Positions 1 through 64,000 of a stretch of 64,000 bases of DNA are shown here, piece by piece. The translations under genes and the position numbers were made by a program. The stretch is from Phycisphaerales bacterium (GTDB lineage: Bacteria > Planctomycetota > Phycisphaerae > WQYP01). Position 1 is the first letter of the stretch; each line of letters starts with the position of its first letter. A model generated the notes under the pieces. It saw only the letters and a program-made list of their open reading frames with translations, was not told the DNA's origin and ran no database searches. The stretch lies in contig DAIDJN010000056.1 of NCBI GenBank assembly GCA_027451365.1, positions 1 to 64,000 of the forward strand, in the 5' to 3' direction.

Positions 1-439
1 GGAGCGGATTGAAACAGAAAGAGAACAGATCAGCGGCCTCTGGGCAGTAGTTCTCCGTGGCCACCGGCCACGGAGCGGATTGAAACTCAATGATCGATTC
101 CAGTACATCCGACCGCAAAGTTCTCCGTGGCCACCGGCCACGGAGCGGATTGAAACTTTGGAACCGTTGCGAAATTGGGCATGAATAATCGTTCTCCGTG
201 GCCACCGGCCACGGAGCGGATTGAAACCAACTGGTTTGATAGTTTTGGACAATGGTACTTGTTCTCCGTGGCCACCGGCCACGGAGCGGATTGAAACCAT
301 TCCGGTCGTGTGACCCTTATTTTCAGCGTGAGTTCTCCGTGGCCACCGGCCACGGAGCGGATTGAAACAATTGCTTTACGAGTGTGTAAGCAAAATGACT
401 GCGTTCTCCGTGGCCACCGACCACGGAGCGGATTACAAC
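1..439 (+). CRISPR. CRISPR array, trailer end; 37-bp repeat GTTCTCCGTGGCCACCGGCCACGGAGCGGATTGAAAC
   Basis: Partial repeat at 1-15; full repeats at 50-86, 120-156, 191-227, 261-297 and 332-368; degenerate terminal repeat at 403-439 (...CACCGACCACGGAGCGGATTACAAC). Six unique spacers of 33-34 bp. The repeat has a perfect 10-bp stem (CTCCGTGGCC/GGCCACGGAG) and an ATTGAAAC 3' end. The array continues left of the window; no cas genes in the window. Confidence 0.98.
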
Positions 440-455
440 CACGGGGCGGCGGCTT

Positions 456-477
456 GTGGCGCAGACGTCCCGTCTGC
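456..477 (+). repeat. REP-like palindrome GTGGC-GCAGACG-TCC-CGTCTGC
   Basis: 7-3-7 hairpin preceded by GTGG; related copies at 39392-39413, 41630-41651, 34463-34484 and 34805-34826. Confidence 0.55.
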
Positions 478-534
478 TTTCGTTCCAATGGGCCTGCGCC
501 GCCGCGCAGATTGACGCGTGGCGGAATGATGAAA

Positions 535-2367
535 TTATTCCACCGTGACGCTTTTGGCCAGATTGCGCGGTTTGTCCACGTTGCAGCCTCGGGCGACTGC
601 GGCGTGATATGCCAGCAGTTGCAATGGCATGACAGTAAGCAGTGGCTGGAGTGGTTCAATGGTATCCGGCACGGTGAAGACATGGTCGGCGACGGTGCGG
701 ATGTGTTCATCGCCTTCGGAGGCGACGGCAATAATGCGGCCGCCGCGGGCTTTGACTTCCTGAATATTGCCCAGAAGCTTTTCATATTGCGTGCCACGTG
801 TGGCGATGAACACAGCAGGCATGCCGGGGTTGATAAGCGCAATGGGACCATGCTTCATTTCGGCGGCGGGCAGACCTTCGGCATGAATATAGCTGATTTC
901 CTTAAGCTTCAAAGCCCCTTCCAGAGCGACGGGATAATTGAACCCGCGGCCTAAAAAGAGCCAGTTTTCCCGATGGCAGTATTGGGTGGTCACATCGCGA
1001 ATCTGCTGGCTTTGTTCCAGAACGTGGCGCATCTGTTCGGGAATTCGTTCAAGAGCGGCCAGAAACTGATCAAGTACGGACTGGGACATATATTTTCGGC
1101 GGGCGATGGACAGGGCCAGTAGAATTTCAACCACAATCTGTCCGCAGAATGCCTTGGTGCTCGCGACGCCAATTTCCGGCCCCACGTGCAGATAAATGCC
1201 GGCGTCGGTTTCCCGAGCAATGGTGCTGCCGACGACATTCACAATACCCAGGCTCATGGCACCGCGATCTTTGGCTTCGCGCAGGGCGGCCAGCGTGTCC
1301 GCAGTTTCGCCGGACTGGCTGATGGCCAGCACAATGGTGCCATCTTCAATAATCGGGTTGCGGTAACGGAATTCGCTGGCGTATTCAACTTCTGTGGGAA
1401 TTTTGGCCAGCTCTTCAAAAAGAAATTCCCCCACCAGACCCGCGTGCCATGCGGTGCCGCAGCCGGTGATAATAATGCGGCGGGCGCGCACAATATCGCG
1501 GCTAAGCTGGGATATCCCGCCAAGCACGACGCGTCCTTCGTTTTTATCCACCCGGCCGCGCAGGCAATTGGCGATGGCTTCGGGCTGTTCAAAAATTTCC
1601 TTAAGCATGAAATGGGTAAATCCGCCAAGTTCAATCTGCTGAAGTGAAAATTCGACTTCCTTCACACTTTTGGTGACGGGAATATCGTCAATGGTAGTGG
1701 TGGTGAACGACTTGGGTGTGAGGAGCGCCATTTCATTGTCGTTCAGATAAACCACCTGGGTGGTATGTTCGACAATGGCCGCCGCATCAGAAGCGACGAT
1801 GTATTCATCCTTGCCGACGCCGATAATCAGCGGCGAACCGCGGCGGGCGACCACCAGATGGTCAGGTTCATCTTTGGCCATCACGGCAATGCCGTAGGTG
1901 CCGCGAATTTCATGAAGTGCGGCCTGCACCGCCTTAATAAGGTTTCCCTGGTAAAAGTGTCCGATCAGCATGGCCAGGACTTCGGTATCTGTCTGTGTGC
2001 TGAAGGTGTGTCCTTTTTCCTGCAGGAACTGTTTAATGGCGGAATAATTTTCAATAATGCCGTTGTGGACCAGGGCAATCGTGCCGCGGTCGTCTGTGTG
2101 GGGGTGGGCATTGCATTCGGTTGGCGCGCCATGGGTTGCCCAGCGGGTGTGGGCCATTCCGATGTGCCCGTGCGGGACATTTTTTTCCTCATCCAGAGCG
2201 GCTTCCAGCACGCTTATGCGTCCGGCGGCCTTGCGAATGAAAAACCCGTTGGGTCCGCCTATGCAGATGCCGGAGGAATCGTACCCGCGGTACTCCAGGC
2301 GCTTAAGCCCTTCAAGCAAAAGTGAATTGACCTGCTTTTTACCAACATAGGCCACGATTCCGCACAT
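535..2367 (-). CDS. glmS: glutamine--fructose-6-phosphate aminotransferase (isomerizing)
   Basis: N-terminal MCGIV (catalytic Cys), LEYRGYDS, HTRWATHG, SQSGETADT and C-terminal PRNLAKSVTVE. Start placed at ATG 2367 behind an AGGAG RBS. Confidence 0.98.
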   Translation of the reverse strand: MCGIVAYVGKKQVNSLLLEGLKRLEYRGYDSSGICIGGPNGFFIRKAAGRISVLEAALDEEKNVPHGHIGMAHTRWATHGAPTECNAHPHTDDRGTIALVHNGIIENYSAIKQFLQEKGHTFSTQTDTEVLAMLIGHFYQGNLIKAVQAALHEIRGTYGIAVMAKDEPDHLVVARRGSPLIIGVGKDEYIVASDAAAIVEHTTQVVYLNDNEMALLTPKSFTTTTIDDIPVTKSVKEVEFSLQQIELGGFTHFMLKEIFEQPEAIANCLRGRVDKNEGRVVLGGISQLSRDIVRARRIIITGCGTAWHAGLVGEFLFEELAKIPTEVEYASEFRYRNPIIEDGTIVLAISQSGETADTLAALREAKDRGAMSLGIVNVVGSTIARETDAGIYLHVGPEIGVASTKAFCGQIVVEILLALSIARRKYMSQSVLDQFLAALERIPEQMRHVLEQSQQIRDVTTQYCHRENWLFLGRGFNYPVALEGALKLKEISYIHAEGLPAAEMKHGPIALINPGMPAVFIATRGTQYEKLLGNIQEVKARGGRIIAVASEGDEHIRTVADHVFTVPDTIEPLQPLLTVMPLQLLAYHAAVARGCNVDKPRNLAKSVTVE

Positions 2368-2673
2368 GCCAACAAGCTCCTGTATGCCACCAGACCCGAA
2401 TCTTACCTTAAAGGTTATCGGAATAACCTCACCGCATACTATAGCACAATTTGTCCGGAGAAAGGCGTTTAATATGGAAGGAAAAGGAAAAGGTCGATTT
2501 TGGGCAGACCGACGTATTGCGCGGGTTTCAACCGAGGCAGGCCGGGTTTCCCCGGATGTTTCCAATTTTAATTGGATTTCGAGAAATTGGCGCCGCCATT
2601 TCCTAAATTCGCGATGTTGCTAGAATGGATTCGCATACAAAAGTTTAACGGGCGGCCAAACAGGAGTTCTTGC

Positions 2674-4737
2674 ATGAATCCTTTGCCAAGTTACCGACCG
2701 GAGCAAATTCGCAACATTGTTCTGCTGGGGCACGCGGGCGCGGGCAAAACCACACTTGCCGAGGCGATTGCCCACCGCTGCGGGGTTACCACGCGCATGG
2801 GTTCGGTGGAAGAGTCGAACACCATTTCGGATTTTGAACCCGAGGCGCGGCTGCATAAGCATTCCACGAATTCGGTCCTTATGTTTGCCAACTACAAGAA
2901 CCGGGAAATTAATCTGATTGATACTCCCGGCTACCCCGATTTTGTCGGCCAGGCGCTGGCGGCGATGTCCGCGGTGGAAACGGCCGTGCTTGTGGTCAAC
3001 GCGGTGCAGGGCGTGGAATTCAACACGCGGCGGCTGTTTGGTGCGGCGGGTGAAATGGGGCTGGCCCGCATGATTGTGGTAAACCGGATCGACCAGGTCC
3101 GGAATCCCGGGGCGCTGGTGGAACAGATAAAAAGCAGTCTGGGTTCGCAACTTCACTGCATTAACCTGCCGTGCGGCAACGGAACGGATGTCATTGACTG
3201 TTTTGAAGAACAGACGGGCAATGCGGATTTCGGGTCTGTGGCGGAAATTCACCGGGAAATGGTGGAATCTGTTGTGGAGGTGGATGACGCCCAGATGGAA
3301 AAATATCTGGGGGGCGAACCGATTGACCTTCCGGAGCTGCGCCGCTGCTTTATTCAGGCGATGACAACCGGTCATGTGGTACCGATTTTATTTACCAGCG
3401 CTAAAACCGGCGCGGGCATCGACGACCTGTTGCATATTGTGGTGGAAGATTTACCTTCACCGGTCAGTGGCCGGGCGAAGCGGTTGCATATGGGTGAAGG
3501 AAAAGCAACGGCGGAAGCGGGGGGGCTGGTGGAATTTCCGGCGGACCCGGACGCTCCGCTGCTGGCGCATGTGTTCAAAGTGACCAGCGACCCGTATGTG
3601 GGAAAGCTATGCATGATGCGCATCATTCAGGGGAAACTGGAGGCTTCCACCGCGTTTGTGTATGGGGCGGAAAAACGCACCCACAAGGCGGGCCATGTGC
3701 TGAAAGTGGAGGGAAGAGAGCATCCGGAGGCATCGGTGGCGTACGCCGGCGATATTGTGGCGGTGGCCAAGCTGGATGACCTGCATGTGGACGCGGTGGT
3801 TCATGCGCCGGGCGCGGCGAACAACCTGCGGCCGGTGCTGCCGCGATATCCAACGCCGATGTTTTCAGTGGCGGTAACGCCGAAATCCCGTGGCGATGAG
3901 GTAAAAATTTCGGCGGCGCTTTCAAAATTAATGGAAGATGATCCGACGTTTCGGGCGTCGCACGATCCGCAGACGCACGAACTGGTGATTCATGGACTGG
4001 GCGATCTGCATTTACGGGTGATGCTGGAAAAAATGAAAAATCGCTTTAACCTGGATGTTTCTGCGGCTCCGCCGCGGATCGCGTATCGCGAAAGCATAGC
4101 GACCCGAGCGGAAGGGCATTACCGGCATAAGAAGCAGTCGGGCGGCGCGGGGCAGTTTGGCGAAGTGTACCTGCGGGTGGAACCGCTGGAGCGTGGCAAT
4201 GGTTTTGAATTTGTGAATGATATATTCGGGGGCACTATTCCGGTGCAGTACATTGCGTCTGTGGAAAAAGGCGTGCACGACGCAATTGAACGCGGGCCGC
4301 TGGCCGGTTATCCGGTGCAGGATGTGCGCGTGATTGTGTACGATGGCAAAAGCCATCCGGTGGATTCCAAGGACATTGCGTTCCGGATAGCGGGCAAGAT
4401 GGCGTTTCATGACGCATTGCTGAAGGCCAGGCCGGTACTGCTTGAGCCATTGGTTTCACTGGAAGTGGTCGTGCCCGAATCGCATCTGGGTTCGACGACC
4501 GGTGATTTGAACGGCCGGCGTGGCCGGATTAACGGCACTGATTTACTGCCCGGCGGGCTGGCGGTCATTCGCGCCACTGCGCCGCTGGCCGAGCTGACGC
4601 AATACGACAGTCAGTTACGGAGTGCGACGGGCGGACAGGGAAGTTTTGTAATGGAATTTTCACATTATGATGCGGTTCCGCCCGCATTGCAGATAAAAAT
4701 AGCCAGTCAGTACAAGGCCGCCGTACCGGAAGACTGA
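2674..4737 (+). CDS. fusA: elongation factor G paralog (EF-G2-like)
   Basis: GHAGAGKT, DTPG, KKQSGGAGQFGEV and SHPVDS motifs. Divergent switch I and G4 (NRID) indicate the secondary EF-G type. Confidence 0.9.
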   Translation: MNPLPSYRPEQIRNIVLLGHAGAGKTTLAEAIAHRCGVTTRMGSVEESNTISDFEPEARLHKHSTNSVLMFANYKNREINLIDTPGYPDFVGQALAAMSAVETAVLVVNAVQGVEFNTRRLFGAAGEMGLARMIVVNRIDQVRNPGALVEQIKSSLGSQLHCINLPCGNGTDVIDCFEEQTGNADFGSVAEIHREMVESVVEVDDAQMEKYLGGEPIDLPELRRCFIQAMTTGHVVPILFTSAKTGAGIDDLLHIVVEDLPSPVSGRAKRLHMGEGKATAEAGGLVEFPADPDAPLLAHVFKVTSDPYVGKLCMMRIIQGKLEASTAFVYGAEKRTHKAGHVLKVEGREHPEASVAYAGDIVAVAKLDDLHVDAVVHAPGAANNLRPVLPRYPTPMFSVAVTPKSRGDEVKISAALSKLMEDDPTFRASHDPQTHELVIHGLGDLHLRVMLEKMKNRFNLDVSAAPPRIAYRESIATRAEGHYRHKKQSGGAGQFGEVYLRVEPLERGNGFEFVNDIFGGTIPVQYIASVEKGVHDAIERGPLAGYPVQDVRVIVYDGKSHPVDSKDIAFRIAGKMAFHDALLKARPVLLEPLVSLEVVVPESHLGSTTGDLNGRRGRINGTDLLPGGLAVIRATAPLAELTQYDSQLRSATGGQGSFVMEFSHYDAVPPALQIKIASQYKAAVPED

Positions 4738-4900
4738 AAACAATGAACCGTGGCCGATGCATAACGAATCATATTCGATGAACGGATGAATTATCATCCA
4801 TATTCAAAGATAAAAAAGCCCATGTGCAACGCACGCGGGTCGATGCGCAACTGGAAGTGCGGATGTTTCGTCCTGGGATTCGGCGGAGGTTGAGCAATGC

Positions 4901-4936
4901 AAAAAGAGCCTGCCGCACATATTGTGAGGCAGGCTC
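4901..4936 (-). terminator. intrinsic terminator for the minus-strand small ORF at 5036-5107
   Basis: GAGCCTGCC (4906-4914) pairs with GGCAGGCTC (4928-4936), with extra inner pairing; followed by a T5 run on the minus strand. Confidence 0.65.
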
Positions 4937-5035
4937 CTGAAAGGAGAGTCATTCCAGTTTAACCACGCTGTTTTCAATGCACAGGATGGAAAATTCCATC
5001 TGCCACCGGCGGTTAATGTATCGGAATGGAGTCAA

Positions 5036-5107
5036 TTATTTTTTCTTGCCGGCGGCTTTTTTCGGCTTTTTGACTTCCTTCTTGCGTGCGTTGTTTCCTT
5101 TTGCCAT
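5036..5107 (-). CDS. 23-aa Lys-rich small protein MAKGNNARKKEVKKPKKAAGKKK (not in ORF track)
   Basis: AAGGAGAAG RBS before the ATG, TTTACG-N17-TATAAC promoter at 5201-5229 and a downstream terminator. Confidence 0.7.
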   Translation of the reverse strand: MAKGNNARKKEVKKPKKAAGKKK

Positions 5108-5200
5108 GGTACTTCTCCTTGAAAGAGGACTCGAATAATTTGAAAAATCGCTACATCACGATCTTTCTTCGGGCGGAAGCCCGATTACGAAAACACTAAC

Positions 5201-5229
5201 GTTATATGCTTTATCGGACGAATCGTAAA
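5201..5229 (-). promoter_or_regulatory. sigma70-like promoter TTTACG-N17-TATAAC
   Basis: Read directly on the minus strand, upstream of the 23-aa ORF. Confidence 0.5.
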
Positions 5230-6073
5230 CCATTTATGAATTAATTTTCAGTTTTTTATCCATGACGATATTGGCGGCGATATCCGCCAGCGGGCCGTGA
5301 CCGCGAAAAACTGAATTCTTTCTGGCGCTCGGTCAAACCTGATTTGCGGAATTGATCGACCACCCGATGCCTGGCCTGATGAAAATCCGGCCGCTTCGCG
5401 TGCTCGTCGTGTGTACTTTAGAGTCTGAATCTGTTGCGGCGGCAAATCGGTGTAGTCTCATTTGGGGTTTGATTATCAATCACCGACCGAACCATGAATG
5501 ACAGGGATTAAACGGATAAAGGTCATGTACCAACTGGCGATCGTGACAACAGATACCTGCATCCGCGATGTTACCGAGTATATTCGCGCCAGGATTGGTT
5601 GCGACACAGCCGCACTGTGTCATCCGTGAAGTAACAGGTTTCGCGGGCGCATCGCGCGGCGGGCATACGCCGCTAAACGGCAACGGAATGCTGAAAACCG
5701 TTCCGTATGTAGGTGTTGTTTCAGCAGCGCGACAAAAATGGGGTGAATTCACCGGTAGCCTGTTCGTCAGGTGACCCAATGCCAGGTCGGCCAATTTTTT
5801 TTGGCATCGCATTTAACCGGACATTGGGAAATGCCCTTGCCGCCGCCAAAACGCCGCCTGAGAAGGCGAAACCTGTGTGCGCACCGCAAATATCGACAGA
5901 GCGCCAATGGCGACGAAGGCTGTCCAAATTGATCAGAGGCGTATGAATGGGATTGGGCGTGCCGAAAATTTGCCGCCGGGGAGCCTGCGGATTAAACTAA
6001 AGGGGCACAGGGTAGCGCTGACGGGCATTGTTTGCGTATCCGATTTTGTCGCCGTTATTTATCAGGAGCCGCT

Positions 6074-6799
6074 ATGGCCGGTCCGGACGATATCTCTCAA
6101 AACAAGAACAACGGCAAACCGCCGACCGATGCCTTGGCGGCGCTGCATTCCATGGGAGTTCCGCCGGAAAAAAAAGACAGTGAATCGCGTGAAAATTCAA
6201 CAGGCAGCGCCACTGGCTTTGCGGCAATGCTGGCCAGGGGAAATCAGGAGGAGACGTCGCCTCTGCCTTCGTCGAGTACGATGGGTGGATCGGCCGCGGG
6301 TTCGGCAGTCGGTGGCGGAAATACTGAATCTGCGCAAGTGCGACCGGTTCGCAAGCGCCCGGAGTTCGCCGAACTTCCGGAAGCCAAACTGATTGAAGTG
6401 ACGGATGAACCTCCGCCAGAGGAAGATGCCGGTTCATCCCTGGCGGCGATGGCGGCGATGGGTTCGGCCGCCCCCACCGATTCGCGTGTTGCCGCGCGGC
6501 CACCTCAACTGACCGGATTCCGAAAAAAATCCGGCCCGCCGGACTGGTACAAATTCGCCATACCCATCATGCTCGGCATTGGTGGAATGCTTTTGCTGAT
6601 AGGAATATGGTCACTGCTGGTGCTGGCTGGCGCGGCGGTGCCGCTGGTGCCGCGGCACCATTCGGGTCGCGACTGGCGGAATATTCAATGGCTGGCGGAA
6701 GTGATGCTGCTGTGCCTGCCGGTTAGTGCGGCGATGCTGGGGCTGGGCGGATTCATGGTCTACCGCATGATGCAATTATCTCCCGCCGCCAAAGACTGA
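6074..6799 (+). CDS. hypothetical membrane protein (disordered N-terminus, two C-terminal TM helices)
   Basis: CAGGAG RBS before MAGPDD; Ser/Pro/Ala-rich N-terminus; hydrophobic stretches FAIPIMLGIGGMLLLIGIWSLLVLAG and WLAEVMLLCLPVSAAMLGLGGFMVY. Confidence 0.65.
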   Translation: MAGPDDISQNKNNGKPPTDALAALHSMGVPPEKKDSESRENSTGSATGFAAMLARGNQEETSPLPSSSTMGGSAAGSAVGGGNTESAQVRPVRKRPEFAELPEAKLIEVTDEPPPEEDAGSSLAAMAAMGSAAPTDSRVAARPPQLTGFRKKSGPPDWYKFAIPIMLGIGGMLLLIGIWSLLVLAGAAVPLVPRHHSGRDWRNIQWLAEVMLLCLPVSAAMLGLGGFMVYRMMQLSPAAKD

Positions 6800-7179
6800 A
6801 ACAGAACGCGATGGCGGACGGTCAATCGATGATTTAACCGACGGGCAAGAGGTTGACTTTTCCCGGCGGGACCAGTGGATCAAGAGAGTTGAGATTCCAG
6901 CGGTTGGGGCATTTTTTAACACTTTTGCCGTGAATTCCACGGCTGGCGCGCAGCTGCTTTCGAGCCACAGGCGCGACATGAAGCCGGCGCGCGCCGCTGG
7001 GCGCGGGTGTCGTTCATTTCAAATTTTTATTGCGCGGGCGGTTATCGCCCGGGGCCGATCGCTATGAATATGTACAGGCATCAGATGCTTTTCGACCGGT
7101 GGCGAAGATGGACCCCGGCGTGCGGCATGATTCTGCCGGGTTGCGACAGGTCATTGGATAAGCAGTTAAAGGATTTCAA

Positions 7180-8535
7180 ATGAAAATAAAATTTACGCGC
7201 GAATATCTCGGCCAAAAAAAGGATGCAGTGGTTGAACTTCCGGATGATCAGGCCAAACCGCTGATTGGCAGCGGCACCGCCGAGGCAATAGCCGCTGTTC
7301 CGGCGGACCTTGAAGAGGCTCTGGGCGTGATGCACAAGGCGATGAACGAGCAGTTGGAAACTGCGGCGCAGCGCATCACCGGGCAGGTCATTGAGCAGGT
7401 TTCCCGCGGTTTAAAGGGGATTCGGCCGACACTGGTGATCGGCCCGGACCGTGCGGATCTTGACCCTACGGGCGGTTTTAGGAATCTTGGAGAATTCGCC
7501 CAGGCGGTTCGTCGCCATTTCACGCACAAATCCACTGATGAACGCATTAAACGCATGATGACCAAGGCCGATGGCATGGATGAAACCACGCAGGCGGATG
7601 GCGGAGCGCTGGTGCCAACCGAATATGCGAATCAGTTGTACCGGGATGTGCTGGCCGAGTCGGTGCTGTTTGACAAGGCCCGCAAATATCCGATCAGCAT
7701 GGGCAATTCACTTTATATTCCGGTTCGCAGCATTACGGAACTTGGCATCACCGCCGCTTCAGGCGGGTCGCTGGGCGCGTGGCTGAATGCGGATGGCGTT
7801 TCCATTGGCGCCCAGAAGCCCGTCTACAACCGCGTGCAAATGACGCTTAACCGCTGGGGCGCCCTGCTGCCGGTAACCGACGAGTTGCTGGCCGACAACA
7901 ATGTGGCGCTTTCCAATTTCATTCTGGATGAAGGCGGCATCGCGCTGGCCTGGGATTTGAATCAGGCCATGCTTACCGGCACCGGCGCGGCGCAGCCTCA
8001 GGGGATATTGAATTCGCCGGCGCTGGTAACCGCGGCCGCGGACGCGGGGCAGGCAAACTTCACCATCAGCTACAGCAATCTGGTGAATATGAAAAGCCAT
8101 CTATGGACCCCCCGTCCCGGTGACCTTTCCGGCGTGGTGTGGATCGCGCATCCGGATGCCGAAGCGCAGTTTGAACAGTTGAAGGATGGTGCGGGACGGA
8201 ATCTGTATTTTGCCGCCGGCACCATTCAGCAGTCGCCACAGGGACGGCTATTCGGTCTGCCCGTGGTGTACAGCTACCACTGTTATCCGGTGGGGAATCC
8301 AGGTGATGTCATTCTGGCGGACCTGAACCAATATTTTGTTTCCACGAAGGCGGGTGGCGGGATTGAAACCGCCATGTCCATGCACCTGTATTTTGACAGT
8401 GCGGAAACCGCATACCGGATCATTTACCGCGTGGATGGCAAGGTGGCGCGGAATGCCCCGCTGACTGTTCCCAACAGTGGAAATCTGCGCAGCGGATTTG
8501 TTTCCCTGGCGGCCCGCGGCGGCACGTTAAGCTAA
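7180..8535 (+). CDS. HK97-fold phage-type major capsid protein with N-terminal extension
   Basis: DGGALVPTEYA, VTDELLAD, LTGTGAAQPQGIL, LKDGAGRNLY, RLFGLPV, GDVILADL and YRIIYRVDG motifs typical of HK97-family capsid proteins; AAAGGA RBS. Confidence 0.93.
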   Translation: MKIKFTREYLGQKKDAVVELPDDQAKPLIGSGTAEAIAAVPADLEEALGVMHKAMNEQLETAAQRITGQVIEQVSRGLKGIRPTLVIGPDRADLDPTGGFRNLGEFAQAVRRHFTHKSTDERIKRMMTKADGMDETTQADGGALVPTEYANQLYRDVLAESVLFDKARKYPISMGNSLYIPVRSITELGITAASGGSLGAWLNADGVSIGAQKPVYNRVQMTLNRWGALLPVTDELLADNNVALSNFILDEGGIALAWDLNQAMLTGTGAAQPQGILNSPALVTAAADAGQANFTISYSNLVNMKSHLWTPRPGDLSGVVWIAHPDAEAQFEQLKDGAGRNLYFAAGTIQQSPQGRLFGLPVVYSYHCYPVGNPGDVILADLNQYFVSTKAGGGIETAMSMHLYFDSAETAYRIIYRVDGKVARNAPLTVPNSGNLRSGFVSLAARGGTLS

Positions 8536-8659
8536 GGCACATCTCTCTGACACCCGAATCCGGACCGGCCCGACTTTCATACTGCGATGAATTCGCGGCC
8601 GGTTCGGAGAGGGGCGTCTGTTTTCAGTGGTTTAAGACGCAACGCACAGGAGCATCCCG

Positions 8660-8989
8660 ATGGTTTCTTTTTCCGCATTGACCAGTCCGACCGCGGTGGA
8701 TGTGCTGACCGATGCACTGACACAATGGGCTGTTATCGGAGGCTTTTGTCTGGCGCTCGCGGGCAGCGTGGTAACGGTGATTGGCTTTGTCATCACACTC
8801 AAGGTGACGCAGCATGATCATGCCCGGCGGCTTTCAAGTCTGGAAACGGCGCTGCGGCAGTTCCTGGCGCGCATGGAAACACTGGAGCGCGGAATGGCCG
8901 TTCTGCTGCAACGGTCCGGGCGCAAGGCGGGCCACCTCCGGCTTTCGCGTCGCGCAGCCGGCGGACCGGTATCGGCCGGCGTGCCCTGA
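8660..8989 (+). CDS. small membrane protein, holin/XhlA-like (TM plus coiled coil plus basic tail)
   Basis: CAGGAG RBS; hydrophobic WAVIGGFCLALAGSVVTVIGFVITL followed by heptad-like RLSSLETALRQFLARMETLERG. Confidence 0.55.
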   Translation: MVSFSALTSPTAVDVLTDALTQWAVIGGFCLALAGSVVTVIGFVITLKVTQHDHARRLSSLETALRQFLARMETLERGMAVLLQRSGRKAGHLRLSRRAAGGPVSAGVP

Positions 8990-9043
8990 CCTTCGCGATC
9001 GGCCGCGGATATCCATTGACGCAACTTAAATGGAGATATTGAC

Positions 9044-9712
9044 ATGCAAAATTCATGTAATCAGGCACAGGTGTTAAAGCGGCCGGGTGGGGAAATGAGG
9101 ATGCCATCCCGCCGGCGCGCGGCGCGGGGGATTATGGTCGGGATTCTTGCCGGCGCCTGCTCGGCCGTCCTGGGGTGCGGGTCGGCCCCGCCGACCGTTG
9201 TACATACGGCGGATATGATGCCGCAGGTGCTTACGCTGGGAAAGGATATTCAGGCCGCACGCGGTCTGAACACCCAGGCCCAAAGTCTGGTCGTGGGGCT
9301 GGGGCCGCTGGTGTCGCCAACGGCCGTTGCGCCCCTGCACGCCACCCTGCGGCGGCAGGGAATTGTGCTGGTGCGGGCGGATGCAAACGCCGCGGTTCTA
9401 GCCCGTCAGGCATCGGAAAATGCTCACGCGCTTGCGGCAATGGAAAAGGCCACACGCAACGCGCGGGCCGCGGCCGCCAAAGCACTCGTGGACAAGCGGG
9501 CGGCGGACCGCCGCAGGGACGCGGCGATTCAGCAATATCAGCGGGCATGGATCGGTGGAAGAACCAAACGGCTGATTGCATGGGTCATCGGTTTGGGCGT
9601 GCTGCTGGTGGTGGGGGATTTTTTGATTTCAGCCATTTTTGGAGTCGGGTTTAATCCCCTGGAATGGATATTCAATTTGGCGCGGGCGGCCCACGCCCCG
9701 ACTCATGCATAG
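9044..9712 (+). CDS. lipoprotein with helical periplasmic region and C-terminal TM helix (spanin-like)
   Basis: Basic N-region, hydrophobic stretch and lipobox-like VLGC; Ala-rich coiled-coil middle; C-terminal RLIAWVIGLGVLLVVGDFLISAIFG. Confidence 0.6.
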   Translation: MQNSCNQAQVLKRPGGEMRMPSRRRAARGIMVGILAGACSAVLGCGSAPPTVVHTADMMPQVLTLGKDIQAARGLNTQAQSLVVGLGPLVSPTAVAPLHATLRRQGIVLVRADANAAVLARQASENAHALAAMEKATRNARAAAAKALVDKRAADRRRDAAIQQYQRAWIGGRTKRLIAWVIGLGVLLVVGDFLISAIFGVGFNPLEWIFNLARAAHAPTHA

Positions 9713-9789
9713 TGCGGCTTGCTTTCTGGCACACGAAGTTGATGAACCCCATTGGAAAAAAATAGTTCTGTTTTTCAGGAGAATGATTT

Positions 9790-9993
9790 ATGCTTTCATT
9801 GATGTTTGGTATCGGCTTGGGATTTTGCGGCGGCGTTGCGGCGGTGCTTGCGGTTCAGGCTCTGGCGGAACACAAATCCTATCACTCGGTAGCGGCGGAA
9901 GATTTCACTTCGCTTAAATCCGACTTGCGAACTGGAATTGATAATCTGCTTGCAGAACTGAAAAAGCTGACCGGCGCCGGTCCGCATAGCTGA
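9790..9993 (+). CDS. small N-terminally anchored membrane protein
   Basis: CAGGAG RBS; hydrophobic N-terminus; amphipathic C-terminal helix. Confidence 0.6.
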   Translation: MLSLMFGIGLGFCGGVAAVLAVQALAEHKSYHSVAAEDFTSLKSDLRTGIDNLLAELKKLTGAGPHS

Positions 9994-10075
9994 CACTCCT
10001 TGCCGCTGGTTGGCGGGCGCATGGTCCGGTAGTGTCATCAATTACCCTTGTTTTCTTATGCGAAAGGACGATGTC

Positions 10076-11593
10076 ATGAGTCTTTTTGGGTCTTCAACCG
10101 GTCTTGGGATGTGTTACAAGCCGCAGGCGATGCTGCCGTTTCTTCAGGCGGCGCTTTCGCGTCGGGTGGACCTGGCGATCATGAGTGATTCAAACACGGT
10201 CAAAGGGTCTGAACAGGGGCATAATGTCGGGATGCGAAATGCCTTTGCCGCGCGCTTTGGCATGTATGCCACGGGTCTGCTGTCTATAGGTAACGGCGGC
10301 AACGATGGCCAGGGCAGTGGATATACCAGCGCGGCCAATTGGCCTTCGCCATCTACTTTTGGTGCTGCAACCGGAATTACCGCGCTGGACGCATACCTTG
10401 CCAATGACGGCGTTTCCGAGGCGGCTTTCATGGGCCAGACCTGGCAATATATGCCCAGCAGCGGGACGATTACCGGTCAGCAGGTGACGACGATTCAATT
10501 GGCGAGCCTGCAGGGATTGCAATTGCCGCTGCCGGCAAGTCTTTCAAACAACGGCAAGATTATTTACGCCAGCCCGATGGACTTAACGCAGGAGCTTTCC
10601 TGGGAATGGACGCAGGGCACGTTTACCACTGGCGGTTATTGGAATCCGACCGCGTATCAGACGGCGGCTCAATATACGAATTATGCGACGGCAAAAGTAT
10701 CTTCCAGTGGCGGATCTTACGGCATGCAGGATGGGAATTTGATTATTCCCGCCGGGGCGCGAAATTCCAACGGGACATACGGGACCATCACACTTTCGCC
10801 ATGCGATTTCGCCGGAGGCACGACGCTGGCTTACGGCGTCAAGGGGCCGGTGCTGATTTCGTATCAGCGGGTGCAGGCACCCGGCGTGCTGACGGGAATC
10901 GCGTATACCACCAACCTTTACCAGGGCGGCCAGGACGCCCGTAACGCGGCGCTGGCGTGGCAGGGAACGGGCATGACCGCGAAGGTGGAATATATGCGGC
11001 AATTGACGCGGTTGCAGAATGGGGCTGCGCCGATGGCCTGTTTTCATATCATGCACGGTGGCAACGATTTTATTGATTCCAACAATTCGGTCGGGCCAAA
11101 CCCGCAGGTGTCCAGCACGCCGGGCGGTTTTGCCGACAACCTGACGGCGATTATCACCGCGATTCGCGCCGCGTGGACCGCGGCGGGATATGCGTTGTCC
11201 AATCTGTTTTTCCTGATCGGGCCGTATCATCCGGCGATTTCACGGCTGGCCAATACGCTGACCTGGCAGGGCACAAGTTATCAGCAGCTTGTGGCCTATG
11301 AATTAGCCGCAGGCAGCGTGGCTGACGCGTTTGGCAATGTGACGGTCATGCACGGCAGCCAATTGCTGCCGGGCGGATTCGGGCAGTCTGCGATGTATAT
11401 GCAGTCCAAGGGATTTTATGACTACCAGGGCGATGCGCATCTGATTCGCCAGGGCTATGAATGGATCGGCTTCAGAGCGGTCGATACGCTGATAAGTGAG
11501 GCGTTTGGCAGCGGGGCCACTTCATCTCCGTCGGGGGTATTTTCCAGCAGCGGAACGGCAAGCCTGAGCACTGGCACATTTACGACCGGGTGA
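10076..11593 (+). CDS. SGNH/GDSL-hydrolase-family protein with large Gly/Thr/Ser-rich beta insertion
   Basis: Block I IMSDSNT, block III HGGND and block V GDAHLIRQGY; AAAGGA RBS before ATG 10076. Confidence 0.7.
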   Translation: MSLFGSSTGLGMCYKPQAMLPFLQAALSRRVDLAIMSDSNTVKGSEQGHNVGMRNAFAARFGMYATGLLSIGNGGNDGQGSGYTSAANWPSPSTFGAATGITALDAYLANDGVSEAAFMGQTWQYMPSSGTITGQQVTTIQLASLQGLQLPLPASLSNNGKIIYASPMDLTQELSWEWTQGTFTTGGYWNPTAYQTAAQYTNYATAKVSSSGGSYGMQDGNLIIPAGARNSNGTYGTITLSPCDFAGGTTLAYGVKGPVLISYQRVQAPGVLTGIAYTTNLYQGGQDARNAALAWQGTGMTAKVEYMRQLTRLQNGAAPMACFHIMHGGNDFIDSNNSVGPNPQVSSTPGGFADNLTAIITAIRAAWTAAGYALSNLFFLIGPYHPAISRLANTLTWQGTSYQQLVAYELAAGSVADAFGNVTVMHGSQLLPGGFGQSAMYMQSKGFYDYQGDAHLIRQGYEWIGFRAVDTLISEAFGSGATSSPSGVFSSSGTASLSTGTFTTG

Positions 11594-11647
11594 TCACGCG
11601 ATTGCGTTCCAGATTCAATTACAGACTTTATAGACCAAGAGGTAATC

Positions 11648-12058
11648 ATGACCGCTTCGATCATAAGTTTCGACGGCTCCGCCGATTTTCTTGCCTTTAC
11701 CACCCCAGTTCAAACCGTTCCCGCCGGCAATGCTCCGATGGAATGTTTTGACCTGCAATATCCGGCTCGGCGTGGCAAACTTCTGCTGACGATGACGGTG
11801 GGTAACGCCGGTCGGCTGGATACCTTCTATATCAGCCGCGCCAGCATTCTGGGTGGCACGACGGTGCCGTGGAAAAGCGGCACGGACTTTCTTACGCCCA
11901 CCAGTCAGCAGCCGGAAACTCTGGCGTACACATTTCCAGTACCCGCCGGGACGAGTTTTCAACTGATGGTGGATATGGAAGGTGTGGCCGAATTGCAGAT
12001 ATGGGCCGGATCTATTGCCGGCACCACATTGCAACTGCAGGTTGGCGCGCCGGATTAA
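11648..12058 (+). CDS. hypothetical beta-rich protein (possible capsid decoration/cement protein)
   Basis: AAGAGG RBS; alternating hydrophobic/Thr pattern, no TM helix; position in the capsid operon. Confidence 0.6.
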   Translation: MTASIISFDGSADFLAFTTPVQTVPAGNAPMECFDLQYPARRGKLLLTMTVGNAGRLDTFYISRASILGGTTVPWKSGTDFLTPTSQQPETLAYTFPVPAGTSFQLMVDMEGVAELQIWAGSIAGTTLQLQVGAPD

Positions 12059-12114
12059 CCGGCGGCCCGGGCCTCCGCAATTCCAGATCAGATCAGAACA
12101 TCACAGGAATGCAG

Positions 12115-13425
12115 ATGAATATTCTTATCAAATGGCCGACGCGCAGCCGGCCACAACTGTTTTTGGCGACTTTGGCCAGATGGCGGTCCATGGCATCGGG
12201 GCAACATTGCATACGGTACGTGATCAGCATTGATGCCGATGATCCGACCATGTGCACGCCCTGGGTAACCCGCGCTTTGGCGGATATGAAGGATGTGCGC
12301 GTAATAACGGGTGCGGCGCGACGAAGCAAAGTAAGCGCCTGCAACGCGGACCTTCCGGTGGATGGCGACTATAGCTTCGCCGGCGAGCCACCCGATATGC
12401 TGGTTCTGGCCAGCGACGACATGCAGCCGCGAATGCGGGAATGGGATGATATTTTCGCAAAAACAATGGCGCAACAGTTTCCCGCGATGGATGGCGCGCT
12501 GCACTTTTCCGATGGTTACCGCGGCGGTCAATCACTGATGACTCTTTCGATAATGGGTTGGAATCTGTATCGCCGTTTCGGGTATGTCTATCATCCGGCG
12601 TATCAGTCGTTTTTCTGCGACAATGAATTTACCGCCGTGGTCAAAAAAACAGGCAGATATGCCTGGGACCCGCGCGTGGTGATTGAGCATGAACATATCG
12701 GGAGGCATCCGGATGCCCTGTACCGGCGGAACCAACTGCGATGGCGGGAAGATGAGCTGATGTTCGCACTGCGGCAGTCCGCCGGATTTGATATTCAGAC
12801 TCCCCGGTTAAGCATTCTGATCGCCGCTTTGGACAAGCGGGAAAAATCGCTGCGAGAACTGCTGGATATCCTGCATCAGCAGATTTTTGCCTTGGCGAAT
12901 CCGTGGCAGGTGGAAATTCGTGTCGCGCGTGACCGCGGCGAATTACCGGTGGGCATCAAGCGGCAGCGGCTGTTGCGCGAGGCGGGCGGTGATTTCGTCT
13001 GCTTCATTGATGATGACGATCTGGTGGCGCCCACATATGTCGCCGATATTCTGTTCGCCATTGATCGCCAGCCCGGCGTGGACTGCGTGGTGTTCGGCGG
13101 ACGTCTGGAAGTGGATGGTCGATTTGCCGGTCCATTTGATTATTCGATTGCCCATCAGCGATATTATCAGGTGGGGAACCGCTATTTCCGCACGCCGAAC
13201 CATTTGTGCCCGGTGCGGCGCGATCTTGCGATTCAGGTCGGGTTTAAGGCGGTCAATTGCGGGGAAGATACCGATTACGCCCGGCGTCTTTACCCGCTTT
13301 TGAAAACGCAGGCGGAAATTGCGGCACCGGACGGGACCGGAGAAAAGAAAACTCTATATCAATATCGCTTCAGCCCCACGGGCACCGCGACACAACTGGC
13401 TGGCAAATCGGCGGCGCAAGTCTGA
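12115..13425 (+). CDS. two-domain GT-A (GT2-like) glycosyltransferase
   Basis: Domain 1 has PTRSRP...SDDM...FFCDNEF; domain 2 has LSILIA...FIDDDD...PNHL...GEDTDY. ACAGGA RBS. Confidence 0.85.
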   Translation: MNILIKWPTRSRPQLFLATLARWRSMASGQHCIRYVISIDADDPTMCTPWVTRALADMKDVRVITGAARRSKVSACNADLPVDGDYSFAGEPPDMLVLASDDMQPRMREWDDIFAKTMAQQFPAMDGALHFSDGYRGGQSLMTLSIMGWNLYRRFGYVYHPAYQSFFCDNEFTAVVKKTGRYAWDPRVVIEHEHIGRHPDALYRRNQLRWREDELMFALRQSAGFDIQTPRLSILIAALDKREKSLRELLDILHQQIFALANPWQVEIRVARDRGELPVGIKRQRLLREAGGDFVCFIDDDDLVAPTYVADILFAIDRQPGVDCVVFGGRLEVDGRFAGPFDYSIAHQRYYQVGNRYFRTPNHLCPVRRDLAIQVGFKAVNCGEDTDYARRLYPLLKTQAEIAAPDGTGEKKTLYQYRFSPTGTATQLAGKSAAQV

Positions 13426-13503
13426 CGCGACAAGGTCCTGTTCGTGCGCGTACTGTCGAGAACCTGTCACGGAGGACGGTCAGCGAAAATGTACCGGGGA
13501 GAT

Positions 13504-14667
13504 TCAGTTGTCCATTCGGCCCGGCGCGAACGGAGTCAGGTCCCAGGCGCATTGGCCATCAAGAATAAGGTCCGCCATCGCCTGGGAAGCCAGCGGCGCA
13601 AAACCGATGCCTATTTTGAAATGACCCGCACATATATACAGATTGTCGAACTGGGCGAATTTTCCCATCACGGGGCGGCGTTTTGGGCCTGCCGGCCGCA
13701 GCCCGGCCCATATTTTAGCGACGGTGGCCTCGGCCAGTGCGGGGCAAACGCCATTGGCCCCGCTGCGCAGAAAATTTATTCCGTCAGGCGTGTTGATCGT
13801 ATCATATCCCGCTTCCGGTTCGGTGGTGGAACCAACCAGAATTCGCCCGTCGGGCCATGGCACCAGAAAAATGTTTTCGCGTTTGACAATATGCTGCAAA
13901 ACAGGCCGTTGGGTTTGCAGCAGCATGGCTTGTCCTTTTACCGGATCAATGACCGCGGGCGCGACAGGCTGACCGAGCAGATGTGTCCAGACGCCGGTGC
14001 AGATCAGATACTTTTCCGCCTGAAATGTCCGGCCGTCGGCGATTATGCCGGTGACGCGTGAAGCAAGCGTGTCCAGGCGGGTCGCGGGCGTATATTCCTC
14101 AATGATCACGCCGCGACTTATACACGCCTGGCGCAGGGCTGCAATCAATTCCTCGACATTGACCTGTGCCGACCAGCGGCAAAGCTGGCTTTCCAGCGTG
14201 CCGCATTCGACCATCGGTTCGAGTGTCCGGGCTGCCGCGGGAGAAAGCATTTCCATCACCGGGTCAATCGGTGGCGACTGATCGGCCTGTGCGGGAGTTA
14301 AGGCGGGCCATTGTTCACAGGCCGCCGCCGTCTGCTGGCGTGCCTGCGCCAGAGCCTTTTCACTGGAGAAAAGCTCCAACTTACCTTGTCTTAAATAGGG
14401 AACATTTCGTCCGGTTGCGCGATACAAAGCCTGCAGAAAATGCGGGTAATCCCAAAGGCTTTGACGGTGCAATTGCTGCAAATGACCGGCATTCACCATG
14501 GCAGGCGGCCATAACGCGCCTAGCGCCGCCTGGCTGGCGCCCTGTCCGCACCGACCAAGCTCCAGGAGCCGCACCCGGGCACCACGGTCGGCCATTCGCC
14601 AGGCGGCGGCCATGCCCATTATCCCGCCTCCTGAAACCAGCACATCTACCGCTGCAATGCTTTTCAT
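13504..14667 (-). CDS. thiO: FAD-dependent oxidoreductase, glycine oxidase ThiO/DAO family
   Basis: GGGIMG dinucleotide-binding motif, GASQAALG, PVKGQ, WAGLRP and GHFKIGI. Confidence 0.75.
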   Translation of the reverse strand: MKSIAAVDVLVSGGGIMGMAAAWRMADRGARVRLLELGRCGQGASQAALGALWPPAMVNAGHLQQLHRQSLWDYPHFLQALYRATGRNVPYLRQGKLELFSSEKALAQARQQTAAACEQWPALTPAQADQSPPIDPVMEMLSPAAARTLEPMVECGTLESQLCRWSAQVNVEELIAALRQACISRGVIIEEYTPATRLDTLASRVTGIIADGRTFQAEKYLICTGVWTHLLGQPVAPAVIDPVKGQAMLLQTQRPVLQHIVKRENIFLVPWPDGRILVGSTTEPEAGYDTINTPDGINFLRSGANGVCPALAEATVAKIWAGLRPAGPKRRPVMGKFAQFDNLYICAGHFKIGIGFAPLASQAMADLILDGQCAWDLTPFAPGRMDN

Positions 14668-14769
14668 GAACGCAATCTCCAAACAGTCGCGGCGAAAGTA
14701 TAACGGACGTGGTGCCATCGCGGTAAAGCGCTGCTGAATCGGCGGACGCTTTATGCTAAACTTTTGCGC

Positions 14770-16113
14770 ATGAGGTACTCGCTGTTAAAAATGGTCCTTT
14801 TGGTTTCGGCGGTTTTGCAGATGGCCATGGCCAGTGTTGCGCTGGCGGGCCATATTGTCGCCGGTCCTGCGATCGGTGCGGTCACGTCCAATTCCGCGCG
14901 AATCTGGATGGAACTGAATACTTCAGACCGCGTGCATGTGCAGGCGTTTGATGTCAACACCGGGCGGGAAGTTTCCGCGTGGGGCGATGGGGTGCACGGG
15001 CCGCCGCCGTTTGTGGGGGCTGCCTCAATAGGCGGACTGCAACCGGACCGGGATTACAGCCTGCGGCTATTTATCAACGGCCAGCGGCGACTGCTGCCGG
15101 GGCCACCGCTTATCATTCGTACGAATCCGGTCCGCGGGTCGGGTGGGAATTACACGTTTGCGTTCGGTTCGTGTGCGGATACCAGCCGGTATCCGGGTGT
15201 GAAAATTTGGCACACGATAGCGAAGCTTCAGCCGCGGGCGTTTATATTTGCGGGCAATTCCGTCTATTTGCCGCGTACACTGGCGGGCTTTCCCTATACC
15301 TATGTTCACGCCTTGCGTTTCATTCTGGAAAAATATGAACAGGCCCGGCGGTTTAGCGGGATTCAGCCGCTGATGCGATCCTGTCCGATTTATGCGACGT
15401 GGGACGACCGGGATTTCGGCATTCCGCACAGCGATTCAAGATTTGTTTTTTCCGGCGAATCGATGATAGCCTTTGAACGCTATTGGCTGAATCCGGGTTA
15501 CGGCACTGGTCCGACGGTGGCCACATTCTGCCACTTCACCGTGGGCGACGCCGAATTTTTCCTGCTGGATGACCGAACGTTCCGTGTTCCGGGCAGCAAA
15601 GGCAAGCCGGGCGTCATGCTGGGTCAAACGCAGATCAACTGGCTCAAAAAGCGATTGTTTCGCAGCAAGGCGACGTTCAAATTCATTGTGGATGGCGACC
15701 AGATGCTGGCCGATTATCCTGGCCATGAAAGCTGGGGCAATTTTTCCCGCGAGCGGAGGCACCTGCTGGCCTGGATATTTTCGCATGATGTAAGCGGTGT
15801 TATCTTTCTTTCCGGTCACCGGCGCTTTGGCGAATTGACCGTGCGCCAGCCGGGCCAGGGCATTTTTGGTCAATATCCATTGTACGACCTGACAAGCTCG
15901 TCATTGGCGGCGGCGCCGATAACCGACGATCAGGCGGCCGCGTTTGTAAATTCCAACCGGATCGGGGGGCCGGTGCTGGTGCATAACTTCGGCCTGATTC
16001 GCATCGGCGGCCCGTTGGGACAGCGGCATGTCACGCTGGAACTGCGCAATTCGGCGGGCAAAACCATGTTCGAAAAGACAATTCCGCAACTTCAGTTGCA
16101 GGCGGCACAATAG
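14770..16113 (+). CDS. secreted PhoD-family (alkaline phosphatase D-like) protein with degenerate metal ligands
   Basis: Signal peptide, GP..GAVT..SARIW, FGSC, WDDRD, LDDR, LGQTQ..WL and ESW motifs. Confidence 0.85.
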   Translation: MRYSLLKMVLLVSAVLQMAMASVALAGHIVAGPAIGAVTSNSARIWMELNTSDRVHVQAFDVNTGREVSAWGDGVHGPPPFVGAASIGGLQPDRDYSLRLFINGQRRLLPGPPLIIRTNPVRGSGGNYTFAFGSCADTSRYPGVKIWHTIAKLQPRAFIFAGNSVYLPRTLAGFPYTYVHALRFILEKYEQARRFSGIQPLMRSCPIYATWDDRDFGIPHSDSRFVFSGESMIAFERYWLNPGYGTGPTVATFCHFTVGDAEFFLLDDRTFRVPGSKGKPGVMLGQTQINWLKKRLFRSKATFKFIVDGDQMLADYPGHESWGNFSRERRHLLAWIFSHDVSGVIFLSGHRRFGELTVRQPGQGIFGQYPLYDLTSSSLAAAPITDDQAAAFVNSNRIGGPVLVHNFGLIRIGGPLGQRHVTLELRNSAGKTMFEKTIPQLQLQAAQ

Positions 16114-16218
16114 TGCGGCACCGGCCCGGGGCTGTCCGGGCGCGCGGTTGATGGAAATATGCAACAGGTCGGATACCAAATGCTTTCTCTACAATAACAA
16201 AAGGTGTGTGTGCGATTC

Positions 16219-18012
16219 ATGGCGACTCTCAATAATTCAGGCGAAGCATCCTCTGCCGGCGGAAAACCTCAAGCCGCGGGGCGGATGCGCTTCCCCGTGT
16301 TTGCGCTGCTTATTCTGACGACCAACGTGATGTTATGGCTGGCATTTCCCCCCGCGGGGGTTTGGCCGCTGGCGCTTTTTGCCCTGGCGCCCTTGACCCT
16401 GGCGATTCTGGGCCGCCCCGGCGGCATCTGGCCGCTGCTTTTGTTGTGGACGGGCGGATTCATTTATTTTCTGGTGGCCAGCTTCTGGCTTATTCCGGTT
16501 ACGGTGGGTGGCTATATCGGATTAAGTTTATACATGGGTATATATTTTCCAATTTTCGGGGTTCTTCTGCGGATCTGGGTTGTGCGCCTGCGCGTTCCTG
16601 TGCTGCTGGCGGTGCCGCTGGCGTTCACGGCGGCGGAATATGTCCGCAGCACATTCATGTCCGGCTTTTCCTGGTTTATGGTGGGCACCGCTCTGGCACC
16701 CTGCAAGCCACTGCTGCAATGCGCGGACCTTGCCGGAGTTTCCGGATTGACGTTTTTGTGCGGTATCGCCGCAGGCGCCCTGGTTGAAATTCTGCAACGC
16801 GGCGAAGGTCCACATGGGGTGGCCGCGGACGGAGGAATTTACCAGTCTGGTGTCAACAGAAAAAAAGTCGTTCATGGGGCCGTGGCGCTGCTGATTCTGG
16901 CCGGCGGCTGCGCGTACGGGGGTTATCGGTTGACACAGCGAGGCGTCATCTCCCCCGGGCCTCTGGTGGCCGTGGTGGAAAGCCACATTCCCCAAGCCCT
17001 GAAAGACACCCAAACCGCCGCCGATGAACAGGCCATGTTCCGGGCATTTTGTGCGCAATCCGTTGCCGCGGCCAAGACACATCCGAACTTGAATCTGATT
17101 GTCTGGCCGGAAACCATGGTGCCCGGAGATTTAAACCGGGCGTGGCTGGATATGTCGGCGGAAGACTTTCTGCCCGGACATGGCCGTGGGGAATTGAAAC
17201 GCGATCAGGGCTACGCAAAAAAGCTCATCGCACTTTCCCGTCAGACTGGCGCGGCCTTTCTTGTCGGTTCGGGCGGCATTCACTTTGGTTCCAACGGTCG
17301 GCCGGACAAACTGCAGAATATCGCGGTATTCTTCACACCCCAGCATGGCCTGACCGGCCATCCTTATGCGAAACATCATCTGGTTCCGTTCGGCGAATAT
17401 ATTCCATTTAAGCAAACCGGCCCGCTGATTCACAAATGGCTGCTGGATTTAACGCCCTACGGTCCCAATGGTGTGTACAGCCTGACCCCGGGCACAAAAT
17501 GGCGGCGTTTTGTGCTGCACGTGGGCAAGCACCGGTGGCATTTCGGCACGCCGATCTGTTATGAAGATGCCATGCCGCATCCCTGTCGCATGCTGGCCCG
17601 GCCGCGCGGCGGAAAAAAGGGTACGGCGTTTTTGGTCAGCATAAGCAATGACGGCTGGTACAGCAGCAACGCCGAACTGTTGCAACATCTGCAATTAAGC
17701 GAAGTGCGGGCGGTGGAAAACAGGGTCTCCATTGCGCGCAGTGTCAATGGCGGCGATTCAGGCCTGGTGGATTCCGACGGCCGTGTGCTGAAACTTGCCG
17801 GACCGCCGGCGGGAAAAGGGAAATTGGTAGGTGGGGTCGCGGTAGGCCGCCTGCCCATCGATCGGCGCATCAGTCTGTTCAGCCGGACTGGCGACCTGCT
17901 GGCCCGTTCACTGGTACTTTTGAACCTGCTTGCGGTGGGGGGCGTATGGACGTGGGACCTGGGCGGATGGCTTATGAATATCCGTAAGAAGCAGGCTTTT
18001 TTAGGTGTTTGA
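16219..18012 (+). CDS. lnt: apolipoprotein N-acyltransferase
   Basis: Multi-TM N-terminus; VWPET, YAKHHLVPFGEYIP, ICYED, SNDGW and RAVEN. Confidence 0.95.
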   Translation: MATLNNSGEASSAGGKPQAAGRMRFPVFALLILTTNVMLWLAFPPAGVWPLALFALAPLTLAILGRPGGIWPLLLLWTGGFIYFLVASFWLIPVTVGGYIGLSLYMGIYFPIFGVLLRIWVVRLRVPVLLAVPLAFTAAEYVRSTFMSGFSWFMVGTALAPCKPLLQCADLAGVSGLTFLCGIAAGALVEILQRGEGPHGVAADGGIYQSGVNRKKVVHGAVALLILAGGCAYGGYRLTQRGVISPGPLVAVVESHIPQALKDTQTAADEQAMFRAFCAQSVAAAKTHPNLNLIVWPETMVPGDLNRAWLDMSAEDFLPGHGRGELKRDQGYAKKLIALSRQTGAAFLVGSGGIHFGSNGRPDKLQNIAVFFTPQHGLTGHPYAKHHLVPFGEYIPFKQTGPLIHKWLLDLTPYGPNGVYSLTPGTKWRRFVLHVGKHRWHFGTPICYEDAMPHPCRMLARPRGGKKGTAFLVSISNDGWYSSNAELLQHLQLSEVRAVENRVSIARSVNGGDSGLVDSDGRVLKLAGPPAGKGKLVGGVAVGRLPIDRRISLFSRTGDLLARSLVLLNLLAVGGVWTWDLGGWLMNIRKKQAFLGV

Positions 18013-18051
18013 CGGTAACATCCTGTAACGGATTGGAATAAAGGTGACAAC

Positions 18052-19098
18052 ATGATTCATTTTAAGAATGGGTTTAGACTCTTTGGCTTTCCGGTCGGTT
18101 GGTTGTGCGGGATTTGGAACGCCAGGAGAATGCGCGCCTTGGGCGTAAGCATGCTGGTGCTGACTGGCGGTACGGTGTGGAATTCACCCGTGGCGAGCGC
18201 AGCGGATCATCCCGCGCCGCCCCATATTCATCTTGCCCCGGTGGAAGACCTGCTTGCCCGCATGGCCAAAAGTCCGCATCCGTCACTGCGCGCCGCCGCG
18301 ATTGAAAGCGTCCAGGGGCTTAAAACGCGAGCCGCTGATCAAATAATCGCCCGCGGCCTGAAGGATGCCGATTCCATGGTTCGGTTTTCGGCGGCGATTG
18401 TCGCCGGTAAACGCCGCCTGGCAACGGTGCGGAAGGAACTCGACCATCTGTTGACCGACCGGGACCAGAGTGTGCGAGTTGCGGCCATTTATGCTTTGGC
18501 CCGTCTGGGCCATACCAGCCATATGGGCGAGTTGGCCCAAACCCTGCAAAGCAAAAATCCCACCGTGCGGGCCAACACGGCATTTGTGCTGGGACGTCTG
18601 GGCGATACTTCGGCAATTATGCTTTTGAAAACAGGTGTGAACGATCCGAATTCCGCCGTCCGCATGGCCATTACGTCCGCCCTTGCCCGCCTTGGCGACC
18701 CGCGTGCGATCAACAGTCTTATAGCCATGAGTCTAAGCAAATACGCTCAGTTCCATTTAGCCGCGATGAGTACCTGCCGGTCGTTGCAGAATCCACTGGC
18801 GGCGAATGTGCTGCTTAACGGACTGCATGATCCGCTGATTGCGGCCCAACTGATTGCCGCCCGCGGCTTAGGACAGCGCAACAGCACGCTGGGGGAAAAA
18901 ATCGCGTTGACTTGTGCCGCGGATAAAAACCCGCAATTGCGAGTACTGGCGGCGCTGGCCCTGGGTTCCATTCCGGTAGCGTACAATGCCCATGTTCTGA
19001 AGAAATTATTCAAAGACCCGGACCCTAAAGTGGAAATTGCCGCCGCCGCCGGACTTATAGAATTGCATCATCTGGCGGATCTGGCCAAACGGCACTGA
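18052..19098 (+). CDS. secreted HEAT/PBS-lyase-repeat protein
   Basis: Repeated L.D.D..VR.AA..AL..LG units; signal-like segment; true start may be ATG 18130. Confidence 0.85.
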   Translation: MIHFKNGFRLFGFPVGWLCGIWNARRMRALGVSMLVLTGGTVWNSPVASAADHPAPPHIHLAPVEDLLARMAKSPHPSLRAAAIESVQGLKTRAADQIIARGLKDADSMVRFSAAIVAGKRRLATVRKELDHLLTDRDQSVRVAAIYALARLGHTSHMGELAQTLQSKNPTVRANTAFVLGRLGDTSAIMLLKTGVNDPNSAVRMAITSALARLGDPRAINSLIAMSLSKYAQFHLAAMSTCRSLQNPLAANVLLNGLHDPLIAAQLIAARGLGQRNSTLGEKIALTCAADKNPQLRVLAALALGSIPVAYNAHVLKKLFKDPDPKVEIAAAAGLIELHHLADLAKRH

Positions 19099-19118
19099 AT
19101 CGTCGGCGCCGGAGGCGT

Positions 19119-19946
19119 TTACGCGGTTACTTCGCACCATGTTTTGGGTGTTTCCCATACTTTTACCGCAAGCAAATTAGCTCGCGGATTGAGGGCCGAC
19201 CGGAGTATATCAAAAATAATCCGGGCAATATTTTCCACAGTGGGGTTGAGCGCGGCAAATTGCGGACAGTCCAGGTTCAGGTGTTTATGGTCAAACACCT
19301 GAATGACCTGGCTATTGACCAGCTTTTGAAATTCATGCACAGGCATAAGGTGCAACGCGCCAGGATCAGAATTTCCGCCAATGGTAACCTCCAGCTCATA
19401 ATTATGTCCGTGGCCGTTGGCATTGTTGCATTTGCCGAAAAGAGCAATGTTTTCCGCCGTGGACAACTGATCGCTGTGTAAACGATGGGCGGCCGAAAAT
19501 TCAAACCGCTGGGACATGCGGATCATGACAGACTCCTTGAAATCCAGATGCAGTGCGTGAAATGGGCTTAAGCCCAGGCTCAGGCCCGCTAGGGTGCGTG
19601 GCGCCACGCGCGGTTTTATGGCGGCCGCGGCTTCCAGCAACGGCTCGAGCGGAGCCATATCTTCCGGCGCGGAATGGGCCGCCGCGCCCGTGTGGGCCAG
19701 ATAAAAGCGAACCAGCGCCGGCACTGCGGTTTGCCGCAAAATGCGGTCCAATTCGCGGATATTCATCAACATCCCGGTGGCCGGATCCACCGCGCCGGTT
19801 ATGCGAGCCTGAAGTGTGCAGAAGGGCACCAACCCGCGCATCGGCGGGTTGCCGGCGAAATTATTCGATTCAATCGCGGAAAGTTCGCCGCCGGAAAGCG
19901 AAAATCGCAGTTCGCGGCAAAGAGTTAAAGCGGGTTGTGTTGCCAT
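19119..19946 (-). CDS. queD: 6-carboxytetrahydropterin synthase (QueD/PTPS), tandem-domain form
   Basis: C-terminal FSAAHRLH...FGKC...HGHNY...FDHKHLN...PTVENIA...VWET; the N-terminal half is a degenerate PTPS domain (G.VDPATGMLMN). Confidence 0.85.
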   Translation of the reverse strand: MATQPALTLCRELRFSLSGGELSAIESNNFAGNPPMRGLVPFCTLQARITGAVDPATGMLMNIRELDRILRQTAVPALVRFYLAHTGAAAHSAPEDMAPLEPLLEAAAAIKPRVAPRTLAGLSLGLSPFHALHLDFKESVMIRMSQRFEFSAAHRLHSDQLSTAENIALFGKCNNANGHGHNYELEVTIGGNSDPGALHLMPVHEFQKLVNSQVIQVFDHKHLNLDCPQFAALNPTVENIARIIFDILRSALNPRANLLAVKVWETPKTWCEVTA

Positions 19947-20289
19947 CAGCGATATTGTAGCGCCCTGCGGCCACCATGGCTATGGCGATAAAAAGAGTGG
20001 TGCGGGCGCCGGGAATTATTGCCGCATGGTCGCCGGGCCTGCTATCGCTTCGCAACATCGGAGCGGGCGGTCCTGTTTTATATGAGAGGAACTTTTCCGG
20101 TATTCGCGGAGTGCTTTTCCGGTGGTCTCGGGGGCGGGTCGCCGTGGAATGATTCCCTATCCATTCCGTCGGTTTCATGGTAAAAAAGCGGATTGGTACC
20201 CGGTTGAACGGCTTGTTTTGTTCGGCTGGTCTCGGAGAATAATCAGTCAATAGATCGCGCGAAGCGGAATGTTGCAAGGCGGAGACTTC

Positions 20290-22263
20290 ATGATCACCAT
20301 TACCCTGCCCGATGGCTCGCAAAAGCAGTTTTCCGGCACGAGTGTGACGCCTCTTCAGGTTGCCCAATCCATCGGCCCGCGGTTGGCGAAGGATGCGGTG
20401 GGCGCTCTGGTGAACGGAGAACTCGCGGACCTGTCGGCACCGATTGTGCGGGATTGCGGCGTGGCCATCGTGACGGCCAAGCCGGATGAAGCCAATGCGG
20501 CGTGGCTGCTGCGGCATTCCACCGCGCATGTGATGGCCGAAGCGATTATGCGTCTGTATCCGGCGGCAAAACTTGCCTACGGCCCGCCGGTGGATGACGG
20601 TTTTTATTATGATATTGAGCTTGCAGAGCCCATTCGTGAAGAGGATTTTCCGCGAATTGAAGCGGAAATGACCCGCATTGTTGAAGAAAACCGTTCATTC
20701 ACCCGTTATGAATTGCCGCGCGACGCGGCGCTGGAAAAGCTGGGCGCGGCCGGCAATCCGTACAAGGTGGATAACGCGCAACGCGCGCTGGCCCAGGACC
20801 CGCAGGCGGCAATCAGTTTTTACGCCACGGGTGAACCGGGCAAAAACTGGGAAGATCTGTGCCGCGGGCCGCATCTGCCGTCCACGGGGCGGATCGGCGC
20901 GTTTAAAATAACCAGCGTGGCGGGCGCATACTGGCATGGCGATGCCAGCCAGCAGCAGTTGCAGCGCGTGTACGGCAAGGCGTTTTTCAGCAAAGCGCAG
21001 ATGGACGCCCATTTTGTCCAGATAGAGGAAGCAAAAAAACGCGATCATCGTCTGATCGGCAAGCAGATGGGCCTTTTCACCATCTCGCCGCTGGTTGGCA
21101 GCGGCCTTATATTATGGATGCCCAAGGGCGGCGTGCTGCGCCAGCAGCTTGAAGATTTCATGCGCGAGCAACTGGCGCTGCGTGGTTACAGCGCCGTCTA
21201 CACGCCGCATATTGGAAATATCAACCTGTATAAAACCAGCGGCCATTATCCGTATTATAAAGACTCACAGTTCCCCACAATAAAAATGAAGGAACGCGAT
21301 TCAGGTGATGAGAGCGAATACCTGCTGAAGCCGATGAATTGCCCGCATCACATTCAGATTTATTCGGCCCAGCCGCGCAGCTATCGCGACCTGCCCATCC
21401 GGCTGGCGGAATTCGGCACGGTATACCGGTTTGAGCAATCCGGTGAACTCAACGGCATGACGCGCGTACGCGGCTTTACACAGGATGACGCCCACCTGTT
21501 CTGCACTCCGGAACAGGTGGAGGCCGAATTGCGATCAACAGTGGAAATGGTGCAGGTGGTGTTCAAGACGCTTGGTTTTGCGGATTACCAGTGCCGCGTA
21601 AGCCTGCGCGATCCGAAATCTGATAAATATGCCGGCGACCCGCGACTGTGGGACCGTGCGGAAGATACGTTGCGGAAAATTGTCAAGGATGTGGGCATTG
21701 CCTCGCAGGAGGCGATTGGCGAGGCCGCATTCTACGGCCCGAAACTGGATTTTCTGGTGAAAGATGTGATCGGCCGGCAGTGGCAGCTTGGCACAGTGCA
21801 GTTGGATTATGTCCTGCCGGAACGTTTTGAACTTGAGTATATCGGCGCGGACAACCATCCGCACCGGCCGGTCATGATTCACCGGGCGCCCTTCGGTTCA
21901 ATGGAGCGTTTCACCGGAATTCTGATCGAACATTTCGCCGGCAGCTTTCCGACATGGCTTGCGCCGGTGCAGGTTCGGGTGCTTAGTATCAGCGAGAAAT
22001 TTGTGGACTATGCCCGGCAGGTGGTGGCGGATCTTGCCGGCACCGGTGTGCGTGTGGAACTGGATGCGGGTGACGAAAAAGTCGGTGCCAAAATACGCAG
22101 GGCACGCGAAGAGAAAATTCCGTATCTGCTGGTGGTGGGCGGCAAGGAACAGGAAACCCGTTCAGTGGCCGTTCGCACCAGAAAAGATCAGGACCTTGGC
22201 GCAGTTCCGCTGGTCGATTTTATCGGGAAGCTGACCGCGGAAATCCGCAACAGGACGCTTTAA
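20290..22263 (+). CDS. thrS: threonine--tRNA ligase
   Basis: TGS domain, RHSTAH, DLCRGPH, RDHR, KPMNCPHH, RVRGFTQDDAH and AAFYGPKLD. Confidence 0.98.
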   Translation: MITITLPDGSQKQFSGTSVTPLQVAQSIGPRLAKDAVGALVNGELADLSAPIVRDCGVAIVTAKPDEANAAWLLRHSTAHVMAEAIMRLYPAAKLAYGPPVDDGFYYDIELAEPIREEDFPRIEAEMTRIVEENRSFTRYELPRDAALEKLGAAGNPYKVDNAQRALAQDPQAAISFYATGEPGKNWEDLCRGPHLPSTGRIGAFKITSVAGAYWHGDASQQQLQRVYGKAFFSKAQMDAHFVQIEEAKKRDHRLIGKQMGLFTISPLVGSGLILWMPKGGVLRQQLEDFMREQLALRGYSAVYTPHIGNINLYKTSGHYPYYKDSQFPTIKMKERDSGDESEYLLKPMNCPHHIQIYSAQPRSYRDLPIRLAEFGTVYRFEQSGELNGMTRVRGFTQDDAHLFCTPEQVEAELRSTVEMVQVVFKTLGFADYQCRVSLRDPKSDKYAGDPRLWDRAEDTLRKIVKDVGIASQEAIGEAAFYGPKLDFLVKDVIGRQWQLGTVQLDYVLPERFELEYIGADNHPHRPVMIHRAPFGSMERFTGILIEHFAGSFPTWLAPVQVRVLSISEKFVDYARQVVADLAGTGVRVELDAGDEKVGAKIRRAREEKIPYLLVVGGKEQETRSVAVRTRKDQDLGAVPLVDFIGKLTAEIRNRTL

Positions 22264-22452
22264 TCGCGCATCACTGCCAAACCGGCGGGTTTGCCGGAAT
22301 CGGCACAACACACCGGTGGGTCGGCCGCTTGACATGCCGCATTGCGGGAGTTAAATCGGCTTGAAATAAGCGTGTTGGCGTCGGGCGGCCGGATGTCCGG
22401 AGTCTGGGAAGATGCCAGCGAAGTTATCCATGCGATGCCAGGGAGCCTGTCC

Positions 22453-23883
22453 ATGTCCGAAGCCATTGATCATGCCCAACTCACCGCGCTACTGGCCGCC
22501 CGTGGCCAGCGGCATGTGTATACTTTCTATGACAAACTTTCAGCGGAAAAGAGGCTGGAACTTGACCGGAATGTCGCCTCGGTGGATTGGCAACTGGTGC
22601 AACATCTTGTGGAAACGGTGGTCAAAAACCCGCAGCCTTTTGCGCTTCCTGAACAGATTGAACCAGCGCCTTATTTTCCCAATGTTCCCAACAGTCCGGC
22701 GTTGAAGGAAAAATACAGATTGGCACGGCAGCGCGGCGAGGAACTGTTGCGGCAGGGAAAAATCGCCTCATTTGTAGTCGCCGGTGGCCAGGGGTCGCGT
22801 CTGGGCTGGGAAGGCCCCAAGGGAACCTTTCCCGCCACCGCCATCAGGCGCAAACCCCTGTTTCAATGTTTCGCCGAATTTCTGCTGGAATTGGGGCGCC
22901 GCGCGGGCAAGCCGATCCCGTTTTATATCATGACCAGCACCGCCAACCATGCCGTCACCGTGGAGTTCTGGAAAGCCCACCGCTATTTCGGCATGGGGGC
23001 GGACCAGGTGATGTTTTTCCCGCAGGATATGCTGCCAGCGGTCGGATTTGACGGCCGCGTTCTGCTGGAAACGGATCACACGCTGGCGCTTTCGCCCAAC
23101 GGCCACGGCGGATCCATGCTGGCGCTGCACAAAAGCGGCGCGCTGGCGAACATGGCCGAACGCGGAATAGAACAGATCAGCTATTTTCAGGTGGACAATC
23201 CGATCGTGCGCTGCGTGGATCCGTTGTTCATCGGTCTGCACGACCTGGAAAAGGCGGATATGTCCAGCAAAATGCTGCCCAAGGCCGAGCCGAAGGAAAA
23301 ACTGGGCAATCTGTGCATTGTGGATGGCAAGTACACGATTATCGAGTATTCCGACCTGCCGGACAGTCTTGCTCAGGCCCGTTTGCCGGATGGCTCGCTT
23401 AAATTCCGGGCCGGGTCCATTGCGCTGCACGCGATTCGCGTGGATTTTGTGCAGCGGCTTAATGCGACCGGTTTTGCGTTGCCTTATCACCGCGCGGAAA
23501 AAAAGGTTTCCTGTGTGGACTTGATTACCGGGCAGCCGGTCAAGCCGGAAAAACCCAACGCGGTGAAAATGGAGACCTTTGTATTTGATGCGCTTCCACT
23601 GACCAGCCACAGTATCGTGTATGAAACCGATCGCATAGATGAATTCGCGCCTATCAAGCAGCCTTCCGGTGTGGATTCGCCGGAATCGGCCCGGCAGATT
23701 GTGACCCAGCGCAACGCCAACTGGCTGACGGCGGCGGGAATTGCGGTACCAAAAAAGCCGGACGGGCAGCCTGATTGCACCATTGAAATCGCGGCATCTT
23801 TTGCGATTTACCCGGAAGATGTGGCGGCGAAAAAGTCGATCATTCCGGCAATTCAACCCGGCGCAAACGTGTATCTGGATTAA
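22453..23883 (+). CDS. UDP-N-acetylglucosamine pyrophosphorylase, UDPGP/UAP1 type
   Basis: AGGQGSRLG..GPKG, PNGHGG, QVDNP, IEYSD, KMETFVFD and EFAPIK. Confidence 0.9.
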   Translation: MSEAIDHAQLTALLAARGQRHVYTFYDKLSAEKRLELDRNVASVDWQLVQHLVETVVKNPQPFALPEQIEPAPYFPNVPNSPALKEKYRLARQRGEELLRQGKIASFVVAGGQGSRLGWEGPKGTFPATAIRRKPLFQCFAEFLLELGRRAGKPIPFYIMTSTANHAVTVEFWKAHRYFGMGADQVMFFPQDMLPAVGFDGRVLLETDHTLALSPNGHGGSMLALHKSGALANMAERGIEQISYFQVDNPIVRCVDPLFIGLHDLEKADMSSKMLPKAEPKEKLGNLCIVDGKYTIIEYSDLPDSLAQARLPDGSLKFRAGSIALHAIRVDFVQRLNATGFALPYHRAEKKVSCVDLITGQPVKPEKPNAVKMETFVFDALPLTSHSIVYETDRIDEFAPIKQPSGVDSPESARQIVTQRNANWLTAAGIAVPKKPDGQPDCTIEIAASFAIYPEDVAAKKSIIPAIQPGANVYLD

Positions 23884-23927
23884 GCCCAGTAGCGCGGAGC
23901 GAACCGCCGTCGGCCAAACCGCGATGA

Positions 23928-24563
23928 CTAGGGACTTGGATGGATTGCCGATTCAATGGTTTTAAAAAGTCGGTCGCACCATTTGCAATTCGTGCGCACT
24001 TGCCTGGCATCCACCTTTTTTAATAACCGGGATCCATCGCGGATTTTCTCATATTTCCGGGCAGAGGTTTCACGGGTGGCATGCTGCAGTACATCGTTGA
24101 TTTTCTCTTTGGTCAGAATCTCTACCTGTTGGGGGTCCGGTAGATTTGCGGCATTAAAGCCTTTGCCAAAATAACTCTTGAGTCCTTTCGGATCCGCCAG
24201 AAACCACGCCTCCATGCATACGACCATCATTTGGCACCGGTCATCGTTCAAACCCCCAGGGCTATCCCAGTGGTCACCCCTACGATTCTTGAGATGAAAC
24301 CACGGGGATGTCGCGAATGCCACGGGTTCTTCAGAATCAATCAGCAGAACATTGAAAATATCGGGCTCATTTTTCACTGCATCCACGAAATCGTCGTAGG
24401 CTTCGCGGCGGCCGCCGCAAAGAACCAGTTTCCATCCGATCCCCTTTTGTCGCGCCAATTCGCGAGCACTGGCGAGGAACTCGGAAAAACCCTCGCGCAA
24501 GCTGGACTTGGTCGCGTTGGCGTTTCCGCCACCCTCGATATAAATTGCGATATTGCTTACCAC
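23928..24563 (-). CDS. DUF4276-family (TOPRIM-like) protein
   Basis: IYIEGGG, CGGR, LLIDSE and CMEAWFLAD pattern; start overlaps the stop of the upstream ATPase. Confidence 0.8.
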   Translation of the reverse strand: MVSNIAIYIEGGGNANATKSSLREGFSEFLASARELARQKGIGWKLVLCGGRREAYDDFVDAVKNEPDIFNVLLIDSEEPVAFATSPWFHLKNRRGDHWDSPGGLNDDRCQMMVVCMEAWFLADPKGLKSYFGKGFNAANLPDPQQVEILTKEKINDVLQHATRETSARKYEKIRDGSRLLKKVDARQVRTNCKWCDRLFKTIESAIHPSP

Positions 24564-25765
24564 AGATTCCCGCCTATTTTTCCGGCCCGCCAGATATCAC
24601 CAAGACTGTAAGTTTTCAGCCAGTGCGCCAGCTTATCGGCCTCGATCCGTTTTATGACCGTACCGTTGGCAATGTAATCGCAAACCAGAACGGCATTGGC
24701 GTGCCCGGTAAGGGCTGAAACCAGGGCATCGGAATGGGTCGTGACGATTATTTGTGTTTGCTCCGACGCTTCAACCAGCAGATCGGCCAGAATGCTCATT
24801 GCATCCGGGTGCATACCCAATTCGGGCTCTTCAATACAGATCAATGATGAGGCTCCGGCATTCAGAAGAATGGCCAGCAGGCAGATGAATCGCAATGTCC
24901 CGTCGGAAAGGCGCGTGGCTGGAATGGGTGCGGAAAGACCGTCTTCATGCAGATAAATCTGTACAGATCCGGATGACACCTTTGTGCTGATCCGGGTGAA
25001 ACGTGGCAAAAACTTCGGCATCAGCTCATTGAAACGATGCCATTGCGGGCGATGTTCAAGATCGTTTAATACCAACCCCAGATTCATCAGTTGTGGCAAC
25101 AAAGCCTCGGTGGGCAGGTTGGCCGGCTGCGGAGCCCTGAGTGTTGCGGATCGTCCGAACCCCCACTCTCGAAAAAGCTGTATGCCAGCAAACCGTGCGG
25201 CCGTCGTTGTTATCTCCGGATATGTTTCCGGGTCCTTAATTTGTGCAAGAACCGACTGTTGCGGATCAATATTTTCCCGCTTTAAGAATCGCTGAATATA
25301 TTTCGCATGCGTAGCCTCATTTTCCACCATTTGGGCAGCCCGTATAACCGGGTGCCCCGCTTGGAAGCGGTAATGAAAGCGAACATCTTCGGCGTTTGGA
25401 TCAGTTTTTTTCCAGTCTTCCAGAGCTTCGTCGGTAACTTCCAATCGACCGCCACTTTCGGCAAATTCCAGGCGATAGAGCAGATCAGGCCCCTCTTTCC
25501 AGGGGCTGATTTGCGCCTCAATGCGAGCTTTTTTTACTTCCGGTTTTCCCCGCCAAATCCAATCTCCCGGCGTTCCCCCAATTCGTATGGCGGCGTTTAA
25601 ATCCGTGGGCGTGGCATGCAACAGCTCTAAAGCCTCAATGCAATTTGATTTTCCAGCGCCATTTGAACCAATAAGCACATTCAGTTTTTCCAAATTAATC
25701 GTCGAGCTTTCGGGGCTGAAAGAGAGCAGTCCTTCTAGCTTAAGACTTTTAAGAAACGTGCTCAT
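24557..25765 (-). CDS. ABC-type (AAA_21-like) ATPase
   Basis: Walker A GSNGAGKS, signature LSDGT, Walker B IEEPE, D-loop HP and H-loop TTHS. Confidence 0.9.
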   Translation of the reverse strand: MSTFLKSLKLEGLLSFSPESSTINLEKLNVLIGSNGAGKSNCIEALELLHATPTDLNAAIRIGGTPGDWIWRGKPEVKKARIEAQISPWKEGPDLLYRLEFAESGGRLEVTDEALEDWKKTDPNAEDVRFHYRFQAGHPVIRAAQMVENEATHAKYIQRFLKRENIDPQQSVLAQIKDPETYPEITTTAARFAGIQLFREWGFGRSATLRAPQPANLPTEALLPQLMNLGLVLNDLEHRPQWHRFNELMPKFLPRFTRISTKVSSGSVQIYLHEDGLSAPIPATRLSDGTLRFICLLAILLNAGASSLICIEEPELGMHPDAMSILADLLVEASEQTQIIVTTHSDALVSALTGHANAVLVCDYIANGTVIKRIEADKLAHWLKTYSLGDIWRAGKIGGNLW

Positions 25766-25803
25766 TTTCCCGCCTTTCCAGGGGATAGAACAGTGCCACT
25801 CGT

Positions 25804-28569
25804 CTACAGATTGATATTCAGAAGATTGCCGCGGGTGTCAATGGCTTCCATCAGGACCGCATCGCCGGAGAGCGATCCGTCGGCCACCACGTTGATGCGT
25901 TTGCCATATTTGTTTTCCAGTTCCACCAGTTCCAGCCGCTTGCGGTTCAGCAGGAATGTGGCCACCGTGGAATAAACGCGCACTTCAATGCGGCTGATGT
26001 CGCGCTGCAGACCGCCGGCGGCCAGCCGCCGCAGAACATCAAGCGAAACGCTTTCCGGTGTTTTAATAAGACCGGATCCGTGGCAATGCGGGCAGTCCTG
26101 ATAAATGCTTCGTTTTAAGCTGGGCTTGACACGCTGCCGGGTCATTTCAATCATGCAGAACTGGCTCATGCGCAGCACTTTGGTGCGGGCGCGGTCATCC
26201 TTCAGTTGATCGCGCAGCAGACGTTCAATTTCGCGCTTGTGCCGTTCCTCCCGCATGTCGATAAAGTCTATGACAATCACGCCTCCAAGGTCGCGCAAAC
26301 GCAGGTGGCGGCAGATGTCTTTTATCGCGTCGCGGTTGATGTTAAACGCGGTCAGTTCCGCATCGCGGTGTTCGCGGTAGCGGCCGGAATTCACATCTAT
26401 GGCGACCAGCGCCTCGGTGGAATCAATAACCAGGGAACCGCCATTGGACATTTCCACGCGGCGTGAATTGATCTTTTCAATTTCCCGTTCCACGCCATAA
26501 CGCTGGAACAGGGGCAATGGCTCGGTGTATGCTTCCACAAAATCCGCGGCCCGCGGATTAACGATGGAAAGAAAATCGCGTACCCGCTCGGCCACAACCG
26601 GTTCATCCACCACCATGCGGTCAATATCATTAATGGCCAGATCGCGAATGGTGCGAATGACCAGGTCACTTTCCTGATAAAGTTCCACGGGTGCCGGATA
26701 AGCCTCCAGCCTTTCATGAATCCGCCGCCACACTTTCACCAGATAATGGAGGTCCTGCTGCAATTCGCGGCGGCTGCGGCCGACGCCTGCGGTGCGAATG
26801 ATAAAGCCAAGATTCCGCGGCGGATTAAGGTCAAGCAGAATTTTTCTTAATTCACGTCGCTGTTCCTCATCCTCAATTTTTCTGGAAACGCCAAGCTGGC
26901 TCATGCCCGGCATCATGACCAAGTATCGGCCGGGCACGCTGATATAGCTGGTCAGCGTGGGTCCTTTTGTGCCGATGCCCTCTTTGGTGACCTGTACAAT
27001 AATTTCCTGGCCGCGCCGCAGGCATTGCTGAATGGGCGGTCGGCTGCGGCGTGGTGTTTTGCGGCCAACCTTTTCCATCGGCAGCATGTGGTCGCTGTCC
27101 ACCTGCAGGTCCGCATTTTCAAGGAATGCATCAGATTCGGCGGAGTCAATGTCTCCATATACGCCTTCGGGGGCGTCATTTCCCGTATCGACGGCTGCGT
27201 CCGCCTGCCCGCGGGCACCGTTTCTTCGCTGCGGACCAAGCGACCGCTTCGGTTGGCCCGAAAAATATTGCGGATGCAGATCGCTGATGTGCAGAAATCC
27301 GTTTTTGCCTATGCCGAAGTCAATGAATGCGGCCTGAATGGCCGGTTCCACATTCATGACTCTACCCTTGTATATATTTCCGACATGAAGTTCAGTGCTG
27401 GTGCGCTCCATGTACAGTTCTTCAAGCATGCCCTGGCTGACAATGGCAATGCGGACTTCATCCTTGTCCGTTGCGTTAATCAGCATGTCCCTTGGCGGGC
27501 CGGTGCGTTTGACGGGCGCGGGCTCTTCGGCGTCCACTTCGGCGAGTTTTTCAAGGTCCCCTTCAGGAACATCAAAAGTTGTGGCGTGCGCGTCGTCCTT
27601 AAAGGTGGAATCGTCCGTGGTGCCGCGCTGACCTTCGGCATATCCACCACTGGCCGGTTCCAGACCGGCGGAGGTGTTCTGCCGGGCCGCCGGCCGCGAC
27701 GTGTCTTCTGATGAATCATCCGCGGCATTGGCAAATGACTGCGACGTATCTTCCGCCGTTGGAGCTGGCGCGGGAGTAGCCATGTGTTCAGAGGCTTCGC
27801 TGGCCGGCCCCCGGTTCTGGGGGCCGCGCTGGGATTGATCCGCCTGGCGGCCACCGGACGGGCTTTGCCGACCGCCGCGCTGCGGAGATCGCGGATTGTT
27901 CTGCGTGGGTGCCGGCCGCGCGGCATTGCCAGCAGTCTGGGGCGGCACCTGGACCGTGTCGTCCACCGGGGCAATGCCGGTCGGGCGGAATTTTTGTCGC
28001 ATCGGAACGCCGCCGCGAAAGGTCTGCCTTCCCAGGTGGCGGGTCGCGCCGGGCGAAGCACGCGCCACCAGCCTGCCGGTGGACGGACGCATGGAGGCCA
28101 GCCGGCTCATTATCGCAGGCATATTCACCTGATTATCCGCTGCGGCCTGGCTGGCTGCCGACGGGTCCGTGACGGATGCGTCGGTACGGCCGGAATCCGG
28201 CTCCGATGGTTCAACTTCATTTGTCTGCTGCGATATAGTTTCATTAACAGCCGCTTTGCCCGACCGGCCGCTGCGCGTGTCGGCTGCCGCAGGTTCGGCG
28301 ACAGCCGCCGAATTCCGCGAATCGGGCTGCTGTTCAGTTGGCTGATCGGCGTTGGCTTTTGTGGTATCCGTCGCATGGGCGGCTTCGCCACCGGCCGCAA
28401 CAGGGATAATCGGAATAATTTTGCGCTGCCCCCGGCCGCGGCCGCGGCCAGAATGGCGCACGCGCCGCGCCGGCTTTTTTGCCGTGGCTTTGGCTGGGCC
28501 GTCAGCAGGCGCAGAAGCCGCGCTGGGCCCGGCCTGTTCCTGAGAAAATGTCGTGGCTTCCGCTGGCAT
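25804..28569 (-). CDS. rne: Rne/Rng family ribonuclease with about 360-aa disordered N-terminal extension
   Basis: GNIYKGRV..VEPAIQAAFID, KEGIGTKGP, IDVNSG, LRLRDLGGVIVIDFIDM, EMTRQR and CPHCHGSG. Confidence 0.93.
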   Translation of the reverse strand: MPAEATTFSQEQAGPSAASAPADGPAKATAKKPARRVRHSGRGRGRGQRKIIPIIPVAAGGEAAHATDTTKANADQPTEQQPDSRNSAAVAEPAAADTRSGRSGKAAVNETISQQTNEVEPSEPDSGRTDASVTDPSAASQAAADNQVNMPAIMSRLASMRPSTGRLVARASPGATRHLGRQTFRGGVPMRQKFRPTGIAPVDDTVQVPPQTAGNAARPAPTQNNPRSPQRGGRQSPSGGRQADQSQRGPQNRGPASEASEHMATPAPAPTAEDTSQSFANAADDSSEDTSRPAARQNTSAGLEPASGGYAEGQRGTTDDSTFKDDAHATTFDVPEGDLEKLAEVDAEEPAPVKRTGPPRDMLINATDKDEVRIAIVSQGMLEELYMERTSTELHVGNIYKGRVMNVEPAIQAAFIDFGIGKNGFLHISDLHPQYFSGQPKRSLGPQRRNGARGQADAAVDTGNDAPEGVYGDIDSAESDAFLENADLQVDSDHMLPMEKVGRKTPRRSRPPIQQCLRRGQEIIVQVTKEGIGTKGPTLTSYISVPGRYLVMMPGMSQLGVSRKIEDEEQRRELRKILLDLNPPRNLGFIIRTAGVGRSRRELQQDLHYLVKVWRRIHERLEAYPAPVELYQESDLVIRTIRDLAINDIDRMVVDEPVVAERVRDFLSIVNPRAADFVEAYTEPLPLFQRYGVEREIEKINSRRVEMSNGGSLVIDSTEALVAIDVNSGRYREHRDAELTAFNINRDAIKDICRHLRLRDLGGVIVIDFIDMREERHKREIERLLRDQLKDDRARTKVLRMSQFCMIEMTRQRVKPSLKRSIYQDCPHCHGSGLIKTPESVSLDVLRRLAAGGLQRDISRIEVRVYSTVATFLLNRKRLELVELENKYGKRINVVADGSLSGDAVLMEAIDTRGNLLNINL

Positions 28570-28667
28570 GGACGAAACGCGTTCGTCGGGGAATTCCCGA
28601 CCCGATGCCGGTGAATCCTGATTGTGGCTGTTGATGAGATGCCCTCACATGTGGTTATATATTGTTC

Positions 28668-28712
28668 TCATGGCTTAACCTTAAGCCATGAATCTTTCAT
28701 ACTTTAAAGTAT
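28668..28712. promoter_or_regulatory. two adjacent palindromes in the rne upstream region
   Basis: TCATGGCTTAA-CC-TTAAGCCATGA (28668-28691) and ATACTTTAAAGTAT (28699-28712). Confidence 0.45.
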
Positions 28713-28969
28713 AGTCTAATGTTTCGCGCTTGCGAAGTCCAATGCGGCGCAGCTCCAAATCAGCCATTCAGGCGGCATTTGGCCCACACTGACTAAATTC
28801 GTATAGGCGAATTGTTTTGCGTGTGCTGACGCCGCGAACTGAAACAGCCCGCAGGTTGAATCGTTCCAAAGCGGCTCTTACCGTTGGGTTCCATTCCGTG
28901 ACACCAAAACGGCAACCCGGAACTGAGCTGAATTTCGCCCAATTTTGATTCCAGCCGCTCCCAATCGTC

Positions 28970-30472
28970 TTAGCTGACTGGCTGCGGTTGGTTGTTGTGG
29001 GCGGCCGGTTTCATGGCCTCCAATGCTTCCGGTGTTAATCCCAGGGCCAAAGCTACGCGGCGGCCATAGTCGGCATCGGCGCGAAAAAAGTGGCAAAGTG
29101 CCCGCATCTGCACTTCCTGGCGGGCCTGGCTTAAAACCCCGCCAATGCGTGTGGCCAACCGCGTTTTGTGGGCATCATCAAACAGGCGGTACAGATTCCC
29201 CACCTGTGTGTAATCGTCATGGTCCACGGTGGAGTCGTAGCGATCTACGATTACCTGCCCCAGCGCCCACGCCGGGTCGGCAAACGCCGGGTTTGGTTGC
29301 GGAGCGCCCTGCACGCTGTTTGGCCAGTAATTCGGCTTTGCGCCGTAATCGGCCGCTGTCGCCATTTGGCCGTCGCGCTGGTAATTCATGACCGGGCAGC
29401 GGGGCTTGTTGACCGGCAACTGCTGGTAATTATTACCCACGCGATACCGATGGGCATCGGCATAAGACATTAACCGGGCCTGCAGCATTTTGTCCGGCGA
29501 TGGGCCAATGCCCGGCACCAGCGCCGATGGACTGAAGGCGGACTGTTCGACTTCGGCAAAATAATTTTCCGGATTCCGATTCAGTTCCAGAATCCCGACA
29601 TCTATTAACGGAAATTCCTTGTGTGGCCAGACTTTTGTCAGATCAAACGGATTCCAGCGGAATGTATCCGCCTGTTTCTGGCTCATGACCTGAATCTTGA
29701 ACTGCCAGCGCGGAAAATCGCCGCGCTCAATGGATCCAAACAAATCCCGCTGATGTGTTTCACGGTCGTTGGCGACCATTTGGGCGGCTTGGTCGTCCAT
29801 CAGGCAGTGAATGCCCTGCATGGACTTGAAATGGAATTTGCACCACACCCGTTCACCCGCCGCATTGACCAGTGAATAGGTGTGGCTGCCGTAGCCGTTC
29901 ATGGTGCGGTAGCTTGCGGGCAGGCCGCGGTCGGAAAACAGAATGGTCACCTGATGCAGCGATTCGGGACACATGGACCAGAAATCCCACTGCATGTCCA
30001 TGTTGCGCAGGTTGCTTTTCGGGTCGCGCTTCTGGGTGTGAATGAACATCTGAAATTTGTATGGATCGCGCACAAAAAAGACCGGTGTATTGTTGCCCAC
30101 CATGTCCCAATTGCCCTCTTGAGTGAAGAATTTCAAGGCAAAACCGCGGACATCGCGTTCGGCGTCCGCCGCGCCGCGTTCGCCCGCAACGGTGGAAAAC
30201 CGCAGAAAAGTCTCGGTTTTTAAGCCGATTTTGCTCAAAAACTTCGCCCGTGTGAAGCGCGTCACATCATGTGTGACGGTAAAGGTGCCATAAGCGCCCG
30301 AACCTTTGGCATGCACCACGCGTTCGGGGACACGTTCGCGATTGAAATGCTGCATCTGTTCAAGCAGTTGAACATCCTGCATAAGCAACGGTCCGCGCGG
30401 TCCCGCGGTAAGGGCATGCTGGCAGGGAACCGGCGCGCCGTCCGCCGACGTAAGATTTGGATTCTGGGTCAT
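28970..30472 (-). CDS. katA: monofunctional heme catalase (small subunit)
   Basis: FNRERVPERVVHAKG, RFSTVAGE, VGNNTPVFF and RLMSYADAHRYR. Confidence 0.97.
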   Translation of the reverse strand: MTQNPNLTSADGAPVPCQHALTAGPRGPLLMQDVQLLEQMQHFNRERVPERVVHAKGSGAYGTFTVTHDVTRFTRAKFLSKIGLKTETFLRFSTVAGERGAADAERDVRGFALKFFTQEGNWDMVGNNTPVFFVRDPYKFQMFIHTQKRDPKSNLRNMDMQWDFWSMCPESLHQVTILFSDRGLPASYRTMNGYGSHTYSLVNAAGERVWCKFHFKSMQGIHCLMDDQAAQMVANDRETHQRDLFGSIERGDFPRWQFKIQVMSQKQADTFRWNPFDLTKVWPHKEFPLIDVGILELNRNPENYFAEVEQSAFSPSALVPGIGPSPDKMLQARLMSYADAHRYRVGNNYQQLPVNKPRCPVMNYQRDGQMATAADYGAKPNYWPNSVQGAPQPNPAFADPAWALGQVIVDRYDSTVDHDDYTQVGNLYRLFDDAHKTRLATRIGGVLSQARQEVQMRALCHFFRADADYGRRVALALGLTPEALEAMKPAAHNNQPQPVS

Positions 30473-30558
30473 GGTGTGGCTCCTTATTTGAAACGCAGTA
30501 CAGCTGAATGGTTCACCTTAAAACCAGCCGAGCAACCTATTGTGCACAACCTGTTGTA

Positions 30559-30597
30559 ATTGGACAAAGCCATAGTTGTCAAATATAAAATACCAAT
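30559..30597. promoter_or_regulatory. putative OxyR operator between divergent katA and oxyR
   Basis: ATTG-N7-CCAT overlapping ATAG-N7-ATAT, then ATAT-N7-CAAT; resembles the OxyR ATAG-N7-CTAT tetramer spacing. Confidence 0.4.
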
Positions 30598-30611
30598 GCG
30601 ATGAATAGGAA

Positions 30612-31508
30612 ATGTCTATGGAATTCCACCAACTGCGTTATTTTCTGGCGGTGGCCGATACGGCCAGCTTTACCCGCGCCGCGGCACGCTGTTCTGTGGC
30701 ACAGCCGAGCCTGAGCCAGCAGATTAAAAAGCTTGAACAGCAGGTCGGCGCACCGTTGTTCGACCGTCGCAACCGGGTGGTAACCCTTACCGAAATCGGC
30801 CGTGCCCTGCTGCCCCGGGCCCGCCGCATTATTGCCGAAGTGACGGACGCCCACGACCGGCTGGCCCAGGATATGGTCAATGGAACCGGCCCGTTGCGGG
30901 TGGGTGTTATCCCCACCATCGGTCCATTTATGCTGCCGACGGTCATGCGGCGATTCCTGAAGCAATATCCCGAATGCGAACTTAGCGTGGAAGAGGACCT
31001 TACCGAAAGACTGCTGCAGCGAATAAGCGAACATCAACTGGATTTTGCTGTTACCAGCACGCCGGTTTCGCTTAAAGGCGCGGCGGTTGAAGTGATCGGC
31101 ACCGAACCGCTGCTGGTGGCCGCCCCGCCCGATTTCCACTGGCCGCGTGGCAAGCCGTTCAGTCTTGCGCAGCTTCGACAGCAGCCAATTGTGATGGTGA
31201 CCGAGGCGCATTGCCTGGGCCGGCAGATTCAGGAATTCTGCACCCGCAGCGCGGTGGGCCTGCGCGTGGTGTGCGGCACCGCCCAGATTGATACACTTCA
31301 ACGGCTGGTCGCGGGCGGGCTGGGCTTTTCCCTGGTGCCGGCTATGGCCGCACGCGCGGACACCCACCGCACCTGCCGCTATCTTGCCATTGATGAGCCG
31401 GCGCTGACGCGGGAGATAGCCGTGGTCTGGCCGCTGAATCGGCAACATTCGTTTCTGGCGTCGGAATTTTTGCGACTGGTTCGAAAGATCGTGCCCGTCC
31501 GCGGATGA
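30612..31508 (+). CDS. oxyR: LysR-family hydrogen-peroxide sensor OxyR
   Basis: LysR HTH (SFTRAA..CSVAQPSLSQQIKKLE), GVIPTIGP and EAHCLGRQIQEFC, which keeps both redox cysteines (C-X8-C); divergent from catalase. Confidence 0.88.
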   Translation: MSMEFHQLRYFLAVADTASFTRAAARCSVAQPSLSQQIKKLEQQVGAPLFDRRNRVVTLTEIGRALLPRARRIIAEVTDAHDRLAQDMVNGTGPLRVGVIPTIGPFMLPTVMRRFLKQYPECELSVEEDLTERLLQRISEHQLDFAVTSTPVSLKGAAVEVIGTEPLLVAAPPDFHWPRGKPFSLAQLRQQPIVMVTEAHCLGRQIQEFCTRSAVGLRVVCGTAQIDTLQRLVAGGLGFSLVPAMAARADTHRTCRYLAIDEPALTREIAVVWPLNRQHSFLASEFLRLVRKIVPVRG

Positions 31509-31852
31509 TCGTGCCGCGGCTTTCGATCTCTTCGAGGTGATGTACATTATCGGTGTTAAGCAATTGTCGATTCGCCTCCAACTCATGACCTTTGCCTTAG
31601 GCGTTGGTTTGTTCATGCAGGATGGCGGTCCATTGAACGCCACCCGTGCAAGCTCCGCAGGTATCAGAATCGAGAAAATGCGACCAAAGGTATCATGCGA
31701 TTGTTTGACGGGATTCTACGCGCGATCGGCCTGCAGGCGGCGCTGATGGACTTTCGTCGGGGGGAGATATACACTTTCTTCGAAGCAGAAGCGTGCGGAA
31801 CTGCCCGGATGTAAATCTGCAAACGGTCCGCCAGTCATGATAGGATGTTATT

Positions 31853-33727
31853 GTGAATCGTTTTTTTTTCACATCGTTTCTGTGCCTTTTCCTGGCCGCG
31901 ATGAGTGCCAACGCATGTTTTGCGGGGCCGAAAAAGCGCGGTCGGCCACCAGTCGCACTTAATGCAACCGGCAAAAAACTTCTGGTGCGGTACTCGGCAA
32001 CTCTCGAAAAGCTGCGACGTGAAATTGCGCGGGCGCTGCCGTCGGTTGATCCGGGCTTAAAACATCCATTTATGCAAGCCTACCGCGCTGAAAAGAAATT
32101 CGTAAAGCCGCCGTTCCTGCGATCGCATGCCTACGCGCGGGCCGTGTCGCGTTGCCGTTCGGCCGCGGCTCCGGTTCTTTCAATAGTAGACTCCGTACTT
32201 TCAAGCAGTCGTCTTGATAATCAATTGGTTGAGGCGTCGGTTATCGCGGACGCAACGCCGCGCGGCTTGGCGGCCTTTGCCCAGAAGTCGAAGGCTGGCG
32301 AAAATTTGATTCGTTCAATGCTGGCTGACCCCGCATTGATGAAGCAGATGCAAATCGCAGATGGCGCGCGGAATGGCAACTATGGCCGGACGATGCAAAT
32401 ATATGAAGCAATCCAGTCTGCCAGCCCGCTGGCGCACAAAGGCATTTTGAAGCGGTTGGCGCTGGCCATCGCGCTCGTGCAGCAGCCGAGGATGGCGCGA
32501 TGGGATAATCATACATTTGACGCTGTGGCGCGCTATATGAATTTTCAGAGCGCTTATCTGGCCAAGGAACTGGATCCGGCGTTTCCAACTCTTACGGCAT
32601 GGGATTGCCGCTTCGTCGTGAATGACCCGTTCTCAAACCGGGAGGCCAACTGGTTTCGTAACATGATGATGAATTATGCGCCCGCCTATGTCTTAAGCGG
32701 GCATTACATCGATATCGTGCATACAGATGTGGGTTACATACGTTCGCCCAGGTGGGGAACTTTTCCCGGCAGCATGGCCGAGCAAATCGTGGAAGGCGGA
32801 GGCGAATGCGGTCCGCGCGCATGGTATGGCCGTCTGGCCGAGCGAGCCTTCGGCATCCCCGCGTGGGGTGTAAAGCAGCGCGGACATGCCGCATTGACTC
32901 GCTGGACGCGCAATGGCTGGGTCACACGGTTTTCCGCCGGGTGGGATTGGATCTGGTGGAACAAAACCAGCGGAATTAATTTTTACCTTGAATCGCAAGC
33001 GCGGCGTTATCCCGCGGATTTCATGAAGGTGCTGCGAGCCCAGTGGATAGGTTCAGTTCTGGGTGAACAGAAGCCTGATCTGTGGCTGTTGGGCACGGGA
33101 GGATTCTGGTTCGCCGTGGCCAACAGCCAGGAGCGGGCGATTATCGCCTCCGGCAAAGCGGCCCGCGTCATTCCCACCAACTCGCGCCTTGCCGAACTTT
33201 ACGGGCCGACCCTGGCACAAAAATTGCAACAGGCTCGCATTGCCCCCTCGGCGACGCAAATTTCGGTCAATAAATTCGGCGTCATCACAATCCCGGCCGT
33301 CGCCTTCAAAAAAGTTCCGGGGCCAAGGCGCAAGAAAGTTGGCGCGATAATCCCTTCCAAGAGCTTTTCCGGCGGAATGCAGCTTTATTATCAGGTTGGC
33401 CAGCCTTGCGGGAACAAACACCAGCCCATCGAATATATCATTAACGCGCCGAGGGCCGGCAGGTACGCGCTTGTCGCTGAAGTTGATTCCGTTAAGCCCC
33501 CGCAAAATATGGTGGTTTCTGTGAATCATGGTAAACGTGCAGCAAACTTGATCGTGCCGTGGACTGCTGGTATGTGGCAAAAGACCAAACCGGTGCAGGT
33601 CAATCTGGCCAAGGGCCAGAATACGCTCATTTTTGATAAAGGTAAGAGTGACGCCTACTCGGCGAAATTTATATATGCCTTAAGCATTAAAAAATTTGTT
33701 CTCTTTCCGGAAAAAAAGCGCCCTTGA
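31853..33727 (+). CDS. secreted hypothetical protein with possible transglutaminase-like Cys/His core and C-terminal CBM-like beta-sandwich
   Basis: Signal peptide; GGECGPRA...FGIPA...GHAAL; C-terminal EY.INAPRAGRYAL...W......VNLAKGQNTLIF. Confidence 0.65.
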   Translation: MNRFFFTSFLCLFLAAMSANACFAGPKKRGRPPVALNATGKKLLVRYSATLEKLRREIARALPSVDPGLKHPFMQAYRAEKKFVKPPFLRSHAYARAVSRCRSAAAPVLSIVDSVLSSSRLDNQLVEASVIADATPRGLAAFAQKSKAGENLIRSMLADPALMKQMQIADGARNGNYGRTMQIYEAIQSASPLAHKGILKRLALAIALVQQPRMARWDNHTFDAVARYMNFQSAYLAKELDPAFPTLTAWDCRFVVNDPFSNREANWFRNMMMNYAPAYVLSGHYIDIVHTDVGYIRSPRWGTFPGSMAEQIVEGGGECGPRAWYGRLAERAFGIPAWGVKQRGHAALTRWTRNGWVTRFSAGWDWIWWNKTSGINFYLESQARRYPADFMKVLRAQWIGSVLGEQKPDLWLLGTGGFWFAVANSQERAIIASGKAARVIPTNSRLAELYGPTLAQKLQQARIAPSATQISVNKFGVITIPAVAFKKVPGPRRKKVGAIIPSKSFSGGMQLYYQVGQPCGNKHQPIEYIINAPRAGRYALVAEVDSVKPPQNMVVSVNHGKRAANLIVPWTAGMWQKTKPVQVNLAKGQNTLIFDKGKSDAYSAKFIYALSIKKFVLFPEKKRP

Positions 33728-34052
33728 TTGCATCAAGTCGCGCCAGTCGCAAAGGTGCAGGCGGTTCCTAAATCGCGAAGGATTGTTTTTTGGTTCAAAT
33801 TTTTCGTGTTTTCCCTTTGGCAATCAAGATAAGTCCGGCGACAGTCACCTGCTTTTTAACACCCGGCTCAAATGGAGGTCTGCCGTTCTTCATGCCTTGA
33901 GCGTCTCGCACTATCATCCCGGGAATACCCCATCACGTGACGCAGCTTGGAAATAGCCGTCAAGCGGATTTTTGCGTCGATGTTGATCGCCGTACCTGCC
34001 TCAAACTTATCGGGCGACGCCTGCGGGCACTGCCGCCCGGCAGGTACGAAAA

Positions 34053-34127
34053 AGATACAACATGCTGATCCGAAAGAACATCGCGCAGCGCACACGCCGG
34101 ATTTAATAGGCGGCTCTCCCGTGTATC
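34053..34127. repeat. 75-bp dispersed repeat, copy 1 (copy 2 at 34999-35073)
   Basis: AGATACAACA..CTGATC.GAAAGA..ATCGCGCAGCGC.CAC.CCGGATTTAATAGGCG...TGTATC is shared by both copies. Confidence 0.85.
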
Positions 34128-34151
34128 CAAGAAATACCTTGGGGGTCGGAC

Positions 34152-34826
34152 AAACAGCCAGGGGCCGCGTTCACCGCCCAGGATGCTGGGTATCGCATAA
34201 CCGGAAGCCAATGATCATCACCGCGACACAAAGGCGCACCGGGATAAACCTATCCACAGATTTCACAGATTACACAGATTTTGTTTCCATGAGCAAATTG
34301 GCGGGAGTTCTATTTTTCTGTTCATAGATCGTCGTTAGTTGTAAACGACCACAGCGGACGCGGATAAACTGCCACACCAGTAGCCGCCACCAATAACCCG
34401 TCAGAAGGCACGGAATCAACAGCTAAATTCAGTGAAACACATGCCGCACGCCAAAACACCATGGGGGTCGGGCGTCTCGCCCGAAAAGAAACAGCCCGGG
34501 GGCCGCGTTCACCGCCCAGGACGCCGGGTAACGCATAACCGGAAGCCAATGATCATCATCACGAAACAAAGGCGCACCGGAATAAACTAATCCACAGATT
34601 TCACCGAATTTGTTTCCGCGAGCAAATTGGCGGGAGTTCTATTTTTCCGTTCGTTGATCGTCGTTTGTTGTAAACGACCACAGCGGACGCGGATAAACTG
34701 TCACACCAGTATACGCCACCAATACCCCGTCAGAAGGAATGGAATCAACAGCTAAATTCAGTGAAACCCATGCCGCAGGCCAAAACACCTTGGGAAATCA
34801 CTTTGGAGGTCGGGCGTCTCGCCCGA
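34152..34826. repeat. imperfect tandem duplication of an about 335-bp non-coding unit (34152-34484 and 34489-34826)
   Basis: Collinear shared blocks such as GGGGCCGCGTTCACCGCCCAGGA, GAGCAAATTGGCGGGAGTTCTATTTTTC, GTTGTAAACGACCACAGCGGACGCGGATAAACTG and GGAATCAACAGCTAAATTCAGTGAAAC; each copy ends in TCGGGCGTCTCGCCCGA. Confidence 0.92.
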
Positions 34827-34998
34827 AATGTAGCAGGCAGGATGGCCCTCGCACCGAACACTAAAGCCACCGCGACAGGGACTTGGGAACCACAACTTTT
34901 AATGGGGTGACTCAATGCAGAAAAAATAAAAATCCTGGATTTAGGAACCAGAAAACATCTGCCCACTGGGCCGGCACCATTTTCTGCGGGCCACAAAT

Positions 34999-35073
34999 AG
35001 ATACAACAACCTGATCTGAAAGATTATCGCGCAGCGCGCACCCCGGATTTAATAGGCGACGGTCCATTGTATC
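34999..35073. repeat. 75-bp dispersed repeat, copy 2
   Basis: Aligns without gaps to 34053-34127. Confidence 0.85.
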
Positions 35074-35103
35074 AACCGCAATTTTGTCCATGACCACTAC
35101 AAA

Positions 35104-35388
35104 TCAATTCACTCCTATAGACCGCGATACCTTTTTCGCGTTCTCTGCGGACCCGCTTCGCGTCGCAGGGGCAAAGTCGCGCCCCCCAGTGGAACGGAAA
35201 TGAGTTTGAAGGGAAAATATGTTGGATATCTCCATCTCCTGCACACCCCAGAAAGTGACAAGAGCAAAAAGGGATGCCGTCAAAAATATGAACAGATATA
35301 CAAACCACCGGTGTTTGCGTGGCGTTATAAACGCAATAAGCAAAATGAAGAATGGAGCGGCCAGAAAATATTGTACGACAGATTCCAC
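35104..35388 (-). CDS. small two-TM membrane protein, putative orphan immunity gene (possibly truncated)
   Basis: Two hydrophobic segments; AT-rich; AAGGA upstream; downstream of the RHS cassettes. Confidence 0.45.
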   Translation of the reverse strand: MESVVQYFLAAPFFILLIAFITPRKHRWFVYLFIFLTASLFALVTFWGVQEMEISNIFSLQTHFRSTGGRDFAPATRSGSAENAKKVSRSIGVN

Positions 35389-35444
35389 GATTGTCCTTCA
35401 TTATCTTTTATCGCCTCAGCAGGCCGCGGTCCATCCATCGACAG

Positions 35445-35714
35445 CTATCGCGACTTAATTAAGGGCCGGGCGACTGGCGGCGGTTCTAAAACAAACGCAC
35501 TTTTGTTTGACGGCCTTAAATCCGGAAAAAAGGCCGTCCATTCCGAAACAATGATGCGCTCAATCACCCAGACACAGCGGGCGACCCAGATAAGCCACGA
35601 GACTAGTACAACGAAAAGGCGTCGCTTGGCGAACCGCCACGCCAGAACGATTATAACCGCGGGACCGAGAAGCAGAACCGCGAACGCAGTTGTTTGCATA
35701 TCCATCTTGGCCAC
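35445..35714 (-). CDS. small two-TM membrane protein, putative immunity protein for RHS tip 3
   Basis: Directly follows the RHS tip stop at 35754; two TM segments. Confidence 0.5.
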   Translation of the reverse strand: MAKMDMQTTAFAVLLLGPAVIIVLAWRFAKRRLFVVLVSWLIWVARCVWVIERIIVSEWTAFFPDLRPSNKSAFVLEPPPVARPLIKSR

Positions 35715-35753
35715 CCTGAAATTGCGGCAAACCGCGTCGCCCCCGGAAGTGCA

Positions 35754-36401
35754 TTATCGATCAGCCCGCCGAAATTGAATGTAACGGTGTGGGTGCGGCC
35801 CCGGGTACACGGCCTCCCAAACGCCCCCACTAATGGCCGATGTCGCCCATTCCGAACCATTATTAAGAAGATAATTATAACGAGGTGGATTTGCCTTTCC
35901 CGCAGCGGCCAGCGCTGCAACGTCCTTGGCCGCGGCACCTGCGTTGACAGCACAATTGTCCACCCAAATTGAATATTTGCGGAGGAATTCGTCTGAATGC
36001 TTGCGCTTTGCATTGGCTAAACCGACGGGTAGATTGGAATAGCCATCGCCACCGTGGACAGCCCCCGGAACAAACCAGGTCCCTTCCTTGAACAACGTCC
36101 AGTCGCCCTCACCTTGGGCGGCCGGAAAAAAACCGTACTCATGCCCTGCGACCTCAATAAACGCATGAACAAAATGCCCATTCGGATTCGCGGTCATATA
36201 GGCCTTAAAATAGTAGACACCTGGGATATGAACTTGCTTCGCCCCGCATGCATCGATCGCGCCCACCGGATCACTCCCCACAAACTGATACGTGTCCGCT
36301 CCATTGACGTACTGCAATGGGTCTTGCGATATCCAAGTCCCCAAACTTGGCGAATAATTGCGGAAATGCTCGTAATGCAACCCCGTCACCGCATCCAGCG
36401 T
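35754..36401 (-). pseudogene. orphan RHS core fragment plus papain-like/permuted NlpC-P60-type toxin tip
   Basis: TLDAVTGLHYEHFRNYSPSLGTWISQDP...YQFVGSDPVGAIDACG, then HAFI...YGFFP...YNYLLNNG; no N-terminal RHS repeats. Confidence 0.85.
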
Positions 36402-36794
36402 CCCGCTGCCATAAGTGGTAACCGTCGGAATGCCTGAAGCGCCGGAAGCATTACCCCTTCAAACAACACCGTCGGGTCCGTCGCATACGTTGGATGATTG
36501 CCGACGAAGCGACCGGCGCTTCGCTCAATGCGCAAGGACCGATGAAAAATGAACACACAATGATTTGGAACCGCAGAGGAAACGGAGGATCGCAGAGACT
36601 TGTTAATGCCGGAAAAACACCTTCGGCCATTTACGCGAGCGCTTCTCGCTTGTGTCTTCTGCCTCCCGCCTTCTGAATCACTTTTTTCAGCCGCCGCCAC
36701 CATTGTTTATGCGACCTTCCTTACATTCTGGTCATTGATCAGTCCCGGCGCGCCGGGATTGCAGTTGTCTCCATTATCGTGAATATCAGCCGAA

Positions 36795-37682
36795 TCACAA
36801 TCCACTGGGCCGGGACAGACGCCACAAAAGCCAACGCGTTGCGGTCATCCAGACACCGATAGAGGCTGCCACTCCGAACAGAACATATTCCACCACCACA
36901 GGCAACGCCAATCCACCAGGAAAATACCGCGAGAAAGACCACCGCCAATCCCAATAGGCCATCGTACACGCCGTCCCCACGAGTAATGCCAGCGCTCGCC
37001 AGAATGCCACGCGATATTCCGTAACCGAAATACTCGGAAATCCCTCCAACACCAGCAAAATTCCGGCGGAGATAAAAAGGGAATTTATCGCACCAATTAG
37101 CAGGGAATCATTGCTCAGCCAGACCCATGTCTCGACAACGCAGACACAAAATGAGACCGCCCACCACAAAAACACGGCCAGCAGGAGGGCCCGACTAAAC
37201 GGCTTCCAGCAACTTTTTGTCGTTTGCGGAACGATTTGGCCGGCCGGCTTTGTAATGTGCGTAATTGGGCTACTAACCGGTGGGAACGCGCAGATTATCC
37301 CCACGACTAACGCAACCCCGCCCACCAAAAGCAACACCCATTGGCTACTGAAAACCAGATACCAGATAATTCCACCACCTTGCGATACCGCCAGGGAAAA
37401 GCGAGCAGCCGCCGCGCAAGTTCCGGATACCTGCGCCATCCGATACCACCGGTCGCCTTTAGCGACGGGAGGCGACCGAAAATGGCCTGACGCCACGCGC
37501 CCAGCGAGAGCCACTGTGGCAACTAAAAGCAACAAATCCGTCGTAAGCGGCAGGTCACAAAAATCTCGGCCAGCAATCGATGGGGCCATAGCTAAGGCGG
37601 ATCGCAACAACCAGAATGTAAGAAGCAACAATCCAATAGCCGCGACCAACCAAATTCTTAATCCGAAACGCGATTTCATCAT
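36795..37682 (-). CDS. multi-pass membrane protein of unknown function (possible immunity protein)
   Basis: About 8 hydrophobic segments; co-oriented within the RHS island. Confidence 0.55.
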   Translation of the reverse strand: MMKSRFGLRIWLVAAIGLLLLTFWLLRSALAMAPSIAGRDFCDLPLTTDLLLLVATVALAGRVASGHFRSPPVAKGDRWYRMAQVSGTCAAAARFSLAVSQGGGIIWYLVFSSQWVLLLVGGVALVVGIICAFPPVSSPITHITKPAGQIVPQTTKSCWKPFSRALLLAVFLWWAVSFCVCVVETWVWLSNDSLLIGAINSLFISAGILLVLEGFPSISVTEYRVAFWRALALLVGTACTMAYWDWRWSFSRYFPGGLALPVVVEYVLFGVAASIGVWMTATRWLLWRLSRPSGL

Positions 37683-37753
37683 GATTTACACCGCTCGATC
37701 TGCCATAACGCTAAGACATCCGGGCATTCAGGAACCCCGACCGCTTGCGCAAC

Positions 37754-38233
37754 CTACTCTTGGCGCGAACGACCAATTAACGCGCGGACGCCCGCCCTCA
37801 ATTTCTGGGGCAGAGGCCCGGGGATAAATACGCGGTACCAGTTCCGAGCCCCGCCGAAGACAGGGGTCGTGGTCCAACAAATAAAACTGCAGCCGCCGTC
37901 GGTAAAATGAATATTCAATCCCATCACCACCGCAGCGCCGGACCGAAAATGGAAAACACCTTCAACATATCGTCCGCCGCCACTACCCGGATGGGAGCGT
38001 TTAAACGCCGCTGCTATCGCGCGGAGCGTGGGCCGGTCCCTCAGCGAAACGCGCCTGCCTCGGGTCACAAAATCGACGCCGCAAAGCCGTCCCCCATGTC
38101 CGCCGGAGACAAAAGAATTTCGAAACGCGACCTTAAACTCAACCCGCTCGAAAAGCACTGCGCAAAGTGCGAATCCGACACAGCCGGAAGCGATAAACAA
38201 CGACCGCCTTGTATTGCCGCTGATTCCGAACAT
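37754..38233 (-). CDS. putative immunity protein for RHS tip 2 (N-terminal membrane anchor)
   Basis: Starts 15 bp after the toxin stop; paralogous to 39684-40232. Confidence 0.7.
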   Translation of the reverse strand: MFGISGNTRRSLFIASGCVGFALCAVLFERVEFKVAFRNSFVSGGHGGRLCGVDFVTRGRRVSLRDRPTLRAIAAAFKRSHPGSGGGRYVEGVFHFRSGAAVVMGLNIHFTDGGCSFICWTTTPVFGGARNWYRVFIPGPLPQKLRAGVRALIGRSRQE

Positions 38234-38247
38234 TGGACAGCCCTTAA

Positions 38248-39234
38248 TCAGGAAACATGTAACGGGTAATTGAGGTAAACCAACCCGGAAAACCCGTCAC
38301 GCCAGGTCTCGTGATGCCAAAAAGGACTGGCCCAGCCGGCGACCTGCAGCTGGTGGGCCGCAACGTATTGAGCCCATATCTGACGCCCCAAGCCAAACGG
38401 TGCGAAAGAATAATAATCGCGCTGAACCATCTCTAACCCAGAGGTCTTCCATCTATATGCCGGCCCCAACGGGATACATATTTGCTTGACGGAAATGCTT
38501 CCGCCAGCGAAGCCAAAATGGGCACCGCCGAGCGCGTCCATCAGATCGCTGCCCCATTCGTAATAGAACTCCGCACTAAACGCTTCCGTTGCAGGAGGCC
38601 AGTGCCGTTGAAGTTTATGGGTCCCCGGCCCCACAATTTCGGCATATAACTGGAAATAAGCCTTCGCCGCTCTTCTGTAAAGGGGGTCCGATTTAATCTC
38701 ATTCGCAGCAAATTCAAAGAACTCCCCCGCGTGTCCCTTTGGAAATCCATTGTCGATAAATTCTTTCAGCAACATTCCTGCAAATATCCTTCCACCAGCA
38801 GACCATCTGAAATAGGTTGCTGTTAAAAGATTAAGATCGTTAATGAATTGCAGGCCCGAAACGCCTCCCTTGCCCGATCCCGTATCCAACCCCAATCCGT
38901 CAAACCTCCCAACCGGCCCGCTTCCAACAAACTGATACGTATTGGCCCCATTGATATAGGAAAGTGGGTCTTGCGAAATCCACGTCCCCAAACTTGGCGA
39001 ATAATTCCGGAAGCGTTCGTCATACAGCCCCGTCACCGCATCAAGCGTCATGCCTTGATACAGATTACTCACCACAGGCTGCGTCCCGGCGGGTGGCGTT
39101 TTCCTGTCGGCAGTCAGGACGGTGATCGAACCGTAAGGCGAATAGACGTAGCGTTGCACGACATCCCATGTTCCGGCGGTGGCGTTGAATCCAACAACCG
39201 CCGTGGTATCCCAATTCGCATCCTGCAAATAATA
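38248..39234 (-). pseudogene. orphan RHS core fragment plus C-terminal toxin tip 2
   Basis: YYLQDANWDTTAVV...RYVYSPYG...YQGMTLDAVTGLY...RNYSPSLGTWISQDP...DGLGL, then about 210 aa of tip; upstream in-frame sequence is non-coding repeat. Confidence 0.88.
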
Positions 39235-39413
39235 GGCAGGCAATTCTGGAGATGGAAGCTGGGAGCCGGGAGTGTAAAACTGGTCTTCGCCACGACGACA
39301 CAAAGACACAATGCCAGCGAAGGAGGCCTTTTGATGATTGAAATTCTCACAGGAGGTATTGGAGGAACTGGATGTATCGCGAGGACGACGGGCAGACAAG
39401 ATGTCTGCACCAC
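39235..39413. repeat. about 180-bp cassette-leader repeat, copy A (copy B at 41470-41651)
   Basis: Contains a 55-bp block (39319-39373) identical to 41557-41611 and a terminal REP-like hairpin. Confidence 0.9.
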
Positions 39414-39683
39414 AATTCTGCCGCCGGGGGCTTTGGCTGGCAATCAAGCATTCCGAATGCATTTCAGCCGTTGCAGCCAAGTGTGTTCCCTTCTACGTAA
39501 TTCGAGATGGATTATACCCTTGTTCAAATTCGCGGTAAATTCCTGCCACGGCATAAGGCTCCGATTTTGCTCCGCCTGTTGCCATATTTCAATTTTGTCA
39601 AGACGCTTTCCGATCATCCGAACGTGCTTTATCTTAGAAATCTGCGGTCCTACAATTGCCGGGCCGGGGCAGCCACAACAGTT

Positions 39684-40232
39684 CTATTTCAGGTCTAAAT
39701 TTCCTCGTAACTTCCAATTACTAAGAAAAGTCATCATTCGCATAAATCCCGGGGGTGGATCTCCACGCAATCTGCCAAAGAAACGCCGCGCGTCCGCCCG
39801 CATGGTTTGCGGGTTGGAAAGCGACATATACCAGGCACCTGCAGCCTCTCTGAAACCCAAAGTCTCACTAAAACTTGCCCCATTTTTAAAAGTAAGTATA
39901 ACGTCGACGTTTACATAACGGAAAATTGAATGATCCGGCCAGTCACCGTTCAGATGGTTTAATGCACTTGAAATAAATTGGAGAATCTTCGGATTAGTAC
40001 ATTCCAGACGCCGTGGGCTTTTATTGATGCTCTCATCATAGTCGATTGCAACCAACGGCGATTTCAATTCTCCCCGGTACATTTCCCACCGCCAATGTTC
40101 GTGCAGTTCCGACCTCCCGACGACAATCATGAGAAATATGATAAGGGGTGCCAGAAGAATACAAGAGGCCGCCAGACACCCGCCACAGCCCTTCTTTTTT
40201 GATTTCCGAATCGTGTCGTCTTTTTTTTCCAT
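39684..40232 (-). CDS. putative immunity protein for RHS tip 1 (basic N-terminus, TM anchor)
   Basis: GAGGT RBS; KKGCGGCLAASCILLAPLIIFLMIVVG anchor; paralogous to 37754-38233. Confidence 0.75.
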   Translation of the reverse strand: MEKKDDTIRKSKKKGCGGCLAASCILLAPLIIFLMIVVGRSELHEHWRWEMYRGELKSPLVAIDYDESINKSPRRLECTNPKILQFISSALNHLNGDWPDHSIFRYVNVDVILTFKNGASFSETLGFREAAGAWYMSLSNPQTMRADARRFFGRLRGDPPPGFMRMMTFLSNWKLRGNLDLK

Positions 40233-40470
40233 ACCTCAACCTTCTTTTGCATCGGCAACAAATATTCCGGGCCATGGTAAAATTAGGCACATTCAGCAGG
40301 CTGAGGCGTTGTCCGAGAATGAATCGATTCCGGTCCCCTGATGGGAATACGCCGGGAACGATCCCTTGGTCTGGCACCTCCAGACCGCGCGATAGCGCCG
40401 AACCCCCGGCGGCGTCCGGGCGTTCCCGGCAGAAGAGTATAATAATCGGCGGACTGCATCGACGCGTCCT

Positions 40471-41469
40471 TTACATCACAACAAAATAGTAGTAACCCCA
40501 CGTCCGTGCAGTGCCCGAGAATGAATCCGTCCAAGTCTCCTGATGGCTAAAATCGGGATAACCGTAGGTGTGCTGAAGGATATAAGCCGCACGATACGCA
40601 GGGAATATCAGGCGGTAATCGAGACGTCCAGCCGGAAAGGAATAAAGATCGTAGGAATCCATTGACGCGCCCTTGACGCTCCAGGTGTATCGCTCAATTC
40701 GGAAAGCCTTGTCAAGGAAACTCCGACAGGCCTTTTTAACCACCAAGGTCGCCGATTTGTAGCCAATACTGTCTCCACCAAATGCAAGCGCCATGTTAGA
40801 ATAGCCATCCCAATAAAATTCTACTCGGAAAGCGTAACCGTGGGCCCCGGCGATTCGGGCGGGAAGGCGCCAGGTTCCAACACCTTTTTTTGCGGCCAAC
40901 GCTGAAAAATAGGCCTTGGCATCCTTGCGGTATTCCGGATCCTTTTTTATTTCAGGCGCGAACCTCTCGAAGGCCATTCCAGCATTACCACCGGGAAAAC
41001 GCTTGGTGACAAAGGCTTGAAGAAGGGCGGCCGCGAAATCAAATCCACTCGACTGCCAGGATTTTATCTCGGCCTGCAGAGTAGCAATATTCCCAGCGGC
41101 CGTACTGGCTTGGTTAGTCGGAATCAGGCCGGCCGGGTCCACCGAACCAACCGGATTATTCCAAGCAAAACCGTAAAGGTTCAAGCCACCCGTTGAACCA
41201 AACGGATCCTGGCTAACCCAAGCTCCAAGCGTTGGGCTGTAGTCGCGGTCGCGAGAATAATACAATCCCGTCACCGCATCCAGCGTCATGCCTTGATACA
41301 GATTGTTCACTATTGGCTGCGTGCCCGAGGGCGGCGTGCTGAAGTCGCTGTTAAGCACGATCATACTGCCATACGGCGAATACACAGAGCGTTGCGTAAC
41401 ACCCGAGGTGCCGGTGGTGCTGTTGAATCCAACAACCGCAGTCGTGTCCCAATTCGCATCCTGCAGGTA
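40471..41469 (-). pseudogene. orphan RHS core fragment plus C-terminal toxin tip 1
   Basis: YLQDANWDTTAVV...YSPYG...YQGMTLDAVTGLYY..DRDYSPTLGAWVSQDP...NNPVGSVDPAGL; the tip is homologous to tip 2. Confidence 0.88.
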
Positions 41470-41651
41470 ATCGGCTCGCAAGCCAGGAGTTGGAAGCTGG
41501 GAACCGGGAGTGAAAAACCGATTTTCGCCACGACCACATGAAGGCACAACGCCAGTGAAGGAGGCCTTTTGATGATTGAAATTCTCACAGGAGGTATTGG
41601 AGGAACTGGATTTATCGCGGTCACGACGGGCAAACAAGATGTCTGCGGTCC
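41470..41651. repeat. about 180-bp cassette-leader repeat, copy B
   Basis: Collinear with 39235-39413. Confidence 0.9.
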
Positions 41652-42634
41652 GGTGATCGGGAAATTTTCCAGCTTGCCAAGACTCATCGCGCCAGCGGCC
41701 GCAACTTCGCGGCTTGGTGCCGCGGTGGTGAAAAAATTGCTTATCCAGCGCGACCATAAAACCGCCTCGAGAAAGGCCGACCTTGCTTCGGTAGTTTGAA
41801 TCATACACTGGCATCCGCAACGTACCAAGCCAATGCACGTTCCTTGCCGTCCATTCATCCGATACCGCCTGCTCGCCGCCCATACGGAAGAAAAAAATTG
41901 AAGCACCGCGGCCCCGGTCGTTTAAGCGAAGCGGTTCGTTCAAGCATGCCGCAGGTCTAAGTTTCAGATGAATAGGGCAATTATCCCAGCGGCCATCTTG
42001 GCTTAGCCGCAGCGCGCGAAGAGCCATAATGGACTCACCACCGCTTCGGCCCCAGAATTGCTCGGTGACTTTTTACTTTTTTATTGCACAACTTAACTCG
42101 CGATTAGATTACACTGTATCCCATCGGCCATCCCTTGGCGCGGTAACGCGGATAATTCATTTGATCCCGGTGCTTTTGAAAATAGCCGCTGTTCTCCCCT
42201 AAAACCTGCCGTGGCTAACTCCTGAAAGGCAAATATACCCGGGCTGCCGGCCCGCAGGTCGCCCATCCAGGCGCCACAATTCATATTCTACCAATACTTC
42301 CGGCATTTCGTGTCACGCACCCCGGCGCTATGTAAAACTTCACGGCCCAGGACGCAGGGTAACGCAAAGGCCAAAATTCATGTGGTTTACAATTGGCACT
42401 CGTCACGACGCGGCGGGCAGATAAAACCGGCATGAACTGATTTCGCGGGCTTGCCTTCCATGACGACTATTATGAACAGGCGAAAAAAAGTCGCCTCTGG
42501 CCCAGGATCGCGCATCGGGTCAACGCGGCAGTCACACCGCGTAAAGAGTCACGCATCCGAGGCGCAAGTTAATTTCCACGGTGCTGGCGACGGCGACAGG
42601 GGCGGAAACCCGCCTGGCTCACTATAATTCCCGG

Positions 42635-43822
42635 ATGAGCAGTTTGATGGATAATCTTTCTCCGCCGGCTGGTGTTGCAACTGACAGTTCGTCGGGCCGC
42701 AAGCTGGCGGTCTTAACGTGGTCGCATTTTCTTAATGACGGGGCGGCCTTTTATTTGCCGGGGATACTGCCCGCGGTGCTCGTGGCGCTGCATCAGCCAC
42801 TGGCTATGGTCGGGGTGATAACAGCGGCGATGTATGTCGGGCAGGCGCTGCAGCCGGTGACGGGAATTCTGGCGGACCATGCGGGGGGACGGGCGTTTGT
42901 CATAGGTGGTCTGCTGGCTTGTTCACTGGCCGGGGCACTGGTCGGGCTGGCCCCAAATGTGTGGGTTCTGATCGGGCTTTTGCTTATTTCAGGACTTGGA
43001 TCCACAACGTTTCATCCCCAGGCCCTGGCGGCGGTACGCAGTGTAACGCAGCGGCGGCAGGCGATGGGCATGGCGACCTTTCTGGTAGGCGGCGAACTGG
43101 GCCGGGGCGCGTGGCCGCTGATAGCCAGCCTGATTGTGGTGCGATATAGCCTGCAGCATCTGTGGGTGATAGCGCTGCCGACGCTGGCATCACTGCCATT
43201 CATATTGTGGCTTACGCCGCGCCTTCCACCGCGGCACGCGGCTGCGGGGCGAATTCAGTGGCGGGCGCACCGCAAGCCATTTGCCGTGCTGGTGGGCTTT
43301 TCGGCGTTTCGCGGACTGGTGGTGTTTGGCACCATCGTGTTTATTCCAATCATGTGGAAATTGCGTGGCGGGGCGCTGGTATCGGGTGCGTCGATCATCA
43401 GCACCTTGTTGATCACTGGCGTACTTGGACAAATCGGGGGCGGCAGCATGGCGGACCGGTTTGGCCGGCGGCACGTGGTGCTGGGCAGTTCCATTCTGCT
43501 GATTATTCTGGTGCCGCTGATCGTATTGACGCACGGAATTCTTTTGTGGGCCATTGCCGCCCTTACCGGCATTGCGATGTTTTCCACATTTGCATCCACA
43601 CTGCTTGTGGGTCAGGATATTTTTCCGGAAAACCGTGGATTAGGCTCGGGTATCGCTCTGGGCTTTTCCAACGCGCTGGGGGCCGCGGGCCTGATTCCGC
43701 TTGGCGTCGTGGCGCGGCATTTTGGAATTGGCATGGTGTTTGCCATTCTGACGGCCGGTGCCATGGGAATGCTGATCATGGCCATTCTGTTTTCAGAAAA
43801 AGTGCATCCGGCCATGCGCTAG
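42635..43822 (+). CDS. MFS transporter (Fsr-like)
   Basis: About 12 TM helices; HFLND, QPVTGILADH, FHPQA and GGSMADRFGRR. Confidence 0.88.
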   Translation: MSSLMDNLSPPAGVATDSSSGRKLAVLTWSHFLNDGAAFYLPGILPAVLVALHQPLAMVGVITAAMYVGQALQPVTGILADHAGGRAFVIGGLLACSLAGALVGLAPNVWVLIGLLLISGLGSTTFHPQALAAVRSVTQRRQAMGMATFLVGGELGRGAWPLIASLIVVRYSLQHLWVIALPTLASLPFILWLTPRLPPRHAAAGRIQWRAHRKPFAVLVGFSAFRGLVVFGTIVFIPIMWKLRGGALVSGASIISTLLITGVLGQIGGGSMADRFGRRHVVLGSSILLIILVPLIVLTHGILLWAIAALTGIAMFSTFASTLLVGQDIFPENRGLGSGIALGFSNALGAAGLIPLGVVARHFGIGMVFAILTAGAMGMLIMAILFSEKVHPAMR

Positions 43823-43880
43823 ATCCGGTTCAACTGCGCCACGAACAGTTCCCAAGGCAACCCGCGCCCGGGCGTGACAA

Positions 43881-44618
43881 TTAAAATTCGCGGTGGATCG
43901 ATTGCTGAAAAGTTTTCCCGCGACTGTACGCCTCAAGTTCTCCGCCAAGCTGTTCGGCCAGTACGGCCTTGACGACGGTCATGGATGGCGGCGCATCAAT
44001 TTCGCTGGCCAGCGAAGTGACCGGCCGGCCGAGACCGCACGGATTTATCAGATCAAAAAACGTCAGATCCGTGGTCACATTCAGGGCGATGCCGTGCAGG
44101 GAAACCCAGCGGCGGAGTTTGATGCCTAAGGCACAGATTTTTGCCGTTTGACCGGCCGGAAGCCGACGGGAGTGAACCCAAACGCCGGTGGCGCCCTGCT
44201 GGCAGTGCGCGGAAATCGAAAGCCCCGCCAGGGTGCGGATCACGGCGCGTTCAAGTAGACGAATATAGTCATGAATACGCAAGTTATATTTATTCAGCGG
44301 AATAATCGGGTAGGCGACAAGCTGCCCCGGACCATGGAAGGTAATATCGCCGCCGCGATCGGTTGCAACCACATCTACCCCGCGGGTCGCGAGTTGTGCG
44401 GCATCCGCCAGTAAATGGGCCTCCGAACCCGGATGGCGACCAATGGTGATAACCGGTGGATGTTCCAGCAGGATCAGGGCACCGTCCGGATAGCGCCCGG
44501 CGAGCACGTCGTCATGAACGGCAAGCTGGTAGTCCCAAGCGGCACGGTATTCCATAACCCCGGCATCTAAAACCGAAAGGCCATGGTGGACAGCAGTTGC
44601 CGATTGACCTGCGTTCAT
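43881..44618 (-). CDS. lipB: lipoyl(octanoyl) transferase
   Basis: LEHPPVITIG, RGGDITFHGPGQLVAYP, KICALG, HGIALN and INPCG; start overlaps the lon stop (ATGA). Confidence 0.95.
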   Translation of the reverse strand: MNAGQSATAVHHGLSVLDAGVMEYRAAWDYQLAVHDDVLAGRYPDGALILLEHPPVITIGRHPGSEAHLLADAAQLATRGVDVVATDRGGDITFHGPGQLVAYPIIPLNKYNLRIHDYIRLLERAVIRTLAGLSISAHCQQGATGVWVHSRRLPAGQTAKICALGIKLRRWVSLHGIALNVTTDLTFFDLINPCGLGRPVTSLASEIDAPPSMTVVKAVLAEQLGGELEAYSRGKTFQQSIHREF

Positions 44619-47335
44619 TTTGCCGCCTTTGCGGCAATAAGACGGCGCGTGGGGGCGGTCAATGGCGCGGGCGAAACGGCCTTGGCCGGCCCCAGTGCGC
44701 ACTGAAGAACGTCATCCACCGAATCGGCAAAAACAAAACGCACCTTCTGGCCCACGTGGTTTTTCACATCATCCAGATTTTTTTCGTTGCGCCTGGGAAG
44801 CAGAATCGTTTTGATGCCGGCGTGCTGGGCGGCGATCACTTTTTCCTTTACGCCGCCGATGGGCAGCACCAGTCCGCGAAGAGTTATCTCGCCGGTCATG
44901 GCGACATCCGGCCGGACGGGCCGATCAAGAAAAAGTGAAGCCAGCGCGGTATACATGGCGACGCCGGCGGAGGGGCCATCTTTAGGGACCGCACCGGCGG
45001 GTACGTGCACATGCACATCCAGCGTGGCAAATGAAGCCGGGTCCAGTCCCAGGCCAACGGCATTGTTTTTAAGCAGTGAAAAAGCGGTCTGCGCGGATTC
45101 CCGCATGACCGCGCCGATCTGACCGGTCAGGCGCAGGCGGCCTTTTCCGGGCATCCGTGTGGCTTCCACAAATAAAATATCGCCGCCAGCGGGCGTGTAG
45201 GCCAGACCGGTGGCCACGCCGGGGACGGCGGTTCGCAGCGCCACTTCGCTTTCAAAGGCAGTAGGTCCCAGATAGGCAGCCAGATTTTCCGGACGCACCA
45301 CCACGCGCGGCACGCGGGCCAGTGCCCGGCGCATTTCTGCATCGCCATTGCCTGGCGTTGCCACCGGGGTTCTGGCGGCGGTGGAGGGTCTGGTCCCGGT
45401 TCCCGCCGCGGACGCCGCATTGCCGTTCGGGCCGCCTGGGTTTTCGGTATCCTTTTTATTTGGCGGCGAAGGCGCGGCCGCAGGCAGTTTACTGACAATT
45501 TGCGCCGCGACTCCGCGCACCACGGATCCGATGGCGCGCTCCAGTCCGCGAACACCCGCTTCGCGCGTGTAATGGTCGATCAGCGCGCCGATTGTGGAAG
45601 TGGGAAGATCGCAATTTTTACCCGTGATGCCATTTTCAGCCAATTGCCGCGGCAGCAGATATTTTCTGGCAATCAGGAGTTTATCCTGGCGGGTGTAACC
45701 CGGAATTTCAATTATTTCCATGCGGTCGCGCAGGGCGGGGGGCACCGATTCCATGTAATTGGCGGTACAGATGAAAATGATGCGGCTTAAATCAAACGGA
45801 ACACCCAGGTAATGGTCCTGAAAACTGTTGTTTTGTTCCGGGTCCAGCACTTCCAGCAGGGCCGAGGAGGGGTCGCCGCGGAAATCCGCGCCGAGCTTAT
45901 CTATTTCGTCCAGCATCATGACCGGGTTGTTGGAACCCGCTTTTCGCAAGTCCTGAATAATTCGGCCCGGCATGGCACCTACATAAGTCCGGCGATGGCC
46001 GCGAATATCGGCTTCATCGCGGACGCCGCCGAGGCTCATGCGGATAAATTTTCGTCCCAGAGATTGCGCGATGGACTTGCCCAAACTGGTCTTTCCCACG
46101 CCCGGCGGCCCCAGGAAGCAGAGAATCGGACCGCGTCCGCCGGGATTCAATTTGCGCACAGAAAGGAATTCGAGAATCCGTTTTTTAATTTTCTGCAAAT
46201 CGTGGTGGTCGCGGTCCAGAATGCGCCGGGCACGGGTGATGTCCAGGTCGTCGCTGGTGGAAGTATTCCATGGCAATTCGGCCACTGTTTCCAGAAATCC
46301 CCGGATAACGCCATATTCGGGCGACGCCTGCGGAATGGCCGCAAGGCGCGCCAGTTCACGGTCCGTTTCTTTTTTTACACCCTGCGGAATAGAAGCTTTT
46401 TCCAGGCGAGCTTTAAGGTCGGTGAGTTCCTGCGTCTGCCCTTCGTCCAGGCCAAGTTCCTTTTGAATGGCTTTAAGCTGTTCTTGAAGGAAATAATTCC
46501 GCTGGCTTTTATCAATGCTTGACCGCACCTGGGTCTGGATATTTTCTTCCAGTTCTAAAATTTCAATGCGCGTGGCCAGCTTTTCGCGCACCAGTTTCAG
46601 CCGCACGCCCACATCCAGTTCCTCAAGAATCGCCTGCTTTACCGCCGTGGATTCCTGAAGGTTGGAAGCCAGAAAGTCGGCCAGCGTGCCGGGTGAGTCA
46701 ATGTCGTTAAGTAATCCGGCGGCTTCATCCGGAATGTTCGGCGATAATTCGATCATGCGTTTGGCGGCCTGACGGACCGTCTGCACCAGCAGATCGAATT
46801 CCGGGCTGGGCGGCGGTGTGATTTCCGCCAGCGATTCAATTTTCGCCTTCAGATAAGGTTCTTCAGTGACGAATTCAATCACCTTAAACCGGACCAGGCC
46901 ATGCACCACAATGCTCTGCTGGCCCTCGCCCATGCGCAGCATTTTAAGCACAATGGCCATCGTGCCCACGCGGTGAAGATCGGATGGCGAAGGATTTTCG
47001 TCCGCGTCGTGAATTTGTGTCAGGACGCCGACAATTTTATCCGCCGGCATAATATCGTCCAGCAGGCGGCGGCTTTTGTCGCGTCCGATTGCAAGCGGAA
47101 TAACCGCACCGGGAAATGCGACGGCATCGCGCACCGGCAGAATAGCCAGCACATCCGGCACGCGAATTTGGTGCACCAGCGGTCCGGTGACCGATGCGGT
47201 CGTGCGCGACCGCCCGGTTGCGGTTGGATCTTTCGGGTCGACAGGGGCCTCGCCAACTGCTGCCGGGGCGGTTTTCTCCGGTTTGGCATTCGAAGCTTTA
47301 AGTGATTTGTCAGCGGGTTTCTTTATTTCTGGCAT
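44615..47335 (-). CDS. lon: ATP-dependent protease La
   Basis: Lon N-domain, GPPGVGKT, RGHRRTYVGA, LDEIDK, PKDGPSAG and IGGVKEK. Confidence 0.97.
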   Translation of the reverse strand: MPEIKKPADKSLKASNAKPEKTAPAAVGEAPVDPKDPTATGRSRTTASVTGPLVHQIRVPDVLAILPVRDAVAFPGAVIPLAIGRDKSRRLLDDIMPADKIVGVLTQIHDADENPSPSDLHRVGTMAIVLKMLRMGEGQQSIVVHGLVRFKVIEFVTEEPYLKAKIESLAEITPPPSPEFDLLVQTVRQAAKRMIELSPNIPDEAAGLLNDIDSPGTLADFLASNLQESTAVKQAILEELDVGVRLKLVREKLATRIEILELEENIQTQVRSSIDKSQRNYFLQEQLKAIQKELGLDEGQTQELTDLKARLEKASIPQGVKKETDRELARLAAIPQASPEYGVIRGFLETVAELPWNTSTSDDLDITRARRILDRDHHDLQKIKKRILEFLSVRKLNPGGRGPILCFLGPPGVGKTSLGKSIAQSLGRKFIRMSLGGVRDEADIRGHRRTYVGAMPGRIIQDLRKAGSNNPVMMLDEIDKLGADFRGDPSSALLEVLDPEQNNSFQDHYLGVPFDLSRIIFICTANYMESVPPALRDRMEIIEIPGYTRQDKLLIARKYLLPRQLAENGITGKNCDLPTSTIGALIDHYTREAGVRGLERAIGSVVRGVAAQIVSKLPAAAPSPPNKKDTENPGGPNGNAASAAGTGTRPSTAARTPVATPGNGDAEMRRALARVPRVVVRPENLAAYLGPTAFESEVALRTAVPGVATGLAYTPAGGDILFVEATRMPGKGRLRLTGQIGAVMRESAQTAFSLLKNNAVGLGLDPASFATLDVHVHVPAGAVPKDGPSAGVAMYTALASLFLDRPVRPDVAMTGEITLRGLVLPIGGVKEKVIAAQHAGIKTILLPRRNEKNLDDVKNHVGQKVRFVFADSVDDVLQCALGPAKAVSPAPLTAPTRRLIAAKAAK

Positions 47336-47405
47336 GTATCGTTTCCGTAACTCCGTTTAACAGTCTGGCTTAGCGGGTCATCGCCGGCTCCGCCGGCGGT
47401 GAAGG

Positions 47406-47825
47406 CTATTTGCGATGTTTCGGCAGGGTAATCCAAAGCAGACCGGCCTCATACATGGCGGAAATTCTCCGGTCATCCACGTTGGCCGGCAGTTCCACGG
47501 CGCGACTGAACACTCCATGATCAATTTCCAGCTGATGCACCGCAATGGCGGGCTCTTCGCCGGTGGGCATCGGGCATTCACGTTTGCCGCGAATGACGAT
47601 GCGGGCATTTTCCAGCCGCACATCCACATCCTTTTCGTGAATACCGGCCAAGTCCACGCAAATCAGAAACGCCTGCCGCGTTTCGTACAGGTTGACCGCC
47701 GGCCGCCAGGATTCGCGCCCCCAGGCGGCGAACATCTGGCGGGTCAGCACGGTATCGCCAGCTTCATGAACCAGACGGCTGGAAAGGCTCTCGTCCGATG
47801 CGGAAGCAAATTGAATAACAGGCAT
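47406..47825 (-). CDS. small heat-shock protein Hsp20
   Basis: WRPAVNLYET, VDLAG, IRGKR, EIDHGVFSR..ELP..VD and AMYEAGLL.ITLPK. Confidence 0.92.
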   Translation of the reverse strand: MPVIQFASASDESLSSRLVHEAGDTVLTRQMFAAWGRESWRPAVNLYETRQAFLICVDLAGIHEKDVDVRLENARIVIRGKRECPMPTGEEPAIAVHQLEIDHGVFSRAVELPANVDDRRISAMYEAGLLWITLPKHRK

Positions 47826-48149
47826 GGCGTCGCTCCGGCATGGGTATCAGGCTTCATCCCGCGGGCGGCATAACGCACGCGTTGAAGCAACCGGTATTTT
47901 ACGCCGTTTGCGTCGCGGGGGGAAATAAAATGCGAAAAAACGCTCCGGCTGGGAATTGGGGCATACCGCCCGACCGTCTTGCGGCTCTCCAGTCGGCGGG
48001 CAAATTTTGTAAATGCGGGATATACTTGAAGTTTCGGCGCGCTATCGGCGTGGCTGGTCGCCGCCGGGAAAAATTCGGGCGGCTAAGCGCTTTTCCGGCG
48101 AATGACGCGGCAAAGGCGGACTCGCCCGGTTCTGGAGACCCGCGACGTC

Positions 48150-49430
48150 ATGGATCATTTTAACTATCGCAACGGGGCACTGTATTGCGAGGATGTTCCG
48201 GTGGAACAGATTGTTTCCGCCGTGGGCAGTCCGGTGTACATCTACAGCCAGGCGACGCTTCTGACACATTATCAGCGGATCGCCCGGGCGTTTGCGCCGC
48301 TGAACCCACTGATCTGCTATTCGATCAAGTCGTGCGGGAATCTGGCCATATTGCGGACCTTGCGCGGCGCGGGAAGCGGGTTTGACGTGGTTTCCGGTGG
48401 AGAACTGTTTCGCGCGTTAAAGGCCGGCGCGACACCGGATAAAATTGTTTTCGCCGGGGTAGGCAAAACCGATGCGGAAATAACCGAAGCGCTGCAGGCG
48501 GGCATCGGCTGGTTTAATATTGAAAGCGAAGAGGAATTCTGGAATCTGGATCGGCTGGCCGGCCAGACCGGGAGCCACGCGCGGGGCGCGCTGCGGGTGA
48601 ATCCGGATGTGACCAGCCACGGAACCCACACCAAAACTCTGACCGGCAAAAAAGAAACGAAATTCGGTGTGGATATCGACCGGGCAATGGAATTTTATCT
48701 GACTGCGGCCAAAGCCACGCACGCAAAACTTAACGCACTTCACCTGCACATCGGCTCACCCATAAAATCCACCCAGCCGTATGTGGACGCAATTAAGAAG
48801 GCCCTGGCCCTTATCGACGAACTTGCGGCTCGCGCCGTGGTGATTGACACATTGGATATCGGCGGTGGATTCGCCGCTTTTTATGAAGGGGATGAAGCCC
48901 CCAGCGCCGCGGATTATGCCACCGCGATCATTCCCCTGCTGGCGGGCCGCAAGCTTAAGATTATTCTTGAGCCGGGGCGGTCTATTTCGTGCAATGCGGG
49001 CATTCTGGTCACGCGTGTGGTTTATACCAAAACCGGCGGAAACAAAACATTTGTCATTGTGGACGCGGCCATGAACGACCTGATTCGTCCCACCCTGTAC
49101 GAAAGTTATCATTTTATCTGGCCGGTCACGCCCGGTTCAGGGCTTGCTCCCGCCAGCCGCACCAGCGCAATGCGCACCGCTGACGATCGCAAGGTGGATG
49201 TGGTGGGTCCGGTTTGTGAAAGCGGCGATTACCTGGCCCGCGACCGATATCTGCCGCGGGTGACGCGGGGGAATCTGCTGGCGGTTTTTTCCGCCGGGGC
49301 GTATGGCTTCGCCATGAGCAGTCAGTACAACGCCCGTCCGCGGGCGGCGGAGGTTCTGGTGGATGGCGCAGTCTGGCGCATTATCCGGCAGCGCGAGACG
49401 TATGCGGACCTCGTGGCCGGGGAAGAATAA
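48150..49430 (+). CDS. lysA: diaminopimelate decarboxylase
   Basis: YSIK (PLP Lys), DVVSGGE, RVNPD, KFG, HIGS, GGGF, EPGR, GPVCESGD and GAYG..MSSQYNARP. Confidence 0.96.
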   Translation: MDHFNYRNGALYCEDVPVEQIVSAVGSPVYIYSQATLLTHYQRIARAFAPLNPLICYSIKSCGNLAILRTLRGAGSGFDVVSGGELFRALKAGATPDKIVFAGVGKTDAEITEALQAGIGWFNIESEEEFWNLDRLAGQTGSHARGALRVNPDVTSHGTHTKTLTGKKETKFGVDIDRAMEFYLTAAKATHAKLNALHLHIGSPIKSTQPYVDAIKKALALIDELAARAVVIDTLDIGGGFAAFYEGDEAPSAADYATAIIPLLAGRKLKIILEPGRSISCNAGILVTRVVYTKTGGNKTFVIVDAAMNDLIRPTLYESYHFIWPVTPGSGLAPASRTSAMRTADDRKVDVVGPVCESGDYLARDRYLPRVTRGNLLAVFSAGAYGFAMSSQYNARPRAAEVLVDGAVWRIIRQRETYADLVAGEE

Positions 49431-49466
49431 ATTCCGCACAGATGCGGCAAAGCCGGAGCCATCCAC

Positions 49467-49919
49467 ATGACCGCCCGATATATGGATTCTGTTCCAATAC
49501 TTGGGAAGCAATGGACCATCCGCGGGTATATCTGGCGGATGGAGCCGCCGCGGACCACGCCCCTGTCTTTCATAGACATTGATACGTGTAAATATGTTGG
49601 CAAAATGCCGGATGGCGGCCTGCTGCTGGCTACGCCCGCCCCGCGGCCACCTGACCCGCAGGACCTGGAAAAGCTTGGCTTTTCGCGTCATACGCCTGTG
49701 TGGCCATGGGCGGTGCGGATGTACAACGGGGAAGATGAAAAAGCGCCGTTGGCAGTTCTGGATGACACCGGCCGCTATTTTCAACTTGAATCCTTTGGCG
49801 TATCCATACAGGACGAAACGCGCGATGAGGCAATGGACGCAACGGGCGACCGGCATCCGGTAATTTGCGAATTCCTGGTGGGCCAGACATCCGGTGCCCT
49901 GCGCATCTGTCCGGAATAG
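49467..49919 (+). CDS. hypothetical protein
   Basis: GGAG RBS; co-oriented with lysA; no recognisable motif. Confidence 0.55.
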   Translation: MTARYMDSVPILGKQWTIRGYIWRMEPPRTTPLSFIDIDTCKYVGKMPDGGLLLATPAPRPPDPQDLEKLGFSRHTPVWPWAVRMYNGEDEKAPLAVLDDTGRYFQLESFGVSIQDETRDEAMDATGDRHPVICEFLVGQTSGALRICPE

Positions 49920-49974
49920 GGACTTGCCGCCACTGGCCGCAAGGTTTTGCGATCATGCAATCTCCGAAATGATC

Positions 49975-50003
49975 TTGACGCTGGTCCTGTCCGCGGATAG
50001 TGT
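49975..50003 (+). promoter_or_regulatory. sigma70-like promoter TTGACG-N17-TAGTGT
   Basis: Read directly; lies about 70 bp upstream of the 19-aa ORF. Confidence 0.5.
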
Positions 50004-50072
50004 GGGCGGAGAAGTCATTGAGATGATTTTCGACGGGCGGAAATCAGGTACCCAAACAGACGGACAAACATT

Positions 50073-50132
50073 ATGAAAAAGAAAACGGTCAAAAAGAAGT
50101 ACGGCAAAAAGAAACGTGGCAAGCAGAGCTGA
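50073..50132 (+). CDS. 19-aa Lys-rich peptide MKKKTVKKKYGKKKRGKQS (not in ORF track)
   Basis: Open ATG..TGA frame with an upstream promoter motif; RBS weak. Confidence 0.5.
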   Translation: MKKKTVKKKYGKKKRGKQS

Positions 50133-50285
50133 CACGGATTTATTCCCGTGCGGCTTATTTCTTTTATCGCGGGTTCAGGCGGCTGGCGCCTGTTGCGGGC
50201 GTTGCCGGCACAGCCGCCCCGCGCACACGCAAAATGTGACGCTGCGCGATGGTGCCGCCCGTAGCCATATTCAAATGAAACGCCA

Positions 50286-51506
50286 TCAATCATTCTCCAG
50301 CGAAAAACGATTGGACGTCCATTCCGCCTTTGTGTCGGTCACAATGGGCGGTCGCATTGCCGCATCGGCGGGCGTCGGCAGCGGGGGTGTTGCGCTGGCC
50401 GGTTTGCGCCCGCGCCGCCGCTTGCGGACAGAGACTTCTGCGTCTTCCCGCGGCGGCAATGCGGATTGCGCAGCATTGGATTGAATATGTAACGATTGAT
50501 CCGCCGTGCCGTCCGGCATCAGATTCCGACTGTTGGCCGGTGTAATACGCCAGACCGCCGGATACAGGCCGGTGATCTGGCTATGACGCAATGGACGGCG
50601 AGGATAAACCGGGTTCAGCGGTACCAGCGTAAGATACGTGGCATCCGCATCAGGGGGTGCCTCGGCCGACCCGGCGGCAAATTCAATGCGCTTGAATGTG
50701 GTGGAAAAGTTTTCGGAATCATCCAGTCGTACCAGGCAGTCATCACCTTCCTGCGGGGTTTGCGTGGAGGAAAACACCACAATATCGCCCTGCTTGTAGC
50801 GGGGTTCCATGGAATCGCCTTCGATCCGCAGGGCGAAAAGGCCGGCATCCGGAGAGCCGGCTGCGGGTGATGCTTCAGATTCCGCAATTGTGTCCGCGGG
50901 TACCGGCACCGAGATGTAACTGTCCGCGATGCCGACGGGGTAATCAAGGTCGGTAAATTCCGCCGCATTGCCGGCGGCTACGCGGTTGATCAGCGGAATG
51001 CGCATCAACGGCACGACCGATGCTTCAGCTGAATATCGCGTGCCAGATTCCGGACCGGAGTCAGTCGATGATTGACCGACGGGTCGTGCAACCCTAAGAA
51101 GCTGGTCGAGGTCTACCGCGCCATCCGCGCGGCGCGGTACGTTTTCGCCGTGGGAACGAATCGCGGACCGGGGGCTTTCGGGCAGCGGCCGGGCGGAAAG
51201 CAGATTTCGCACAGTTTGCGGGGTGCGAAGCCAATCCGCCTGGGCGTTGAGCGATCCGGCCGGAAGGTTCAGCGACTTCTCCAGAAGTGCAAGTTTATCT
51301 GGTGCGGGTGGCCCACTCAGGCGGCCGGTTTCAATATTGGATAAATATGGCTTGCTGATACCGGTTGCCGCGGCCAATTGGTCCAGTGTCCAACCGACCG
51401 CGTGACGAAATTGGCGAAGATTCTGGCCGAAGGCAACCAGGCCTTCGGGCCTTGATTGTGTCAAAATATTCGTATCTTGCGGGTGAAGGTTTGGTGTGGA
51501 CGCCAT
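50286..51506 (-). CDS. XRE-HTH plus S24 peptidase (LexA/CI-like) repressor
   Basis: HTH LRQFR...TLDQLAAATGISKPYLSNIETG; IPLINRVAAG cleavage-site region; catalytic Ser (GDSMEP) and Lys (TFKRI); GGAGA RBS. Confidence 0.9.
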   Translation of the reverse strand: MASTPNLHPQDTNILTQSRPEGLVAFGQNLRQFRHAVGWTLDQLAAATGISKPYLSNIETGRLSGPPAPDKLALLEKSLNLPAGSLNAQADWLRTPQTVRNLLSARPLPESPRSAIRSHGENVPRRADGAVDLDQLLRVARPVGQSSTDSGPESGTRYSAEASVVPLMRIPLINRVAAGNAAEFTDLDYPVGIADSYISVPVPADTIAESEASPAAGSPDAGLFALRIEGDSMEPRYKQGDIVVFSSTQTPQEGDDCLVRLDDSENFSTTFKRIEFAAGSAEAPPDADATYLTLVPLNPVYPRRPLRHSQITGLYPAVWRITPANSRNLMPDGTADQSLHIQSNAAQSALPPREDAEVSVRKRRRGRKPASATPPLPTPADAAMRPPIVTDTKAEWTSNRFSLEND

Positions 51507-52137
51507 CGTCTATCTCCATCAATTGACCCAGACCAACCGATTGAACCGGTTAGCAGGCACAATACGACCGTCAAATTCGCGAATTTTGGATGATTCGCGG
51601 CAAAAACAAGCCAATTCTGGCGATAAGACCGCACAGAATATGTTTGTATGAAAACCAACATACATTGGAATCAGGAGTTTGTCAATATTTTCCCCAACCG
51701 TGGTTTATTTTTATAACTGCCACCATTTGCGAATGCGGCGACCGCGCAATTTCCAAAACCTGATCACTGGCTCCGTCGCCTGGCTTAGACAAACAGACTC
51801 GCGTGACAACCGTTCAGGGCTATCCCTGATGTTCGACTTCCCATCTATCGGGTTCGTATGATGCACTCCGTCTACCCGGCTTTTTCCGAGTTTGGATAAC
51901 AGGCGTGCACCAGAAACAGGCCGTTATTTCTGCCGCGTCAACAGGTCTTGAAGCCGGGCCGGATTATCAGGCGGCGGAGCGTTGATAAAGGGAAATACAG
52001 TTGCCGAAAAGCCGAATATATGAACTTATATTGTGAGATGAATTTATCATTTATAAAAGATTTTCTGATGCCTCGATCGCCTGGTATTCCCCTCGCACGG
52101 GGCCTGAACCGGCACCGGCACCCGGACCGGTGGCTGG

Positions 52138-52502
52138 ACCGCCGTGACCGGCGAAGGCTTAGCAGATCAATGTCTTCCAGCAGCATCGCGAGTTCACCGG
52201 TCTTGAACTTCACACGCGGCGAAGAGGGGTTCTCCACCGGGCGGGAAGCCGTAACGCGCCTTCCTCCAGCCGCTTGTACCAGATGGCCAGACCCTCACGA
52301 CCCAAAGTACAGTATTTTGAGGCGAACCCCGTGACGATCTGCGAACAAAAACAGGTCCCCTGATAACGGGTCCTGCCCCAGAGACTCGCGTGCCCATTGG
52401 GCCAGCGTGTCAAAGCCGCAACGCATATCCGTCGGTATCAGGCACAGAAAGTCCTGTACAGGTATCTGGCCATCCATGGCCCGCAGACTCGGAAGTGTGC
52501 AT
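52138..52502 (-). mobile_element. tnpB: degenerate IS66-family tnpB (accessory gene) remnant
   Basis: PTDMRCGFDTLA...DPLSGDLFLF..R....LKIL / EGLAIWYKRLEEG / ELAMLLEDIDL are split over three frames by frameshifts; no tnpC nearby. Confidence 0.85.
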
Positions 52503-52737
52503 CTTTCGGGCGGCCGGTTCCAGCCAGATTCGCCCGGATCGGCGCAGCCAGCGTCATTTCAACTCCTTGCGTAGCGGCATGTGAGTATACCCGCCGCGGG
52601 CAGTCTGTTCCAACGTGAGAGCGACCGGAATATCGGGCGATATGCCCGTGCCAGGACCGTCCTGATAAATCCCGAAGCCCACTGGGGCAACGGTGAACAG
52701 TTGGCCGACGTGGTATTCATCCCGTATACTTCCCGCC

Positions 52738-53727
52738 ATGCAAAAGGCCTGGTTTTATCTTCAGATGTGTATGGTGGGTCTGGTTCTGGCGACCGCCACG
52801 CGCAGCTTTGCCACACCACCCACCCGTCCCACCGCGCGCTGGCTGTTAAAAAACGGGGTCTGGGTGCCGCTGGTTCCCCCGAATCGCAATACTCCCGAAG
52901 GCCGCGTTGCAATCATGATTCAGAATTTCAACAACCGCCACTACAACCGCGTCACGGATCAGGCCAAATCCTGGTTGAAAAACAAGGCACTTAAAACCAA
53001 TCCGCTGGTGCCGGAGGTGCTGCTGCTGCGTGGCGACGCGTTTAACGCCATGGGGCAAAAATATGCCGCACTTTTCCCGTATGAAGACCTTCTGGATAAC
53101 TTTCCATCCAGTGCACTTTATGGTCCGTGCCTGCAACGGGAATACAATATTGCCATGGCTTTTTTAAGCGGCTACAAGCGGCGATTTCTGGGAATGCGTA
53201 TTCTGCCGGTGGATGGTGATGCGCTGCGGCTGCTGCGGCGCATTCAAGACCGCCAGCGCGGTTCACCTTTGGCGGAACTTTCCGGCATTACCGTTGCGGA
53301 TTATTATTACAAGAATGGCCGCTTTCAGCGGTCGTTTCAGTCTTACAGCGACTTTCTGCGGCGCTACCCCTACAGCCAGTTTGTGGTCAAGGCCACCATC
53401 CGCCAGTGTGAGGCGCTTCTGGCCACCTTTCGTGGCGTGCGATTTGATATGACCCCGCTGCACAATGCACAGGCGGAACTGGAAAATCTTCAGCAGGAAT
53501 ACCCGCAGCAGGCTTTGCGTATTCAGGCCAGGGCTATTGAGGCGCGAATTTATCAGATAGAAGGGAAGAAGGAACTTCAGATTGCACGGTTTTACATTCG
53601 ATTCAGCCACCCTAAGGCGGCACAGTTTTATTATCGTCGGGTTATTGCCGGCTGGCCGGATACCGTTTGGGCAACCAAGGCCCGCCGGGAATTAATCAAA
53701 CGTTTCGGCAAGGAGGCGGCCCCATGA
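52738..53727 (+). CDS. bamD: outer-membrane assembly factor BamD-like TPR protein
   Basis: Signal peptide; TPR units (YEDLLDNFPSS, VADYYY, FLRRYPYS, IARFY...AAQFYY..VI..WPDT); coupled to lptE. Confidence 0.75.
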   Translation: MQKAWFYLQMCMVGLVLATATRSFATPPTRPTARWLLKNGVWVPLVPPNRNTPEGRVAIMIQNFNNRHYNRVTDQAKSWLKNKALKTNPLVPEVLLLRGDAFNAMGQKYAALFPYEDLLDNFPSSALYGPCLQREYNIAMAFLSGYKRRFLGMRILPVDGDALRLLRRIQDRQRGSPLAELSGITVADYYYKNGRFQRSFQSYSDFLRRYPYSQFVVKATIRQCEALLATFRGVRFDMTPLHNAQAELENLQQEYPQQALRIQARAIEARIYQIEGKKELQIARFYIRFSHPKAAQFYYRRVIAGWPDTVWATKARRELIKRFGKEAAP

Positions 53728-54326
53728 TATTGCCCCCACAGCGATATCCGGATGGTTCCAGCCGGTGCGGCAGCGCGTATCGTCCGCCGCGTGAACGGTT
53801 ATCCCTTTTCACCGGACGCCGGTCTGCCATCGGCCGGATACTGGGCATATTTGCAATCGCGTCGGCCGGGCTTGCGCTGACGGGCTGCGGCTATACCGGT
53901 CAATCGTTGTATCCATCAGGAATTCACACGGTTGCAGTGCCGATCTGGAAAAACGATACCTTCCGCCACCAGATGGGTTTTCATCTGACCGAAGCAATTG
54001 ATAAAAACATTGAATCCAGAACACCCTATCGACTGGCATCGCTAAAACATGCGGATTCCGTCTTGCGCGGCACCATCGTGCAGGTTCAGGAAACACTGCT
54101 TTCCAACAGCTTTGAAACCAATCTTCCCCAGGAAACGCAGGTCACGGTGGTGGTGGACTTCACCTGGAAAGACCTGCGAACCGGTAAAATACTATCCGAA
54201 AGAAAGAAGTTCGCACGTTCGGCCAATACCATTCCTCAGATCGGCCAACAATTGTCCGATGCCGAACAGACTGCTATGGAAAAACTGGCACGCGCTATCG
54301 TGGCGCAAATGCAAAAGTCGTTCTGA
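53724..54326 (+). CDS. lptE: LPS-assembly lipoprotein LptE family
   Basis: Lipobox LTGCGY, IHTVAVPIWKN, ADSVLRGTI and LARAIV..M. Confidence 0.8.
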   Translation: MILPPQRYPDGSSRCGSAYRPPRERLSLFTGRRSAIGRILGIFAIASAGLALTGCGYTGQSLYPSGIHTVAVPIWKNDTFRHQMGFHLTEAIDKNIESRTPYRLASLKHADSVLRGTIVQVQETLLSNSFETNLPQETQVTVVVDFTWKDLRTGKILSERKKFARSANTIPQIGQQLSDAEQTAMEKLARAIVAQMQKSF

Positions 54327-54503
54327 AGAATCGGTCGTATATAAAACTCACCATTCACGATTTTCAGAATTTTGTTTCATTACACCGGCGGCGACATGTT
54401 ACCGGCAACGGCCCGCCGCCATTCGGAGCGCAGAAACCGGCCAACACCGGCTGCAGAGACTGATCCCCTTACCACTGGCCCGTGGCCACATCACGCACGG
54501 GAG

Positions 54504-55042
54504 TCATGGTAATGTCATTCGTTGGCTGGCGTATTCAAAATTACCAAAGCAATGCAGCGCATCTGGAGATGTATCCCCGTTCTGATATTCTTTGGATCGT
54601 TCTGTGGCCACTGGATCGCCGGGACAGATAAACAATCCCGGTGCCGCCAAATCCTGCATCACCAATGCCCACATGCACGCCAAAGCCGAGCCGCATTGGG
54701 TCGCTTTGCCGCCAGCCCGGTAATAGCCTTTGATAACATCTTCCGCAGTTTGATGATCCCATTTTCGCGTTGTATCCACCCCATTTATAGAAATACCTGT
54801 TGCCAGTGGCCTTACCACGGGAAATTGTCCGTGATTGCTTTGGGCGTAAATTTCCATCGCCTGGATAATGCCGCGAACATTGACAGCGCACAGCAGTCGC
54901 TTTGTTTTTTCCCGGGCATGCATCCGCAGCTCTCGCTGGACATGGCAGCGATCACGAGGAATGCGGCCAAAGACAGGAGAATCAAGACTGCAACAAATTC
55001 GGTGCGTGTGAAAGCTCCGGATTTCCGCCAATGGATTCTCAT
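54504..55042 (-). pseudogene. frameshifted, truncated prepilin-type/DUF1559-like paralog
   Basis: GAFTRTEFVAVLILL in one frame; AREK..R..C..NVRGIIQAMEIYAQSNH...CMWALV......FICPGDP in another; premature stop before the H-X9-DG motif; similar to 60448-61491. Confidence 0.75.
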
Positions 55043-55153
55043 CGGTTGTCTAAAAAAAATGACCATGCAATGTGGCCCAATTCGCAGACAATGGTCGGAA
55101 AAACAAGGTGCCATAAACGCGCTTGCGGCACCCGGCCGCAATCGAGAATTTAA

Positions 55154-57424
55154 TTAAGGACCAGCGCGATTGAGCAATCTGGTGACCTGGGCATGATACA
55201 CGCGCATCGCTGGTCCGTGGGCAATCTTCAACGTGCAGTGCGACAGCACGACGTTGCGGGCGTTGACAATTTTCATGCCACTAAGGGCCGTAATCGACAC
55301 GTTCTTCAAATACACCCCGCGAATCGGCATTTCCGGCACGCCAATAATTTCGCCCGCCATTCGGCTGCCGGTCGCCCGAACGTTATCGATATCAATATTA
55401 CGCCATACTGGCGTGCGGCTGGTGATCGGTAATGCCTTGTCATCCTGGGCATTTTTCGGAACTTTCAAATAATAACTGACAATCTGTATCGGCATTTTAA
55501 CATCCGTCATCTTCAGATGCGAATACACCAGGTCGCGCACCACGCCGCCACGAAGCCGGTTGGATTTCAGCCGGATGCCGGCGTCGGTACGGTCAAACAG
55601 ACAATGCGTGACGGTTAAATTCCGCAGTCCGCCATAGGTAACAGACCCCACCGACATGCCATGTCCATGGTCGAAAGTACAATTCCGGATCAGAAAATTT
55701 TCACACGATGGACGTTGCCATGTCGACTTGCCAGCGGCCTTAATGGCAATGCAATCGTCTCCTTCATCAAACCGACAACCGGTGATCAGGTAGTTCCAGC
55801 CGGAAGGATCGATGCCGTCTGTGTTCGGAGAATGCTGCGGTGCCCGAATGGTCAGGCCGGCAATGACCACATCCCGGCATTCCTGCGGGAAAAGATGAAA
55901 GCTGGGCGAATTTTCCAGCGTTACATTGGAAACCAGCACGCGGCGGCAATGGCGCAGCACCACCAGTTGCGGGCGGCGCATGGGAACCGGTGTGGGCGCA
56001 GAGTGTTGGCGTTTGGCTGCCCAGGCAATCCGCCACCACGGCCGCCCCTGGCCATCCAGCACGCCGTGGCCCGTAATTGCAATATCATGGGCATTCGTTG
56101 CCTCTAGACAGGGCTCGACATAACCCGGACCTTTCGCATAATCGGCCGGGTCTGTGGCAAACTGCAGCCTGCATCCCTTTTTCAGATGCAGATTGATATC
56201 ACTGTAAAGCGTCAGCGGACCGGTCAGATAATTTCCCGGACCGATGACCACTTCGCCACCGCCCGCCTGATGGCAGATATCCAGCACATTCTGCAGAAGA
56301 CGGGTTTGCGGCTGACTTAAATCGGGCTTCAGATGATAGTCCGCCATTGCAAATACCTGGGCGGGAATTCGCGGACCGCTGACTGCCAGAATTTCCGGCA
56401 GCAATGTCCTCTGGACGCGCTTTTCCGGATTCCACCCGTCATTTCCCGCCAAAACATGCCGCAGGGTCAGACGCGCTGCCTGCGCGGAAGTCAGAATGCG
56501 CGTCCAGGCCGCAATGTGTTTTGGGTGCCAGCCGGGTCCGCGGTTGGCGTATTGCGCGTAGCGAACGGTCTTTTTATCCATCGGATTGTGATGCCAGGTG
56601 ATCCACGCCGATGGCGCAATGCCCGCGGGCAGCCAAGTGTGCATGAACACCACATGGGCATATTGCCGCCATGGTCGGCCCAGCACCACGCTGCCCGGTC
56701 CGGTCAGGGCATCAAGTTTGCAATGGTTAAACACAAATCCGTCGGTCGCGCCCCGCGGTGTGCGCGCCGCGGTAACAAAACCATGGCCGAGGCAGTGAAT
56801 CAGGCAATGATTAAAGTAATCCGTCCCGGCGCCAAAGATAAAATCGGTCGCGCCGGAAATGGTGCAGTTCTCAAAATATTGCCGGTTTTTAGACACCAGG
56901 ACCGTGTCCTGCCAGCCGATGAAGCGGCAATGAAAAAATATGCAACGGTCGGCATCCACACGCAGCGCCAATGCCTGGCCGGTATTTCCCGCGGAATTGA
57001 CCATGGTGATGTTGGCGGCCGAAAAGCGATTGGCGCGAACCCAGACTGTGGGTGTGGCAAACGTGCCGATCGGTTTGCCGTTGGCGCCTTTCGCATTCGC
57101 ATTCAATGAAAACGTGATGATCGTATGGCGGGTTTGCCCGTCTTCCCCCAGAAAAGTCAGCGGTGGCAAATGCGGCCCCACCACCACACGCTGCGTGTAA
57201 ACGCCCGGCTTGATGAAAACAATCACCGGCACTTTTGTGCCGGGTTTAATGGAATCCACCGCGCGCTGCACCGACCGGAACTGGCCGGAGCCATTTTTCG
57301 CAACGGTTATCCAGTTTGCGGCGCCTGCCCGGGCGATTCCGGTACACGCTATCCAAAAGAATAAACCCGCGGTGCTCAGCATGACCGCGGCCCGAGCGAA
57401 TCGATTGTGGATATGGGCAACCAT
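55154..57424 (-). CDS. secreted bifunctional pectin methylesterase (CE8) plus polygalacturonase (GH28) fusion
   Basis: Signal peptide; CE8 motifs QALAL, WQDT, DFIFG and LGRPW; GH28 motifs NTDG, GDDC, GHG and RLK. Confidence 0.92.
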   Translation of the reverse strand: MVAHIHNRFARAAVMLSTAGLFFWIACTGIARAGAANWITVAKNGSGQFRSVQRAVDSIKPGTKVPVIVFIKPGVYTQRVVVGPHLPPLTFLGEDGQTRHTIITFSLNANAKGANGKPIGTFATPTVWVRANRFSAANITMVNSAGNTGQALALRVDADRCIFFHCRFIGWQDTVLVSKNRQYFENCTISGATDFIFGAGTDYFNHCLIHCLGHGFVTAARTPRGATDGFVFNHCKLDALTGPGSVVLGRPWRQYAHVVFMHTWLPAGIAPSAWITWHHNPMDKKTVRYAQYANRGPGWHPKHIAAWTRILTSAQAARLTLRHVLAGNDGWNPEKRVQRTLLPEILAVSGPRIPAQVFAMADYHLKPDLSQPQTRLLQNVLDICHQAGGGEVVIGPGNYLTGPLTLYSDINLHLKKGCRLQFATDPADYAKGPGYVEPCLEATNAHDIAITGHGVLDGQGRPWWRIAWAAKRQHSAPTPVPMRRPQLVVLRHCRRVLVSNVTLENSPSFHLFPQECRDVVIAGLTIRAPQHSPNTDGIDPSGWNYLITGCRFDEGDDCIAIKAAGKSTWQRPSCENFLIRNCTFDHGHGMSVGSVTYGGLRNLTVTHCLFDRTDAGIRLKSNRLRGGVVRDLVYSHLKMTDVKMPIQIVSYYLKVPKNAQDDKALPITSRTPVWRNIDIDNVRATGSRMAGEIIGVPEMPIRGVYLKNVSITALSGMKIVNARNVVLSHCTLKIAHGPAMRVYHAQVTRLLNRAGP

Positions 57425-57623
57425 TACAAACTCCTGCCCGGGATATCGGGCATCAGAAAAGCCGCTTTTTGGGGCCGGTGGTCAGAACCGTCAGGCCGCC
57501 GGCGTCCCTCGCCGGAATGCCGCCGCGCTTCGGTCGCAGTGGCCGCCGCAAGAAAATGAATAATAATACATATAAACATGATATATGCTCAACTGAAATG
57601 TGGTGCCGCGTCCGTTGGCGGAA

Positions 57624-59009
57624 TCAGGGCGTCGGCAGACCGGTGTGAAGATTAATTCCGCGGATCCCCGCGGAGAAAGCCATTATCGCCGGACCCCGCG
57701 CCGCGGAAATAGTGGACCGGACAAACCGCACCGCGCGGGCGTTGATAATGGTAAACCCGCGATCCGCTTTAATGTGCACATGATCGAATACAATATCGGA
57801 TGCGGGAAGTCGGGCAAGGGCGGAAATTCTGCCCGCATGCACCGCCTTTACCGCGGTTATATTGCGGAACAACACATGTTGCCAGACAGGCAAATGCCGC
57901 CGGGTCCGCAACGCCGGAATCTGCGAAGGAACCTTCGGCTTTGCGGGATAAAAGCTGTTAATGAAAAATGGCAGCCGGACATCAGTCATTTTCAAATTCT
58001 CATACACCAGGTCTTCCGTCAGGCCGCCGTAGCCCGGACCGGCCTTCAGGCGAATGCCGCGGTGGGTATGGTCAAAGGTGCAGTCCCGCACCACCACATA
58101 CCGCAGGCATCCGTTGGTTTGTCCGCCGACCGACATGCCATGGCCATGCCGGAACACGCAATGTGTGATCAGGAAATGTTCACACGATGGATGAGCGGGT
58201 GTGCCGTTCCGCGCACCGGCCTTAATGGCGATGCAGTCGTCCCCTTCATCAAATGTGCAACCGGTAATGTAATAGTTGTGCCCGGAAGGATCCAGGGCAT
58301 CGGTATTTTCCGCGGTGGGCGGGGCGGTAATGATGACGTTCCGTATGACCACATCATTGCATCCACCCGGCACCAGATGAAACATGGGAGAATTCTCCAG
58401 GTGCACATCGGCTACCAGAAGGCGTGTGCAATCGGTGATGCGCACCAGCATGGGCCGGTGTGGAAGTCTGGGCGGATGTTCATGGCCTTTCCGCTTGCGA
58501 TACAGCGGCCACCAGGCCTGGCCCTGACCGTCAATGGTGCCATGGCCGGTAATTGCCAGATCGTGGCAATGATATGCTGAAATGCAGTCCTGGTATCCTG
58601 GATGGGCACGGCCTTGGATTTTCCGGTGGGGCATATAATCCTGAAAATGTGTCGTCATCAGCAGCATGGCACCTCTGGCCAGATGCAGATTCATGGCACT
58701 GGCCAGCACAATTGGCCCGCTTAGGTAACGCCCGGCGGGAATCAGCACTTCGCCACCGCCGGCTTTTTCACAGGCGTTTATGGTGGTCTGAATGGCATGG
58801 GTGCAAAGCGTGTGGCCGCCGGAACGCGCGCCGAAGCTGGTAACGCTGAACACCCGGTGGCTGATGCGCGGCAGGTCCCGCCGCGCCATACGATGGATGG
58901 ACTGTTCCATCGGCTTAACCCAGCTGGGAACGGCCCCCAATGCTGGAACAGACGCAAGACCGGCAAGCAGAAGAACGGATAGCCGCATCCGGGTCATATA
59001 GCCTTCCAT
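57624..59009 (-). CDS. secreted GH28 polygalacturonase
   Basis: Signal peptide; FSVTSFGA, NTDA, GDDC, GHG and RLK. Confidence 0.92.
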   Translation of the reverse strand: MEGYMTRMRLSVLLLAGLASVPALGAVPSWVKPMEQSIHRMARRDLPRISHRVFSVTSFGARSGGHTLCTHAIQTTINACEKAGGGEVLIPAGRYLSGPIVLASAMNLHLARGAMLLMTTHFQDYMPHRKIQGRAHPGYQDCISAYHCHDLAITGHGTIDGQGQAWWPLYRKRKGHEHPPRLPHRPMLVRITDCTRLLVADVHLENSPMFHLVPGGCNDVVIRNVIITAPPTAENTDALDPSGHNYYITGCTFDEGDDCIAIKAGARNGTPAHPSCEHFLITHCVFRHGHGMSVGGQTNGCLRYVVVRDCTFDHTHRGIRLKAGPGYGGLTEDLVYENLKMTDVRLPFFINSFYPAKPKVPSQIPALRTRRHLPVWQHVLFRNITAVKAVHAGRISALARLPASDIVFDHVHIKADRGFTIINARAVRFVRSTISAARGPAIMAFSAGIRGINLHTGLPTP

Positions 59010-59169
59010 CAGAAATTCCTTTCGGCAGAATGGAACATGAATAACAGTCTGGATAACCCGCATTTCACCGCTCCAGCCAATTCAAGCAACCCGAATCTGC
59101 GGACGCGCCGGTAAAATCTGCGTATGGTCTGCGCCGGCAATCGGCGGAATTTGCCGACTGCGTTTCTTT

Positions 59170-60207
59170 TCATTTGCGCAGCTTCGTGGTGGTCTGGTTC
59201 ACCAGCAATTTTTCCGCGGGAAGCGGATTCCACCCATCGCTTCCGGCCAGCACATGGCGCACGGAAAAGCCTTGGGCGGCCTGCGGCTTTAATTGGCCTA
59301 TCCAGCCTGGAATTGGCCCGATCCCTTTGCCGGTATCGGCATATTCAATAAAACGGGCGGTTTCAGGATTTTTTTTGTCGTTCCAGTGTTGCCAGCGGGT
59401 TTTGTTGATTGCGGCTGGCATGCGGCAATGCAGCCAGGCGACGGCGGCATACGGTCCCCAGGGCCTTCCCAGCCAGGTATGGCCCTTGCCCGCAAGCGAC
59501 TGCACCACGCAGTGCCAGAAAACAAAACCAAATGGCGCATTTTGCGGTGTGCGCGCCGCGGTGATGCAGCCATAACCCAGCGACGTGATTCGACAATGAT
59601 TAAAAAATGCCGTCGCATTGCCAAAAATAAAATCCACCGCGCCCAGAATGTGACACCGGTCAAAATACTGGCGGTTTTTGTTGAGTAGAATTGTGTCCTG
59701 CCAGCCCAGAAAGCGGCACCGATAAAAAATAGCTTTATCGCCATCCACGCGAATCGCCAGTGCCTGACCGTTGTAGCCATTGCCGGAAAGGCCGGCATCG
59801 TTGGCGAACGTCAAATTCGCCGCAGAAAAATTGTTGGCCCTCACCCACACACTTGCGGTGTGGAAGGTGCCCAATTCCTTCCCATCTGGACCTTTGTCGT
59901 GCGCAATAAGCGAATATACCAGCAGCGTATCACGCGCGTTTGTTCCCAGCAGGGTAATGGGCGGCAGGTGCCGCGGAATTATCAGATGTTCATGATAAAT
60001 GCCCGGTCGGATCATGATCGTCACCGGCGCATCGCTGTTTTTTGGAATCGCAGCTATCGCAGCGGAAACCGTGGTAAACCGCCCCTTCTGGCCATGCGGA
60101 GCAACGATAAGAACCGTCGGCGGCGCGGCGGTCAGGGATGGCAGGCTGGCAGGTGAAAAGGCTGCGCCACCAGACAACAATAATCCCAGGGAAATCAGCC
60201 ATTTCAT
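59170..60207 (-). CDS. secreted pectin methylesterase (CE8)
   Basis: Signal peptide; PGIYHE, QALAI, WQDT, DFIFG and LGRPW. Confidence 0.93.
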   Translation of the reverse strand: MKWLISLGLLLSGGAAFSPASLPSLTAAPPTVLIVAPHGQKGRFTTVSAAIAAIPKNSDAPVTIMIRPGIYHEHLIIPRHLPPITLLGTNARDTLLVYSLIAHDKGPDGKELGTFHTASVWVRANNFSAANLTFANDAGLSGNGYNGQALAIRVDGDKAIFYRCRFLGWQDTILLNKNRQYFDRCHILGAVDFIFGNATAFFNHCRITSLGYGCITAARTPQNAPFGFVFWHCVVQSLAGKGHTWLGRPWGPYAAVAWLHCRMPAAINKTRWQHWNDKKNPETARFIEYADTGKGIGPIPGWIGQLKPQAAQGFSVRHVLAGSDGWNPLPAEKLLVNQTTTKLRK

Positions 60208-60447
60208 TCGCACACTCCTGTCACCGGAATCAACATAATATCAGTTGCGTGATGATTGCCCCACCATTCCCAAGCCATCCTGCAAACGCCGTCGGTGTTG
60301 CGGCGTCAGATTCCGGAATCCGTTCGCCGCCCGCACCACAACCTCCGGCGTTCCGCACGCCGATTGGGACATTGCCGTTTTGATGGCCTCGCGGTAAACA
60401 CCAAATGACGACGTGCGGAACACCGGGGCGTCCACCGCGCCAAAGAA

Positions 60448-61491
60448 TTACCATTTCGTACCGCCAGGCTTTGAAATTTCCAGCCGCGGTACCATGCAGA
60501 TGTCGTATGGGGGAATATTCGGCGTAACGCCCGCCACGACCGGGCCCGCATGACTGCCGCCGTAACCCGTTAATTCGGTGGCCTGGAAACTCAAACCGTT
60601 CTGTCCGACCATGGCCGCGGTGCTGTCGTAGCAGAAAATATTGTCGGAATTCTGGCCGACATAAGGATTGTCCGACCAGGCGACGTGGCCATCGCCGAAG
60701 CCCACATTCTGTCCATCTCCATTATGATTGGGTGTATTATAAATATAGGGTCCATAAGTGTTTCCGCCGGGTAAGGCGTTGGTGATCCTTTGGGCGGATG
60801 TGCCAGCGCCATTGCCACCTTCCGGAACCGGCGCAATATCACTGACCAACGGAACATCCGCACCATCTTTGCTGCTCCACCACGCACCCGGTTCACCATT
60901 TGCCTGCCAGGGATAGGCGATGGAATAGCTTTCTCCTTGGCCATTGCCACCCACCGCGGACTGACTGGTGGACATGAAACTGAAGCAAACATACGTATTC
61001 GGCAGGCCGTTACCTGAAGTCAGGCCATATTCCAGCGATGGACCGATTGCGAATGGATCTGACGGACAGATGAAACTCTTGGGACTCATCGCGCCGGTCA
61101 GCACCAGCATCCACATGCACTGCAGCGGATCGGCAACAGGATTGGCCGTCGCTGCGGAAGCGTAATACGCCTGTACTGTGGAAAGCCCGCTTTTGCCGGG
61201 CGTGGTAAGTCCCACGCCGGCGACTCCGGTAGGAGCGTTATAAAATGTACCGGCGGAATTTCCTGGTGTGGTCGGAAAAATCGAATGATTGCTTTGCGCG
61301 TAAATGACCATGGACTGAACCAGACTGCGCACATTCGAAGAGCAGACCGCCCGATTCGCGTCTTCCTTGGCTTGCGCCAGTGCCGGCAGCAGAATCGCGA
61401 TCAGCAATGCGATGATGGAAATGACCACAAGAAGCTCAATTAGTGTAAAACCGCGCCCAACCGTTCCGGAATGCTTGTGTCTGTTGACCAT
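60448..61491 (-). CDS. prepilin-type N-terminal cleavage/methylation protein (DUF1559-like) with H-X9-DG motif
   Basis: [34 protein letters not shown] and [14 protein letters not shown]. Confidence 0.92.
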
Positions 61492-62286
61492 GATAACTGT
61501 CTCCATAAAAACACCGGCGGCGGACCACATGTCCCGGCCGAAAAATTCACCACCGTCTCATGAACCGAACCCAAATCAGCTCAGGCAGCCGCAATAGATG
61601 CGCAAGGTTCGGACAATCAATTATTTCAGTTCGCCAAACCCGCCATTGCCTGCGATTATCTGGCTGCGGGTGCGTCCGTACTTTTCAAAAGACGTCGGCA
61701 GAAATGCCCGCGTCAAATGTGCTGGTCAGAACTTTTGTTCGCCAGAATTTAATATGACAGACGTCTGCGGCCGTCCTCGGCCGAATGACTGGCAAGTTCA
61801 AACAATGTTCAAACCAACCAGACCGGATACCGATAGCCGGAAAACTGAAGCTGGCGGACCTTTGATAAAGTCGATCAGAAAAAGCACCAGCGTCACGAAA
61901 TAATTCTAACACAAAAAAAATACATTGTCAAGCCGAAAATAAAAATATTGTTGGAATTATTCAATTAACATGCGCTGTGATTATGCGCACATTGTTTATT
62001 CGTGCCAAATTTGCCAAACTGGATATGTTTTAAAGCCAAATTATTAGATGTATTCGAAAAACAATCGATTTCGTCGAAAAATTAGGCATAAATGATTCCG
62101 AACGGCCTATTTTACGGTAGTCCTATAATCCGATTTCGTCGTCTCAATTCGCGCGACAAATTCACGATTTACTCAAAAATTGGTTGTAATTTGGCCTATC
62201 ATAATCTAGAATGGAAGTAACTTTTTAGCGCACAGGTGCGCAACACTTGATGGCTGAATGGCAGCCGTGATCATGTCGGAGATTTC

Positions 62287-63645
62287 ATGAGCACAATCTT
62301 TTCAAGGCATGCCGCAGGGATCGATTCGGGTGCCCCGATTAAGCCGGCCGAATTACACGATTTGGTTCACCAGACCCTCGCCCGGCAGCCCGCCACGGAC
62401 ATGCATACCCATCTGTATGCGCCCGCATTCGGCACGCCGGTGACAAATCGAACGGGGAAAACAGATCCGGATGGCCTTCTGCTGTGGGGCATTGAGGAAC
62501 TTGTAACCTACCATTATCTGGTGGCGGAAGTTTACCGCATTGTGCCGGCAACCAGGCTGCCTTATGACCAATTCTGGCGCTGGCCAAAATCGCGACAGGC
62601 AGACTACATATGGAAGCACCTATTTGTTGAAAATACGCCGGTCAGTGAGGCCTGCCGCGGCGTATTGACGACTCTTTCGCGGCTGGGACTGGACCCGAAT
62701 GAAAAAACGCTCGACAACTACCGCGCGTTTTTTGCCGCACAGGAACCGGGTCAATACATAGACAAAGTCATGTCCCTGGCGAATGTTTCTAGTATCACCA
62801 TGACCAATTCCGTGTTTGATGACAACGAACGCTCCCGCTGGCTGGCGAATCCGAAAATTGCCGCCGATCCGCGATTTCGCGCCGTGTTACGGATCGATCT
62901 TCTGCTGCGAAATTTTCCGCAGGCGGCCGCCAAACTCGCCGAATGGGGTTATGCCGTGGAATCAGAACCGACGCCCGCGACTGTGGATGAGGTCAAGCGA
63001 TTCCTTTCCGACTGGCTGGATCTTCAGCAGGCAATTTATCTGGCATTGAGTCTGCCCCCGGATTTTCGTTATCCCGCCAATCCGGCCGACTCTGTCGGTC
63101 AGGCCGGTCAGTCTATTTTGGAAAAGGCTGTTTTACCCGTCTGTGCTCAGCGGAATATTCCATTTGCCATGATGATCGGTTCCAACCTGCGGACCCAGCC
63201 GGCGTTACGCGACGCCGGCGATACCTGTGGCCTGGCTGATATACCAAGCGTGGCCCGGCTATGCAGGGATTTTCCCGCCAACAAGTTCCTGGTGACCCTT
63301 CTTTCGCGGGAAAATCAGCACGAGCTTTGCGTCATAGCCCGCAAGTTTTCCAATCTTATGCCGTTTGGCTGCTGGTGGTTTCTGAACAACCCAAGCCTGA
63401 TCACGGAAATGACACGGATGCGGTTTGAGCTGCTGGGCACATCCTTCATTCCCCAGCATTCCGATGCGCGGATTCTGGACCAGTTGATCTATAAATGGGA
63501 TCACAGCCGTCAGGTCATCGCCACTGTTCTGGAGGAAATGTATCAGCGTATTTTGCGCACCGGCCGCACGATTACCGCGGCCGACATCGCGCGCGATGCG
63601 GAGAAATTGCTGGCGGGCAATTTTCAGTCGTTTCTGGCCCAATAA
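62287..63645 (+). CDS. uxaC: uronate (glucuronate/galacturonate) isomerase, divergent family
   Basis: DMHTH metal motif, TYHYL.AE, SEACRG, GCWWF and HSDAR; adjacent to pectinases. Confidence 0.85.
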   Translation: MSTIFSRHAAGIDSGAPIKPAELHDLVHQTLARQPATDMHTHLYAPAFGTPVTNRTGKTDPDGLLLWGIEELVTYHYLVAEVYRIVPATRLPYDQFWRWPKSRQADYIWKHLFVENTPVSEACRGVLTTLSRLGLDPNEKTLDNYRAFFAAQEPGQYIDKVMSLANVSSITMTNSVFDDNERSRWLANPKIAADPRFRAVLRIDLLLRNFPQAAAKLAEWGYAVESEPTPATVDEVKRFLSDWLDLQQAIYLALSLPPDFRYPANPADSVGQAGQSILEKAVLPVCAQRNIPFAMMIGSNLRTQPALRDAGDTCGLADIPSVARLCRDFPANKFLVTLLSRENQHELCVIARKFSNLMPFGCWWFLNNPSLITEMTRMRFELLGTSFIPQHSDARILDQLIYKWDHSRQVIATVLEEMYQRILRTGRTITAADIARDAEKLLAGNFQSFLAQ

Positions 63646-63684
63646 CAGGTCGCGTTCGAACCAGACCTATCCGTCGGCTGGCGC

Positions 63685-64000
63685 TCAGGCCGCATTGGGT
63701 TGCGAAGCGGGACTTCCGATCCCCAGCAAATTGGATTCGGGCCGGTACGGCCTGGTTGTGGCAATAAACCGCTCCGCGGCTTGCGCATCCATCGGTTTGG
63801 CCAGAAAATATCCTTCGTAAAAATCACAGCCAATCTCACGACAAAGTTGCGCCAATTCGGCCGTTTCCACACCTTCGGCAATGACGCCCACATTCAGCGA
63901 ATGCGCCAGAACCGTAATTGCCCGCACAATGGATCTGCTGACCGAATCGTCGTGCATGGACCCCACGAAACTGCGGTCAATTTTAAGTGCATGCACCGGC
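63685..64000 (-). CDS. EAL-domain (c-di-GMP phosphodiesterase) protein, C-terminal part
   Basis: LKIDRSFV, VIAEGVET and GCDFYEGYFLAKP; runs off the window edge. Confidence 0.85.
   Translation of the reverse strand, partial: PVHALKIDRSFVGSMHDDSVSRSIVRAITVLAHSLNVGVIAEGVETAELAQLCREIGCDFYEGYFLAKPMDAQAAERFIATTRPYRPESNLLGIGSPASQPNAA

Follow-up and report, generated by a model that had tools for sequence, protein, structure and literature searches.

A seven-gene capsid operon of a Phycisphaerales bacterium is probably one locus of a dispersed gene-transfer-agent-like particle

The capsid operon in the window, which is the whole 64-kb stretch of DNA analysed, is probably the head and lysis part of a siphovirus-like prophage. 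Judged from sequence, this prophage would have been domesticated once, in the ancestor of nine genera of uncultured planctomycetes, and scattered over at least six loci, which would together encode a dispersed particle similar to a gene transfer agent (GTA). Genes for the phage head, packaging, neck and tail are present in the same genomes, and no replication or integration gene adjoins them. The gene set is inherited vertically and is under purifying selection. An earlier note on this DNA offered two options, a capsid-only nanocompartment or one locus of a dispersed GTA-like system. The second option is well supported, because portal, terminase, neck, tail and sigma-like genes are found elsewhere and are co-inherited. 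The first option is not supported, because selection maintains DNA-packaging genes in the clade of these nine genera.

Results

Genes of the capsid operon

The operon is real and intact: it consists of seven ORFs in one orientation, each without an internal stop codon, and lies between a membrane-protein gene on one side and a convergent FAD oxidase gene on the other. The coordinates, the stop-free frames and the flanking genes thus agree with the earlier description of seven co-oriented, uninterrupted ORFs among host genes. The GC3 values of six of the seven ORFs (0.61-0.69) match those of two host genes (0.64-0.65), as does GC, with only the 67-aa ORF (GC3 0.53) as an exception. No RNA holder is listed for the operon stretch.

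The first gene (7180..8535, + strand) encodes an HK97-fold major capsid protein of 451 aa (PF05065, E 1.5e-37; phrog_10, E 2e-40). This protein has an N-terminal extension, and its residues 1-43 are weakly similar to small phage proteins (phrog_2616/829). Its median dN/dS (0.067) is the lowest among the head genes, and no encapsulin family is found among its Pfam matches. The last gene (12115..13425, + strand) encodes a two-domain GT2 glycosyltransferase (PF00535; phrog_14775/8858/14945). It follows the capsid gene in 19 of 20 loci with a median dN/dS of 0.156, and is a core gene of the operon. The capsid and glycosyltransferase assignments made earlier are thus confirmed by Pfam and PHROG matches. 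The glycosyltransferase may glycosylate the shell, and the candidate acceptors are protein, DNA and the cell surface. Mycobacteriophages encode glycosyltransferases and carry glycans on capsid and tail-tube subunits, according to Freeman et al. (2023) as cited in PMC12619734, whereas a single two-domain GT2 is present here in a host-kept operon.

Three small genes on the + strand follow the capsid gene. The 109-aa membrane protein (8660..8989) has one transmembrane helix followed by an amphipathic helix according to hydropathy; it matches no family and may be holin-like by its architecture only. Its orthologues are found at 9 of 20 related loci, and its dN/dS is 0.20 against the relative G001. 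The lipoprotein (9044..9712; 10 of 20 loci; dN/dS 0.30) has a lipobox with Cys45, a helical body and a C-terminal transmembrane helix, an architecture that we take to be unimolecular-spanin-like from comparison with u-spanins. The lipobox and C-terminal helix are recognized by eye in orthologues and analogues and are supported by hydropathy, and the true start may be a later ATG. The 67-aa protein (9790..9993; 9 of 20 loci; dN/dS 0.15) has an N-terminal transmembrane helix. The membrane genes of the operon may cause lysis; no endolysin is identified.

The gene at 10076..11593 (+ strand; dN/dS 0.18) encodes an SGNH esterase into which a beta-sandwich domain is inserted. The protein itself has no Pfam match. 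The earlier assignment as an SGNH hydrolase nevertheless stands, because Ser39 is nearly invariant and Asn330 and His455 are invariant among 23 aligned sequences, and because the structure model (pLDDT 75) resembles SGNH esterases, including the peptidoglycan O-acetylesterase Ape1 (E 3e-11), and phage proteins (E 3e-23). Single-sequence folding gives a pLDDT of only 31. The gene is detected by tblastn at only 1 of 20 related loci, and its slot is elsewhere empty or occupied by other spike-like genes. By these comparisons, the SGNH gene occupies a variable accessory slot and is not a core gene; its product is akin to the esterases of phage minor tails and fibres. The 136-aa beta-rich protein (11648..12058, + strand; dN/dS 0.14) matches PF23926 weakly (E 0.011). 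Its gene is found at 3 of 20 loci, each time directly 3' of a large slot gene, so that it is a possible adaptor for the accessory-slot protein.

Structural genes at other loci of the genome

The genome of this window (G000) is a MAG, in which six structural loci are located on six contigs. The terminase gene (C63:4002-5294) is accompanied by ParB-N, ATPase-GNAT and small-terminase-like genes. The portal gene is on contig C22, the adaptor, closure, terminator and tail-tube genes are on C70, and tail-tip genes are on C54 and C81. The adaptor, closure and terminator are assigned to phage families, and the tail tube is an Atlas lead. The portal belongs to PF04860. The terminase is of the PF04466 type; it is missed by PF03354 and PF03237 searches and is found with a related protein as a query. 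Walker A and B motifs are present in all 21 terminases, and the His and Ser residues of the protease are conserved. The small-terminase-like protein seems, by eye, to keep its helix-turn-helix, and could therefore permit sequence-specific packaging; its counterpart in G015 has weak PHROG matches.

These results alter the earlier picture of a stand-alone capsid operon, because five other contigs carry terminase, portal, neck and tail-tube, tail-tip and sigma-like genes. In a PHROG scan, none of 38 other ORFs of the 64-kb window belongs to a terminase, portal, protease or integrase family. The earlier statement that packaging and integration genes are missing is thus correct for the 64 kb but not for the genome, where the proposed search reveals portal, terminase and tail genes on other contigs. 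The protease, another target of that search, is not found in G000, either by PF04586 or with proteins of relatives as queries. No integrase or replication gene is present in the listed flanks of the G000 structural loci, which adjoin host genes. As noted earlier, no obvious att repeat is seen: none of the largest 20 of 49 short repeat families in the window flanks the operon.

Distribution, inheritance and selection

The capsid gene is present in 26 of 28 clade genomes tested, the portal and terminase genes each in 21 of 24, the adaptor gene in 30 of 32 and the tail-tip gene E1 in 29 of 32. None of the 13 other genomes of the family has close orthologues. The set is mostly single-copy per genome. 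Its carriers form one RpoB clade (support 0.979) of nine genera, with RpoB divergence up to 20%, within one Phycisphaerae family. All nine gene trees recover each genus with at least two genomes as monophyletic, and the number of splits common with the RpoB tree ranges from 10 of 16 (capsid) to 18 of 22 (E1), as compared with a random maximum of 2-3. Support for the deeper splits in the gene trees is poor, and G015, which has a compact cluster, is an outlier. The median dN/dS values of ten genes are 0.06-0.19, with dS similar to the RpoB dS of the same pairs, and E1 (0.060) is as constrained as the capsid. The tests of dN/dS and of the capsid tree against the host tree suggested earlier thus yield purifying selection and gene trees that track the genera. 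Absence from relatives, neutral decay or mis-assembly, which would have spoken for a plain prophage remnant or an artefact, is not what is found.

Signs of damage and tail reduction

An IS end at the edge of a contig interrupts the G000 portal gene, whose C-terminal part is not found. Contigs from related samples run on through the IS site with portal sequence, and near-identical strains appear uninterrupted. Stops or frameshifts are present in some relatives (the glycosyltransferase of G030 and the portal of G034), and gene order and flanks vary among related loci. These features, together with missing tail genes and the existence of compact phage-like relatives such as IMG/VR L333, would be expected of a grounded prophage that decays slowly, while some selection persists on individual genes that do not function together. 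However, this explanation is improbable and is largely refuted by selection, since the set is kept across nine genera with the low dN/dS values given above, one promoter motif is kept or gained at each separated locus, and the portal sequence continues through the IS site in the related samples.

The tail looks reduced. A stricter search, which may miss weak matches, finds no long tape measure; in it, an 893-aa tape-measure-like query matches only itself among 45 genomes. A gene of 123-188 aa after the tail tube was considered as a trimmed tape measure and is rejected, with no match by HMM or hhalign; it is connected to tape measures only by a weak pairwise chain (E 0.003, 2.5e-5 and 4.6e-5) and by gene position. 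The short gene after the tail-tube gene is missing in genus g6, and in genus g7 the tail-tube gene itself is missing from that locus.

Promoter motif, leader element and sigma-like genes

A bipartite promoter-like motif, TTATC-N15-CTATG, is located upstream of the capsid gene (7042..7066, + strand). In the form TTATC-N14/15-CTATA, it is common to the five other structural loci, so that all six module starts are covered. The genome contains 17 sites, 6 of which are at the six module starts, as compared with 9.4 sites expected from other spacers; the motif is derived from the same upstream regions in which it is then counted. The same pattern is absent from four compact phage-like clusters. A weight matrix with a fixed spacer is rejected, as it gives 20 matches against 20 expected at a low threshold and misses the 14-spacer sites. 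The site at C75:28039 is not counted as a member, because none of 5 relatives has DNA that matches it. A perfect site at C82:50950 is located upstream of a small HTH gene, in a different region that is element-like. No sigma-70 consensus promoter is found on the coding strand.

The capsid 5' leader contains a conserved element (7094..7119, + strand), which is a candidate small RNA hairpin. It has six pairs, two with two-sided changes, but its score is reached by 11 of 500 shuffles and is thus weak; no Rfam match is obtained. A sigma-like gene is present in 22 of 32 clade genomes, and its homologues are found within compact phage-like clusters. From co-occurrence only, we infer that this gene and the motif are linked.

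Discussion

Proposed function and rival roles

In the dispersed GTA-like particle that we favour, a clade-specific sigma-70 pair would turn on all loci through the common motif. The head would be built from capsid, portal and protease, and filled by the terminase with host DNA, as the element lacks a contiguous genome of its own that could be packaged. A short tail would join the head, the glycosyltransferase would glycosylate virion proteins, and an accessory esterase or lyase would attack cell-surface polysaccharide. The holin-like and spanin-like proteins would let the particles out, and these would bring DNA to kin in the manner of a GTA.

A domesticated DNA-packaging particle may instead have another role, such as the packaging of a defined region or of resident mobile elements, decoy or defence, or programmed lysis with DNA release. 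The evidence for domestication fits this explanation equally well, and the helix-turn-helix seemingly kept by the small-terminase-like protein, the reduced tail, which is partly missing in two genera, and the motif site before the small HTH gene speak for it. We nevertheless consider it rather unlikely, since the constraint on E1 and the surface-polysaccharide enzymes in the slot are as expected for delivery to cells, and no co-inherited cargo element is seen.

Comparison with known systems

According to the classification paper (PMC9662315), GTAs form caudovirion-like particles from proteins derived from tailed phages, are fully endogenized, often at several loci, are inherited vertically and co-diversify with their hosts, cannot package their own complete gene set, and package mostly random host DNA, which is delivered to other cells. 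In the HK97 set described here, capsid, portal, protease, terminase, adaptor, closure and terminator derive from tailed phages. The set is endogenized at six loci on six contigs of a MAG. Its vertical inheritance is indicated by one RpoB clade and by genera monophyletic in nine gene trees, with poor support at deep nodes and G015 as an outlier. Judged from its dispersal, the set would very likely be unable to package its own complete gene set.

The HK97 set has in common with RcGTA (Rhodogtaviriformidae, Alphaproteobacteria) genes for an HK97 head, portal, protease, terminase and a siphovirus-type neck and tail, as well as the distribution over several loci and vertical inheritance; its predicted short tail and accessory surface-binding proteins are further points of agreement. 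The RcGTA tail contains five tail-tube discs, and its tape measure is ~216 residues long (PMC9662315, PMC7296036). The HK97 set differs in its phylum, in the split of the structural core itself over six loci and in its PF04466-type terminase. Unlike RcGTA, it includes a core GT2 gene, a spanin-like lipoprotein, ParB and ATPase-GNAT genes, and a phage-derived sigma-like gene. With a Phycisphaerae host and Phycisphaerae phage-like clusters as its nearest relatives, it probably does not descend from the RcGTA head-tail cluster. Sequence comparison reveals no close relationship: the best cultured-phage capsid is 38% identical, and phmmer against the PDB gives only two weak capsid matches.

The compact temperate-phage-like clusters (G032:C147, G033:C66 and IMG/VR L333) contain the same families, in the order terminase-portal-protease-capsid-membrane genes-glycosyltransferase-adaptor-tail, with capsids 49-63% identical (63% for L333). 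They differ in being contiguous and sporadic, in having portals of 743-814 aa and tape-measure-like genes of 759-893 aa, and in lacking the promoter motif, and they branch outside the host-kept copies. Active temperate prophages form contiguous genomes that include an integrase, att sites and replication genes, and they are sporadic among relatives of the host. The HK97 set is not an active temperate prophage, since its loci are dispersed, no att repeat or integrase is seen and nearly all clade genomes carry it.

An encapsulin is an HK97 shell without portal, terminase or tail, and with a cargo enzyme. A capsid-only glycosylated nanocompartment of this type would account for the association of capsid and glycosyltransferase genes while other modules move, and for the lowest dN/dS of the capsid among head genes, but it is very improbable, since genes for portal, protease, neck and tail and for a terminase with intact motifs are inherited along with the capsid and are under predicted control of the same promoter motif, and the capsid matches a phage family and no encapsulin family, with no evident cargo gene.

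GTAs of alphaproteobacteria, a deltaproteobacterium, a methanogen and a spirochete are treated in the classification paper (PMC9662315). No description of a GTA-like element in Phycisphaerae is found in the literature, in a search thin on subscription papers. If true, the dispersed GTA-like particle would represent a further, independent GTA domestication, in Planctomycetota, young enough that its fully scattered copies can be compared with a semi-compact one and with compact relatives that are still phage-like. The promoter motif and the sigma pair would provide a direct handle for induction.

Relationship to the SU10-type element

The SU10-type capsid and portal are found in none of the 32 clade genomes, as compared with 11 of 11 sister-clade genomes, and SU10 and the HK97 set are never together in one of the 45 family genomes. 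This either/or pattern represents a single event; outside the family, the SU10 capsid is found in 135 of 219 genomes of the class, and SU10 is missing elsewhere too, including families f4, f14, f18 and f21. Like the HK97 set, the SU10 element is host-kept, with small membrane and lipoprotein genes after the capsid gene and separate ParB, ATPase and terminase genes. Its capsid and portal belong to PF17236 and PF05133, in contrast to PF05065 and PF04860. None of 24 SU10-operon proteins matches G000, and no common motif is found at seven SU10 loci.

It is conceivable, at somewhat less than even probability, that an ancestral Phycisphaerae SU10 particle was lost on the nine-genus stem, and that a newly tamed HK97 siphovirus, which brought its own sigma factors, promoter motif and glycosyltransferase and had a shortened tail, took over its function. 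If so, the viral chassis would be exchangeable and the host function conserved, and intermediate stages of domestication would be preserved in G015 and the compact phage-like relatives. The clean either/or pattern makes a long-standing question testable, namely whether hosts retain such particles because they serve a function or whether the particles persist as selfish relics; the function would be that of the host if the same slot is filled by two tamed viruses that are unrelated.

Other observations in the window

The 64-kb window contains no tRNA gene. One of the 38 other scanned ORFs is a transposase fragment, and the ORFs at 55154-57424 and 57624-59009 have one domain in common with a tail-spike family (PHROGs).

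Gene content of the capsid operon

The seven ORFs proposed in the earlier note are present at 7180-13425 on the forward strand, in the same orientation and without internal stops. The product of ORF1 is a major capsid protein of HK97 type (PF05065, E 1.5e-37; phrog_10, E 2e-40), and ORF7 encodes a GT2 glycosyltransferase (GT) with two domains. ORFs 2-4 match no family; ORF2 and ORF4 have one TM helix apiece, and ORF3 combines a lipobox with a helical body and a TM helix at the C-terminus, an arrangement like that of a unimolecular spanin. ORF5 has no Pfam match. In an alignment of 23 sequences its SGNH residues are kept, with Asn330 and His455 invariant and Ser39 present in at least 90%, and its alignment-based structure model (pLDDT 75) matches the peptidoglycan O-acetylesterase Ape1 (E 3e-11). 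These results suggest that ORF5 is an SGNH hydrolase, as had been proposed. Phage proteins match this model better than Ape1 does; the best match (E 3e-23) is uncharacterised, and some are named minor tail or tail fibre proteins.

A scan of 38 other ORFs in the window gives no terminase, portal, protease or integrase, and no tRNA or att-like repeat is seen, so that the reported lack of packaging genes, integration genes and att repeats holds within the 64-kb window. Two adjacent host-context proteins (55154-57424 and 57624-59009, reverse strand) each have about 100 residues in common with tail-spike family phrog_2234 (E 1e-12 and 2e-13), probably a common carbohydrate-active domain. A transposase fragment lies at 52295-52477 (reverse strand).

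Partner genes on other contigs

The capsid gene is single-copy in the source genome (G000; 4.06 Mb, 88 contigs, 93% complete), and its partners are located on other contigs amid host genes. The portal gene is on C22. C63:4002-7976 encodes a ParB-N protein, an ATPase-GNAT fusion, a small-terminase-like protein and the large terminase (PF04466, phrog_2). C70:73303-75903 carries genes for a head-tail adaptor, head closure and tail terminator and for two 128-aa proteins. One of the two is tail-tube-like, a lead from an Atlas match (0.96) to a cluster with 20% Phage_tail_2; the other is of uncertain role. Three genes at C54:13193-14818 and C81:10788-11315 are putative tail-tip genes, because they occupy the position that follows the tape-measure slot in compact phage-like clusters of relatives. 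C22:3729-5290 contains a sigma-70 gene, with regions 2 and 4, and a second, sigma-region-2-like gene; the two are side by side in 18 of 22 loci; the latter has homologues within two compact clusters. The operon, which the earlier note called stand-alone, is therefore not so, because portal, terminase, neck and tail genes lie elsewhere in the genome. The genome-wide search suggested at that time recovers all classes named except the protease, which, like the C-terminal part of the portal, is not found in the assembly.

The portal gene stops at the end of an insertion sequence, presumably of the ISKra4 family, at the contig edge. Ends of the same IS family are at C4, C5, C22 and C41 (first 140 bases) and C66, and the assembly is broken there, portal included. 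A mine-drainage contig (12 differences in 2060 bases) appears to continue for ~970 bases beyond the portal break and to lack the IS, and in two other mine-drainage runs loose ends read as portal continuation. The insertion therefore looks strain-specific, as judged from four runs of one study, which may include the source sample.

The third tail-tip gene is 2 kb from genes at C81:4001-8849 that by eye look like a type I CRISPR-Cas operon.

Distribution, inheritance and selection

Close capsid relatives with named records are Phycisphaerae or Planctomycetota MAGs in 28 of 29 loci. The family comprises 45 genomes in 17 genera, and the set occurs in nine genera (32 genomes including G000). The capsid is present in 26 of the 28 clade genomes tested (54-89% identical; four of the 32 left out of this count), the two negative genomes being only 67-69% complete. 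Portal and terminase are each found in 21/24, the adaptor in 30/32, tail-tip gene E1 in 29/32 and the sigma-like gene in 22/32. Close orthologues are found in none of the 13 other family genomes, where a few weak matches resemble unrelated prophages.

Of the 20 loci compared, 18 orthologous and 2 paralogous, 19 keep capsid and GT together, and one contig is cut short. ORFs 2-4, the membrane genes, have tblastn matches in 9-10 of these loci, and in others similarly built genes take their place. The SGNH gene is matched in 1/20; in genus g13 its slot is occupied by a 678-aa protein and one that is pectate-lyase-like. Flanks and module grouping differ between genera. G015 retains a nearly compact cluster (C110), within which lie genes for a sulfotransferase (opposite strand) and a secreted protein (L108:1592-2650 and 7797-8786), as if it were being broken up by host genes. 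The paralogues on G032:C147, G033:C66 and one IMG/VR contig are compact and phage-like, and they fall outside the branch of host-kept copies. The closest cultured-phage capsid is 38% identical.

G032:C129:3996-19980 is a phage cluster of a third kind. It combines a PF03864-like capsid with a tape-measure-like gene of 899 aa, and its tail-tip genes are 44-49% alike to E1 and E2, which may reflect tail-tip exchange among phage lineages.

The RpoB tree covers 42 genomes, 4 of them outgroups and the rest 38 of the 45 in the family (G012, G032 and G068 left out for no match, G036, G064, G016 and G031 as partial). It groups the carriers in a single clade (support 0.979); genus g12 has no placement. 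All nine gene trees recover each genus with at least two genomes as monophyletic. Splits common with RpoB are 10/16 for the capsid, 8/13 for portal, 9/14 for terminase, 13/22 for adaptor, 18/22 for E1, 11/15 for GT and 15/17 for the sigma-like gene (random maximum 2-3). The proposed comparison of capsid and host trees gives agreement at the level of genera, with weak deep nodes and distance correlations of just 0.34-0.75. G015 is an outlier in the terminase, adaptor and E1 trees.

Median Nei-Gojobori dN/dS for within-genus pairs, which are non-independent, is 0.029 for RpoB (15 pairs), 0.067 for capsid (13), 0.072 for portal (10), 0.108 for protease (7), 0.123 for terminase (11), 0.189 for adaptor (17), 0.073 for tail tube (15), 0.060 for E1 (19), 0.156 for GT (11) and 0.179 for the sigma-like gene (11 of 14 pairs usable). 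The dS values are similar to those of RpoB in the same pairs (for G000-G001: RpoB 1.05, capsid 1.05, portal 1.11, terminase 1.16). The five small or accessory ORFs of the operon, compared with G001, give 0.14-0.30, similar to a neighbouring host gene (0.23). Walker A and B are present in 21/21 terminases and nuclease motifs in 15/21, several sequences being cut by contig ends; the protease His and Ser are conserved. A plain prophage remnant, absent from relatives and decaying neutrally, is contradicted by the capsid's presence across the clade and its low dN/dS.

A common upstream motif

TTATC-N14/15-CTAT(A/G) is found upstream of all six structural loci of G000 (C56, C22, C63, C70, C54 and C81). 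The site in the window (7042-7066) precedes the capsid start by 114 bases, and those of adaptor, E1 and ParB precede the start by 8-9 bases, which suggests that these three messages are leaderless. Genome-wide, G000 has 17 sites where other spacers lead one to expect 9.4, and structural-locus starts account for 6 of the 17. A looser motif precedes 10/20 capsid, 21/29 adaptor, 20/29 E1, 7/17 portal and 3/7 ParB genes in relatives (fewer than 0.3 per set expected after shuffling), counts that are partly circular because the motif was derived from the same upstream regions. It precedes 1/22 sigma-like and 3/21 terminase genes, and it is not found in four compact phage-like clusters or at the G015 module starts. 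The sigma pair would recognise this motif.

Two further near-perfect copies are located at C82:50950, before an 80-aa HTH gene adjoining a primase/helicase-like gene, and at C75:28039, ahead of a doubtful ORF whose DNA is unmatched in 5 relatives.

Mutual exclusion with an SU10-type element

The SU10-type capsid (PF17236) occurs in 11 of the 45 family genomes (7 genera), each of which also has the SU10 portal. The HK97 set is found in none of them, and neither SU10 gene is found in the 32 clade genomes; both systems are lacking in the two genomes of genus g8. The 24 SU10-operon proteins compared give no match in G000. The SU10 genomes are the sister clade of the HK97 carriers (9/11 in the RpoB tree, support 1.0), and SU10 occurs in 135 of 219 genomes from elsewhere in the class. 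The SU10 system is therefore probably ancestral. It is not found in the other 84, including whole sampled families (0/10, 0/15, 0/11, 0/7), for which no replacement is known. The pattern amounts to a single loss and a single gain on one stem, in either order.

In both systems the capsid operon ends in small membrane and lipoprotein genes. Both also have ParB/ATPase genes, which are just 30-35% alike; at four SU10 loci (L341-L344 in G014, G011, G009 and G025), ParB and an ABC-like ATPase occur with a GNAT-like gene (by eye). These genes would represent one accessory module retained in parallel by two tamed viruses. A 406-aa repressor-like protein in the window (50286-51506, reverse strand; phrog_4, E 3e-27) has a 45% identical relative adjoining the SU10-system ParB/ATPase genes in G014, and could be a leftover or a shared regulator.

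Proposed mechanism

Domestication of the phage-derived set is very likely, and GTA-like transfer by it is somewhat favoured. Of the dispersed GTA-like system suggested in the earlier note, dispersal in Phycisphaerae is borne out by six co-inherited loci, and transfer is kept as a moderately probable reading. Gene identities, dispersal, co-inheritance, selection and the common motif are the observed part of the mechanism. The sigma factors would drive joint expression of the loci, the head would assemble and be matured by the protease, and the terminase would pack host DNA, which we infer because no contiguous element exists. A short tail would then be added. At the tape-measure position most loci encode 123-188 aa and G012 encodes 277 aa, as compared with 661-899 aa in four compact clusters; homology of the 123-188-aa gene with long tape measures gained no support from comparison. 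The virion would be glycosylated, the variable enzyme would act on surface polysaccharide, and the particles would be released by holin and spanin. No endolysin is identified among the genes of the set.

The set shows the three GTA features of PMC9662315 that genomes can reveal: proteins derived from tailed phages, endogenization over several loci, and vertical inheritance with the host. If it acts as a GTA, it would also form particles, package random host DNA and deliver it to other cells. It would then operate in the manner of RcGTA (PMC7296036), to whose family it does not belong. Virion glycosylation is known in mycobacteriophages (as cited in PMC12619734). The GTA-like contigs in the part of 10.1101/2022.02.18.481119 consulted belong to Alphaproteobacteria, the consulted sections of a phylum review (PMC12673574) mention no such element, and no paper on a GTA-like element in Phycisphaerae is among the matches listed by our literature search.

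G000 also contains a small integrated element at C58:85595-94151 with primase-like, excisionase-like and integrase-like genes (by eye). It encodes a 93-aa protein that is 49% identical to the small-terminase-like protein of G015, and it is possibly a satellite able to use the particles.
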